Below, in pieces: positions 1-64,000 of a stretch of 64,000 nucleotides of DNA. Under the pieces are notes generated by a model. It worked only from the letters and a program-made list of their open reading frames with translations, ran no database searches and was not told the origin of the DNA. Position 1 is the first letter of the stretch. Every line of letters starts with the position of its first letter. The stretch is taken from positions 744,001 to 808,000 of the forward strand of contig JBLDXI010000034.1 in assembly GCA_047495785.1 (NCBI GenBank). Direction: 5' to 3'. This stretch comes from Lepidodermella squamata. Taxonomy: Eukaryota > Animalia > Gastrotricha. Position numbers and translations under genes: made by a program.

Positions 1-155
1 ACATGTCTCTCATTAGGAGGCTGAGCTACACACGTCATACAAACAAAAAGCAGAGATTCATAAGCGCTATACAAGAACAGACGATAGCCCACCGGAGGGC
101 GTGGCTATCCGGGTCAAGATAAAGTCTCGGCACGTGAAAACAGTCGACATTCCAT

Positions 156-616
156 TTAGTGCAGTGATGGGTATCCCCGTGGAGCTTGGTAACCGCCTGG
201 AATTGGATACGTCCCACGAGGAGGCGGGAACGGATACGAGCCTGAAATAAGACCAAAATAAAGTGCGACTGCCAACAAAGTGATAAAAGGTTTATAAACT
301 TACTCCCTACACAGTTCAAATATGGCGAGTACGTATACATCGGGAAGTCCAACTGCTTGTTAGGAGGCGGGGTGGGCGGAACATCACGCTTCCTGCGATC
401 GTGGGTCTCCTCGTGGTAGTCATTATTCTGACGATGCTCGTCATCGCTGCTCGATGAGCTGGAGCTCGAGGAACTTGAGGATGAGCTCGATTTCCGATGA
501 CGGTCGGATTCCTTCTTCCGGTCTCGCTCGCGTTCCCGCTCTCGTTCGTAATCGCGATCTCGATCACGCTGGAACGAAGTTGTGTAGCTTGTAGTAGTAT
601 GCGTTGTACGAGACAT
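156..616 (-). CDS. Low-complexity small protein (RD/RE repeats, poly-Ser, Pro/Tyr-rich tail), probably 2 exons
   Basis: ORF 35..616 has an ATG start and strong compositional bias. A GTAAGT donor near 303 and a TTTCAG acceptor near 242 join it to an SYPFPPPRGTYP...LH* exon. No recognisable domain. Confidence 0.35.
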
Positions 617-1995
617 TTTTCACCGGAAAAATCTACAAAAAAATCAACAATAGGAATTAAATGCTCTATGAAAAAATAAGAATGCGAAATGCTCGTCGTA
701 AATAACAATCCGTGAATGTTGGCCAACCATACGTAGAAGTTTGGAGACCTCTATCATCGCTATGTTGGTTCATATTTGAGCATTTTGTGAAAACCCACCA
801 AGAATTTATAAGGTAATCAAGGTAAAATTAAATTTTAACATTGGATGAGAAATATATATAATAAAATTAGCAAAAAATAATAATAAAAAAAAAATAATAT
901 TAAAATTGAAATTTTTTTAATGAAAATGGGAAAATTAAGGGTTCCTCAAGGGTGCATACAATATGCTCTTGCTATCACGTGACAGAGATCAGCCATGATA
1001 TAATTTTAATTTCAGGAGATATGAATTGCTGAGGTACAAATTCAAAGAATTTCCGTTGCTAGAAACCAACATAGCATGCTTGAAGCGCTCATTCATAGAA
1101 AGAATACTCGAATTTGGCAATTATTCGGAAGTTAAATTCGGGGTAAATTTAAATAATCACGGAAAATCCCGAAATCCTCAATTGAAGGCTGAATTTCATC
1201 AGGCAACTTGAGAGATTGTTAAGAGTGCAAGTTTCATCTTCAGAAGTGTAAAAATCTTATCATCTCTGCCAGAAAGCGATATGGGGAATAAGCGCACGAA
1301 AAAACTGAAGAAGAAAACGTGACGTTATAGGCTGAACGGCAAAAAGCTCGTAACGTAGTGCCGCTGGCGTGTTGCCTCTCTTGAGTTTTTAAGTCAGTAC
1401 GCAACAGGCTTTGGCGGCGCCACGGCTACACACCTGGCAAGAACGTGTGAGAACAACTGTGTAAATAATCACGAGCAGATGATGATGACAATATAATGAC
1501 AAAAAAACACATTTCTTGTTCGCGCGCGCGTATTTTTTGCATAATATATTCAGACGAAAATTGTGTGCGTTTCGCTTTTTTCCTGGCAAATAAATGCGGC
1601 AAATGTAAAAATGTCATCTTCCGCGCATCAATGACATAATATTAGGTCAAGAATTAATGTCACACATTTTAAGCATGAATAATTGATTAAATAAATATCG
1701 AATTTCGTCATGATTGAAAACGGAAAACACAAAAAAACGGGACTGAAATTTAGATGTTCATTTTGTTCCACTTCAATTGTTACCTCGCTGAGTGCATCAT
1801 CACTTCCATTGTTCTCCGAGAGAGCCATTAAATAGTGTAGCTTGCAAGCTGTTCGCAAAGCCATTACGCTAATAATGAGATGATAACACAGTTAAAGAGT
1901 AAAGACCATCCGCAAAAATTATTAGCGTCACGCGTAAGTCTACTGATGAAGCGGATAGAAAAGTAATGGCCATTTTAGGTTATTAGCAAACAAAA

Positions 1996-4442
1996 ATGAC
2001 GTCTTGCTACATCACGCAGGCCATTTTTATCGCTATCCTTGTTCTAACGCAAACACTCACCTGTTCGAATCAAAGCACGGCGAAATCGGCCAAGGTTCTT
2101 GCTGAGAACGATTACGAAGAAGATTTCTACCATGACTACGCCGTTGAACAGGAAAAATCTAACCGAGACCGGTTCAGATTTTTGAAGGATAAACACAATT
2201 TTCTCATCGAGCATGGCCTGGAGAGCGGGAATTTCTGTAAACTTCGTTACGGACCGGACGAATTGTCAGCGTTTCTGAATTTCCTGTTGAAACAAGGCGG
2301 AGTGTTACGGGAACAATGCGAGGCGTTTCGAGACGAAAATGGGCCGCCAACCAGCATAAATTCAACAATTGTCTATCTGCTATGCGACTTTGTGCACAAC
2401 AGCATGGAACTTCGATCGATTTTGAGTGAGAACGAGTATTACCCAGATTTTTGTAACTCACTCGAATGTAACTACGAGGCTGAGATCAATTGGCTTGGCA
2501 TCGCTCAAAACCTGTCAAAAACTTGCCCGTTCTGGTCGGATAAATCTGTGGATGATTATTGTTTCGCTCTTCAAATCGATAGAGCCGCTAGTCTTTATCC
2601 TAGCCATTTCCCAGCGATTTCTCAGGGATTCAACCACCTTATTTCCTTCATTTGCGGGGCGGTTTCTGTCGCTGGCCCAGACGATTGCTTCTCTATTGGA
2701 GGATGCATTTATCAAGCGATTCAAGGTGCTGATGTTGAGAAGATTCGTGACAATGGTTGTGCAAAGTGTCGAGGGAAACCCACTGGACTTGTACCGAAAA
2801 CTTGGCAGCCTTCTCTCAAGCCTTGGTCGGACCATACTCCGAACAGAGAAATCCGGGGAAAATCGAGGTTAGAGTTCTTTTTCTTCTCACACCGCAAAAC
2901 GTTGGCCGCCTTTAATGAATATTTTTGAATTTTTTGTCCAATTAAAAATTGATAGTTACTATAATCTCAAATTATTAAAGTCAATTAATTTTTCTAGTGT
3001 TTTGTAGTTTAGAAAAAATATTATAAAATTCAACAAAGGTTCAAAACATTTAGAAGGAAATTCTTCTAGTGAATTCTCCAATACTAATTTTCCTTTTAGC
3101 TTTCATAAACACTGAATTATTCAATTTTCTTTCCCCTACCTTTAGATCAAATTTGGGAATCATCCTTTTTGATGCCGCTCCCTTGGACAGTAGCTGTCTA
3201 TGCAAAGAAAGCACAACCAAGGCCACGGAATCTCAATGCTACTGCTGCCCGGCCGACTACAACGGCCAGGGCATGGATATCGAGCAAAAGGGCTGCTGGC
3301 TGAAACAAGTCCTAACCGACCGAAAACCAATGCGAAAATGTTCTCATGAATGTCCAGCCTTATGCGACCGAAAATCCGTCAAACCCCTGCCGTGCTACAG
3401 CAGATGGTCCCGTAACAATCGAACAGCTGTTATCAAGAAACGACAACGATTGGTCTCTACACCGAAATCCACGACGCCTACAACCCCGAAAACAACCCCT
3501 GGGCTCGATGATAGGAGCTGTCTAGCGAAATGTAGCCCGATAGCCACCAATGTAACTGAGTGCTCATGTTGCGACAATCGTATGGATAACTGTCAAACTC
3601 TACTGAGCTTCACAGGTGATACGGGGCTAAATTTCTGCATGAGTTATTGCTTCAAATACTGTGAAGCTAAGGAATTATGCTCATCCAGCGATTTAGTCAC
3701 CTCAGCTACAACACCTGTACCGAATGAGGAGGAAAACTGTCTGGGGATCTGCGCTGATCAAACTGCGAATAACAGTACATTGTGCTACTGCTGCATCGGA
3801 AATTCTTTAACCTGCCAATATGCGTTGAAATTCAACGGAAAATCGGAATGTTCGAACCAGTGCGGTGATTTATGCCGATCTCAAAAGTTCTGCGTCTCTG
3901 AACCTGAACCAACTACAACCTCTTCGACAACAACCTCTCCAGCTAGAACTTCAACTACAACTACCCCGTATTCTCCCCGCTATACTTCATGTCAATGTCT
4001 TGCTGTTGGCGATGAAAAGAAGAGTAATTGCTTCTGCTGCGACGAGGACTGCATGTATACTGGGACCTATTTCGCAAATGTAACGAGTTGCGCCCAATTT
4101 TGCCCGGCAAACTGTAATTTAGCTGAAACTTGCTCAACACATCACCGAACTAGTCCTTCATTTAAACTTCAAGACCAGGAGGTCCAAACATCCATTTTCG
4201 AGGGTCAAAGTTGTCTATGCTACAGCTCAAATTCTACCTCAACAAGTTGCCACTGCTGTACGAAAGACTTTGGCGATCCGCAATCGCAGTTTGAAGTCGC
4301 TAATTTGTGTCAGGTGTCTGTTAACGTTACAGGCCCGTATTCGCGGGCTCAATGTCAGTCGTCATGCCCCGCACAGTGCAACATACCTTCACACATAGAT
4401 TTTTGCTTCACGCATCCGTCTAAGCCTTTGTTAATAGGCTAG
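1996..4442 (+). CDS. Secreted cysteine-rich protein A (~722 aa; exons 1996-2867, 3146-4442)
   Basis: Hydrophobic signal peptide. A phase-2 GT-AG intron (2868-3145) joins two ORFs in frame. N-terminal Cys-rich domain, then five CxC...CxCC modules separated by Thr/Pro linkers. AATAAA at ~4471. Confidence 0.8.
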
Positions 4443-4530
4443 TATTTGTATTGTACATGTGAGCTTTATGAATAAAAAATACGTTGTTTACTCACACTTG
4501 AAAAATAATGAAAAATCTACCTTAATAAAA

Positions 4531-6132
4531 ATGATAATTTTCGCGATTTTATTAAATTTTTTACAATTTTCTCACATTTATGCCTGTTTCTCGCCGTCGA
4601 AGAAAGGACCGGTTAAGGTGAAGAAAATCAACCCCGATGCTGCTGGGACTCAAATCTGTTCTCTCAGCTACAACTCAGCTCAATTTACGAAATTCACGGC
4701 TTTTTTACTCGAACAAAGCTCTGGAATCGGCCAGAGTTGTAGGAGACAGGATTTCTATCAGCAAAGCCCTGATGAATCGATTTCGCAGACATTCTGCAAC
4801 GCCTCGAACCATGCTTTAGCGATACGGTCCAGTTATAACGAAGCGAGATTCTATCCGGATAGATGCAGCAAACGGCAATGCTTGGAACGATTGGACCGAA
4901 ATCTTGAGGCTTTATCCCGAGTCTTAGCTCAGTCATGCCCGGTTTGGACAAGTGCTTCATTGAATAAGTACTGCCTATCAGTAGAAACGGACGATTTCGA
5001 GAGGTCGGAGGCTTTCTCTAAAGGGTTCCACCTTTTGATCTCATGGCTATGTTCAGCCCGGCCTGAAATTGGTGAACGGATTAACTGCAACCAAGTCCAG
5101 CCTTGCATTTTACAAGGTCTTACCGCCTCAAAAGTCGAGGAGATTCAGAATCATGGCTGTAAACGCTGCTTATTGGACGAGGAAAACACTGAGCAGGACG
5201 AAGACGAGGAGGAGGAAAAATCGAAAGATGTTATGGACGATCGAATAGAAGACGAAAATTCTTGTCTTTGCCAGGAGAGAACGAACGATGATACGGCTGT
5301 CACGTGTTACTGCTGTCCATTATCATTTTCCGGCAAATTCACTGGCAGAATTAGGGATACGGGGTGTCTACAAAAGGCCAGCTATGTCGGGAGTCTTTCG
5401 ATGAAAAATTGCTCCATGGACTGCCCGAGTCGGTGTAGTCCTTATACTGTATACCCTATGGATTGCTATGGTAGACTCCTTAGTCGGGCTGAGCGTCCCC
5501 TTCCTGTCCCAACTCTCAACGTTACCAGCGGCCGAAATGCAAGTAACGTGACCCTGGCACCTCCAACCACAAGAGCTCCGACTACAGCAGTTACCACAAC
5601 TGCAATTACTCGTAAAGGAGGGTGCTCTTGCAACTACATCAACGATACTGCGACTAGATGTTCGTGCTGTAAGGACAATATCTGTAATATGGTCCTACAA
5701 ACTAGATCCTACGAGGTTTGCGGTGATATTTGCTACAACGCTTGTTATGCTGCCGAAAGGTGCACCAGTACCAGGGTAAATTCGATGATAGTCACACCTA
5801 GCGGAACTTCTACTACGACTGTTCCGACTTCAACGCGAAGGTGGAGAACGACCCGTGCTACGAAAACAACAACCATGGATTTAGGTAGGAATTAATTCTG
5901 TAATTTAAGGCTGAATTTTCATTTCAAATTTTTCCAGTAATCGATTACTATGAGGACAACGAGTTTTACAACACGAAGAATTTCACCACGCCTTGAATCT
6001 ACACTTACTGGTAATTAGATTTCAGCTCGGTTCTCGAAATCTATTTGTTTTATTAATTTTCCAGCTCCGGAAAGAGTCAATCTCTGCAAATTGGTTGTCT
6101 GTTACATTGAGGCTACCATTGAAACTGAATAA
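4531..6132 (+). CDS. Secreted cysteine-rich protein B, tandem paralog of A (exons 4531-5884, 5938-6010, 6065-6132)
   Basis: Signal peptide MIIFAILLNFLQFSHIYA. Shares motifs with A (YPDxC, CPxW, SxGFxxLISxxC, CIxQ, VExIxxxGC, SCLC...CYCCP) and has Thr-rich linkers. The last two exons are inferred from splice sites only. Confidence 0.75.
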
Positions 6133-6308
6133 AAATCCTAGATTATAGCTTTGATAGCGGTTTCAGAAGGTTTCGAAAGCTAGTGCGCCCCGTAATGCAT
6201 CCCACGCTAATGAAAAATTATTTACTGGTTGGAGCCTTTTAGGATGAAAATCTCCTTCTGCTTAGTACGTACGTCAATCATTGCAAGCACTTGTTTTTTC
6301 TATACGAA

Positions 6309-8920
6309 ATGAAGTTTTTAATTCTGGCTATCGTAATTTTCCAAGCTTCTGCTGCTAGGGACATCTTCAAGAAGCCGTACACTCTGAAAATTCCTGCAAC
6401 CCTGCCACTAACTGGTCCGTTACCACTAGCTAAAATGTGCACTGAATCCATCGAAATGATGCTGCGCCGTATCAACGCCCAAACTGAAATATTGCCAGAT
6501 TACAATGTCGTAGTCGACATTATCGACGACCAATGTCAGGGAAGTACTGCTCTGAACAAATTTCTTCCGTTCTTTCAGAGTGAGAGTCGGAAATCCGATT
6601 TATTAGATCCTGAGTCTTCAATCATTGGAACGAAAATCATTCCCGAGGACATTCAGTTTGCTAGGAAAAGTTCCATGAATGCTGTTATAGCTCCGCTTAT
6701 CGTTGGTGGAATGTGCTCGGCGGTTTGTAGGGTCGTTGCTCGATGTGTTCAACATTTCAACATTATTAACGTAAGCTCGCCCATTAATTTATAATTTTGT
6801 GGATAATTTTCAAAAACCTTTCCAATCTTATGCTCTGATTCATTCTTTTTTAAATATTTTTTTCAATTTTCAGTTTTCCGCAGGATGCAACGATATAAGC
6901 TTCATGAATCGGAAAACGTACCCGAATTTCTATCGAGTGATAACGAACCTTCAGCTGGTGCAAACCACTGTGCCTCTAATCAAGCTAATGGGCTGGAATA
7001 GAGTCGCAATCATTTCCGACACTAACCCACAGCTTTTCAAGGTTAATTGCTCTCACTAATGTCTGTTTTTTTCAATGTATCGTGCGTCATTCAAGGTTGC
7101 TAATGATATTTTGATCCTGCTACAAAGCGAAAATATCACCGTAACAGCTGTCGAGTTCTTTACGGAAGATCCAACTGAAGTTGTTAGTAGGATCAAGTCA
7201 ACGGGAACAAGAGTTATTTTCGCAAATTGCTACCTAGACACATGCCCAGCCCTAGCTTGCCAGGTATATCATTTCAGACCTGTATTTTCTATTAAATTTA
7301 GAAATATTCTCAGGCGTACCTTCAAGGCTTGTATGGACCCCGAATAATTTGGATGTTCCCTGCTTTAAATTTTGTGACAAGCAAGCGACTTCCTAACGAG
7401 TGTACCCCGTCGATGATGCAAGAGGTCGATAAAGGAGCGCTGTTCTTTCAGCAGATACCACTGCATTACAGAACAAAGCCAATCGAAACAGGGCTGACTG
7501 GCCAACAGTTGGACGACTTTCTAAATGCTACAGTTCCAGGGATTTGGAACGATTCTCTTGTGGACTCGCGCAAAATGTGCATTGATAACGTTTTGCCAGC
7601 GATCTACGTTCTGGATTCAGTAGAAAAGCGGCTGCAATCGCGTAAAGAAATTTGAAGTATTTTACCGAAAATTTCATTATTTCAAATTAAGGTGGCTCTA
7701 ATTTACACGAGTACGTCTCAGATCGGACGAAGAGTCGTGAAATGGAGGAAATCATTCGAGATTCCATGACATCGATCGACATACGCATTTTCTCGGGTCG
7801 AATTCGCTACGAACCTGGCCAGCACGAGATTGAACTTCCAGCCGGTTACTGGCAGTCCCAGGAGAACGGATTACGACGCCTAGTTTACTTGGATAAAGGA
7901 GTCGAGCGGGAGAATGACTCGAGTCGCTACGAATTCCGTACAGCAATGCGATGGCTTACTCTTGATGGGAAACCCCCAAAAAGCGAGCCTACTTTGAGCC
8001 TAATCAAAAGGATGGTCCCTGAATGGCTAAAAGCGATAGGATTACTCATATCAGTCCTTATAATCCTTATTTGCCTCTCGCTAGCTGGAATTCAGTACTA
8101 CCTCAGGGAGCAATACCAATTGTTCGCAGCGTATCCTGAAACGACTTTCTTCGGATTAACAGGATTCATATTTCTTCACTTGAACATTCTGATTTTTTCC
8201 GAGAAGAATTTGATGTGCCAAATTTGTCCTGTAGTCACTACTCTCGGTCTTTCCCTGTTGAGTGGATCTTTCATCATCAAACTAACCCGAACAAGGTTGG
8301 TCGTGTGTTACGCCTACAAAATCGATAATGGCGGGAAGAATTCGAAACAAGACGTCAAAATTGTCGTAGAAGAAGAGGCTCTGTTAAAATATATGAAAAA
8401 GCGACGCGAAAATTTGTTCTCTATGACTGTATGGCTGTGCTGTAATATGTCTGTCATCTTACTTTGGTATGTTGTTGGAAATCCACCTTCGATTCGTAAA
8501 TCCTACTTCGAGACTTATGACGATTTTCGTGATGAGACTCGCCAAGAATTGTCTGAAAAATGCTATATAGGTGATAACATTTTCTCTGAAATCTTCGCCT
8601 CTGTTATCGTAGGTCTTCAAGGTCTAAGCTTAATCACCGCTTTTGTACTAGCCGTCCTAAAACGGCGATATGTCTACTCTGAAATCCGATACTCTGTTCG
8701 CAGTGTTTACATCCTCCTACCAGCTGTTTTGTCCTGCGTTTTCTTCATAAGCATTGAACAGCGAATTGATGTTGTTTTTCATTTCTTAACCTTCATGATT
8801 GATTTCACGACCGTTGCGATATTGCTTACACTTTTCAAGAAAAAGCGTAAAATCTACGCTCGCAATTTACGGCAAAAAACAACGTACACGTTGAGTAGCC
8901 AAATTTCATCGCAGAATTAG
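6309..8920 (+). CDS. Class C GPCR, GABA-B-like (VFT + 7TM), copy G1; exons 6309-6770, 6874-7041, 7096-7263, 7314-7641, 7692-8920
   Basis: Signal peptide. VFT motifs INAQTEILPDY, DDQC, CSAVC, YPNFYR, GWNRVAII, GLYGPRIIW. Seven hydrophobic segments and no nine-Cys domain. All four introns restore the frame. Confidence 0.88.
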
Positions 8921-9026
8921 GCCACTCCCCATATCTTATCTCTGTTATTTATTGTCAAAAGATATGCCAAGAGTTCAGTAAAAAAAAAACCAACCGTGAA
9001 CTCCACGCCCGTCATATACAAAAAAT

Positions 9027-10250
9027 ATGAAGCTGATAATTTTTCTCCAATTCTTAGCTCTTGGCCATGCGATTGATTCGTATAATATCGATCCTAACGA
9101 AGTGACTGTATCTGGCCTATCATCAGGCGGATATTTCGCTGTCCAGCTTCATGTTGGATTCTCCGGAATTTTCAAGGGCGCTGGGGTTGTAGCAGGGGGT
9201 CCTTACTACTGCGCCCAGGGCAATATGCTGACTGCAACTTCAGCATGCATGAAAAGCCCGGGCTCGATAAACGTGAACAACCTCGTCTCTACAACTAAAC
9301 AATGGGACAAAAGCGGCTACATCGACCCAGTGTCAAATTTAGCCGGATCCCCAGTCTACCTGATATCCGGGACTAAAGATACAGTTGTAGTTCAGGGTGT
9401 TATGGATAAATTGAACGATTATTACAAGCAATTCTCGGCTGATGTTACTTACAATAAGGACATAGCTGTAGGGCATGCTTTTGTGACGGAAAATTACGGA
9501 GGATCTTGCGGATCGAACCAGTCGCCATACATCAACAAATGCGGCTACGACGGAGCTGGCGCGATCTTGAACAAGCTCCACGGCCCTTTGAAGGCTAAAT
9601 CTTCGTCGCTGAGAGGCAAATTCATCGAATTCGACCAATCAAAATTCTTCGCGTCTAGTAAATCGTTTGGCCTCGCGAAAACTGGTTGGCTCTACGTCCC
9701 AGTGTCTTGCTCGAATGGGCAACTGTGTAAACTGCATTTTGTCCTGCATGGCTGTGTTCAAAATTACGGTACTGTCAACGATAAAGTTGTGAAGAACACC
9801 GGTTACAATGAATGGGCTGATTCGAATGATATAATTGTTGTCTATCCTCAAATTGCAACTACTGGAGCCACAAACAACTGCTGGGACTGGTGGGGAGACC
9901 AGAAGGACGCGAGTAATTACGCGAAGAAGACCGGGAATCAAATGTCGATTTTCAAACGAATGTTGGACGCTTTCCTGGCTGGGAAGACTTCTGAGCCAAC
10001 TAATGGTGGGTCGACCCAAAGTCCGGATGAGAAGACTACGCCGAAGAAAACTACGTCGGGTGAAGGACCATTCGGAGCCTGTTACAAGTCGAATAATTAC
10101 GACCATGTTAAGGATGGCAGGGCGTATCAGAAATCCGGAATGACCTACGCAAAAGGCTCGGATCAAAGTATGGGTCTTTGGAACATTTTTGTCTATACCA
10201 AACTTCGGCTGATGTCTACTGATTATTACATCGTTGACTCTACTTGCTGA
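9027..10250 (+). CDS. phaZ: Extracellular short-chain-length PHA/PHB depolymerase with C-terminal substrate-binding domain; intronless
   Basis: Signal peptide; lipase box VTVSGLSSGG; AGGPYYCA; putative catalytic Asp in GTKDTVV and His in GHAF; LHGC and CWDWWG motifs; Thr/Ser linker; SBD motif NYDHVKDGRAY...YAKGSDQSMGLWN...C. AATAAA at ~10307. Confidence 0.9.
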   Translation: MKLIIFLQFLALGHAIDSYNIDPNEVTVSGLSSGGYFAVQLHVGFSGIFKGAGVVAGGPYYCAQGNMLTATSACMKSPGSINVNNLVSTTKQWDKSGYIDPVSNLAGSPVYLISGTKDTVVVQGVMDKLNDYYKQFSADVTYNKDIAVGHAFVTENYGGSCGSNQSPYINKCGYDGAGAILNKLHGPLKAKSSSLRGKFIEFDQSKFFASSKSFGLAKTGWLYVPVSCSNGQLCKLHFVLHGCVQNYGTVNDKVVKNTGYNEWADSNDIIVVYPQIATTGATNNCWDWWGDQKDASNYAKKTGNQMSIFKRMLDAFLAGKTSEPTNGGSTQSPDEKTTPKKTTSGEGPFGACYKSNNYDHVKDGRAYQKSGMTYAKGSDQSMGLWNIFVYTKLRLMSTDYYIVDSTC

Positions 10251-10369
10251 GGAAAACACTCGACGCTTGTATCCATTTTTGGCTTGCTTTGCTACGTGAT
10301 ATGCCTAATAAAGCCCATATCACATGTTTTTTTTAGAGAAATCTACGGCAAGGTCTGCGTGAAGGAGAC

Positions 10370-10851
10370 CAGTGACTTTGATTTGATTTGATTTGATTTA
10401 TTCAGTAAATCACAGGTCTCTGTAAATCAATCATTTCAAATCAAATCCCCAAAACTCGATAGTAAATCAATCAAATCAAATCATCAAGCCCGTTTAAATC
10501 AAATCAAATCAAATCTTTCGCATAGGGAAACATGAGTATCATGGTAAAGTTCCGGGGGTTCTTTCAAATTTCAAACTTGATTTTGGTTGAATGAGTATGA
10601 AAGGGGATGAATAGCTCTGGGCTTTAGAAAACAGCTGTTTTCAAGGCAAATGTAAGTTCTCATGTTTAGTAACAGGGGGAGATCCGAGAGTTCTTATTTT
10701 TATAAATCAGCAGTAAATCAAGTGGGCTAAATTTAAATTAAATCAAATCATCCTGAAATTTTCTAAATCAAATCATCAATAAATCAAATCATCAAAAAAT
10801 GGCCTAAATCAAATCAAATCACAATCAAATCAAATCAAATCAAAGTCTCTG
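10370..10851. mobile_element. Non-autonomous TIR element (MITE) rich in AAATC pentamers
   Basis: Left end CAGTGACTTTGATTTGATTTGATTTGAT is the near-perfect reverse complement of right end ATCAAATCAAATCAAATCAAAGTCTCTG. A second copy lies at 18283-19723. No TSD detected. Confidence 0.75.
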
Positions 10852-12119
10852 CTTTTTGGTCTTGTGGTGGATATAAATTGGAAGTTGATATGCCTCATTT
10901 TCGCATTAACAACGCCACAGTTCATGCCATCAGCAGTGCCTATTTACAAGGAGCACAGTCCCTGACAAGCGCACGGTCAGGGTCCGGGTCCGGGTCCGGC
11001 CCCGGGGTGGTTGGTAATTGAATGAAAATAATAATCGCTAATTTGCGTTATCAAAAAATGATAGAGGTATAATAATAATGAACAAAGTTTTTTTTTAATT
11101 ATTTTCTGCCGGATCGTAGCCTTCTATTTTTTAATTACAGAAATAAAATTTGCCAAATAGTATGTCTGTCGAGGCTTCTGGATCGTATCCGGACCGTTAC
11201 GCACGGTCAGGAATTTATTGAGTTGAAACTAAAAATATCTCACACGCGCCCGAACTATTTTTAGCTCCAAGCTTGGGTTGAACTCAGCTAAAAATAAAAG
11301 AGTGTAACTCGGACAGACCAAGAAGTTTTAATAGTTTTAAAAATATGAATATTCATGAGGTGCTAATTAATATTCCGAAGCCCTCAAAGTTGATAATTAA
11401 GTCAGAAAAATTATGGAAAAATTATTTTTGAATAGTTATAAACTTACTCTAATTGCTAAAATTTGTCTGCAATATTTGGCACTTGACTAAGAATGTCCTA
11501 GTTTCATGACATTTCATGAATATATTCATATTATTGAAACTATCCCCCTTTCCCTGGAGCCATTTTTGGAGATCGTGAATAGGGCGTCATTTTGGTCCGT
11601 TTTGCTGGGGATAAACTGCCTCATTTCGCACGTGCGAAAAATTTCAACTAGCATCGCCTCAATTCCACCGTGCGGATCTTTTGATTGTCACTGTATACTT
11701 GCTGAACTACACCAACCATCTTATCAAATAAAAAGCGAATATATTCCAAATGGTTCATACCCAATTTGGAATTTAATTCAGATACCAAATTGAAAAATTA
11801 ATCTTTTTTGTCTCAGATTTGGAATGTCTCAGATTGACCAACCGAGTTGAGCTCATTCTGCCGTTCACTTCGCACCGCTATCACGGTCGGCCGCGAGGTG
11901 GACTTCATGGCCACAGTTGATCTTGCCTTGAAAACAGCTGCAATAATCGGCAACAGACCAGTGTTGATTGCCTTATCGCCAGACCAAATTTTCGTCGCCG
12001 TGATAGCCATCGAAAATGTGAATGATATCTTTGTTGTCGGGAATTAGGCGACGCGTCGAAGCTCTAATAGCTAACTGCCTGGCCAAAGGAGCGCCTCGTC
12101 TTTTCAAAATCCCAAAACT

Positions 12120-12959
12120 TCATTATTCGACGATATCGGTCGCTATGTCCAAAGCAGTTCTGCCATTGTCATCTGTCAAATTCACATCTACGCCAAGATC
12201 GAGTATGCTCCAGAGTATGCTCCCGAATTTGAAGATTATAAGAGCGGTATAGCCCTAATATCCGTCCTTCATGCCTTTGCTAGCTAAATACCGCATAATT
12301 TCGACGAGATCTCAGTCGTCAATCTGCGGGCCATCGAAGGGCCACTGAAGGTGATAGTCGCAGGAATACTTCGACCTCGAATTAACGTCGTTCCCACCAA
12401 CTTCAATCGCAAACCTGATAAAGCCCAGATGGGTCAAAGCAGCCTTTTCAATTTGACAAGCTTGAAGCAACATGTTATCACCATTGTTATTCCTCGCCTG
12501 TGGGTCAGCTCCACGGTCGATCAAGTACTGTGTAGAGCGATGGAATCACCAGTTTTAGCTGCAATTAGCAACTAAATCTTGCAGCCCAGAGAAATAGAGT
12601 TTTTGTAAACTTGTCGCGTCTGTATTCATCAAGGATAGTATTCCTCACCTCAACATTCGCTCCATTTTGCAGCAGGATTTCAACCATTTCGAAACTTTGA
12701 TCTGTTCGAACAGCATTTACGATAGCTGGGGCTCGGTATCCCGACGTGACAGTGGATTTTGAATTTACGTTAACATGGTCGCAATCCAGCATTTGCTGAA
12801 CCGTCGAAAATTGGCCTGAAATAATTGCCTGTTTGATAGCCTGGCAAAAAAAATTCTTGAAGCCATAGTTCAAAATTGTTTTAGTCCTAAACTTTCATAG
12901 TTAACCGCCGCACACGCAAGGCATAATCGAATCAACAGCATTCGAATATACAAAGTCAT
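12120..12959 (-). pseudogene. Ankyrin-repeat protein pseudogene
   Basis: Ankyrin motifs ILLQNGANVE, LIAAKTG, LIDRGADPQARNNNGDNML and LGVDVNLTDDNGRTALDIA are spread over different frames with in-frame stops. Confidence 0.7.
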
Positions 12960-15047
12960 TCGTAAAATTTTAATGTGAAATCTGAAATCTAAGCTGCTAA
13001 AATTCTGGAATGCCGCCGACTTCATACATCTTTACAGTATAACATAGTGATAGATATTAGCATTAGCTAAAGATTTCCATCAGCTTGCGTTATGCTTTTC
13101 TGCCCTGCCCATTGATAACATGAATTTATAGCGTGTTGGTGTTTTATTACTGATGACGAAAAACATAGTTTTAGGCTGTAGATCAAGCAGTGGGATTCCC
13201 TGGGATGTAAATAGGTGTAGCCAGATCTTCTTCGAGAACTGCTTGTGAAAATGAGGCTACTCGAGGGACAATAATTCAAGGCGGGCTATTATTTCACTGG
13301 CTCATCAGGGTTACGAAAAAATGGTTTGTCAAACCTTGGAGGGATAAACTTCAATCACCAATTAATTTTTTGTCGAACTGGTTGAATGTCTTGATTTTCC
13401 AGAATTCAAATACATATCTATTGATAATGATGATAAAATTGATATAAAATTTGAATACTCCAGAATGTTGGCCGCATTCCGCTCAGGTAGCACTTCTTCA
13501 GTAAAAAATGTGAAAATGTATTAGAAAGTGGTAAAGCATTCTACAACATGATGACATGAGGGACAATCCAGACGAGGAGTATAGTTTTGCCCGCAACAAT
13601 TCTCCTCGCCACCCTTCTCGCACGTGCGAGGGCGCTTAATCGGGAAAAACCGCACTATGTTAGATGCTTGACGTGTTCAGAGTTGAACTAGTTTGAAGTA
13701 TTAAAGTATCAATATTGCAATTTTAATTCTCTCAAAGGGATATGAAAATGGTTTTGAAATGAGAATTCTGGAATAAATGGAATTAGGTGAATCGGAATTT
13801 GACTTGTTTGATTAGTTTATCCTGCCATGCGAAGAGCGTCTTGAAAAAGAGGTTGATATCGATTGCTGGATATTTCGTGTTAGGTGTAGACACGCTTTGC
13901 AAATACCGTTGGATATGTAGAATTCACAGGGCTAGTCTCAGGCGGTCACGATGAAACCGTCTTCTGGGTGAGTCTTCTCTATTTCTTTTATTGCGGCGAT
14001 ATGTAAACGTGAGAATTGCTGATATCACGAACATTATGCTGGCTATTATCCCGCAGACACTCGCAATTATAACGATCTATTTACATACACTTTAAACTTG
14101 AACGAATTCATCGAAGGTTCAAAAACTATACCGATAATCCGTACGATTTTTTCGTAGTGGGATCCAAACTAGTGCGAAGAAAGACAATGACAGCTGATAA
14201 AAAAGACACGGAGGCCAAAGCATGGTAAATCACCTCCTGATCGGGAAAAATAGGTCGCATGAATAAAAAAAATATTCCGTTTATCTCACCGCTAGAAGGA
14301 ATATCTGCGTCATTCTTTTATCTGCGCGTGCAAAGTGGCACAGGTGGAGTAAAAAAATGACGGAAGTAAAAACGGCCAAAACGAAGCTGAGTAACAGAAA
14401 CCAAAGCTGGAAAGAGCAATATTAATCGATTTGAAGATACATAAATGTTGCCTATGATTCTATAGTGCCAGCTCTACCTGTTTCCAGTTCTGCTTCCAAG
14501 CTCCTTTGAACAACGAATCGAAGTCACCGCATATTACTGCAAGTAAAATGTGGAAGAATAAGGTTCGACATGGGGAACAATTGTTACCTGCAATTGCGCA
14601 TATCCCAATCTCAAGCACCTAAACAATAAATGGGCGCAGTCTAATTTGTTATTGGCGTTAGAACCTTCAAACCATAAATATTCCCATTGGCCGAATAAAG
14701 AGAAGCCAATCGACGTTAACTCGCGTACAGCAACGCCTGGATGATTTCCTAAGCGGCGGTGGTTGCCATATGCCAGCGCTTGCGGATAATAATATTTTAT
14801 TACTTATTTTAATTTCATATAACGTTAAAAAAATTATTTCTTGCCGCAGATTTCAACTTATATTGGGATTTGATATCCAGTTTTTCGCTCATATAAGTGG
14901 CATTCAAAGCAAGGAATATCCTTTAAATACCTATAGCCAGCGAGACAAAGACACAGGACACGGACTACGCATGTTTTGCGCAAAGTATTACTCAGCAGTG
15001 AAAAAACCTTTTTCATCGCCGATTCAGCACACAGTCAACCCATATTG

Positions 15048-15130
15048 GGCACCGATTTGGCACCGATTTGGCACCGATCTGGCACCGATCTGGCACCGAT
15101 TTGGCACCGATTTGGCACAAATTTGGCACC
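15048..15130. repeat. 11-bp tandem repeat GGCACCGAT(T/C)T, ~7.5 copies
   Basis: Read directly. Lies just 5' of the MULE remnant and is probably its subterminal repeat. Confidence 0.9.
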
Positions 15131-15159
15131 TTTTTAGCACTCATCCGGCACTGTTCGGC

Positions 15160-16292
15160 AATGTGTGCGGAAAAAATCGTATATTTATTCCTTGAAGGTA
15201 TCGAGCTGAGTCGAAGAGAAAGATCACGTGGATTTGCGTTCGATGCAAGGCGCGGTCGTTCACCAACTTCGAGTATGAGCCGATTGAAATCGACCGATGG
15301 ACCGATCACGATCACGAGAACGACGAGGAAGCCGCTGTTGGTGTTCACGCGCTTCGCAAGATCGAGGAGCGAGCGAAAAATTCACTGGACAAGCCGGCGC
15401 AATTGGCAACAACGAGCCTGGTTTCAGCTGTGACCTACCGCCTGCCGAACGAGAGCGCGACTCAAAGGCGAACGAGGCGCGTTCAGCGCGTGCGGGGGAA
15501 GGTTGATCCCACTCCAGAGGCGCCTGACTCGCTCGCCGTTATCGATGTCCCACTCTTTTGCGCACTTCAACCCGCGGCGAAAAGTAGACAACTTTGGGTC
15601 AAAATGTCGACTTCTTCTTTATTTCGTGTTTTTACAGCTTTTTACTCTATGACTCCGGGGTTGTTGACCCTGAAAGTTGTCTCATTTTCGGGACAGGATC
15701 TGCTGGCTTAATTTTGATTTGGATCTGCTGGCTGGATTGCACCTACCATTTCCTACCAAGTTTACATGCTTCACGCGGTTATGGGAAATACCACGCTTCC
15801 AAAGCTCTACTGCCTCTACCTCACTGACCCTCTCATCAAAAAGCATTGCGAACTGTTGGGTGCCCTGGCTTTCGTCCCCCTCGACCGCGTCGCTGAGTGC
15901 TTCCACGTGCTGGAGAGCAAACTCGCGGCCGTGATTGGACGTGCTCCCACGCTGTCGAGACTATATCAGTACTTCGAGGAAACGTTCATCGGCGTGTACA
16001 GGAACGGCGTGTTGATTTCAAAGCCGCTGTTCGACCCACTGATTTTGAACATGTTCCACGGTGTCCTAAAAGACAAGCCGCGAACGGACAATTGCGCCGA
16101 GGCGTGGCACAAAGCATTTCAGCTCTTCATCAACGAGGCGCTCACCCGACTGTCTACAAGCTTAATCTGGCCTTTCGATCCGAGCAGGATCAGACGGAGC
16201 AGCGGCTAGATCGACTGAATAAAGGCGATGACATCAAGCGCCGCAACGCGAAGTCGGTGAAATCCAACGAAGCCCTCCAACCTTGGTACTAA
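15160..16292 (+). mobile_element. Degenerate, internally deleted Mutator/MULE transposase
   Basis: LGALAFVPLDRV, LYQYFEETFIG, PLFDP and PRTDNCAEAWH align with ALAFLPVEDV, FCTYFNSTW, LFPP and RTNNVVEGWH of the MULE at 26910-29447. Frameshifted, and the central catalytic region is missing. Confidence 0.8.
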
Positions 16293-16902
16293 ATGTCGTT
16301 TGGGTCGACATGTCGCATGTCGCGGATAAATAAATAAGTAATAGAAAATACAATAATGTTGGGGCTTGATATATCGATTAGTACAAAGTGTCTTGGGGTG
16401 TCTTGGGTCAATTTGTCGTACACCCTTTTGCGGGGTGGGAACTATGTAAATTGTAAATATACACACTTGTTTTGTCGGTTTATCACTTGTGTAGCAACTT
16501 TCGTCTTCTGTCTTCTGCTGTGACTGATAATTCCCCTCATTTTGATAATTTCAGTATGTGCCCGTCCGGTGTTATGAGTGGCGCACTGTCCTGGACAAGC
16601 GCCTTTTCGTGCTGTGCCTGCGCCTTTTTTCTTACCTTCCAAATTGTACATTTTCGTTCGTTTTATCTGGAAAAAAGGAGAAAATAAAAAGCTTTTCGTT
16701 TCGTTTCGTAATAGATAAGAACATTTCCAGAGAAAGTTAAAAAAATATAAGTTTATATTTATACAGACACAATACATTTTTTTGCGTAATCTTCAGGAGG
16801 TGTTATGCTAAAAGAGGTAAGGCGCTATCTTCTGAAAATGAGATTATGAGCGCAAGGAAAAAGAAACTTCTCCGCTAGTTTTTGTGATTGTTGAATTTCA
16901 TC

Positions 16903-18195
16903 ATGTCTATTAATTACAACTTCGTAAATACTACCGTCATTTTCCTGACTAGTAGTACGTCAATAGTAATTAATTATTTATTGGTGCTCCTTCTCGTGCT
17001 TGTTGTCCTAATTTTTGCCATTTACACACTTATCATTATTGATTCATTGTGGCAGAAGCAACGATGTCTCCACGATACAATTAGTTCGTACTGCAACGAT
17101 CCTGGTAGTAATCAATATAGGGGGTTATTTTTTCTTTGCTGCACACTCGGAATCGTTTTGATCATTATGCAAATATTGGAGCAATCTTCACATTATGCTA
17201 CTATTAGTGAGAAAGATGGCATACGTTTCAAATTAGATGTTGCAGCTGCTAGCATGTTCTTCTTAGTCGCTTTCTTTCCAAGTAGTAATTCAAACACTAA
17301 TACATTTAGCAGGAAAATAAGTAACGTTTTCCACATAATGTCCGCCTTATTTATGTTTCTGGAATTTTGTATTTCTGAAACCTATTGGACTTATAATTGC
17401 TTAAATACCACTGAAACAACTATTCACAACCCTGGTCTTCCATATGACGCTCTCTTTACTTTTAAATTTCTGTGTTGGGTGGCAAACATTGCTCTAATTG
17501 TTCTTGTTGTTACTCAATCCGTGATCAAAATGTTTATCAACTGGATCTTCATCCGCAGCATCTACAAAAATATCACAAATAACTTGCTTTTTAAAGTATT
17601 TCTTTGCGTTTCCTTGTTGTTGTTACCCGTTGCGTTACCTGTTTATTATTTATTTTGCCGGCTTAATCGAGATCTTCACGAACAACTTCCTGATAGTTCC
17701 ATGAAATGGTATCATTATCCAGAAAAGTTTGTGAAATGTTTGAAAGTCAAACTGTATTTTGTTCTTCCCGTGTATATCGTTGCATTATACATTGTGTTTT
17801 CGAAAACGGTATTTTCAGACAATATACATATTATTGTCATTGTCGTATTGTTGTTTATTGTTGTTGTATTGTCGAAACTTGTATCGAACTATCGGAATGA
17901 TGGAGGGATTGTATGGCGGATCAAGGAAACGTTGATTTGGAATTTGTTTTCCATGGACATACCTGAATTCGAAACGCAAATTGAAAAGAAATCGGACGTT
18001 ATTATCAAAATCGATATACACAATCGATACTGGTACATCCGCATTCTTAACGGTGTCAGTTTCTTTGCAGAAGCAGTAGTTGTAAGTGTCTCCATTGCAA
18101 CAATTCTGTTCGAAAAACTTCATCGCAACCGTTATTTTTTAATGGCTGGAGAAACGAATCCGGGTTCTAGGACTGACAGCTGTCCGGATGATTAA
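16903..18195 (+). CDS. Intronless multi-pass membrane protein of unknown family (weak Frag1/DRAM/DUF998-like pattern)
   Basis: 430-aa uninterrupted ORF with about 8-9 hydrophobic segments; HDTISSY after TM1 and FHIMSALFMF. Noticeably AT-rich. Confidence 0.6.
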   Translation: MSINYNFVNTTVIFLTSSTSIVINYLLVLLLVLVVLIFAIYTLIIIDSLWQKQRCLHDTISSYCNDPGSNQYRGLFFLCCTLGIVLIIMQILEQSSHYATISEKDGIRFKLDVAAASMFFLVAFFPSSNSNTNTFSRKISNVFHIMSALFMFLEFCISETYWTYNCLNTTETTIHNPGLPYDALFTFKFLCWVANIALIVLVVTQSVIKMFINWIFIRSIYKNITNNLLFKVFLCVSLLLLPVALPVYYLFCRLNRDLHEQLPDSSMKWYHYPEKFVKCLKVKLYFVLPVYIVALYIVFSKTVFSDNIHIIVIVVLLFIVVVLSKLVSNYRNDGGIVWRIKETLIWNLFSMDIPEFETQIEKKSDVIIKIDIHNRYWYIRILNGVSFFAEAVVVSVSIATILFEKLHRNRYFLMAGETNPGSRTDSCPDD

Positions 18196-18282
18196 TTATC
18201 TGCGCTTTCGCCGTCACTTTTTGGGGCTTTGTTGTCAGAGAATGATAAAGATAATGAAGTTTTGCAAAACAGAACAATGTAT

Positions 18283-19723
18283 GACTTTGATTTGATTTGA
18301 TTTGATGTATTCAGTAAATCACAGGTCTTAGGTAAATGTAGGTTTTATTCTTATTCCTATCGCTAATTACAAATTACAATAAAAAATATGAGTCAGCCTC
18401 CCGACTTGCGTCGCTACGGTCCAGGATCAACTAGTTAAACATAGGTACATTTAAGTGTCTTATTTGTGCAGGTTAGAACGTCGAATTTCCCAGCAAGACG
18501 GGGAAAGGGCCGGCGCCGAAGTCGCCACGTCGGGTGCCGCAACCAGCACGGTTTCGCGGATAGCGAGCATTTCAACGTTTAGGCCAATAATTTCGACCAC
18601 CTTGCCGGCAAACGCCGGCCATGCAGGTGCTTTGGTGCAACATTCAACATGCAGAGTGCGTGAAAAGACCTCGGAACAGGACAGTTCGACTGGGTTGCCG
18701 AATTGATTTTCCGGATCCGTGCTGGCAGCGGCCCCACGACGGCAACAACTGGACACCATAGCCGATCCCCGCAGCTCAGATTGACGTGCTAGCCCGCCTA
18801 AATTTACAAAAACAAAGGGAATTAAATCATTGCTTTTCGAATTGAGGCTATTATTGTGCAGTGTAACATGATAAAGTAGGTATTAAGCAGGACTAAATTA
18901 ATTGCATCCAATCTTCTTCCGAGGTAGTCTCGGTCACGACAAACGGCGGCACGAGATTCCTCAGTCTCCACGCAGGACAGTGTTCATCGAGGTATTTTCG
19001 GCTTTTCTTGTCGAACTTGCTGCCGCAGACTGTGACGTGGTTGATGTATTCAATCATGAGCTGATTGCCTTCAAAGCATCGTTTGACGAAATTATTCGCC
19101 ATTTTTTGGAAGGTCTCTGTGATACATGGTACGCCAGATATCGCAATTGTACCCCAAATCCCAAATCCCCCAAAAATCGATAGTAAATCAATCAAATCAA
19201 ATCATCCGGCCCGTTTAAATCAAATCAAATCAAATCTTTCGCATAGGGAAACATGAGTATCGTGGTAAAATTCTGGGGATTCTTTCAAATTTCAAGCTTG
19301 GTTTTGGCAGAATGAGTATGCAAGGGCATGAATAGCTCCAGGCTTTGGAAAACAGTTTATTTTATTTATTTAAAGAGCATTGATCCCATGCTCGACTTGG
19401 AAAATTAGGTGCAATTAACAAAAAAAGTGTGCAGAGAGCCGTTAGATTTGTCTGTTCCGTTTCGTTATAAGTCCACAACAATTGAGATGCGTTTGTATAA
19501 AAATAATCAACAACAAATTTTCAAGGCAAATGTGAGTTCTCATGTTAGTAACTGGGGGAATTCCGAGAGTTCAGATTTTTATAAATCAGCAGTAAATCAA
19601 GTGGGCTGAATTTAAATCAAATCAAATCATCCTGAGATTTTCTAAATCAAATCACTAGTAAATCAAATCATCAAAAAATGGCCTAAATCAAATCAAATCA
19701 CAATCAAATCAAATCAAATCAAA
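18283..19723. mobile_element. Second AAATC-rich MITE copy carrying two internal insertions (~18330-19150 and ~19356-19517)
   Basis: 18283-18328 matches the left end of the 10370-10851 element, and 19150-19723 matches its remainder. Confidence 0.75.
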
Positions 19724-22064
19724 ATAGAATGTTCTCACATCAGCTATTCATGTTTGCACTTATTTTATTTTATTTGGGTGATTCTATCAAAAGAGCCGCT
19801 TTCTAATTCTTGGTATTTTCCTGCGACGTAGGTCGTTCTCTTGTCATTAATAGCAACAGGGGACATCAAAAGCAAAAGACAAACATTTTTCAAATCCACG
19901 CCAAAATGATGATTGAATGCATGGAAGGGTTAGAAATTGCAATCAACTCAGACAACTAAACAGCGCGCGAAGTACGGGGAGGAATGGGGGTATCGCACCC
20001 CAAGTTTGCAAGGCAAAAGTGGAAAAACCTCGAAAAAAAATCACAGGGTCTCAAAAAATCTGGGTCCTAAAATACCCCCTAGTTCGAGGATCCTACTTCG
20101 CGCGCTGCAACTAAGGAATATGTGGTAGAGATTTGTTTCATTCGATTTATTTTAGCACGTTGTTAGTTTCAGCGTATTTTTTCATGATTAATTTTTTTAT
20201 TGTGTTTTCATTAATAAAATTTCCCAATAATATTGGCACGCGCTGAAAATGAAAAAGCGAGTTGTAGCAAAAATGATGAATGAATTAAATTTCAAACCAT
20301 CGACAAAAAACTAAGGGTTTTATATTCGAAATATTTATTTTTTCAATTTTCGAGCCAAATATTGTGTTTTATCTCAGTAATTTAACCTTATTACTTTACT
20401 GATCAAATAATGCGTAAGCCCATTCCATAGTTTGCTTAGTTCTATTGATCTCGAGTTTTTTTTACTCACTTCCAATCTGCGAGCCTAACGAACAGATTAT
20501 GATTATTGTTTCTGTCTGTTAGCTTCCGAGTTATTTTCAACTTTCAACTCCAGGTTATAACTCAAATATTGACCGTAACGGAGCAAATCTTCTAAATCCC
20601 CAGTCATTTAATCCTCCCGTAATTTCGAGCGAGTGTCATCCTTAAAATATTCGCTTTTTGGCCTGAAATTACTTATGGAGAAAAACAGCCTGAATTCCGG
20701 ATTTAGGAAGTCTGCATTTGAACTTCCACACTACCTATCTTCACCGTACCCACCCTTATTTTTCGGTGGGCTTAATCAACGAACAATCACTAGTCTTAGC
20801 TAACAGACAACCTATCACCTAATAAATTATGAAGTACGTTTTATTTTAAGACACGCTTACTATTTCCGACACTGATCATGGGTTAGCCGCCATCTTCGAC
20901 CGAAAATTTACCATAAGCTGCAACCCAAATAGCGATCAAAATGAAGCCAAGCTTGCAAATCGAAAATTCTCCATTAACGTGAGATGTGAGTGAGAGTCGG
21001 TTTTTACATCCCTGATTTGCGTCATTATTTCTAAGAATCTGGGTAAATAGATAACTCCGTATTTCGCGCCCGAACTTCAAATTTTACGTGATTCGACAGA
21101 ATTAAATTTTTCTGTCAACAATGATTATTGACAATGTGTCAGCCACTTAATTTTGCGGCCAAAATATTATGGTCCACTATTTTTAAGACGCAGTGATCGC
21201 GGGATTATTCACAGACGGAAATCAGTAGACCCAGTTACCTCAATAGATCGTGCGTAAATCTAAAATGTTTGTCGAAAATTGCTGTTTCCCATGAACTTTT
21301 GTCGATCTAATAGACAGGATCTATGAGCACCAATCATGCTTAGGTCCGAATTTGACCATCCGGTCTAACTATCCCAGGTCGAACGATCAAGCCAGGGTCT
21401 ACGACTGGGAATTGCGATCTATCACCTAAAAAATCTCATTAGCCCGAAATTATTTCTATGAAAGTTATTGTCCCTAACAAACTAGAAAGAGACAATCAAG
21501 AAGATGAAATATTCCAATATTTACACCGCGCGCCATGTTTAGCTAGCGTGCGCGCGCGCGATTTTTCCGTGCACCGCACATCGATGAGCGAGCGAGCGAT
21601 GCGCAAACCAGCACCATCTAGGCAGTACGCGGTCTCCGCATCGATAATTTGCCGCATCGAACGCGAGACTACGACAAGCGGTGTCGTATTCGTGCATAGC
21701 GCACAGTGAAATGAATGAAGCTAACTGCATGTGACACAACATAGGCCTACACACCTGATGCTTCTTCAAAGCGGCGCAGTACCTGTTTTTATAATATTAT
21801 TATTAGCAATAGCAATAATAACTTGAATGCTCTACGACGGCTAACCACGCGTATTTTTGCATTACGACTTGCTTTCATTTAATATTAGGCATACCTATAT
21901 GTACAAACAGCAGCAGTGGCATTGCCTGTGTGTTGACAGCCGCGCGTATAAAACATATTAATAATTCACGAAATTGGGCAAAAAAACTCAACACACCGCA
22001 CAGGCTTGACAATGACTTCACCTCGTTGGCGAAGATTCTTTTCTCTCGGTTTGTAAATACCTAT

Positions 22065-24470
22065 ATGAAGTTGAAAGCTGACCTCAAGATACAGTGCAAG
22101 GTATGCACTGCCCCGTCTAACGGATTCCACTATGGAGGTAAGTCTTTGTCTTGAAAAAATTCTAAAAAAATAATGAACATATTTTGTTTTAGCTTGGACC
22201 TGCGAGGCTTGCAAGGTAATTTTTTCGAAATTTTCCTGAATTTTTATAAAATTTATGTAAAATAGGCATTCTTCCGCAGAGCCCTAACAATGACGGATGT
22301 TAGTCAATCCGAAATGTTCCCATGCCTAGCAACAGGCCCCAGGCCGTCTGAAAGCGACGATTCGGCTAGCAAATTGTGTGATTTGACGACTTCTGGCCGA
22401 AAATGTCCCAAATGTCGATACAACCGGTGCTTGGAGATCGGCATGAGTCAGAAGGCGTCGAAAATTGGCCGGCCGACAAAACGGAATGTTCAAGCCCATC
22501 GCCGCGAATTGCTAGGCCCTGGTAAAAAATCCCCGAAGTCTGAAGAAACCGAAGAAACCGAAGAGAGATCTGACTCCCCGTCGAAGGAAGAAACGTCGAC
22601 CAGCTCCTTGCAGCAAATGATGGATAGTATTCCGAGTTCTCCAGAACCAACCAGCCCGGTTGAGCCTGATTTGCCTGGAAAGCCCGAACCGCCTCCGCCT
22701 CGAGATACCGAGCTATTTCGAGCGATTAAAGATTATCAAATCAAATCTCAATCGAAGCCTTGCGATGGCGAGAAAATGAACTTTTTCCGGTTCATAAAAG
22801 ATTACTCTGGAACCTGTGAAAAGTTGGTTTCTCTTTCGATTTGATTCTTCAATATTCATCTTTCTATTTTTAGACCTGATGAAATCTGGTTGTATGGTTC
22901 GGGTGGTCAGAAGTTCAGTTACAAATCGCTGGATGCTCTCGATGCGGATGATGCGTTGCTTTTCGACGAAGATCCGCTATCGATTTTTACCAAATATTTG
23001 AAAGTTGACGCATTGTCAGCGACAAATCTCAAAAGCACTATGACTCATGAAATGGATGAGCTGAGGCGCGACGTCGTTCAAGCTGCTCGGTTCCTTATGC
23101 ATCTAAATAACGTAAATCATTCATTTATTTTGTGAGTTTTTAAAACCGGAAATTTTCTCCTTTTTGAGAATTTTTAAGAGGGGGCATTTTGAACTACGCA
23201 ATGAAAATTGATCCAGTGTCTGAAAGCTGAACGTCCGGTGTCTGCAACTCCCTAAAAATGTGTTCCGTCGTTGATTTTAAGCCCCGACAGAGAACATTGC
23301 TGCGGTCTATCAAAGACATTTAGGCGGAAATAGCGCCAACCTCCGATATATAAGCTCGACTAGGATCGAATTAGTTGTTCACAAACATGCCGGAGAGCTT
23401 TATTTAGCACGTCCCCAATGCTTTTCCATCTTCAACTATGTCGTTATATGGAACATCCATGTTCTCAACATAATTAAATTTTCGTCCTAGGTCTTCACAC
23501 TCGATAACTGACCACGGAATAAACATGGTAATTAGATCTATTGATTAAGGATGGTGAACAAAAATCACAAAAAGTGTACGGGGGTACGGGGAGTTCCAGA
23601 CACAAAACTCGAAAAAGCTGCAGGGGGGCTATTCGGTCCCAAAATTCCGAAATTAATCCAAACTCCAAACTTATATTCCAGGTGCCTCACTCCTTCGCGT
23701 TGGAGCTTTTCGAAAACGCTATCCTCGGAATCGATGTCGATGGCTTCTGGCGGCACGTCTCAGCTCTGTACGAAGAACAATTCGTCTACATTATCTGCTT
23801 CACCCGCGCTCTACCCGGCTTCGATTCTCTCTCGGTGATAGAAGACCGTGTAACACTAGCCGTTCATTCCGTCTTCACCCTACTCCTGGCAACACTCAGC
23901 CTCGAGTTCGACATGATGACAGAAGCTGTTCGAACGCTATGGCTCTCGAACGAAACTTGCAATAAAGTCATACACCAGTTCCCTTCTATAGCGTCTTTTT
24001 ACGAGGTAAGTTAACCTCCAACGAATGCGAATCTTGACATTCGGATTTAACAGGCTGTTCGAAATGTGTCAATTGACATTGGTTTTGCGATAAAGAGCGC
24101 GAATTTAACTATTGTTGAATTCGGCTTTCTATGCGCGTTAGTCTACTACAACTCAGATCTGCTCAACCTTCAAGATAGGGCGAGTGTCGCCCTACAGGCT
24201 GCCCGCCTTCAAATCGCACTTGAAATCTTCATCCGCGACAACTTTGCTTCTAAACCTTCGACGTCGATGTACAGCGACTCACAGGGATTTGACGCTGGGT
24301 CGAGGCTCGAGCAGTTCAATGCGTTGCTCGATCAATTGAAACGAGCTGGTGAGACATTTACGAAAAAACTGCTTGATCTGCTGGAAAATAAGCCGGAACT
24401 AGTCGAGTGCAGCGGCGAAATTTTCAGAGAAATTCACCGGCGGACGATTAAAACTTGCGGAAAATTATAA
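22065..24470 (+). CDS. Divergent nuclear hormone receptor (C4 zinc-finger DBD + LBD); exons 22065-22137, 22193-22215, 22266-22822, 22874-23111, 23682-24005, 24054-24470
   Basis: Spliced DBD CKVC...FHYGAWTCEACKAFFRRA...C...C...CPKCRYNRCLEIGM, followed by SKIGRP. LBD signature FTRALPGFDSLSVIEDRVTL and an AF-2-like IFREI. Extra exons within 23112-23681 cannot be excluded. Confidence 0.88.
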
Positions 24471-25048
24471 TACTGACGTAATATATCTCTATTCTGAAGA
24501 CCGACATTTTGTTTTATCGACGAAAAGCTGAAATAAAATTATTTTTGTATAAAACGAGTTGGGCACGATATTTTCAATTCGCGCTAAAAAGTTCAGCCTA
24601 ACGCCAGCTAGTTAACGAATTTTGGATCCTTGAGCGATGAATTTCGAGGCAGAAGGGTTCCGGTGTTTTTCCGATTTTCTTTCCTGGACCTTTCGAAGTG
24701 AGGGGTATGGTACCCTTCGCACCCTCTGTGCTTCGTAGAGTTGTTCCTAGCTCAGTGATATAGCTAACTGGTTCGAATCGAAGGTCTCAACTTTATTTTT
24801 AAATTCTTTTATTTTTCAATGTCAACAACATTAGGGGAAAATAAAGCAGACCGATGGCAAATGAGGGGAGCTTGAAGGTAATCCGGGAAAATATTTAGGC
24901 AATTCTTGGTGAATAGTTTTGTATTTCTCAATCGTGAAAAGCACAACAAATTTGAATCTTTCGATTTTTTCTGAATTTTCCAAAATTTCCAAAGCTCCTC
25001 TTACAAGTCACCGGCCAATTTTCTGTTTAAGAATAATTTTTCTATGAG

Positions 25049-25634
25049 CTATTTTGCGGTTTTAACACATTTCTCGCAATACATTGCGCCATTATGTGGG
25101 AAATAGCCATGGCCAACTAAATTAGTCGAACATTTATGACAGTTGAAGCACGTATTATGATAGTGCTTAGCTCCATCCTGCGTCAAAATCTCCTTCTCGC
25201 CCTTGCTGTAGCGCAAGATCGGCTTCTGGCACAACACGCAAGTCGATGAGTTGAGTTCGTCAAAGCATTCGGCGCAAAACGGCTTGCCTTGCTTGTCTGG
25301 GTAGAATTTATCGCCGGCCAACGCTTTTTCACATTTCGCACACGTGAAGCATGTATCGTGCCAATGTTTCGAACCATCAGGCAAACTGATTTGCTTGAAA
25401 GAAAAATTCTTCATTAAAAGGCCTAATTTCATGAAATTTTACCTTGTGCCCTGCCGTGTACTGGCATATCTCTTTCTGGCAGTGGGCGCATTCGTGGCCG
25501 AAAGCTTCATCCATGCACGGCGCACATAGATTTTTGCCTGGTTCAACTTCGAAGTATTTGCCAAGGGTAAACAGAGGTCGCTCGCATTTGAAGCAGCACA
25601 GTGTTAGTTCCTTGTTCCGATCAGATGCTGACAT
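25049..25634 (-). CDS. LIM-domain protein (half LIM + 2 LIMs, FHL/limpet-like), ~178 aa; exons 25634-25443, 25393-25049
   Basis: CxxC...HWHDTCFTCAKC...CAEC and CVLC...HYHNTCFNCHKC...YCEKC; phase-0 GT-AG intron. Confidence 0.85.
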
Positions 25635-26158
25635 TGCGAATTTCTGCAAATGTTATAAAAACTGGTGAATTATGAATTACAACGCGGTTTTGCGGTGCGT
25701 CAGTAATAGCTTTTGATGAATGCAGCGGCTAGTGAAAGGGGCCTTTAATCTATTTATCTGCGCCATGGGTCACGGGTGTTGTCAGTAGCTTTGACGCATA
25801 TGATGGACTTTTCTTTGAGCCCTCAGACACCTACAACTTTGCCAAGTGCGTTTTCCATCAATGCTTGTGCTAGTTTATCGGTAAAAACAGGGTTAAAAGA
25901 CGGGTCTTTCCGACGACCTATTTTGTATTAATGATGCAAATAATACATAATGGAGATTGCGGAGATCCTATGAAAATTAAGGAAATTGCAAAGTTTGTTC
26001 CTTTGAAGCGGCCTGAATATATAAGGTGAAATTGATGGACCTTGAACTTGATTGAATTCAACTCTAAAATCAATTTTTCATTCTTTGAAAATTTTAAAGT
26101 GGATCTAATTCGATTACTTTCGGCTACTTGAAGTTGCTTCTCGTCTATCGTGATTGAA

Positions 26159-29100
26159 GGATTTATGTCCGATTCCCCGAAATAACTTCCCCGAAAACTT
26201 GTTGCCCGAAAAGTGCATCGCCGAAATAATTTCCCCGAAATAACTTCCCCGAAACGATTAGTCGTTGTAGTAGCGACGAGAAAGACGCTTGTTAGGCTCA
26301 AGGAATTTCCCCGAAAACACACACATGCATAAACTGCAAGAAGATGAATAAACAAATATTATTATCTAAAATTAATGCACAGCTATATAGGCGGTTTCCC
26401 CGAAAACACGCGGATGCACACAACCACTTCCGCATGAGCTGTTGGCATAAACACAGAGAATCGACGTGAATTGACATAAAAAGACGCCCGTCCGAAGGAG
26501 GTTAATCCTCTTAGGTCTTAGGCTGGACGCACTGATTAAAACCGGAAAGAACACGGGTGCTATATGAAACATGTATTATCACAGCTGCATAGAAAACGCG
26601 CGTAAATCAACATCAATGTATTGGAGTGCAATTTAAGCATTAGACCAGCATTTGCTTTAATAAACTCTGGATCTTTCAAACTGTAATCAGTAAAAGATGC
26701 TGACGGCTATAAGATTTCTCCCATTGCAGTCACTTAATATTTATATTTTTTTATTTATTCCAATGTAAGCTTGGTCCATGATCTGGCTGAACTTCATTTG
26801 CTGCTGATTTCAATTAAATTTCAAATTTCAAATTCATTAAATATTGCGGAATTAAGATGTTAATGTTTGAATTAGATTTTGACCAGCTACAATAAAAGTC
26901 GCTTCTGTTATGTCTAAAACAACAAGATCGAAGAGAGTGTCACCCCTGATCAGCCTAACTATGATTAAAAAGGGGCGCGGAAGACCGAGGAAGACTCAGC
27001 CTCAGCCTCAGCCGAATCCTGTCACGCCTCACTTACCTGGTAATTTAAAAATTCTCGAACTCCTGAAATGCATTCATGAATTTGTTTGTGAAAGCGCCAT
27101 CTCAAACCTCAACTCAGGTAAAGCCGCTGAAGGCTAAGAAGCGTGTTGCTCCGGTGACTGTTGACAGCCTGGTCTCTCTGATTTCGCCCATCGCAGTAGA
27201 TACTCGACTCGACTCGCCAGACGTCTTGGACTCGCCCCCATCTCTCGAACCGCAATCGCCTCCTCGGTCGCCGTTGGCTGTCGAAAACAGCACGCCGTCA
27301 GGCTCTCCGGATTCACCCCCGCCGGAAAGACCGCCGCTGGGAGCCCCGGAAGCCGATTATCTCCGCTACGTCGAGGCATTCGAAGAACACCACCGGCGCA
27401 AAGCGAACAAATTTCGTGATCGAAACGCTATTCAGCCTTTCGAGAAAAAAGCGATGCGCAGGTACAAAGCTGATCTCTCCGCAAATTCAGCTCAACGCGG
27501 CTGTACTTTTGAAGACGTTAGTCAACTTTCGATTCAAGCCGAGTCAGAAGCTGTTTTGCGGTACCGAAATGCACATGGTGGCTGTGTTGTCGTGTACAAG
27601 GGTCGTATTTACCTGGAAGATCGTCACGTGATCCGCGGCAAAGAATACATTTATTACCGATGTGCTAATCATCGTGAATGCAAATGTGCCGCCAAGCTAC
27701 AACCGCAAGACGTTCCAGCGATGCCGTCGAATTACGAAGGCGGCGTGTGCAAATGGGATAATCGGCCGATGAAGGTCTATGGGCCTGTTGTCGAGGGTCA
27801 TGAAGGCGATGATAGCGATGAGCGATTTCACGCGGCGGCTTGCATTTCGAATCACGAGCAAATCGAGGCTGACTTGGCGGAAGAAGAAGTCCTGCGTAGA
27901 GTCAGGGAAATGCCTGATAAGGCACCAAATCAACTCTATATTGAAGTTCGCAACGGTCTCTCGAGGGAGGTGCTGAAGCTATTCCGTCCATTCGAGTCGA
28001 TGAAAAACCGGTTTTACTGCGCGAAGAAGGAGGAATATCCGCCCAACCCCGACGATCTAGATCATCTGCTGGAAATAGTGAAGTCTGCCGTGCAAAATGA
28101 CCCTGATGCGATGGAAGCCAACAACTTGGATAGATTTTTGTACGACCACAAAGGGCGAAAATTCTTAAGAAAATTTTATCATGACGAATCTGGCAAGGCT
28201 TACATGATTTTTGCAACCGATGATGGACTGAAGAGAATGGCTCGAACGGCTCGGTGGTTCTTCGACGGCACTTTCAAAATGGCTGCGAAGCACTTCATGC
28301 AAATGTTCACAATCCACACGATTGAACATGGCGTTTCGGTACCGGCGGCCTACGTGCTGATGACGAATAAAGATTCTAAGTTATACGAGTCTATGTTCGA
28401 AACGTTTTTTTCGATGATTGAAAAGCTTGGCGAGCCCCTTGCCCTAGAAGAGGTGACATGTGACTACGAGTCGGGTCTCTTACCGGTTCTGCGAGAATTG
28501 CGAGGAAAAAACGGCCAGCGACTCCGCATCATCGGCTGCCATTTCCATTTCAGGTAAATTCTTAAAATTAATTTCTAAAAATTTTGAACTTCAAAAATTT
28601 AGCTCAATTTAAATTTTAAATTTTTATCTAAATTTTTGAATTTTAAATTTTTTGTTGAAATTTCTAAATTTTATTTTAATAATTTTAATTTTCAAATTTT
28701 AGTCTTGAAAATTTTGAAATTTTGAATTTTAAATTTTTCATAATTGAATTTTTTTCAATTTATCTTTTTCTTTAAAGCCAAGCCATAATTCGAAAACTGG
28801 GTGATTTGGGCCTCCTTAAATATTATCGAAAGCCGAGTCGGGTGGCAACTAACGTGACGCGTAGTTACGTCCGCCGCTTTCTAGCTCTAGCCTTTCTACC
28901 CGTTGAAGATGTGCCGAGCGCCATTCATTATCTCATCGAAAAAGCTCCCGCAATTCAAGCTATGAAGCAATTCTGCACGTATTTCAATTCAACGTGGGGC
29001 GAGAAAGGGCTCTTTCCTCCATGTGAGTGGAACGTTCACGACGAAGAAATACGAACAAACAATGTCGTGGAAGGTCAGCACTATTATTTCTCGTTTTTCG

Positions 29101-29623
29101 CTGTTAAATTAATCAGTTTAGGATGGCACAGTGCGATGAACAAAAAGTTGGTTGCGGCGCATCCAAACGTTTGGCAGTTCATCAACCTGATCCTCGAAGA
29201 AAATCGAGGCGTCGAGGCGAAGCTTGTGCAACTTTCGGGCGGCCAAAAATTAAAAAGAACGATAAAAAAGTATAAAACCATCGATACGGCAATACATTTG
29301 CTAGAACAGTGGTATCTGTCTGAGAATCGACTTATCGACGGACAAGGCCTGGCGCCATTAGAACGTTCAGCCCGTCGCATAACTGTTCTCATCGAGTTTT
29401 TAGAGAGCATTAGCCTCCATCTCTCGGACATTAGCGCCGGATTGTGATATGAATATTTTGCTCCTTGAATACAAACTTGTTGTAAATAAAGCTCGCGTTT
29501 TTGTAAAATTTCGGGGAAGCTTGTTTTCGGGGAAATATATATCGGGCGCGCAGCAATTTCGGGGAAAATGTTTCGAGCAACTATGTTTTCGGGGAAACTA
29601 TTTCGGGGATTCGGGAACACACC
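26159..29623 (+). mobile_element. Full-length Mutator-like (MULE) DNA transposon with sub-repeat TIRs
   Basis: Left end TCCGATTCCCCGAAATAACTTCCCCGAAAAC matches the reverse complement of the right end CCCGAATCCCCGAAATAGTTTCCCCGAAAAC. TTCCCCGAAA sub-repeats at both ends; transposase inside; no TSD found. Confidence 0.85.
26910..29447 (+). CDS. MULE transposase (~736 aa; exons 26910-27039, 27095-28553, 28778-29073, 29122-29447)
   Basis: AT-hook GRGRPRK; FLYWCH/WRKY-like YYRC...C; catalytic FFDGTF, VTCDYE, CHFHFSQAI and RTNNVVEGWH after splicing; no stops. Confidence 0.88.
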
Positions 29624-29653
29624 TGATATCTTGTTCGGGAATACACCTGATCT

Positions 29654-32056
29654 TCAATAATCGAAGCGATATCCTACCCGACTACAACATTGTCATAGAC
29701 TTGGTCGATGATCAATGCCGAGCTCCTCCTGCTGTGGAACGCCTGATTCCTTTCTTCGCTAGTGGCAGTCGAATGTTCAATGAAACGGGACAGATCGGGC
29801 ATTATACGTTGCCGAATGAGGCTGAGTTCTTGAAATATTCCGCGAAAACAATATATGTGCCACCGCTCTTAATTGGTCCAATGTGCTCGAGTGCTTGCCG
29901 TGTCGTTTCAAGATACTCTCAACTATTCGACCTAATCAACGTTCGTTTTCGTCTTTAACATATATGGGTATCGTATCCTTTCCAAATCTTCCAAATTCCA
30001 AAGTATTAATAAACTTTTTTATTTAACAAATTTAACAACAATTTATATCAATTTTTTTAATTTTCCAGTTTTCCGTTGGATGTAACGAAGCAGGTCTTTC
30101 TGATCGAAAGTTGTACCCCAATTTGTACCGCGTGATGTCAAACAGTCAAATTATAACAACCCTGATGCCGTTTTTGCAAATCATGAAGTGGCGGAAAATT
30201 GCCCTAGTTTCGGACACGTCACCTTCGAACTTCCAAACGACAAACGACATGCTTGAAATATTTCCCACTGGGAATATAACCATTCTGGCTAGCGAGTTTT
30301 TCATCGATGATCCAACAGAAGCTGTTCGAAGAATTAAGGAAAGTGGGGCTAGAATTATCGTCGCTAACTGCTACTTTGATATATGCCCAAGCCTTGCATG
30401 CCAGGTAATTATGTGATGATAGCAAAATTGATCACTAACACCTTGCTTTTCAGGCCTTTCTACAGGGTCTTTCTACAGGTTTCCTAGAGCCACCGATATC
30501 GTGAATGTCCCAGTATTTCCGGATGGCTGTGACGCCAAAAGTCTTCGAATAATTGATTCTGGCTCAATGTACTTCCGCCAAGTTCCAAATGATTATAAAT
30601 CAGGGCTGACGGCCCTTGGAATCACAGGGCAACAACTGGACGATTTTTTTACACAGCATTCCCCCGAAACATGGCGCAACCCTCGGGTGGACTCGAGATA
30701 CATGTGCCTGGACAATGTTATACCACCAGTATTTGCTCTGGATGCAGCCGAGAAGAAACTGAACCAGAGAAACTCATCACTACGCTATTACATCGAAAAT
30801 GGCTCGATTTCCTCGGAACTGAGCGATATAGTTCGAGATCACGTGAAACATTTGGATATTCGAATCTTCTCTGGTAGGATTCGGTATGTGAACAATGACC
30901 AAGAAACCCTTGTGCCCACTGGTTACGAGCAGTCTCAAGGTGACGGAACTAAAAGTTTAGTTTTTGTCGATAATGGGGTCGATGCGGTTGATCATTCGAA
31001 ACGATTCGAGCTCAAAGGAACCTTTATTTGGAAAACGCCTAATTCCAAACCTCCAAAGGATGAAGTTTCGATCGTAATAGCTTCGAAATTGCTAGTCGAC
31101 TGGGCAAGTGCATTGATAATGTTTTTGGCAGCTTTTTGAGCGTCAAATTATTCATTCTTCTAATTTTACTCGGAATACTGACGAAGAACTCGAAAGTTTG
31201 CAAGATTGAAATCCGCGGGAGTATTTCGATTGCCTCTGGGCTGATTTTCCAACAAGTTGCTATCTTACTCCATCCTCGTGGAACAACTGATTCGGATGGC
31301 ATGGTTTACTTTTGTCAAATCGCTCCTGTTCTGTTGGCAATCGCCTATACTCTAATTTCCAGCGGATTGTACCTAAGACTTCGGTTGAAACGAGGCCCAA
31401 TGCGTCAAAGGCGTAGTGCATGGAAAGCTAACAGGATCGATGTATTTCGATTGTCTTCGTTTAACATTTCGAGGCCTTCATCTCAGACCGTCCAATTATC
31501 ACGCCCACGCGCAGCAAAGAGTTCGTATTACTCGATCGCGGGTTTTGTCCTTACTAATTTCCTACTTCTCGTCGCTTGGTACGTGTTTGGAGGTGTTCCA
31601 AGCGTTCGAGACATCACCACGTCGCGGATTGATCTTCGAAACGACGTACTATTTATAGAAGTTTCAAAGTTCTGCTCGTCTCAAGGCTCAGAAAATGTTC
31701 TATATGTCTTCGCCGGAGGTTTACTAGCGACTCATGGTCTAGCGTTGATCCTGCTGTTCATCCTAGCTTTGATCAAGAGCCGAAATAAGGACCAAGAGCA
31801 TCGCTGTATTATCATATGTTGCTACGTCATTTTGCCTGCTACGCTAGCTCAGGTTCTAGCTGTGCTGATTTTTGTGGCACCCGAAGCGAAGTTCTACTTC
31901 CTAAGTTCTGCTACCATATTGACAAGTGCTGCAATTGTTTCGATGCTGTTTGCCGATAAACGGAAGCTGATCTTGCAGGAAATCAGTAACATTTGTCGGG
32001 CTTGTTTTCCCGGTACCAAAATCCCAGAAGAACCGAAACAGCGAGGTTCGGATTAA
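29654..32056 (+). pseudogene. GABA-B-like class C GPCR pseudogene (G2), 5'-truncated
   Basis: Starts mid-exon (NNRSDILPDY) directly after the MULE TIR. YGPNIVWV is replaced by a CTTTCTACAGG duplication near 30455-30480. Frameshift in TM1 near 31135. Confidence 0.85.
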
Positions 32057-33129
32057 CAGTAATCCGAAAAAGTTGACTGAATCGGTGAACTCGAAATACG
32101 TGATTATTCCGTTTGAGTTCAGTTAACTCTCATTTCTGTGTTGTGATTGATGCTGCTGATACTTTTCCAATTAAGAATAAGGGCTAATGCGGGCATTTTG
32201 TCGCGTCCTAGCATGATCTGCAACGAACTGAGCCTGTGAACCACCCTATACCCTATACATTGCCCCGTTAAGGTTGCCGTTTATCTCGTGGATTATGTCT
32301 GTTGTAAGTCACTCAGTCTCGCCCGGCGGTTGTAACGCGTAACGCCGATGACTCGGTGTTCGGTGTTTGCAGCAGCTGTTTCAGCGGCGATCGTGCCTTT
32401 CGCCTCCGAAGAAATCCCCATCATTCACTCAATCTCCACGACGTCATTCTCATCCGCTGCACCTCGATGTTACGAAGTTTTGGTAGCAGATCGAAGACCG
32501 TCTCACGATCTGTGACGAACTGAGCCTCTTCGACTGAAGAGAGCGAAGTCCCGCTAGGGATGGTATGGATCATTCTTAACAGTTCCATTGCTCTGCTTTG
32601 AACTCAGACAAAGACAAAAGGGAATACCCTATGGTCGAATTTCCTTATCCTTTCCAGTTCCACTGTCCTACTTCGCTCTCTACTCTTCGACTCCCAGAAC
32701 CGCCGAGTTTTCCGTTATCCGGCGCGTGATAGTCGATACTATGTGTCGCCTTAGGACTTTCCTAACCCTCTGTTTGATGCCAAGAGTCTTATTATCTATG
32801 AGAGGGGGAAGGGTGACAGGTGGCAACTTCTTTGTACTTTCTTGTAATCTACACGAGTGAGCTCATCTTTACACCCAAGGCCCTTGGTACGTCCAGCGTG
32901 CCAGGACGCGTACTAGGCTTATATTAGTCCAGGGCTCAGAACGAAATCGATCTGATCACTGCCTAGGCAACAGTTAACTTTGGCGGCAACAGTACAACGT
33001 CGCCAAGTCAGCGGGTCTGTATCTTGCCTCGGCATTATTTCATCACCTCAGCGACCTCCTGGAAGTCTTACGACTGCGACGTCAGAGCTCGCCTCGCCTT
33101 CCTTTCAAGGCGCGTTTGATGCCACCAGT

Positions 33130-33370
33130 TTCCGCTATCAACCAGTTGCTAAATTCCCCCTTGTTTAGTTAGAATTTCATCTAGTTTAATTCAGTTGAAG
33201 TCACGTTCTGTCTGAGAAGCGAGCTGGCTAATTCAGTGCGCTCGGAATTGAGAGCAATGCAGGTCGCAGTTGAACACAAGCATCACATCATAACATCAGC
33301 AAAACAGGCTGATATTTTTAATTGGATGGCTAGAGTATATTCAGCCCTTATGATGCGGTGCTCTACAATA
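33130..33370 (+). promoter_or_regulatory. Orphan copy of the GPCR upstream (promoter/5'UTR) block
   Basis: GTCACGTTCTG...GCTGGCTAATTCAGTGCGCTCG at 33200 matches blocks at 33869, 41775 and 48467, which lie 177-190 nt upstream of GPCR ATGs. No GPCR ATG follows this copy. Confidence 0.6.
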
Positions 33371-34045
33371 CAAATTTTTACCAGACTTTGTCCGACACAA
33401 TTTACCCACAAGGTTGGCGGATGGCGGTCTTCCCCGCGGGGAGAAGCAGCTTGGGTCGAGCGCTTTTCAGTAATAAATTTTGTCCATAAGACCGGGGTGC
33501 GATCTTCGATCCCCGAGCTCCCAGGGATGGAAACAACATTTTTGCTGTTTTTGCCAGAATGACGCGTCATTTCGGCTAATAACCGAGCGAAGCGAGAAAA
33601 TTTTGGAGATTTTCCACTAAAACACGCCCCAGAACCTTCCAAAATTAACAAAACAGTGGGATAAATTCTCAGTTTGTTGTCTTGCCCGGCCGAGCTGGGG
33701 GGGATGATCCCCCCCATCCCCCTGAAAGTCGCACACTGCATAAGACTTTCTGTGTCATATTCGTCCTGACAGATGATATGTCCTAAGTATTTCAACTCAA
33801 GTTTCTCTACCGTATGACTCAGTACTACCCGACAACTATGAATTTTATTTTCTTTTTCTTTGGTTTAAGTCACGTTCTGGCTAATTCCCAGCGCTCGAAA
33901 TAGATAGGAATGCGGGTTTTAGTTGAAAACGATCAGCTTACAGGCTAATATTATTAATTGGTTTGCTAGAGTATAATCAGCTAAAATCTTTATAAAGACC
34001 TGAAACGATCGCCATTCCTTCGCTTTTTCGGATTCAAAGTCAAGC

Positions 34046-36522
34046 ATGTCGTTGAATATAGCTGCACTTATATTAGCGTTCATGCTGAGATGTTCAAATG
34101 GCGTTACTTTGACCAAGCCTTACACGCTACGAATCCCCGTCACCCTGCCTATCGGAGGGCCCATTGCACCACTCGGTAGAATGTGCACCGAGTCAATTGA
34201 GCTGTTCCTTCGAACTATCAATAATCGAACCGATATTCTACCCGACTACAACATCGTCGTAGACTTGGTCGACGATCAATGCAGTGCAACTCCTGCCGTA
34301 GACCGCCTGATTCCTTTCTTTATTGGTGGAAGTCGAATCTTCGATGAAACGAAGCGTATCGGGCATTTTACGCTGCCGAGTGGTGCTGAGTTTTTGAAGA
34401 ATTCGGCTAGAAAGAGCTATGTCCCACCTCTTTTGATCGGCTCGCAGTGTACGGCTGTCTGCCGCGTTGTTTCGAGACAAACTCAGCTTTTCGACATCAT
34501 TAACGTTAGTCCCAAATATAAACGAATTTTGATCAAAATCTTCATTTGATTATTTGAAATTTCAGTTTTCCGCAGGGTGTAATGATGCAAGTTTTTCTGA
34601 TCGAAAGCTGTTCCCAAATTTGTACCGCGTGTTGTCCAACAGCCAAAAATTAACCACCATGATGCCGTTTCTACAAATCATGAATTGGCGGAAAATTGCC
34701 CTAGTTTCGGACACTTCGCCGTCACACTTCCAGACGTCGAAAGATATGATTGAAATATTTCCCACTGGAAATTTGACCATTGTTGTTAGCGAGTTTTTCA
34801 TCGATGATCCAACGGAGGCTGTTCGAAGAATCAAAGAAAGTAGGGCTAGGATAATTTTTGCTAACTGCATTTTTGACATATGCCCAAGTCTTGCGTGCCA
34901 GGTATTTTTATGCCTGCTATCAAAAACATGAAACCGCTCTTTATTTTCAGGCATATCTTCAGGGCCTTTACGGTCCAAACATCGTTTGGGTATTTCCAGG
35001 GGCTACTGATTTCGTAAATATCCCAACATTTCCAAAAGGCTGCGACGCCAAAAGTCTTCAAATCATCGATACAGGCTCGATGTACTTTCGCCAGCTTGCG
35101 AATGATTACAAATCTGCCACGACAGCTCTTGGAATCACCGGGCAACAACTCGACGATTTTTTCACGCAAAATGTACCGGAAACATGGCGAAGCCCGCTAG
35201 TTAACTCGAGATTCAGGTGTTTGGACAACGTTCTACCTTCAGCTTTTATCCTGGATGCCGCAGAGAAGCAACTGAACCAGAGGAATTCATCCTTACGTCA
35301 TTACATCGAAAATGGCTTGATGTATCCGGAACTGAGCAAAATAGTTCGAGAACAGGTTGAAAATATGGATATTCGGATCTTTTCTGGTAGGATTCGGTAC
35401 GAAAAGAATGAGCAACAAACCTTGGTGCCAACAGGGTATGAGCAGTCTCAAGAAAACGGAACTAGACGAATGGTCTTCGTCGATAATGGGGTCGAAGCTG
35501 TAGATCAGTCTAGAAGATTCGAGGTGAAAGGTACCTTCTTCTGGAAAACTCTCAACGCCAAACAGCCAAAAGATGAAATCATAGTCAAAAAAACTTCGAA
35601 ATTACTGGTCAGCTGGGCAAGTATTTGTATCATGGTTCTGGCAGTTCTTACGATAGTCATTGCGCTCATTTTATTATCCTGCCTCGGCACATTCTTGAGA
35701 GATTCAAGGTTCAACAAGGCTGAAATTCGAGGAAGCATTTCCATAGTCACCGGGCTGGTTTTCCTGCAAATTTCTATCCTGTTACATCCCTATCAAACAA
35801 CTGATTCGAGTGGTATGGTTTACTTCTGTACTGTCGCCCCAGTCTTCACATCGATCGCTTATTCACTCATTTCCAGCGGATTGTTCCTGAGACTCGAGTT
35901 GGACATGAATTCACATGAATTTCGCTCGAGTCGCAATGCTTCGAGACCAAGCCGCTTCAATCTATCTCAAAAGACGAGTTTGAAGATTTCGACATCTTCC
36001 AACAAGATCGCTAGTCCTCCCCGGCAGCAAGTGGCCAAGAGCTCATATTACTTCATCGCTGCATTTGCTATTTCTAATTTGCTGCTCCTCGTCGCTTGGT
36101 ACGTGTTTGGAGGGGTCCCAAGCGTTCGAGACATAATCACGTCTCGTATCGATCTTTACAACGACGTGGTCTTTGTAGAAATGTCAAAATACTGCGCATC
36201 TTACGGTTCACAAATTGAGGTTTATGTATTCGCCGGGGGTTTACTGGCGATTCATGGTATTGCGTTAATCTCGCTTTGCGTGTTAGCGATGATCAGAAGT
36301 CAGAAAAGTGACGAAGAGCTTCGCCGTAGTGTGAAATGCTGCTTTGTAATTATGCCGGCTACGTTAGCCCAGGTTCTAGCTGTACTGATATTTGTGGAGC
36401 CCGAAGCAAAGTTTTACTTCTTAAGTTCTGCTACCATATTGACAAGCGCTGCGGTGATTCTGATACTTTTCACCGGTAAAAGGAAGATAATTATGCAGGC
36501 ATTCAAAAGTATGGGCCGGTGA
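34046..36522 (+). CDS. GABA-B-like class C GPCR G3; exons 34046-34504, 34566-34901, 34951-36522
   Basis: Signal peptide, VFT and 7TM; two GT-AG introns restore the frame; paralogous to G1. Confidence 0.88.
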
Positions 36523-36755
36523 GCTACTGCGCTCCTGTGATTAGTATCAGGATCACAGAAGCGACTCCTTCAAGGTAATTCAACGATTTGTGAGCTAGCC
36601 AGTTAACTTTGCAAAGTTTGTTGGCTCTAAAAGGTCGTGGAGAGTTTTGCAAGGTTTTGATAATACAGGGCGATAACACATTATTATGGCACCCGCGCGT
36701 GTCGAAACGTTGTCGTTAACGCGTTAAGCTATTTACTGAAACTATTCTATATCAA

Positions 36756-36924
36756 CCGTAAATACCGAATTACAAGGCAGGACCGTAATAAAGGGCAGGG
36801 GCAGACCTATCCTAAGAATTTAAGACCTGTTTTGCATTGATCTTGGGCAGGCGTGCAATTCAATTTTCTGGAAATACCCTCCGGAAAAAATTGAAGGTAG
36901 TGCCTTATAATTCGGTATTTACGG
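36756..36924. mobile_element. Tc2/pogo-like MITE (169 bp)
   Basis: 24-bp TIR CCGTAAATACCGAATTA(C/T)AAGGCA with one mismatch; TA on the right flank (AA on the left). Confidence 0.75.
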
Positions 36925-38441
36925 TATTTTGCTACTGGTCGTTCTGCGCCCCGTTTCAGGGACTGTTGCGCAACATTACACCGTCATTTTAAATTTACCA
37001 CGGTCCTTCTTCATCATCATCGTCTTTTTGATAATCACCGCATTTGTTTTATTGTTTAGTTTTCCGATGATTTTCCAATTTATTAATTTCAAAAATGTTC
37101 GCCCAATTTCCCGCGCGTCGGGCAGCCAATTTGTTTATTTTGTTTGATTTAAGAATCATTACCATTCGATAAATTACAATTTGTTTGCAAATTCAATCGA
37201 TCACGATTTAGTTTCGCATTCTGCAGATTTTTCGCGCCCATTGGATTTTGCCTGCGCGACAAAGAAATTCTGCTATTGTCATGTAGTTCAAAGAACTCTG
37301 TCAACTTTCATGTTTAATATAAAATCTATGATCTATGTTTTATAGAAAAATCGTGATTAAATAAAAAAGCATTGAGAACGTACTGAACTTGGGGTTTTTC
37401 ATTTATTTAGGCAGAAAGGCCTGTTCGCGCTCTAACAAGCGGCATAATTCGTCGACCGCAAAACTGCAAGCAACCCAAGCATTGATCGAATACTGACTGC
37501 CCTCCGAGGCTACGTCGTAATAAGGGCGATAACGTCAGAAACGACTTTTACCACTGATTACCACTGATGCAGTGTCGAAGAAGCTGGGGGGGGGTTACAG
37601 GGATGGTCCCGGGTTCGCAAACGGTCATCCCTGGCAGGGACCCTCGCTATCCCTGGCTCGCTAACCTGTGTTTCGTGACAAATTTGGTAGAAGATTAGGC
37701 TATTATCAGACATATCGCCAGCTAAGCTCGCTTCGCTCGCAACTATGAAATTTTGGCTTATTTTGCCTCAGTAACCAACAAATTGCAGCTAGAGGTGGAA
37801 AGTTGTGCCTTGTGAGCGTGCGCAGCACGCGAGCGACTAAGTCTCTTATCCTGCTCTCAGCAAAAGGTCAACCTTTGACACTGCACTGATGGCCAGGTTC
37901 GCAATAAGAAAACTGAAGCAGCAGCCCGCCTTGCTTGGCTAGTTGCACGGTCGACATCCTCTTGACCCCATTTCGTCTAATTGTGAATAATCAGAGAGTT
38001 GGGACACAATCCGGCTATCTTCTTCGTAAAAATTGTGTTTTTAACTTAGCATTTTCGTTTTTACAGTTTTTACAGCCTAATCCGAACGTCATTGCCTTTC
38101 TCCAGGATAGCGGAGTATGTGCTTCGGATAATCGTCGCAAGCAAAGACGAGATCGAATCGTATCGAGAACCAATCAATCTTATCTTCCGTGCCGTGTTGC
38201 ATGCGTCTCTTGTTAATCCTATGCTACTCAATGATTTATGCCCTATCTCGGAAGCAGGCAATGGAGAGTTGCCCCATGCCTACCAACTGTTGAAGCAGGC
38301 GGCAGGCAGTGTTCCGATTTTTTCCCACTGGACTACGCTCAGTGGCAGACACAAAAAATATTCCTTATTAAAACCGTTGAGAAAAAGGGTAGGGTTATAT
38401 TTAATCGGCGGACACTTTCAGACCTTAGAAGCCAGCTAGGT

Positions 38442-39836
38442 TTGGGGATTTCTTAAGTTAAAAATTCGCAATTTTCGTGCTTTTATATAAAAAAATTTCG
38501 CAAACATCCATTTTCTATTCTCTCAAGCCCACAGTTCCCATTCTCATTAGACCCACTTTTCAATGATCGGGAATCTGGAATCTGCCTGGAGGTAAGTTTG
38601 AAGGAGCGAAGGAGATTCCTTCCTATTTTGAGGAAAGAACCAGCTTCCAGCTTCCAGATGCTTATTTTTCGCGTTTTCAGTAGCTTCGCTCGCATTCTAA
38701 TTTCTAATCCTATCACCTATTTGTTGTTTACCTATATAAAACAGCTATAGCAATATAAAAGAATTTACTCCCCTAGAACAGCATCGGCTTTATGAAATAA
38801 CATCTCTTAATTTTTATCGCGTTTTTGCGAACTTCGAACCAATTGACTAAGCGAAAAAATCGAAAATAATCAAAAAAAACTTCTAAATTGGGGATTTCTC
38901 AAGTTAAAAATTCGCAATTTTCGTGCTTTTATATAAAAAATTTCGCTCGCTTCGTTCCCAAACATCCATTTTCTATTCTCCTAAGCCCACAGTTTCCATT
39001 CTCATTAGACCCACTTTTCAATGATCTGGAATCTAAAATTTGCCTGGAGGTAAGTTTGAAGGAGTGAAGGAGATTCCTTCCTATTTTGAGGAAAAAACCA
39101 GCTTCCAGCTTCCAGATGCTTATTTTTCGCGTTTTCAGTAGCTTCGCTCGCATTCTAATTTCTAATCCTATCACCTATTTGTTGTTTACCTATATAAAAC
39201 AGCTATAGCAATATAAAAGAATTTACTCCCCTAGAACAGCATCGGCTTTATGAAATAACATCTCTTAATTTTTATCGCGTTTTTGCGAACTTCGAACCAA
39301 TTGACTAAGCGAAAAAATCGAAAATAATCAAAAAAAACTTCTAAATTGGGGATTTCTCAAGTTAAAAATTCGCAATTTTCGTGCTTTTATATAAAAAATT
39401 TCGCTCGCTTCGTTCCCAAACATCCATTTTCTATTCTCCTAAGCCCACAGTTTCCATTCTCATTAGACCCACTTTTCAATGATCTGGAATCTAAAATTTG
39501 CCTGGAGGTAAGTTTGAAGGAGTGAAGGAGATTCCTTCCTATTTTGAGGAAAAAACCAGCTTCCAGATGCTCATTTTTCACATTTTCAGTAGCGAATCAC
39601 CGGAAAATCGGCTCGCTTCGCTCGCATTCTAATTTCTAATCACATCACCTAGTTGTTGTTTACCTGATATAAAACAGCTATAGCAATATAAAAGACCTTA
39701 CTCCCCTAGAACAGCATCGGCTTTAAGCTTTAGAAAATAACATCTCTGATTTTTAATCGCGTTTTTGCGAACTTCGAACCAATTGACAGCAGCTAAACGA
39801 AAAAATCGAAAATGATGAAAAAAAATTCCAAATTGG
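38442..39836. repeat. Tandem repeat, 3 units of ~446-490 bp
   Basis: Units start TTGGGGATTTCT at 38442, 38888 and 39346. Units 1 and 2 are near-identical; unit 3 diverges in its 3' half. Confidence 0.92.
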
Positions 39837-40019
39837 CGTACACTTTTCTGCTACTTCTTTCCAGTGGCAGACACTTTCACGAAAAAAAATCGGAGGACTG
39901 GCGGCAGGTAGGAGCTGCTTTGGCAACTTGCTTCCTGAAGACTAGTATCTCGTTGTAATTTTCAGTTTTCAGGCTGTATCTAAAATCAATTTCCCGAGAT
40001 TTTATTGAAAGCAAGTATC

Positions 40020-40478
40020 TTACTACTTTAATTGGCTGAGTTGTCAATTAATCGACGGATTGGTAACATCAGCCGTTTTTTTGCCATGGTTTTGCAATTT
40101 TCTTCAGTGGTGATTATTAGGTCTTACACAAAATTAGATTACATTTCACAAAAATCATTGTGGCTAAGAGCTAAGAAAAGCACCCCACAAATCCGTAACC
40201 AATTCAAGGAGCTACCGATCAAAACAACCAGCTCAATTCAGCAAAACGTCATCGGTATCAAAAGGCATTCGTGTCAAAATTTGCTTTGGACAACAGGCGA
40301 AGCTTATCGAGCCTTACCACCGGCTAGTGCAATTAGTACACACCTGGAATGAGCTCCCGAAAACTTACTGCCCGCAACGTATTGACATTGAACGCTTCAA
40401 AAAGTGTGTGAATGCTCTAGGCTGCACCTCATCACCGTAATAAACACAGCCGAAATGTTTGCGTAAATAAAAAAAAGG
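40020..40478 (+). mobile_element. 3' fragment of a non-LTR retrotransposon (CR1/L2-like ORF2 end)
   Basis: Translates to HTWNELP...IERFKKCVN, a typical LINE ORF2 C-terminus, followed by an A-rich tail at ~40465. The 5' boundary is approximate. Confidence 0.55.
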
Positions 40479-41962
40479 TATTAGTATAACTAACACAATG
40501 AAATGTATGGTCAATCAAAAGCAGTTATTTTGCCGCAAAACCGAAGATTTAGGATGATCTTGAAAAAATTATGGCATCGTTTTTAAATGAATTTGATCGT
40601 GAAATAAGGTGACCTATCCAGTCTTGTCAAGTCCATCTAGTCTTGAGGGACCTCCATTTGCGATATTATGGATCCAGGTATTAAACATTTTGCATTTAAG
40701 AATTTGGTCCATACATCCAATAAATAGAATAATAAATAGAAATCCAATATGTCTTGCATATTGTTTTGGGATTTTGAACACCACTTTCCCAACGCTTTCC
40801 GCTTTTTCAGATGGGATAAAGGTTAAATCGTGAATCTCCACGACTTAGGTTACAAGCAACATATTGCGGCATGCAGTATGCGGCATAAAGACTCGCTTAG
40901 AAGAGAAACAAATGGCGTAAAACTTGGGAAGCATTTTAAGCGTTGATTCGCGGATGGATAATTCGCTGTGTAGACTCCCAATTATCACAGATTGATCGTG
41001 ATAAATGCCATGCTGGCAGTTCACGCCTCCGTTCAGTAAAAGCTCGGAGAGCGGTATACACAGGTAACAGATAAAAAAAGGTCATGTCTATGCGAAGACA
41101 GGAAATGTGTATCGTCCAATGGCTATGCGTACACATTGTGTGTGCGTGATTTGCTACGCGCGCTTATATCTGGCTGTGTGTCACGCCTTGGGCGATACAC
41201 TTTTCCGGTCTTCTCAAAGCCACATCCATAAAAAAATGCGAAAAGTGCGCACGTTTTTACTTTTTAGCGCAAAAAAGTCAGAGAGCGTAAATAATAAATA
41301 TAAGTAAGACCTTCAGACCTTTGGACCCTCAAAACATGTACGACTGCTGCATTTCCAAAGCATTTATAGCGGTTGATATCATTTGATCATCAGGACTCTG
41401 TTCTAAAATTCCAAAATTTCAAATTTCAAATTATAAATTGAAGAATCAACCAATAGCGTCATATTTATATTTGTATGGTAAAACATTACTAATGAGTTCA
41501 TATCTGAACGGAGCCGACCGAGATTTACGAATCGAAACGAGCCGGAGGCGAGGTGAGATGAGTAAATCGAGTGCGGCGAGTTCAGATATAATTACGAATG
41601 CTATACCGTAAAATATCGAATTGTCCAAGCCACTCGACCTATACTTTTGAGGACAATTCTATATTAACAAGGATAATGGCCGGCCATTGGCTTAGATTTC
41701 GCTCAACCAGTTTCCGCTGTAAATTCCCACGCAATGTGTTGAATTTCATATATTTTTATTCTATTTTGATTGGAGTCACGTTCTGAGAAGCGGGCTGGCT
41801 AAATCAATGCGCCCGAAATTGAAAGGAACTCATGAAAGGGTCTCATGCACGATCGGCTTAGTAAGCTGATATGTTTAATTGGAGTGTTAGCTACATTTAG
41901 CTAATTTCCTTTCAAAAACTTGAAATAATCGCCCTCCCTTCGCATTCGATTCAAACTGAAGC

Positions 41963-44442
41963 ATGTCGTTGAATATAGCTGCTGTTATATTAGCTTTGAT
42001 ACTAAGATTTTCAAATGGCGTTACGTTGACGAAGCCTTACACGCTGCGAATCCCTGTTACGCTGCCCATCGGAGGGCCCGTTGCACCACTCGGTAGAATG
42101 TGCACCGAGTCAATTGAGCTGTTCCTTCGAACTATCAATAATCGAACCGATATTCTACCCGACTACAACATCGTCGTAGACTTGGTCGACGATCAATGCA
42201 GTGCAACTCCTGCCGTAGACCGCCTAATCCCTTTCTTCATTGGTGGAAGTCGAATCTTCGATGAAACGAAGCGTATCGGGCATTATACGCTACCAATTGG
42301 GGCTGACTTTTTGAAGGATTCGGCTAGAAAGAGCTATGTCCCACCTCTTTTGATCGGCTCGCAGTGCACGGGTGTCTGCCGCATTGTTTCGAGATGCACG
42401 CAAATTTTTGACTTCATTAACGTTAGTCACTAATTAAATGAATTTTAGCCAAAATCTTCACTTGTAATTTCAGTTTTCAGCCGGGTGTAATGATGCAAGT
42501 TTTTCTGATCGAAAGCTGTATCCGAATATGTACCGCGTTATGTCGAACAGTCAAATTATTACGACCGTGATGCCGTTTCTAAACATCATGAATTGGCGGA
42601 AAATTGCCCTAGTTTCAGACACTTCACCGTCAAATTTCCGAACGACAAACGACATGATTGAAATATTTCCTACTGGAAATTTGACCATTCTTGTAGGTGA
42701 GTTTTTCATCGATGATCCAACGGAAGCTGTTCGAAGAATCAAAGAAAGTGGGTCTAGGGTAATTGTGGCTAACTGCTACTTTGATACATGTCCAAGTCTC
42801 GCGTGCCAGGTATTTTCATACCTAGATCCAAATCATGAAAACAGTCCCTTATTTCCAGGCATATCTTCAGGGCCTTTACGGTCCAAACATCGTTTGGGTA
42901 TTTCCAGGAGCTACTGATTTCGTAAATATCCCAACATTCCCAAAAGGCTGCGACGCCAAAAGTCTTCAAATCATCGATACAGGCTCGACGTACTTTCGCC
43001 AGGTTTCAAATGATTACAAATCTAGCATGACAGCTCTCGGAATAAACGGGCAACAACTCGACGATTTCTTCACGCAAAATGTACCGGAAACATGGCGAAG
43101 CCCGTTAGTTAACTCGAGATTCAGGTGTTTGGACAACGTTCTAGCTTCAGCATTTATCCTAGATGCCGCTGAGAAGCAACTGAACCAGAGGAATTCATCC
43201 TTACGTCATTACATCGAAAATGGCTTGATGTATCCGGAACTGAGCAAAATAGTTCGAGAACAGGTTGAAAATATGGATATTCGGATCTTTTCTGGTAGGA
43301 TTCGGTACGAAAAGAACGAGCAACAGACCTTGGTGCCAACAGGGTATGAGCAGTCTCAAGAAAACGGAACTAGACGAATGGTTTTCGTCGATAATGGGGT
43401 CGATGCTGAAGATCTGTCCAAAAAATTCGAGTTGAAGACCTTCTTCTGGAAAACTCCAAACGCCAAACCTCCAAAAGATGAAATCACTGTGAAAAAAACG
43501 TCGAAACTACTGGTCAGCTGGGCTACTATTATAATCATGGTTTTGGCAGTTTTTACGATAGTCATTGCGCTCATTTTATTACCCTGCCTCGGCACATTCT
43601 TGAGAGATTCAAGGTTCAACAAGGCTGAAATTCGAGGAAGCATTTCCATAGTCACCGGGCTGGTTTTCCTGCAAATTTCTATCCTGTTACATCCCTATCA
43701 AACAACTGATTCGGCTGGTATGGTTTACTTCTGTAAAATCGCTCCATTCTTCACATCGATCGCTTATTCACTCATTTCCTGCGGATTGTTCCTGAGACTC
43801 AAGTTGGAAGGGGTTTTACATGAATTGCGCTACGGACGCAATGCTTCGAGGCCTAGCCGCAATGTATCTCGAATCACTTCTTTCAAGATTTCGAGACCTT
43901 CCAACAAGATCGCCATTCCTCCCCGCCAGCAAGTGGTGAAAAGCTCGTATTACTTCATCGCCGGATTCGCCATTTCTAATTTGCTGCTCCTCGTCGGTTG
44001 GTACGTGTTCGGAGGCGTTCCGAGCGTTCGAGACATAATCACGCCGCGTATCGATCTTTACAACGACGTGATCTTTATAGAAATGTCAAAATACTGCGCA
44101 TCTTACGGTTTACATATTGTGGTTTACATATTCGCAGGGGGTTTACTTGCGATTCATGGTCTTGCGTTGATCTCGCTGTGCGTCTTTGCGATGATCAGAA
44201 ATCAGAAAAGTGACGAAGAGCTTCGCCGTAGTGCGAAATGCTGCTTTGTAATTATGCCTGCTACGCTGGCTCAGGTTCTAGCTGTACTGATATTTGTGGA
44301 GCCGGAGGCAAAGTTCTACTTCTTAAGTTCTGCCACCATATTGACAAGCGTTGCGATGGTTTGGATACTATTTGTCGATAAAGGGAAGATCCTCTTGCAG
44401 GCATTCAAAAATATGGGCGAGCGTGTTGCTGTCATCCTGTGA
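41963..44442 (+). CDS. GABA-B-like class C GPCR G4; exons 41963-42421, 42474-42809, 42859-44442
   Basis: Same structure as G3; frame intact after splicing. Confidence 0.88.
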
Positions 44443-44689
44443 TTGATATCAGGATCACACCCTGAGTCTTTTTTGGCGTAAATGCTCATGAAATTAAGCG
44501 TACGCGTATTTCGGATAATTTACCTTTAAATTGTCTTGTTTACCGGAGTGATTTTTTTTTCTTTGGCACACTCTTGTTGTGTTTTGTATCTGTTTTGTAA
44601 CTGTGCTCAAAACTCGAAAAATCGAAAAAAAACTTATTGTCCTATTCTTTCCTGGCACAATTTTTCTATAAATAATTTAGAGGCAACCT

Positions 44690-47600
44690 AACTTACATCA
44701 AGTTAAAATCAAAAATCAATAATAATAGAACAAAGGACAAGATAAAGGGTTGAGCAGAGGGTGAACAGGCGCTTGTCAGAGGCAGTGCGCAGACGACGAT
44801 ATTGAGGAGGCAAATTTGAGAATTTATCCCAGGCCGGGATATTCATCTGACTAATTAAGAAAGACGACGCACAGAGAGGCTTGACAGCCACAGAGAGGTA
44901 GAAGACGGCGACAAGTTGAGAGCAGCAGCGTGAAACAGACAGGAGAGGACTGACGGAAGGCAGAAAGCATAACAGACACAGAGGACAAGAATCATGCACA
45001 GCTTGGGAGCAAGCTGCGAAGCTGCGTCTTGGCGGCGGAGGGGAACGCAACAGCCCCGAAAGTCTCAATTGAGCGGACGAGAGAAAGAGAAAGCGCGGCG
45101 CCATCGCAGGGACAGGCCCGGACGATGCAAGGCCGTGTGAAACCAGGACAAATTACGCCCGCACCGTCGGATGACGTGCTGTATGTAGCATGAGACGTAG
45201 CTAGGACGCCGCAGCTGGGTTGTTTACGAGAAAAAAGTGTTGTCAGAGATAATTAGGGTCAAAGGTCACTTTTTGAAAATAATGAGATGAATCACCTCAT
45301 TAAATTTTCGCGCTCTTTTCATCCTGATTTTATGTTGTCCAAAAAAGGTTAAAAGTTCCCTTCATTCAGGCGCAATCAATCGTCATGAATTGACATTCAT
45401 AGCAACACAATCAAAAAGTGAAATCAACTTCAGTTTCGAGCCATTAATTTTCAAAATCGATTAAAAATGGACGAAACTAAAATCAAAGGATGTAAGGAAG
45501 ATGCTTGGTTTCCAAATTTACTATAGGGAATCATTGAAAAAATTGCCTAAACATTACAAATTGTTTATCTTAAGTAGTTCGAGCTTATACGGAGAATGCT
45601 TATTGTAAATTTAGGCTAAAAAAATGAGAAAAACCGAGAATTGAAAAATCTGACGAAATGAGATCCAGCAAATATCTCAATTTGGCATTCCAGTTTGAAC
45701 CGCCAGTAATTTATTAGGCCGAAAATGGGTAAATCAAGTTTCCGGTGAAGGTCCTATAGCCGAAAGCGTTGAAAATTTTGACTGAAAAACATTTCCTGCT
45801 GGATTGTTTAAGAGTTTTTCGTTGACGTTGTTTATCTGACGTCATTACGCAACAGCTGCAGCATAATCGCGACGTGGAAAAGAAAAACAACTCAATGGAA
45901 TAATTCATGCAGCTTGTTTGAGTTGCTTTTTGTCTCAAGAAAGTAGTTTGCTAAGCTCTACATCTCATAGTTTAAGTTCTCTCGATCTGTGAGTTCCGAC
46001 TTGGAGCCTGATTCTAGCTTTGTAACCATCGACGCCTACGATTTTTAAAACCTTTCGAAATTTCAAATTAATATTTTTTAAATTTCAGGGATTAATAAAA
46101 TAATATTTTTATTAAACCCTGAAAATTTAATTTTTACAAAAGGGAAATTATTCAGAATATTCAAGCATGCATAACGCCAACACGTCAGTTTGTATGGCGG
46201 GATTCAAGCTTCGGCGTCCTAGCTACGTCTCATGGTATGTAGGGCTTCCAAGTGAGCTTTTCATCGAAGATGAGCCCGAGTATGCGCAACGCTGTCACTT
46301 GTGGAACGGCGGCGCCGCGTAGTTCGACTTGAAGGACTGGGGGCGGGCGAGAGAAAGCGATGGCTTCGCTTTTAGAAGCATTAAATTGCTGGCGCCTAAG
46401 GCAAGCACAGGCGGCAATTCGATCGACCTCGGTCTGGGTGAGCGTCTGAGCTTCGAAAAAGGTAGCGCCCGTGCTGGCGAGGGTGAGGTCCTCGGCATAA
46501 GCGTCCAGGGAGGTCCCAGTCGCACTCGGGGAGCGGAGTAAGTCGCTGGTGTAGGTGATGTAGAGGAGCGGAGAGAGCAGGGACCCTTGCGGAACACCGC
46601 ACTGTAACGTGACCTGCCGGCTGATGAGGAAACCGGCCACACGAGCTTGGAGCTTCCGGTCGCGTAAGTAATCTGTGAGCCAACCGATGAGATTACGCGG
46701 CAGGGGCAGTTGACCAATCTTTGGACCAATGGACCAAGCCAGCGTTACAAACCGTACGCCGTACGCGGCCTTCACATTGAGACCAGCAACAATCATCTTC
46801 CGCTTGGGCCTAATGAACGAGGTGGCGACACGAATTGCAATTTCAGCCGCCGTGCGATGCTCACGAAAAGCATACTGATTGTCCGGTAGAAGATGTTGAG
46901 CTTCTAACAGCTGAGTCATCCAACGAGCAATAATCGCCTCGAGAATCTTGGCAGCCGACAGCAACAGCGACGACGGCGAAGGGGACGGGGACGCGGCGAC
47001 GACGCACGGCATCACACGGCTTGCCCGGCCAGGGCATGGCCATGGCAACTGCCTCCTTCGAATCTGGCAGGATGTATTGGCTGCCGAGGCAGATGATGTA
47101 GCGCAGACGAAGGTGAGTCTGTAGAGGCACACCACCCCACTTATAAAAGACGTTGCCGACACCGTCGAGCCCACGGGCCTTGAAAGGCTTCAGGTTATCA
47201 ATTGCTCGCGCTAGAATGCGCTGTCCGACACTGTGTTCCTGCGGACCAGGTAGGCGAATTATGGCATCAGGCTGGAGGCGGTGGACATAAGTTGTTCAAG
47301 CTCGAGCCAACGATTACGGACAAGAGAGTCGGTAGCTGGTTCACAGTAGGGGTACATCGGAGCCACAAAGTGAGTGAGCAACTCGTCGGCGAGAGCGGTC
47401 GAGAGGTGGAGAATGGAGCCGTCGGGGAGGGTCATCGGACCGGTCGCGCTTTCGCAGACGCACCCAGGCTTCACGTTAGCGCAGCTGTTCAGAGAGGGCC
47501 TCAACTTGCCGCATCGCCTGCTTACGCTCGGAAACCACGGTAACGCCCTCCCTAACTAGAAAGGCGGCACCCCAAAGGAACCGTTAGAAAGTTGTAGATC

Positions 47601-48290
47601 CCATTTGAGAGGTCGAACAGCGACGACTCAAATGTATCCCGCCACCGCTCCTGCTGGGCGCGGTCAGACGTCACGGCACTGAAGTTGTGCATGGCTCCGC
47701 TCAAGAACGGTAGACAATCCGGCAACAGCAGTACTAAGTTGAGCAGTTGATTGGTCGGGGCCGGTGAGGGCACAGAGAGAGCAGGGTGAGACAGAGGCAT
47801 TGGCGGCGGAGGCGGGGCAATAGCATGGGCAAAACTGCGACCCGGCACCACTGGCGACAACTTGCCAGTGCCATGGCGACCAGTAGCTCCCGAGCTTCTC
47901 AGTTTTCGCGGCGGTGAGAGCACGACGAGATTCGACTTGACCAGCATGCGCAGCTTTGAACGCTGGGCAGCCGCACCAGATACTGAAATGGTGAAACGGA
48001 GCTCCGCCATCCCGGCAGTTGCAGCAGGAGGCCTGTTCGGATGTCGCCAGGCGGCTCCGTTAGGTAAGTTCGGTAGGTCGCGAACTTCTGCGACGTAGTC
48101 AGCGGCAAGGTGAGCGGAGTAGCAGCCGGACAGTCGAGAGGTAAGCGCGCTGCGGTTTTCTTTCTCAACCGCGGGTAGTATCAGCCTCCTTGGGGTGGTG
48201 GACGCGGAAGTCGCTACCCTTGAAGGCACCAGCAGGAAAGTCGTTAATCAGGAGGCGGTCAGCGGTCACGATTTCTGTGGTGAGACGCCA
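44690..48290 (-). mobile_element. Degenerate non-LTR retrotransposon (RT), interrupted by a hAT MITE
   Basis: RT motifs KILE, QYAFR, NVKAAY, GVPQGSLLSPLLY, YAED and LGLIFDEKLTW. After removing 45189-46234 and one TSD the frame continues WKPYIQHVIRRC. Higher GC than the flanks; boundaries approximate. Confidence 0.85.
45189..46234. mobile_element. Non-autonomous hAT-type DNA transposon (1,046 bp)
   Basis: Perfect 23-bp TIR CATGAGACGTAGCTAGGACGCCG and perfect 8-bp TSD GTATGTAG (45181-45188, 46235-46242). Confidence 0.92.
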
Positions 48291-48656
48291 TGATTTAACG
48301 TATTGTTAATTCCAAATTGCTAAATGTTGAAAGACAAATTGCAAAATAAAACATATCAGTATCAGTGTTACATTTTCAAAAGCATTTAACGCGGTTGACT
48401 GTTTGATATGAGCCAATTGTTCCCGACGTCTGCGCGTTAAATATCATTTTATTTGATTTAGTTCAAGTCACGTTCCGAGAATCGGGCTGGCTAATTCAGT
48501 GCGCTCGAAATTGAAAGGAATGCTGATCTCTAATGAACACGATCGGCTTAACTGGCTGATACTTTTAATTGGAGTGGTAGAGCACATTCAGCTAATATCT
48601 TCATCTAAACTTGAAACAATCGCCATCCCTTCACTTTTTCGGATTCAAACTGAAGC

Positions 48657-51247
48657 ATGTCTCTGGATATTGCGGTTATTCTGATAGCTTCGATACTGAG
48701 ATTTTCGAATGGCGTGCCATTGAGCAAGCCCTACACGTTACGAATCCCTGTCACCCTGCCTATCGGAGGGCCCATTGCACCACTCGGTAGAATGTGCACC
48801 GAGTCGATAGAGCTGTTCCTTCGAACTATGAATGACCAAACCGATATTCTACCCGACTACAACATCGTCGTAGACTTGGTCGACGATCAATGCAGTGCAA
48901 CTCCTGCGGTAGATCGCCTGATTCCTTTCTTCGCAAGTGGCAGTCGAATGTTCGACGAATCGACGCGTATCGGGCATTACTCGCTGCCGAACGGGGCTGA
49001 GTTCTTGAAGGATTCCGCTAAAAAGAGCTATGTTCCACCGCTTTTGATTGGCTCGATGTGCTCAGGTGTTTGTCGCGTTGTTTCGAGATACACTCAACTT
49101 TTCGATATCATTAATGTTAGTCCCAATTCCTTTCATTTTTCGAAAATTAAATAGCTATTTTAAACAATTAATTCATGTATAACCCCATCAATTTGGATTT
49201 TTCAATTTTTAGTTCTCAGCAGCGTGTAACGATGTATATCTTTCTGATCGGAAGTTGTACCCTAATTTGTACCGCGTAATGTCAAACAGTCAAATTATAA
49301 CCACCCTGATGCCGTTTCTACAAATCATGAATTGGCGGAAAATTGCCCTAGTTTCGGACACTTCGCCATCGAATTTTCAAACAACGAACGACATGATTGA
49401 ATTATTCCCTACTGGAAATTTAACAATTCTGGCAAGCGAGTTTTTCATCGATGACCCGACGGAAGCTGTTCGAAGAATCAAAGAAAGTAGAGCTAGGGTA
49501 ATTGTGGCTAACTGCTATTTTGATATATGTCCAAGTCTTGCGTGCCAGGTATTTTTTTTAAATTAAACATTCAAATGACGAAGCTAACTTTATTTACTAG
49601 GCCTATCTCCAGGGTGTTTATGGTCCAAATATCGTCTGGATTTTGCCGGCAGTCACTGATTTTGTAAATATTGAAACATTTCCAAAGGGCTGTAACGCGG
49701 AAAACCTTCAAATGATCGACTCTGGGTCAATGTACTTCCGCCAAGTTCCAAATGATTACCAATCAGGGCTAACCGCCCTTGGAATCACAGGCCAGCAACT
49801 CGACGACTTTTTCACGGAAAATGTCCCGGAGACATGGCGAAATCCTCTACTAGACTCGAGATACATGTGTCTGGACAATGTCATACCTTCAGCATTTATC
49901 CTCGACGCTGCTGAGAAGAAACTGAATCAGAGAAACTCATCACTACGTCACTACATCGAAAACGGGTCGATGTTATCGGAACTGAGCAAAATAGTTCGAG
50001 AGCAGGTGGCAAATCTGAACATCCGTGTTTTCTCTGGCCGAATTCGGTACGAAAGGAACGAGCAGCAAACTTTAGTGCCAACAGGCTATGAGCAGTCTCA
50101 AGAAAACGGAACAAAGCGAATGGTTTTCGTCGATAATGGAGTAGATGCGGTTGATCAGTCTAGAAGATTCGAAATAAAACGGACCTTCGTTTGGAAAACT
50201 CCCAACGCCAAACAGCCGAAAGATGAAATCACAGTCAAAAAAGCTTCAAAATTACTCGTCAGCTGGGCAATAATTTTAATTATGGTTTTGGCAGTTTTTA
50301 CATGTCTCATTGCGTTTTCCTTGGTATTCTGCCTCGTCACATTATTGAAAGACTCGAGATTTAACAAGGCTGAAATCCGAGGAAGTATTTCGATAGTCAG
50401 TGGGCTGATTTTCCTGCAAATTTCTATCCTATTACATCCTTATCAAACAACTGATTCGAATGGAATGGTTTACTTCTGTAAAATCGCTCCATTTCTCACG
50501 TCAATCGCTTATTCACTCATTTCCAGCGGATTGTTCTTGAGACTGAAGTTGGACGGTGTCATTCATGAATTGCGCTTAGGTCGCAATGCTTCGAGACCTA
50601 GCCACATTAATGTATCTCGAATGTCTTCTTTCAATAGAGTGAAGCCTTCCCAGGTCACTAGACCTCCGCGCCAACACGTGACGAGGAGCTCATATTACAT
50701 GATTGCTGGATTTGCCATTTCTAATTTGCTGCTTCTCGTCGCATGGTACGTGTTTGGAGGGGTTCCAAGCGTTCGTGAAATAACCACGTCGCGTATCGAT
50801 CTTTACAGCGACGTGATCTTCATGGAAATTTCAAAATACTGCACGTCTTACGGCTCTAAAGTTGTGGTTTACATATTCGCAGGGGGTTTACTTGCGATTC
50901 ATGGTCTTGCGTTGATCTCGTTGTTCGTGTTAGCGTTAATCAGAAGTCAAACTAGGGATGAAGAGCTTCGCCGTAGTGTGAAATGCTGCTTCGTAATTAT
51001 GCCGGCTACACTAGCCCAGGTTCTAGCTGTGCTGATATTTGTGGAACCGGAGGCGAAGTTTTACTTCCTAAGTTCTGCTGCTCTAATGACGAGCACTGCG
51101 ATGGTTTGGATACTTTTCGCCAGTAAAAGGAAGATCATTTTGCAGGCGATCAAAAATGTGGTTCGACCGTGTTGCTGTCACCCTGTGATTGGTATCAGGA
51201 TCACAGAAGCAACACCAGCATCACAGAGGCAATTTCATGACTTGTGA
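48657..51247 (+). CDS. GABA-B-like class C GPCR G5; exons 48657-49115, 49213-49548, 49601-51247
   Basis: Same structure as G3/G4; frame intact after splicing. Confidence 0.88.
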
Positions 51248-51674
51248 TCTAACTGGCGTACTGTTGCGTTCTCCACCACGTATCACGACTAAGGTCGTGG
51301 AGTTTCGCAGGGGCTTTGAAGCTTCAATATTAGGTACAGCCAGCCTCGCGAAAAAAGCAATAATTGAACAACATGGATAGATATTGAGCTTTAGCGAATA
51401 TTTCTCTTCTCCAGTGTGATGCGTTTCCTAGCCAATAAAAGATCTATAGGAGGAAATAGAAGCAGACAGCAGCGTCATCAATAAGTCGCTACCATTGTAC
51501 GATAGATGATCTGAAGTTCCATCAGCAAATATCGAAAACTTGTTGTTTAGATTCATAATATCACAGGCCATTGCGCGGAAATTGAAAAAACTGAGAGTAA
51601 AGTACAACAAAATTCATAAGATTTTATTGGATTTCAGTCATTTCAAGCTTCAAGGAAAAACCGCTCGAAAAAAC

Positions 51675-54600
51675 ATGATTTCATTATTCCTTGGGATAGT
51701 TTTGATCGCCGCAGCAGAAATCTTAGGTAGCCACTTTCGGAATGCTCATGAAAAGCTGAAGGGGTAATGCTATTTAACAGGTCAACATGTGAATCCAAGC
51801 GGCTATACTTCAACCCTCGTCGACAGCGTTTCTCTGCCAGGAGGGATTTTACAGCTGAGTAAGTATGATCCGTCCCTAGGCGTTGCTTCTTTAACGACCG
51901 AACCGGTGTTGCTCGGTTTTGCTCCGATATACGATTCCGGTATCATTTCGAGAACAGTAAGACTGCGAATCGAAGGATGTTATACCTAATTTATGCCTAT
52001 TATTGTTCAGAGTGCAAACGGTGGCAGTCTATTCGACAACTTTTTAATCGAGATAAAATTCAACATCACAAGCAAAACTGTCGAACCGAAGCATACCTTA
52101 GCGTTTGCTATCGCTCCGCGTTACGTATATTCATCTGAGACAAGCTGCAACACTGGAACTAGTGGTTGGCATGCTTGCCTGCGAATTTCCAACATTACAG
52201 GTTTTGCCGCTTACGTGAAGCCGAACGGGAATTTCATGTATTTCCTCGCGAATTCGGCGATGGAAACGAGTTATCCTGACGGGAATACGGCATGGCAGAG
52301 TAATTATTTCGGCTGCAAATATCCCGAAGGATTTCTGTTGTCTCCATTCTTTCTTTATATACTTAAATTGGGCAGCGATTTCACGATTTCTTACGCTCCG
52401 GCCTCGAGCTCAAACAGTTCCACTGTTTGCCAAGTGTTTCCAAGTAGCAAAGCATTTTCTAGGGATGAGCAGCTGTATCTAGCTGTGAGTACATCGGCTG
52501 GGCTTTCGGTTTCATTGCTGGATCTGAGGTTTTACAAATTGGAGCGAATGACTACAACAAGTAAGATTTTCTATTATCTTCATCATTTTTTCTATTTGCT
52601 TTTCTCGAAGCTACGTCAACCACTTCGACTTCAACTACAGGTAAAGCAGTGAGAGTATTTATGGCTCGAAATTATTAATGTCTCTCTAGCTGATTACGGA
52701 AGAACAACCTGCGTGGCAGGATCCACACTACCGGGTAAGTTTTAATCAACTTTTTCGAAAATTAAAATATGGCGCAATATGTTCGTGACGTCAAAACTAA
52801 CAAAGAGAAATTGACGCATTTTACGAACTATTGATTGATTTTTCAGGAGTTGAAGGACTTCTACAGCAACAGTTGAGTCAGTACAAATGTAGCTCTCACT
52901 ACGCCTTCCCACCAGGGGCGAGCTATACTTCCGCGAATGGCCCTTATTATGCGGAGGACCTCTATATCGTTATGGGCGTGTCCCAAGACCAAGGTTTCGT
53001 TTTCGATGAGGTGAGTTACTGTTTATTAGCAAACCCGATCTGATGCGAACGTTATAATCATTGTTTTCCAGAACTTGAATTCGATTGGTTCGACCAGTTT
53101 TGTTCTCGATATGTCATTCGTCTAACGGCCGCAATTCTTTCGGCATTTTCATCGCGCCAAATGCCAGTTTCATCTACAGCAATTGTCCAACAGATCGATC
53201 CAAGCCTGAAAACATGTGTTTCAAAAACGGGGAAATGCTCGGCCTGGCAGTTGTCGTTCATTCGAGTCAACGGGCGATTTATGCCTTCGCAGCAACGGAT
53301 TCCCCTATAGCAATCAACACTATTGTGCCAGTTTCGACATCGACCTGCTCCACAGATTTTCCTACTTCCGACTCTTTCCCTTTAAGAATCGTTATTGAAA
53401 GAGTCGGAAGCACCAATTGGATCTATTTTTCTCAATCGACCAACCCGAGTGACTTGAGGTACTGCTGCAGGATTGATGCGCCTGATCTGACGTCTGGGAG
53501 ATTGTCAGACCTTCGAATTGGGATTGCAACTCTGAAACTGACAGCTTTGAGGATTGATAGCATCAAGTTCTACACGGCGGACAGTTCCTCAACATCGACT
53601 ACTACTACAACGACTACTCCTACTTCAACAAGTACCACCTCGATCGCACCGATATCGACAGTTTCAACACGTAAGCACGTGGGCATGACTCTAAGGAGTA
53701 ACCTTTCAACATTTTGAGGATGCTTTTAAGGGTGCTGGGGATCTATGTTCCGACACCCCAGCTTCAAGATTCAACCCCCAGGAAGGCTAAATAAATCCTC
53801 TTAGTTTCTTCAAATGGACACTAGGAAGAGCCTCAGCTTCAGAATCCTACCTAATTCCCATACGGAATTGGGGAAGCGCAACCCCTCCCCTCCCCCAAAA
53901 GGTGGTAAACCCCCAAAACCACACCCCTTTGTTCATGCATACTGAGGTTCGAGAATCGTACTTCGCGCAGATCATCGTTCATCTATACCGTACTATACCA
54001 TGATACTACCCTCGTTAAGAGTGGGAATTTCGGTAATGTATAGTTTTTTATTTCCTTCATATTTTTCAAGCCGATTATTCCAAGATGCCATGCTCAGATG
54101 GAGAGGCTATTCGAGGTAAACATCGTTTGATAATCCCGATAATCATCGTTATGAAATCATTTGAACTTCAAGCTCCTAAAAGTCTTTTGATGGCCAAGAC
54201 AGCAAACTATCTATGCCGCAGTATCTTTACTCATCCGGGGGATAATTACGAATTAGGGAGTAGCGTGATTATTGCCAATGACCTTGCGACGCTTGGCATT
54301 GATGCTGATAACGTTATGGTCGCTCAAAAGGTACTATGCCCCCTCTAAATATGTGTAAGTCTTCGTATGAGTTTGTTTCAGTCCATTCAATTTGTTGGGC
54401 AAACAAGTTTCATTCTCGATTCTTGGTTCGAAATTTCTTCATATGGTGATTGGAATAAGTTCGGCGTCTTCATCACGCCCAGAGATCGCGTTACTATAGC
54501 TCCGTACTGCCCACCTGAAAACCCAACAGCATACAGCATGTGCCTGAATACCGGCGAATTTCTCGGATTTGTTGTTTTCGTTGATGTGAAAAATGGCCGA

Positions 54601-57157
54601 ATCTACTCCTACTCGACTACTGATGTAGTGGCAAAAATCGACCCATCTGTGGTTCCACCAGATGCCTCACGCCATTGTCAGTTTACCTCACCTTCATCAC
54701 CCAACGAATCTACGGAATCGACGTTTGACTTTCGTCTTTTAATTGAACGCGTCGGAAACGCGAGCTATATCTACTATTCGCTGTCGAAAGATCCGAACGA
54801 ATTGACCTACTGCAGCGAGGAGAATATTGAAGGGCTGGTTTTGAGAACCAAAGATCCTACTATCGCTATCGGATCCCAAACAGGCACTATTTTGGCGGTT
54901 AAAAGCGTTAAATTCTACATGGTTGACAGCTCTACTACAACAACAAGCACTGAAACGACTACAGTTACGAGTCAGACACAAACTCAGGGTCAGTCAACTG
55001 CAAATTCAGAATCTACATCAGCTCAGTCGCCATCCATCCGAAGCAGTTCAACCGCAACTCAAGGCCTAGCAGCCACGAATTCGGAATCTACAACAACTTT
55101 GTCGTCAATCATTCCAAGCAGCTCTGTCACATCAATTTCGAATCCTCTCGCCCCCAACTCGGAGGTTCCAGCCAATGCCCCGCCAGAGAAATACGTTTTC
55201 GCAAAGGAAATGTCTTACCCAAAATCTCAAGGTTAGTCTCGCAATAACCTTGAATTTGCTTTGAATCATTCATTTCAATTCCAGAATCCTACAATATGCA
55301 GTCAACCGTGACAATTGACGCAAACGGCGTAGCTCAGTTTGATGATGGTTCAGGGCAGGATGGAATTATGTACTCGAAATTGGTAATGATGCCCTTTTTT
55401 CATTTCAATATTAATTACCTCGACTTTTGACTAAGAAACTGAACGAGCTCAACATTGTGAATTGGCGAGTTGAAGCATCGCTCACCATCAAATCTCGCGG
55501 GGACCTTTTTTCGCTGTTCATAGCCCCTCGCAGCTCTATGGCTGATAACCTCCTCGAATGCAATCCTAATCAGGAAGAAATGATGTGTTTGCAAATGGCG
55601 AAACTACGAGGGTTCATGATCTATATCAAACCCAATCAAGGGATTATCTACCCGTTCAACTCGGACCAAATCATATCAGATTCTCCGTTGACTACGCTGG
55701 CCTACGACGACCCTCGTTACTTTGGGAAAAGCTGTAATTCTACGTTCAAAGATAACCAGTCGTTTGACATTGTGGTCGAGGGTTTCGAAAATGTGGCCAC
55801 AGTTTACGTTAGACTTCAGGATATCGGGACAACATCACCGTCACCATTCGTACCATGCTTCAAACTAGATATCACTCCTAATCTCATGAAATGGGACGAT
55901 GTTCGACTTGGGATTGGTTTGAGGGCGGGGACTAAGTTCGATTTAACAAAGTTAGCATTCTTCAATATTTCAAACGATGGCGAGGAATTGGACGATGAAC
56001 TTGGCGTATCAGGCATTGTGCCTTTGATGGTTTCACCAAAAGGAAAGATTGAAGGATCAACACGGGATTTTCTTAAGTATCTCTACCCAGACTTCCCGCC
56101 AGACACTTCGAAGCCAGCTATAACAGCGGAAGAGCTGATTCGGTACTGCGATGATTTCACGGTTAAGCGGATAGCTCCTCCGAATAATGGAAATTCCACG
56201 CCGGTAACCACCGTATTCCTGATTGATAAAATCGTGAAAATGGAGGATGTCAATGAGAGATTCACGATCAGTGGTCTGTACTTGCAGAATTGGGTGGTCA
56301 TAACGTGTCACCTCGAATCCAAACATTTGTTCTCAGTTAGAAAGATTGATCGTTTATTCGCTGTAAACAAATCACTTGTTTGGTATCCCGAGTTCCTATT
56401 CTTATCAAGCAGTGATGATATCTACATGAAGGGTGATAACTTTGATGATGATATGGTTGCAATTCTGAAGAGGAAGGGTGCAGCCGGATTGGATATATTG
56501 TTTTTCCAGCTGAAACAAGGATTCTTTTCCACTGAGTGCCCACTTGATATCTCGAAGTTTCCGTTCGATTCTCAAACCTGTGAATTCACATTTTCGCAAC
56601 AACAATCGGTTTACCTTGTGAACTTTGGCGATGTCTTCTTTATTTGCCCTGAACAAGGCTCGACTGAATGGAAAATCTCGGAATGCCTAACTACATGGAC
56701 AACCATTCGCCAGTCTGGTCATGATGTTGTATCAGTGACCTTCAAAGCCGTAGTTAGTAGAAAATATGCGTACTATGTGGCAAATTCTATCGGACCGAGT
56801 TTGCTACTGGCTCTACTGGAACTAGCAACCTTTTTGATGCCATCAAGCCGACCTGATAGACCCATGTTTTCAGTCACTTTGCTGCTTGCTCTCACGGTTG
56901 CTGCGTCAAATGTCCTGAGCCAAGTTCCGCATACTTCGAAGCGTGTCTTTTTGAGTGATTACATTCTCGGCCTCACAATGATCGCAGCCATTATCACGGT
57001 ATACCACCTTTTCGCTTGTTACTTGGCGAATGCAGGCGATAAAAATGAGCGCAAAGCAAGTGGATTAATGAAGAAAATCGATTTGGCCGTTTTTCTCTTG
57101 ATAACAGTCGGATTTTGTGTTTTGCAAGGCTACTCTGCCAAGGCCATTTTGAACTGA
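51675..57157 (+). CDS. Cys-loop ligand-gated ion channel with four N-terminal lectin-like domains, copy 1 (12 exons; apparent 11-nt deletion at ~53112)
   Basis: Exons 51675-51726, 51781-51956, 52011-52560, 52611-52640, 52690-52734, 52847-53010, 53072-53670, 54071-54115, 54173-54330, 54382-55231, 55285-55382, 55436-57157; all introns GT-AG. Cys-loop CPLDISKFPFDSQTC, WYPE, M1-M4. Exon lengths sum to 4489 nt, or 4500 nt once the 11 nt present in copy 2 are restored. Confidence 0.8.
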
Positions 57158-58572
57158 GAGACCGCAGTTTTAGAATACACATTGCAGGTAAATTCAACGA
57201 ATTAATGTTATTTATATTTCCGGAATGCATCTTAATGGCCTTTTCGAATAAATAACTTATGTCTCTTTTGAGTCGTCCAGCATATAGAGCACACAAAACG
57301 AGATGGTTATGAGACAGTCTATTAATTTTTCCAGCCTGGAGCATAAAAAGCATGCCGCCACCTGTGCTTGAATTTACGAAAAAATAGCATTGCCCCCAAC
57401 AAGAGCTGAACCATCGCGTTGCTTCTTCGCTGAAACTGGCGAAACTGGCTGAAACTGGCAAGTGTCCAATTTTATATGTTTGACCATGCAGTTGTGCAGC
57501 ATCTCTGTGATTAGCCAATTATGATTTAATTTCCCACACATTTCTCTCGCGATTTGAGCTTTTTCTCGGGGTCTGCTGCTATAAATATCGCAGACTAACA
57601 TTTATAAACAAATGTTAATCAAAAGGTGAGTTTTGACGCCGGATAACACCCACATTGGGTCTTATCGCTAGAAATTCTCGTCCTTTATTCGCGACTAAGG
57701 CCTGCTGTTCATCCTGATATCCACCGATAACACCCCGGTATATTGCTATGTTGTATATCCGCGCCACTCCACTTTCAAAAGAAAATCAAAATACTTGGAA
57801 AGCGTCCCTTTTTAACAGGTAAACTGTTCTTCATTATTATTAGTTCGACATCAAACACGGTTTTGCAAGGTTCGGAGTGGCGCTCGATCCAGTGTCCCGA
57901 CTAGGCTCAAATCCCGAGGGTGAATTTGTCCAGCCAATATTCTGAAAACCGAGTTTTCGCCGATAAAACGAAGATAACGTTGCAGGCAATCGGGAGAAGC
58001 GGTTGAACATGTTGCTGCCATTCTGTTCTTGGTATCAGGAAGCGACAACTTCTAGGCAATTCCTTCTAAATCACATGTTAAGCTTGTGTTAACCACTTCC
58101 CATTTTGAACATAGGCTGTGAATAGCTTGATAATGTCTAAGGTCGTGGAGTGTTTTACGAGGTTTTGAAATTACAATAGGCCAGCGTTGCAGTAAAGCAA
58201 TAATTGAACGAAATTGGAACGAGCTTAAGCGAATTATTGTCTTTCTCAGCCTGCTATGTATCTCTCCAGCAAATAAAAGATCAATAGGAGGAAAACATCA
58301 GACATTGCGTCGTCAACATTCGCCAATTGGATATTAGAAATCGCTAGCATCACAAAATAAATAATCTGGTTTGTCTGAAGTTTTAGCGGAACGCGAAACC
58401 TCGTCGTGTTGCGTTAGATTCGTAATATCACAGCCCACGTGTGAACTACCAGCAAGTATGCTTACTTTTATTTGATAGGGCGGAAATTGAAAAACAGCGA
58501 TCAAAAGTCAAAAGACAATTTTATTCGGATTACTGCAGTTTCAAGTTTCAAGCAGAAACCACTTGAAATAAA

Positions 58573-61500
58573 ATGATTGTATCTCTTGTGATAGTTTTAT
58601 TGGCTGTAACAACAAGCTTAGGTAACCCTTTTCGGTATTCTTTCGTAATGCTGAAGATGAAAAGGTATTTTACAGGTCAACATGCGACTCCGGATGGTTA
58701 TACATCGAGTCTAGTCGACAACGTTTCTATGCCAGGAGGGATTTTACAGATGAGTGTATATGAATCGACTCACAATGTTGCTTCTTCATCAACCGACCCG
58801 GCATTGCTTGGGTTAGATCCACGATACGCTTCCGGTGTCATTTCAAAAACAGTGAGGCTTGAGATTGATGCAAATTTTAACATATTTTTCCAAATCACTG
58901 CTCAGAGTGCAAATGGCGACAGTCTATTCGAAAACTTTTTAATCGAGATAAAATTCAACATCACAAACAAGACAATCGAAATCGACCCGAGGTCTACCTT
59001 AGCGGTTGCCATCGCTCCGCATTACGTATTCTCAGCGGACGCAAACTACTGCAACACTGGCCATAGCGGTTGGCACGCTTGCTTGCGAATTTCGAACATA
59101 ACAGGTCTTGCTGCGTACGTGAAGCCTAATGGGAATTTTATGTATTTCTTTGCAAATTCGGTTATGGATACGAGTAAACCTGACGAAATAACAACATGGC
59201 ATGACGATTATATCGGCTGCAAATATCCCGAAGGATTTCTGGATTCGCCATTCTTTATATATCTGAGTAAAGTGGGCAGCGCTCTTTCGATTTTCTACGC
59301 TCCAAGTTCAAGTCCAAATAGTTCTAAACTTTGCCACTTGTTTCCAACCAGTAGCGATGCATTTCCTATGACTGAGCAGCTGTATCTAGCCGTGAGTACA
59401 TCAGTTGGGCTTTCGGTTTCATTGCTGGATCTGAGGTTTTACAAATTGGAGCGAATGACTACAACAAGTGAGATTTTCCTCCCGATTTACGTCAAAACTT
59501 ATTGATTTAATCTTCTCGAAGCTACGTCAACCACTTCGATTTCAACTACAGGTAATGCAGTTAGAGAACTTATGGCTTGATTTTATCGATGCTTTTCCAG
59601 CTGATTACGGAAGAACGAAATGCGAGCCAGGATCAACTCTGCCGGGTAGGTTTTAATAAAAAATTTCAAAAATTGGGATATGGCGCAATAGGCTCGTGAC
59701 GTCAAAAACAACAATGTGAAATTCAAGCATTTGACGATTGATTTTTTAGGAGTTGAAGGAATTCTGCAACTACAGCTGAATCAGTATAAATGTAGCTCCC
59801 ACTACGCCTTCCCGGGGGCAAGCTATCAGCCCGCGAATGGCCCTTATTATCCGGACGACCTTATTGGCGTATCCCAAGACCAAGGCTTCGTTTTGGACGA
59901 GGTGAGTTACTGCTTAGCAAACCCGATCTGATGCGAACGTTATAATCATTGTTCCACAGGACTTGAATTGGATTGATTCGACCAGTTTCGTTCTCGATAT
60001 TTCGGTCAACGTTCCTCAGTCTGCCGACCGCAATTCTTTCGGCATTTTCATCGCGCCAAATGCGAGTTTCATCTACAGCAATTGTCCAACAGATCGATCC
60101 AAGCCTGAGAACATGTGTTTCAAAAACGGGGAAATGCTCGGCCTGGCAGTTATCGTTCGTTCGAGTAATCCAGCGATTTATGCCTTCGCAGCAACGGCTT
60201 CCCCTATAGCAATCAACACTATTGTGCCAGTTTCGCAAACGAATTGTTCGACAGATTTTCCTGCATCTGACTCATTCCCTTTAAGAATCGTTATTGAAAG
60301 AGTCGGAAGCACCAATAGGATCTATTTTTCTCAATCGACCAACCCGAGTGACTTGAGGTACTGCTGCAGGATTGATGCGCCTGATCTGACGTCTGGGAGA
60401 TTGTCAGACCTTCGAATTGGGATTGCGACTCTCAAGCTGACAGCTTTGAAGATTGATAGCATCAAATTCTACACAGCGGATAGTCCCTCAACATCAACGA
60501 CTACCACCACACAATCGCAATCGACGAGCCCTCCAGGTGAGCCATAAGGGTCCGAAGCATGGTATCATAGAGCTTAATTTACCTGTCTCTCGGGCTCTCC
60601 CATTCAACTCTAAGGATTGTTGTATTTTTAGATTTTATTCAAGTTTGACATTCTTTTTAGATGCCTCTTATGCCAAAGTAACAGATAGCGGGCAAACAAC
60701 AGGAAGGCCGAAATTCCTAATTCTCAAATTTGCGTCTACTTCCAGTGCTTGAAGTAGGATCCTCGAACTAGGGCCCAAAGTCCTTTTTTATATTAGTCTT
60801 CCGCATTGGGAACTGGGGCTGAAGGGGTGCTACGATAGTTCGCGATTTGGCGACTTCGGTATTTATTGGCACTAGTACCTAGTACCAAGATTGAGGATTT
60901 CAACCTGTAATTCCGTTTCCTTCTTATTTTTTGTATCAAGTTGATGACAATTACTCAAAGATGCCATGCTCAAACGGAGAAGCTATTCAAGGTAAACATC
61001 ATTCGATAATCAAAACATTCATCGTTATGAAATAATTTGTACTTCTAGCTCCTGCAAGCCTTCTGAAGGCCAAGACAGTAGACTATCTGTGCCGCAGCAA
61101 CTTTACTCATCTGGGGAGTAATTATGATGGAGTAGGGGAAAAGGTTATTATTGTCGATGGCCTCGCGACGCTTGGCACCGATAATGATAACGCTTTGGTC
61201 GCTCAACAGGTATTTCACTTAAGCAATAAGAAGCAACAATGTTTCGCACAATTTATCTTCAGTACATCCAATTTGTTGGGCCAGCGGGTTTTATTCTCGA
61301 TACGTGGTTCAAAATCCCACCTGGCAACCGGAATAAGTTTGGCGTCTTCATCACTCCAAGAAAAAAGATCATTGCAATCGTTGGATCCGTCTGTCCCGCC
61401 ACTGACCGGACCGAAAATAGCATGTGCCTTAATACTGGCGCACTGCTTGGATTCGCTGTTTTCGTCGACGTAGCGAATGGTCGAATTTACTCCTATTCAA

Positions 61501-63768
61501 CTACTGATGTAATGGCGAAAATCGACCCGTCTGTGGTTCCACCGGATGCCTCACGTAGCTGTAACTTCACATCAACCGCCTCGACTATAGACTTCCGGCT
61601 GTTGATTGAACGTGTCGGAAATACTAGCTATATCTACTATTCGCTATCAAATGATCCGAACGTATTGACCTATTGCAGCTGGGAAAATATAGAAGGGCTG
61701 ATTGCGAGGAGCATCGATCCAGTCATCACTATCGGATCCCAAGCGGGAACTATTTTGGCGGTTAAAAGCGTTAAATTTTACATTGCTGAAAGCTTCACAA
61801 CAACAACAACAAGCACTACACTTTCTACAACAACCGCCTCTATTTCAAAGTCGGTTCCTCTCATCCCCAACTCGGAAGCTCCCGCCAGTGCTCCGCCAGA
61901 GAAATACATTTTCGAAAAGGAAATGTCTTACCCAGAATCTCAAGGTTAGTCTCGAAAATCCTCGAATTTCCTTCTAATTATTGGTTTTCTATTTAAGAAT
62001 CCTACACCATGCAGTCAACCGTGACGATTGATGCTAAAGGCGCAGCCCAGTTCGGAGATAATTCAGGACTGGATGGAATTATGTACTCGAAATTGGTAAG
62101 GTCTTAATTTCATCCCAACATAATTTACCTTTGGTTGTTGAATAAGAAACTAAACGAGCTCAACATCGTGAATTGGCGAGTTGAAGCATCGCTGAACATC
62201 AAATCTCGTGGGGACCTGTTTTCGCTGTTCGTCACTCCTCGCAGCTCTATGGCTGATAATCTAGCCAGATGCGACTCTAATTCGGGCGAAATGATGTGCT
62301 TGCAAATGGAGAAACTACGCGGTTTCATGATCTATATAAAACCCACCCAAGGGATTATCTACCCGTTCAACTCGGATCAAATCACATCAGATTCTCCGTT
62401 GACAACGCTGCCCTACAACGATCCTCGTTACATTGGGAAAAGCTGTAATTCTACGTTCAAAGATAACCAGTCGTTTGACATTGTGGTCGAGGGTTTCGAC
62501 AATGTGGCCACAGTTTACGTTAGACTTCAGGATATCGGGACAACATCACCAACGCCATTCTTACCATGCTTTAAAACCGATATCACATCAAATCTAATAA
62601 AATGGGACGAGGTTCGCCTTGGGATTGGTTTGAAAGCCGGGACGAAGTTCGATCTAACAAAGCTCGCATTTTTCAACATTTCAAAGGATGGCGATGGATT
62701 GAATGAAGAACTCGACGTATCAGGCGTTGTGTCTCTTATGGCTTCACAGAAGGGAATTACTGATAGATCGGCCAAAGATTTTCTCCAGTATCTCTACCCT
62801 GACTTCCCGCCAGATACTTCGAAGCCAGCTATAACAGCGGAAGAGTTGCTTCGTACTTGCGACGATTTCTCGGTTGAGCGGGTGGCTCCTCCTAACAATG
62901 GCAACTCAACCCCCGTTACCACTGTATTCCTCATCGATAAAATCATGAAAATGGAGGATGCTAACGAGAGGTTCACGATCATTGGCCTATACCTACAAAA
63001 TTGGGTGGTTTCAACTTGCCACCTTGAATCCAAACATATGTTCTCAGTTAGAAAAACTGAGCGCTTATTCGCTGTTGATAAATCCATCGTCTGGTATCCT
63101 GATTTCTTATTCTTATCGAGCAGTGATGATATCTACATGAGTGGTAATAACTTCGATGATGATATGGTTGCGCTTCTGAAGAGGAAGGGAGCAACTGGGT
63201 TGGATATATTGTTTTTCCAGCTGAAACAAGGTTTCTTCTCGACTGAATGCCCTCTCGATATCTCCAAATTCCCATTTGATTCTCAAACTTGTGAGTTCAC
63301 TTTTTCGCAGCAACAATCGACCGATCTTGTGAACTTCGGGGATGTTTTCTTCATTTGCCCGGAACAAGGCTCGACTGAATGGAGAATGTTGCAAATTCTA
63401 TCGGGCCGAGTTTGCTACTGGCTCTTTTGGAGCTAGCAACCTTTGTCATGCCTTCAAGCCAGCCCGATCGGCCCATGTTCTCAGTCACTTTGCTCCTAGC
63501 TCTGACAGTTGCGATGTCCGATGTTCTGAGTCAAGTTCCGCATTCTTCGAAGCGAGTGTTTCTGGGTGATTATGTTCTTGGCCTCACAATGATTGCTGCT
63601 ATTATCACGGTATACCACCTTTTCGCTTGCTACCTTGCGAACAAAGGCGACAAAATTGAGCGCAAAGCAAGTGGAGTAATGAAGAAAATCGATTTGGCCG
63701 TTTTGGTTTTGGTAACCGCCGGATTTTTAGCTTTGCAAGGCTACGCTGCTAAAGCTATTTTCTACTGA
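58573..63768 (+). CDS. Lectin-domain Cys-loop channel, copy 2 (12 exons; 100-nt deletion at 63387/63388 causes a frameshift before M1; possible pseudogene)
   Basis: Exons 58573-58621, 58676-58851, 58906-59467, 59522-59551, 59601-59645, 59750-59901, 59960-60536, 60941-60991, 61049-61209, 61263-61944, 61998-62095, 62147-63768. Same intron positions and phases as copy 1; lacks the equivalent of 56677-56776. Confidence 0.78.
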
Positions 63769-64000
63769 GAGAAACCATAATTTCAAAATGCAAAATGTAC
63801 TCCGTTATATCAAGCGACCTGATTTTCTTTCAGGGATGTTCTCATATGGCCTTTTCTAATAATAAACTTGTTTATCGTGAATTTGTTCAATACTCATGGT
63901 AGAGAGAACGAGTCCCAATTGTAGCTTACGTGTTGTCGAGTCGTCTAAAGTTCCAAGATACATATGATCTTCGTGAATGGCGTCGTCCTTCAGACCTCTA

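Follow-up and report, generated by a model that had tools for sequence, protein, structure and literature searches.

A predicted three-part extracellular PHB depolymerase gene of probable bacterial origin in the genome of the gastrotrich Lepidodermella squamata

Gene locus and neighbouring genes

The window analysed here, a stretch of 64,000 nucleotides from the gastrotrich Lepidodermella squamata, carries an open reading frame for a predicted extracellular depolymerase of short-chain PHA (PHB). The features of the locus are compiled in Table 1. An in-frame stop codon lies approximately 10 codons upstream of the ATG, and an A occupies position -3. Genome-wide and six-frame profile searches revealed one single locus in the 121-Mb genome (C34:753027-754247), which lies at approximately 753 kb in a contig that is 808 kb or longer and has animal genes on either side. 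The exact protein sequence was absent from a collection of 15 billion proteins, as was that of a host HSP70.

The gene upstream of the depolymerase ends with a TAG codon at 8918-8920, leaving 106 nt between the two genes. Its last large exon is a paralog (E 2e-53) of another open reading frame in the window (34858-36519) that matches 7tm_3 weakly; further upstream, at 6291-6791, lies an ANF_receptor exon. Based on the 7tm_3-matching paralog and the ANF_receptor exon, we assign this neighbour to the class-C-type receptors. The receptor was searched exon by exon, with the exons unjoined, and a Pfam search of the upstream exon and of the gene next to P0001, a metagenomic relative of the depolymerase described below, returned nothing usable. 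In sequencing run X2, a 50-nt GT..AG stretch (7261-7310) is skipped between 7260 and 7311; thus, the receptor transcript is spliced. The original prediction of an intronless open reading frame 106 nt downstream of an intron-containing GPCR was therefore accurate. Altogether, the flanks encode 7tm_3, ANF_receptor, Cys-loop channel, MULE and RT genes. The lack of introns in the depolymerase gene itself is weak evidence and carries little weight, since the genome has long exons. The GC3 value of the gene is 0.51 versus 0.39-0.50 in the neighbouring genes, its RSCU correlation of 0.51 falls inside the host range, and its codon usage is quite unlike that of Burkholderiales.

Table 1. Features of the depolymerase locus (positions refer to the window)
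Feature	Position	Strand	Basis or comment
Class-C-type 7TM receptor (upstream neighbour), last large exon and stop	7742..8920	+	Host context, outside the enzyme gene
Minimal 5' UTR of the depolymerase transcript	8941..9026	+	X3 contig 17 (8941-9617), colinear with the genome
Depolymerase open reading frame	9027..10250	+	407 codons, intact, intronless, starts with ATG
Predicted signal peptide, residues 1-15	9027..9071	+	Sequence inspection; predicted cleavage after Gly-His-Ala
Predicted catalytic domain, type 2 extracellular scl-PHA depolymerase, residues 16-320	9072..9986	+	NF050059, 2D80, AF2
Lipase box GLSSG with Ser32	9120-9122	+	Residues G30-L31-S32-S33-G34
Catalytic Asp118	9378-9380	+	Invariant in alignment
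Catalytic His150	9474-9476	+	Invariant in alignment
Oxyanion-hole Cys243 in HGC (H241-G242-C243)	9753-9755	+	G242 and C243 invariant
Flexible Ser/Thr/Pro/Lys/Gly-rich linker, residues 321-349 (29 residues)	9987..10073	+	Alignment, composition, pLDDT
C-terminal substrate-binding domain (SBD), residues 350-407 (58 aa)	10074..10247	+	Homology, pLDDT 85-97
Stop codon TGA	10248..10250	+	TAA in a second expressed variant
Poly(A) signal AATAAA (10307-10312) and poly(A) addition after 10324	10307..10324	+	Sequence and X3

Transcription and integration into the host genome

Three sequencing runs were compared with the locus. X1 is a DNA run and probably the source of the assembly, while X2 and X3 are independent, RNA-like runs from 2014 and 2015. 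We took X2 and X3 as RNA, which is supported by splicing, the poly(A) tail and the gene-restricted coverage. Contigs of both RNA-like runs cluster on the depolymerase gene, match with 0 differences and reach into the host intergenic spacer from 8941; X2 contigs additionally cover the 3' end of the receptor gene to beyond 8951. One X3 contig ends at 10324 and continues with 21 A, so that the AATAAA originally noted after the stop codon is now accompanied by polyadenylated, RNA-like sequence. A second variant of the gene, 6-10% divergent and present in the 2014 and 2015 runs, is also expressed; it may represent an allele, a paralog that the assembly lacks or a second lineage in the cultures. Of its 21 listed coding differences, 20 are synonymous, consistent with selection on the encoded protein. 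As a side observation, the 5' UTR contains a run of ten A and a ttcag that ends at 8978 and is a candidate splice acceptor.

The junction between the receptor and depolymerase genes is spanned by an 11.5-kb X1 contig covering 7000-10369 with 0 differences. As X1 is probably the assembly's own data, the DNA support for the junction is not independent. We conclude that the depolymerase gene is physically linked to host genes and undergoes eukaryotic mRNA processing. It is not a contaminant: it is present in a single copy, deep in a contig, between animal genes and with host-like codon usage.

Domain architecture and catalytic residues

The N-terminus consists of Met-Lys, ten hydrophobic residues and Gly-His-Ala, which by inspection represents the short signal peptide that had been proposed. 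The alignment with the mature chain of PDB 2D80 begins at residue 15 of the depolymerase, the corresponding N-terminal region of the homologs is hydrophobic and variable, and residues 1-14 show low pLDDT values.

The NCBIfam model NF050059 matched residues 18-314 over its positions 3-303 of 305 with a score of 372.6 bits, far above the cutoff of 280, and a six-frame search of the genome with this model yielded 373.5 bits at the depolymerase locus. The match to 2D80 had an E value of 2e-53. In an alignment of 150 sequences, comprising bacterial and animal members, G30/S32/G34, D118, H150 and G242-C243 were invariant, and the depolymerase has retained all family-invariant catalytic, oxyanion and cysteine/disulfide residues. 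In the DED, dPHAscl enzymes are defined by a signal peptide, a catalytic domain, a linker and an SBD; their lipase box GxSxG has a hydrophobic x1 residue, and in type 2 the oxyanion hole follows the triad (PMC2666664). In the gastrotrich protein, x1 is the hydrophobic Leu, the Ser-Asp-His triad is present, and the HGC oxyanion motif lies C-terminal to H150, i.e., in type 2 order. The oxyanion Cys is conserved between the enzymes of Olavius algarvensis and Penicillium funiculosum (PMC13642032), and Cys243 occupies the corresponding position.

The linker is predicted to be disordered, with pLDDT values below 50 for residues 321-346, and takes the place of the FN3 domain or poly-Pro stretch of the bacterial relatives. 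The SBD forms a small module rich in beta structure, with Cys352 and Cys407 at its boundaries. It shares 67% identity with the domain of P0001; for Burkholderiales-type enzymes, among them Acidovorax P0104, the SBD identities are 52-57% (E 1e-21 to 1e-23). Among 154 carriers of this module, 151 have it at the C-terminus. A first structure prediction, based on a 9-row alignment, reached a mean pLDDT of 52.8 and was replaced by an AF2 run with 150 rows, which gave a mean pLDDT of 89.9 and values mostly above 90 for the catalytic domain. A Foldseek search returned 2D81 as the top structural match (E 1e-33; TM 0.88, normalised to target).

Judged from its sequence, the protein is a complete extracellular short-chain PHA (PHB) depolymerase with a type 2 catalytic domain, and it presumably hydrolyses PHB. 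Profile search, alignment and structure prediction all bear out the originally proposed layout of Comamonas-type PhaZ, with a catalytic domain, a linker and a C-terminal SBD.

Relatives and phylogenetic position

The catalytic domain is 54.6% identical to that of Burkholderiales versus 42.3% to that of the animal clade. The values for present-day Burkholderiales and Burkholderiales-type enzymes range from 52.8 to 56.5%, and the closest bacterial protein is only ~56% identical to the depolymerase. All of the best 80 bacterial genome loci belong to Burkholderiales (80/80). P0001, which is a metagenomic but eukaryote-hosted protein, is 61% identical. It forms a clade with the gastrotrich enzyme (support 100/100), and the two proteins share private indels, namely two residues inserted after WWG and a 2-residue deletion near residue 137.

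The node joining this pair to the core Burkholderiales received a support of 78/85, and the wider clade that includes Oxalobacteraceae one of 91/89. In the ML trees, the pair was placed on the bacterial side by a split with an SH-aLRT support of 97-98 (96/84 in the careful tree). It grouped with Burkholderiales in 1000/1000 bootstrap trees, and animal rows appeared in its sister group in 0/1000. The AU test, however, did not reject a constrained tree in which the pair joined the animal clade of 12 rows (delta lnL 21.3, p 0.18), and the deep internal branches are short. Two derived characters point to the bacterial side: a shortened ATNxC loop common to the depolymerase and Burkholderiales, and an NYAKK motif common to the depolymerase and Burkholderiales-proximal bacteria. 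The pair keeps a 3-residue segment that the core Burkholderiales lost. Some small indels that seemed animal-like turned out to represent the general state, which is present in other bacterial clades, and to reflect derived changes in the core Burkholderiales.

Searches of 5.8 billion and 1.8 billion proteins and one metagenome scan recovered only two eukaryotic carriers of the subclade, and neither a protist nor a fungal member. The metagenome scan, conducted with patterns specific for the pair, yielded no match exceeding 50% identity. Apart from the gene itself, the window and the P0001 contigs showed no synteny, and the neighbours of P0001 had only 35-37% matches in the L. squamata genome. 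The HSP70 nearest to that of L. squamata (83%) was recovered from the metagenome sample that also yielded P0001. Named HSP70 matches, at 73-78%, were scattered across molluscs, arthropods, tardigrades and vertebrates and thus gave no phylum assignment on their own. No copy of the animal-type PHAD family was detected in the L. squamata genome, and a genome search with TIGR01963, the model for bacterial 3-hydroxybutyrate dehydrogenase, gave only generic SDR matches below the cutoff.

Comparison with known PHA depolymerases

The validated type 2 dPHAscl enzymes of Burkholderiales listed in the DED are those of Comamonas sp., Delftia acidovorans, Acidovorax sp. TP4, Caldimonas manganoxidans and Schlegelella sp. 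(PMC2666664). The gastrotrich protein resembles the Burkholderiales enzymes in the order of signal peptide, catalytic domain, linker and C-terminal SBD, in the Leu at x1, in the order of triad and HGC motif, and in the conserved cysteines. It differs from them in that its gene resides in the genome of an animal, carries eukaryotic mRNA signals and follows the codon usage of the host, in its 29-residue Ser/Thr/Pro/Lys stretch instead of FN3 or poly-Pro, and in the private indels of the gastrotrich/P0001 lineage.

Zeidler et al. (2026) described PHADs from animals and protists, among them Olavius algarvensis, Amphimedon, Lumbricus and Folsomia (PMC13642032). These proteins comprise ~330 aa without a separate SBD, are encoded by genes with many introns (10 exons in O. 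algarvensis) and form a clade with protists. They are mostly secreted and have been proposed to serve animals that eat PHA-rich microbes; although more divergent and devoid of an SBD, they still degrade PHB (PMC13642032). Gastrotricha is absent from the nine phyla for which PHADs were reported in that study. The gastrotrich enzyme shares with them the type 2 catalytic domain (~42% identity), the conserved triad and the oxyanion hole. In contrast, its gene is intronless and encodes 407 aa including a bacterial SBD, and the ML trees place the protein on the bacterial side. The named PHADs of Ciona, the hemichordate Glandiceps, the annelid Owenia and the diplonemid Namystynia lack an SBD and are positioned across the tree from the gastrotrich enzyme.

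The P. funiculosum PHB depolymerase (2D80/2D81) has the same circularly permuted alpha/beta-hydrolase fold with an aligning triad. It consists, however, of a single domain (318 residues), has neither a linker nor an SBD and, with 38% in the structural alignment of Foldseek, is less closely related than the enzymes of Burkholderiales. The earlier statement that fungal and reported animal enzymes generally lack a separate SBD thus holds for this protein and for the four named PHADs. Two bdelloid rotifer PHADs fall outside the animal clade and were read as a possible transfer, with contamination left open (Zeidler et al., 2026; PMC13642032). They resemble the gastrotrich case as micro-invertebrate PHADs with a possible horizontal origin; they differ in that integration, polyadenylation and amelioration are established for the gastrotrich gene. 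The rotifer PHADs are probably a different acquisition, because no rotifer-named protein occurred among the best 120 matches.

Origin and proposed function

The most probable explanation is that the locus represents a functional, host-integrated gene for a secreted, three-part PHB depolymerase, which an ancestor of L. squamata acquired from a Burkholderiales-like bacterium and which has an origin separate from the intron-rich, SBD-less animal PHAD family. Sequence identity, tree position, the loop and NYAKK characters, the SBD, base and codon composition, the polyadenylated mRNA and the linkage to host genes agree in supporting the horizontal origin that had been proposed. Since the AU test leaves a position in the animal clade unrejected, we regard the horizontal acquisition as well supported, but not proven. 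The SBD was inherited together with the catalytic domain.

Vertical descent would require the gene to be a divergent survivor of an ancient, SBD-bearing eukaryotic PHAD, with the other animals having lost the SBD and gained introns, and with the similarity to Burkholderiales reflecting slow evolution or an old transfer in the opposite direction. This scenario appears very unlikely. Although the unrejected constraint, the short internal branches and the second eukaryote-hosted copy, P0001, speak in its favour, the identity to Burkholderiales is 12 points higher than that to the animal clade, and an animal sister group is missing from all bootstrap trees. Moreover, the loop deletion and NYAKK are derived states shared with Burkholderiales and Burkholderiales-proximal bacteria, the SBD is ~54% identical to the Burkholderiales type and missing from every named animal or protist PHAD recovered, and the protein searches and the metagenome scan yielded only two eukaryotic carriers. 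An artefact, i.e., a bacterial contaminant fused to host DNA through an MDA chimera or misassembly, is close to refuted. The assembly was obtained from MDA-amplified DNA of one individual, MDA produces chimeras, and 370 non-metazoan contigs were removed (PMC11660948); the sole DNA run is, in addition, probably the assembly's own. Against this stand the host-like GC3 and codon usage, the eukaryotic poly(A) signal and tail, the identical RNA-like contigs from two years that extend into the host spacer, and the X2 contigs that cover the receptor 3' end. The distance even to the nearest bacterial protein and the position deep inside a contig, flanked by animal genes, likewise argue against a contaminant.

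A relay transfer via another eukaryote (a protist, a fungus or a micro-invertebrate), or independent uptake by the two carriers from related donors, is an unlikely variant of the acquisition. It could account for the fact that L. squamata and P0001 form a fully supported clade with shared private indels, yet are only 61% identical and lack synteny, and that both have replaced FN3 or poly-Pro by Ser/Thr-type linkers. The HSP70 match, however, fits simple inheritance from a common ancestor of related hosts, the searches uncovered no protist or fungal member of the subclade, and the fungal 2D80 is more distant and lacks the SBD. We likewise consider it improbable that the function has changed and that the enzyme now acts mainly on other polyesters or lipids, or in adhesion or defence, instead of PHB digestion. 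The replaced linker and the pair-private insertions, such as the two residues after WWG near the active-site region, would be compatible with such a change, but the retention of every family-invariant catalytic, oxyanion and cysteine residue together with the PHB-binding module, the high score against the equivalog model for type 2 scl-PHA depolymerases, and the PHB degradation by the more divergent, SBD-less animal PHADs (PMC13642032) argue against it.

Under the favoured explanation, i.e., acquisition of a PHB depolymerase that has kept its function, the signal peptide would be cleaved and the enzyme secreted; in this bacterivore, the gut is the most plausible destination. The C-terminal domain with its bounding cysteines would adsorb to PHB granules released from lysed bacteria, and the disordered, Ser/Thr-rich and possibly O-glycosylated linker would let the catalytic domain range across the polymer surface. 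Ser32, His150 and Asp118, together with the oxyanion hole at Cys243, would then cut the ester bonds and release 3-hydroxybutyrate monomers and oligomers, which the animal may absorb.

There is about an even chance that the ancestral PHAD was lost from gastrotrichs, or never present in them, and that the capture of a complete bacterial enzyme together with its SBD, before at least two lineages split, restored their ability to digest PHA. If so, animals would have gained the ability to digest bacterial storage polyester on at least two occasions, once by descent and once by gene capture, and crystalline PHB may be a better substrate for the SBD-bearing animal enzyme than for the animal PHADs without an SBD.

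Significance

To our knowledge, the degradation of storage PHAs was known only from bacteria and fungi until 2026, when Zeidler et al. demonstrated an old PHAD family in animals. The novelty of an animal-borne depolymerase is nevertheless moderate, and lower than the original prediction had assumed, because animal PHADs and possible rotifer transfers have already been published (PMC13642032). What the present locus provides is a clean example of an animal that has the full bacterial enzyme, including the binding domain, as an integrated, expressed and ameliorated gene. As a eukaryote-adapted, three-domain predicted PHB depolymerase, the protein is a candidate for eukaryotic expression hosts and for studies of bioplastic degradation. 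The locus also adds Gastrotricha, a phylum absent from the survey of Zeidler et al., and it sits in a genome in which the ancestral animal-type PHAD was not detected. Together, the full bacterial enzyme, the new phylum and the undetected animal type suggest that access to bacterial PHB has been selected for repeatedly in bacterivorous meiofauna.

Gene structure and genomic surroundings

The original prediction of an intronless open reading frame (ORF) 106 nt behind a receptor gene, with an AATAAA after the stop, was confirmed for the ORF, the spacer, and the poly(A) signal (see table). The ORF starts with the first in-frame ATG, which has an A at position −3 and lies about 10 codons behind an in-frame stop. 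The spacer begins behind the TAG (8918–8920) of the upstream 392-codon exon and contains neither AATAAA nor ATTAAA. The nearest AG 5′ of the ATG is 48 nt away, in a candidate acceptor, ttcag, ending at 8978; among the other ATG-started ORFs of the window, several carry an AG (frequently as TAG) 5–17 nt ahead of the ATG. A protein search and the family HMM agreed on a single locus (C34:753027–754247, on the contig carrying the window) in the 121.2-Mb, 151-contig assembly. The published Lepidodermella squamata assembly, derived from one MDA-amplified individual, comprises 122 Mbp in 157 contigs with 43% GC; that study also sequenced C. elegans and does not mention horizontal transfer (PMC11660948).

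The exons of the upstream neighbour were searched one at a time, and the 392-codon exon had no Pfam match of its own. This exon is nevertheless clearly paralogous (E 2e-53) to the ORF at 34858–36519, which matches 7tm_3 weakly, and an ANF_receptor exon lies upstream. We therefore assign the neighbour to the class-C-type receptors. Further receptors of this kind occur in the rest of the window, together with Cys-loop channels, a MULE/FLYWCH transposase, and a reverse transcriptase; thus, the depolymerase gene is embedded in ordinary animal DNA.

The three receptor ORFs in the table encode highly divergent class-C-like 7TM receptors of one local family, with 27–29% mutual identity and weak 7tm_3 matches, and the depolymerase gene lies inside this array. 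GC content reaches 58.5% (at 47–48 kb) in the GC-rich island that holds the reverse-transcriptase ORF. The 3′ flank of the depolymerase gene is highly repetitive, consisting of short GATTT/AAATC-type repeats that occur in either orientation; there, the DNA-run depth rises from 44 to 1,200–6,700, with many alternative joints. It may represent a dispersed repeat or a MITE-like element adjoining the putatively acquired gene. Elsewhere in the assembly, contigs C2, C12, and C15 (loci L005–L008) carry four or more intronless, near-identical HSP70 genes of the inducible type (~870 bits each), whose GC3 of 0.72–0.74 is much above that of the window's genes.

Features of the depolymerase locus and its neighbourhood (window coordinates)
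Feature	Position	Strand	Remark
ANF_receptor exon	6291–6791		upstream of the 392-codon exon
Class-C-like receptor	7742–8920		
Spacer	8921–9026		receptor stop to depolymerase ATG
Depolymerase ORF	9027–10250	+	single unbroken reading frame, 407 codons
AATAAA poly(A) signal	10307–10312	+	sequence; 12 nt before the end of an X3 contig at 10324
Repetitive 3′ flank	10370–11500		
MULE transposase ORF	27076–28557		with FLYWCH zinc finger
Class-C-like receptor	31136–32056		
Class-C-like receptor	34858–36522		
Reverse-transcriptase ORF	46230–48229	−	

Protein architecture

Residues 18–314 matched NCBIfam NF050059, the extracellular catalytic domain of type 2 short-chain-length PHA depolymerases (PHADs), with 372.6 bits against a cutoff of 280, and the solved PHB depolymerase of Penicillium funiculosum (2D80) was matched at E 2e-53. 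The invariant columns in an alignment of 150 sequences from bacterial and animal relatives include G30, S32, and G34 of the lipase box, D118, H150, G242-C243, and five more cysteines (C62, C74, C161, C228, C234); the query retains all these residues. The triad precedes the HGC oxyanion motif, the order defined as type 2 in the PHA Depolymerase Engineering Database paper, where the canonical layout consists of signal peptide, catalytic domain, linker, and substrate-binding domain (SBD) (PMC2666664). By inspection, the N-terminal 15 residues look like the signal peptide originally proposed; the alignment with the mature 2D80 chain starts at residue 15.

AlphaFold2, run on a deep alignment, gave a mean pLDDT of 89.9, with mostly >90 for the catalytic domain (20–320), disorder at residues 321–346, and a compact beta-rich module at 350–407 (pLDDT 85–97). 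The top Foldseek match was 2D81/2D80 (E 1e-33, TM 0.88 by target). The C-terminal module spans Cys352–Cys407 and is 67% identical to that of P0001, a metagenomic relative, and 52–57% identical to Burkholderiales-type SBDs, including that of the Acidovorax enzyme P0104 (E ~1e-21 to 1e-23). This SBD is C-terminal in 151 of 154 carrier proteins. The linker is rich in Ser/Thr/Pro/Lys/Gly and occupies the place of the FN3 domain or poly-Pro stretch seen in bacterial relatives. Catalytic domain, linker, and SBD together bear out the predicted Comamonas-type layout.

Integration and transcription

A chimeric contaminant would show up as a break between receptor and depolymerase, but a contig bridges the spacer in the 2024 DNA run (X1), and contigs of two older independent runs that behave as RNA (X2, 2015; X3, 2014) tile it. 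An X1 contig of 11,529 nt covers 7000–10369 with 0 differences and reaches >8 kb further upstream. As X1 is probably the assembly's own data, this linkage is not independent. The contigs of X2 and X3 concentrate on the depolymerase gene; X2 contains a 50-nt GT..AG splice in the receptor neighbour. X2 contigs cover the receptor 3′ end to beyond 8951, and an X3 contig, colinear with the genome, runs from 8941 (21 nt past the neighbour's stop) through the candidate acceptor without break into the ORF. Thus, the spacer is tiled by independent data. Another X3 contig ends at 10324, behind which 21 A follow. Contig depth was far higher on the depolymerase than on its neighbour, although such depth is a poor measure of expression. 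The composition is host-like as well: GC3 is 0.51 versus 0.39–0.50 in neighbouring genes, and the RSCU correlation with host genes (0.51) falls inside the range of those genes among themselves. These values are incompatible with a recent Burkholderiales contaminant.

X2 and X3 contigs also revealed a second depolymerase variant (window 9486–10287), 6–10% divergent over those contigs and present in neither X1 nor the assembly. As 20 of the 21 listed coding differences are synonymous (one being TGA to TAA) and the remaining one is Thr398Ala, the gene bears a clear mark of purifying selection. Possible sources of this variant are allelic variation, a paralog that the assembly lacks, and a second lineage present in the cultures.

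Phylogenetic placement and origin

Animal PHADs and possible rotifer transfers have been published previously. Zeidler et al. (2026; PMC13642032) showed that type 2 PHADs occur in 66 animal species from nine phyla; these enzymes have multi-exon genes and a length of ~330 aa, possess no binding module of their own, and fall with those of protists. Two sequences from bdelloid rotifers group with fungi and bacteria, ascribed to "recent horizontal gene transfer ... or contamination". Gastrotrichs are not mentioned, and neither is a double-headed architecture in the sections of the paper considered here. We observed the latter in P0002 (Logan assembly, 696 aa), where a linker rich in Ser/Thr connects two tandem animal-type catalytic domains, each half grouping with the Ciona PHAD. 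Unlike the gastrotrich enzyme, none of the named animal and protist PHADs has an SBD, in agreement with the original expectation.

In our trees, the PHADs of Ciona, Glandiceps (hemichordate), Owenia (annelid), and Namystynia (diplonemid) fell together on one side and the query on the opposite, bacterial side; the SH-aLRT of this split was 97–98 in quick trees, and the careful tree supported it at 96/84. P0001 (413 aa, 61% identical) and the query were paired at 100/100; the two proteins have the three-part layout and private indels in common, and P0001 has a Ser/Thr linker. The P0001 contigs are AT-rich, intron-bearing, and eukaryote-like. The core Burkholderiales enzymes are the sister group of the pair (78/85), and the wider clade (91/89) also takes in an Oxalobacteraceae sequence. 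The sister group of the pair comprised Burkholderiales without animal sequences in 974 of 1000 bootstrap trees and animal sequences in 0 of 1000. Among 185,579 bacterial and archaeal species genomes, the best 80 loci were all from Burkholderiales. Catalytic-domain identity was 54.6% (52.8–56.5) to Burkholderiales versus 42.3% (39.7–44.0) to the animal clade. The query shares a shortened loop (A-T-N-x-C ahead of WDWW) only with Burkholderiales and an NYAKK motif only with Burkholderiales-proximal bacteria, and the SBD comparison agrees with this affinity. However, deep branches are short, and under an AU test, a tree in which the pair was constrained to join the animal clade was not rejected (delta lnL 21.3, p 0.18). 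For these two reasons, we regard the predicted horizontal acquisition from bacteria as likely rather than certain. The depolymerase probably arose independently of the animal PHAD family.

Age and proposed function

The complete amelioration argues for an old acquisition. An HSP70 search returned no named sequence from a close relative. The HSP70 most similar to that of this animal, P0138 (83%), was recovered from the ENA sample that also yielded the P0001 contig; this points, circumstantially, to P0001 as the ortholog carried by the nearest sampled relative and to a gene older than their split. The window contig showed no synteny with the P0001 contigs, whose genes neighbouring P0001 match this genome weakly. 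No further members emerged from searches of 5.8 billion and 1.8 billion proteins or from a metagenome scan with pair-specific patterns.

Judging from the known behaviour of the enzyme family, the depolymerase would be secreted with cleavage of its signal peptide, and the C-terminal domain would adsorb to PHB granules freed from lysed bacterial prey. The flexible linker would let the catalytic domain reach the polymer surface, where Ser32, His150, and Asp118 with the Cys243 oxyanion hole would hydrolyse ester bonds to 3-hydroxybutyrate units usable by the animal. A genome search with a model of bacterial 3-hydroxybutyrate dehydrogenase (TIGR01963) yielded generic SDR matches below the cutoff. 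A gut site of expression is conjectural, suggested by the animal's bacterial diet. The gene would represent a well-documented case of horizontal acquisition of an SBD-bearing PHB depolymerase, in a phylum new for such enzymes.
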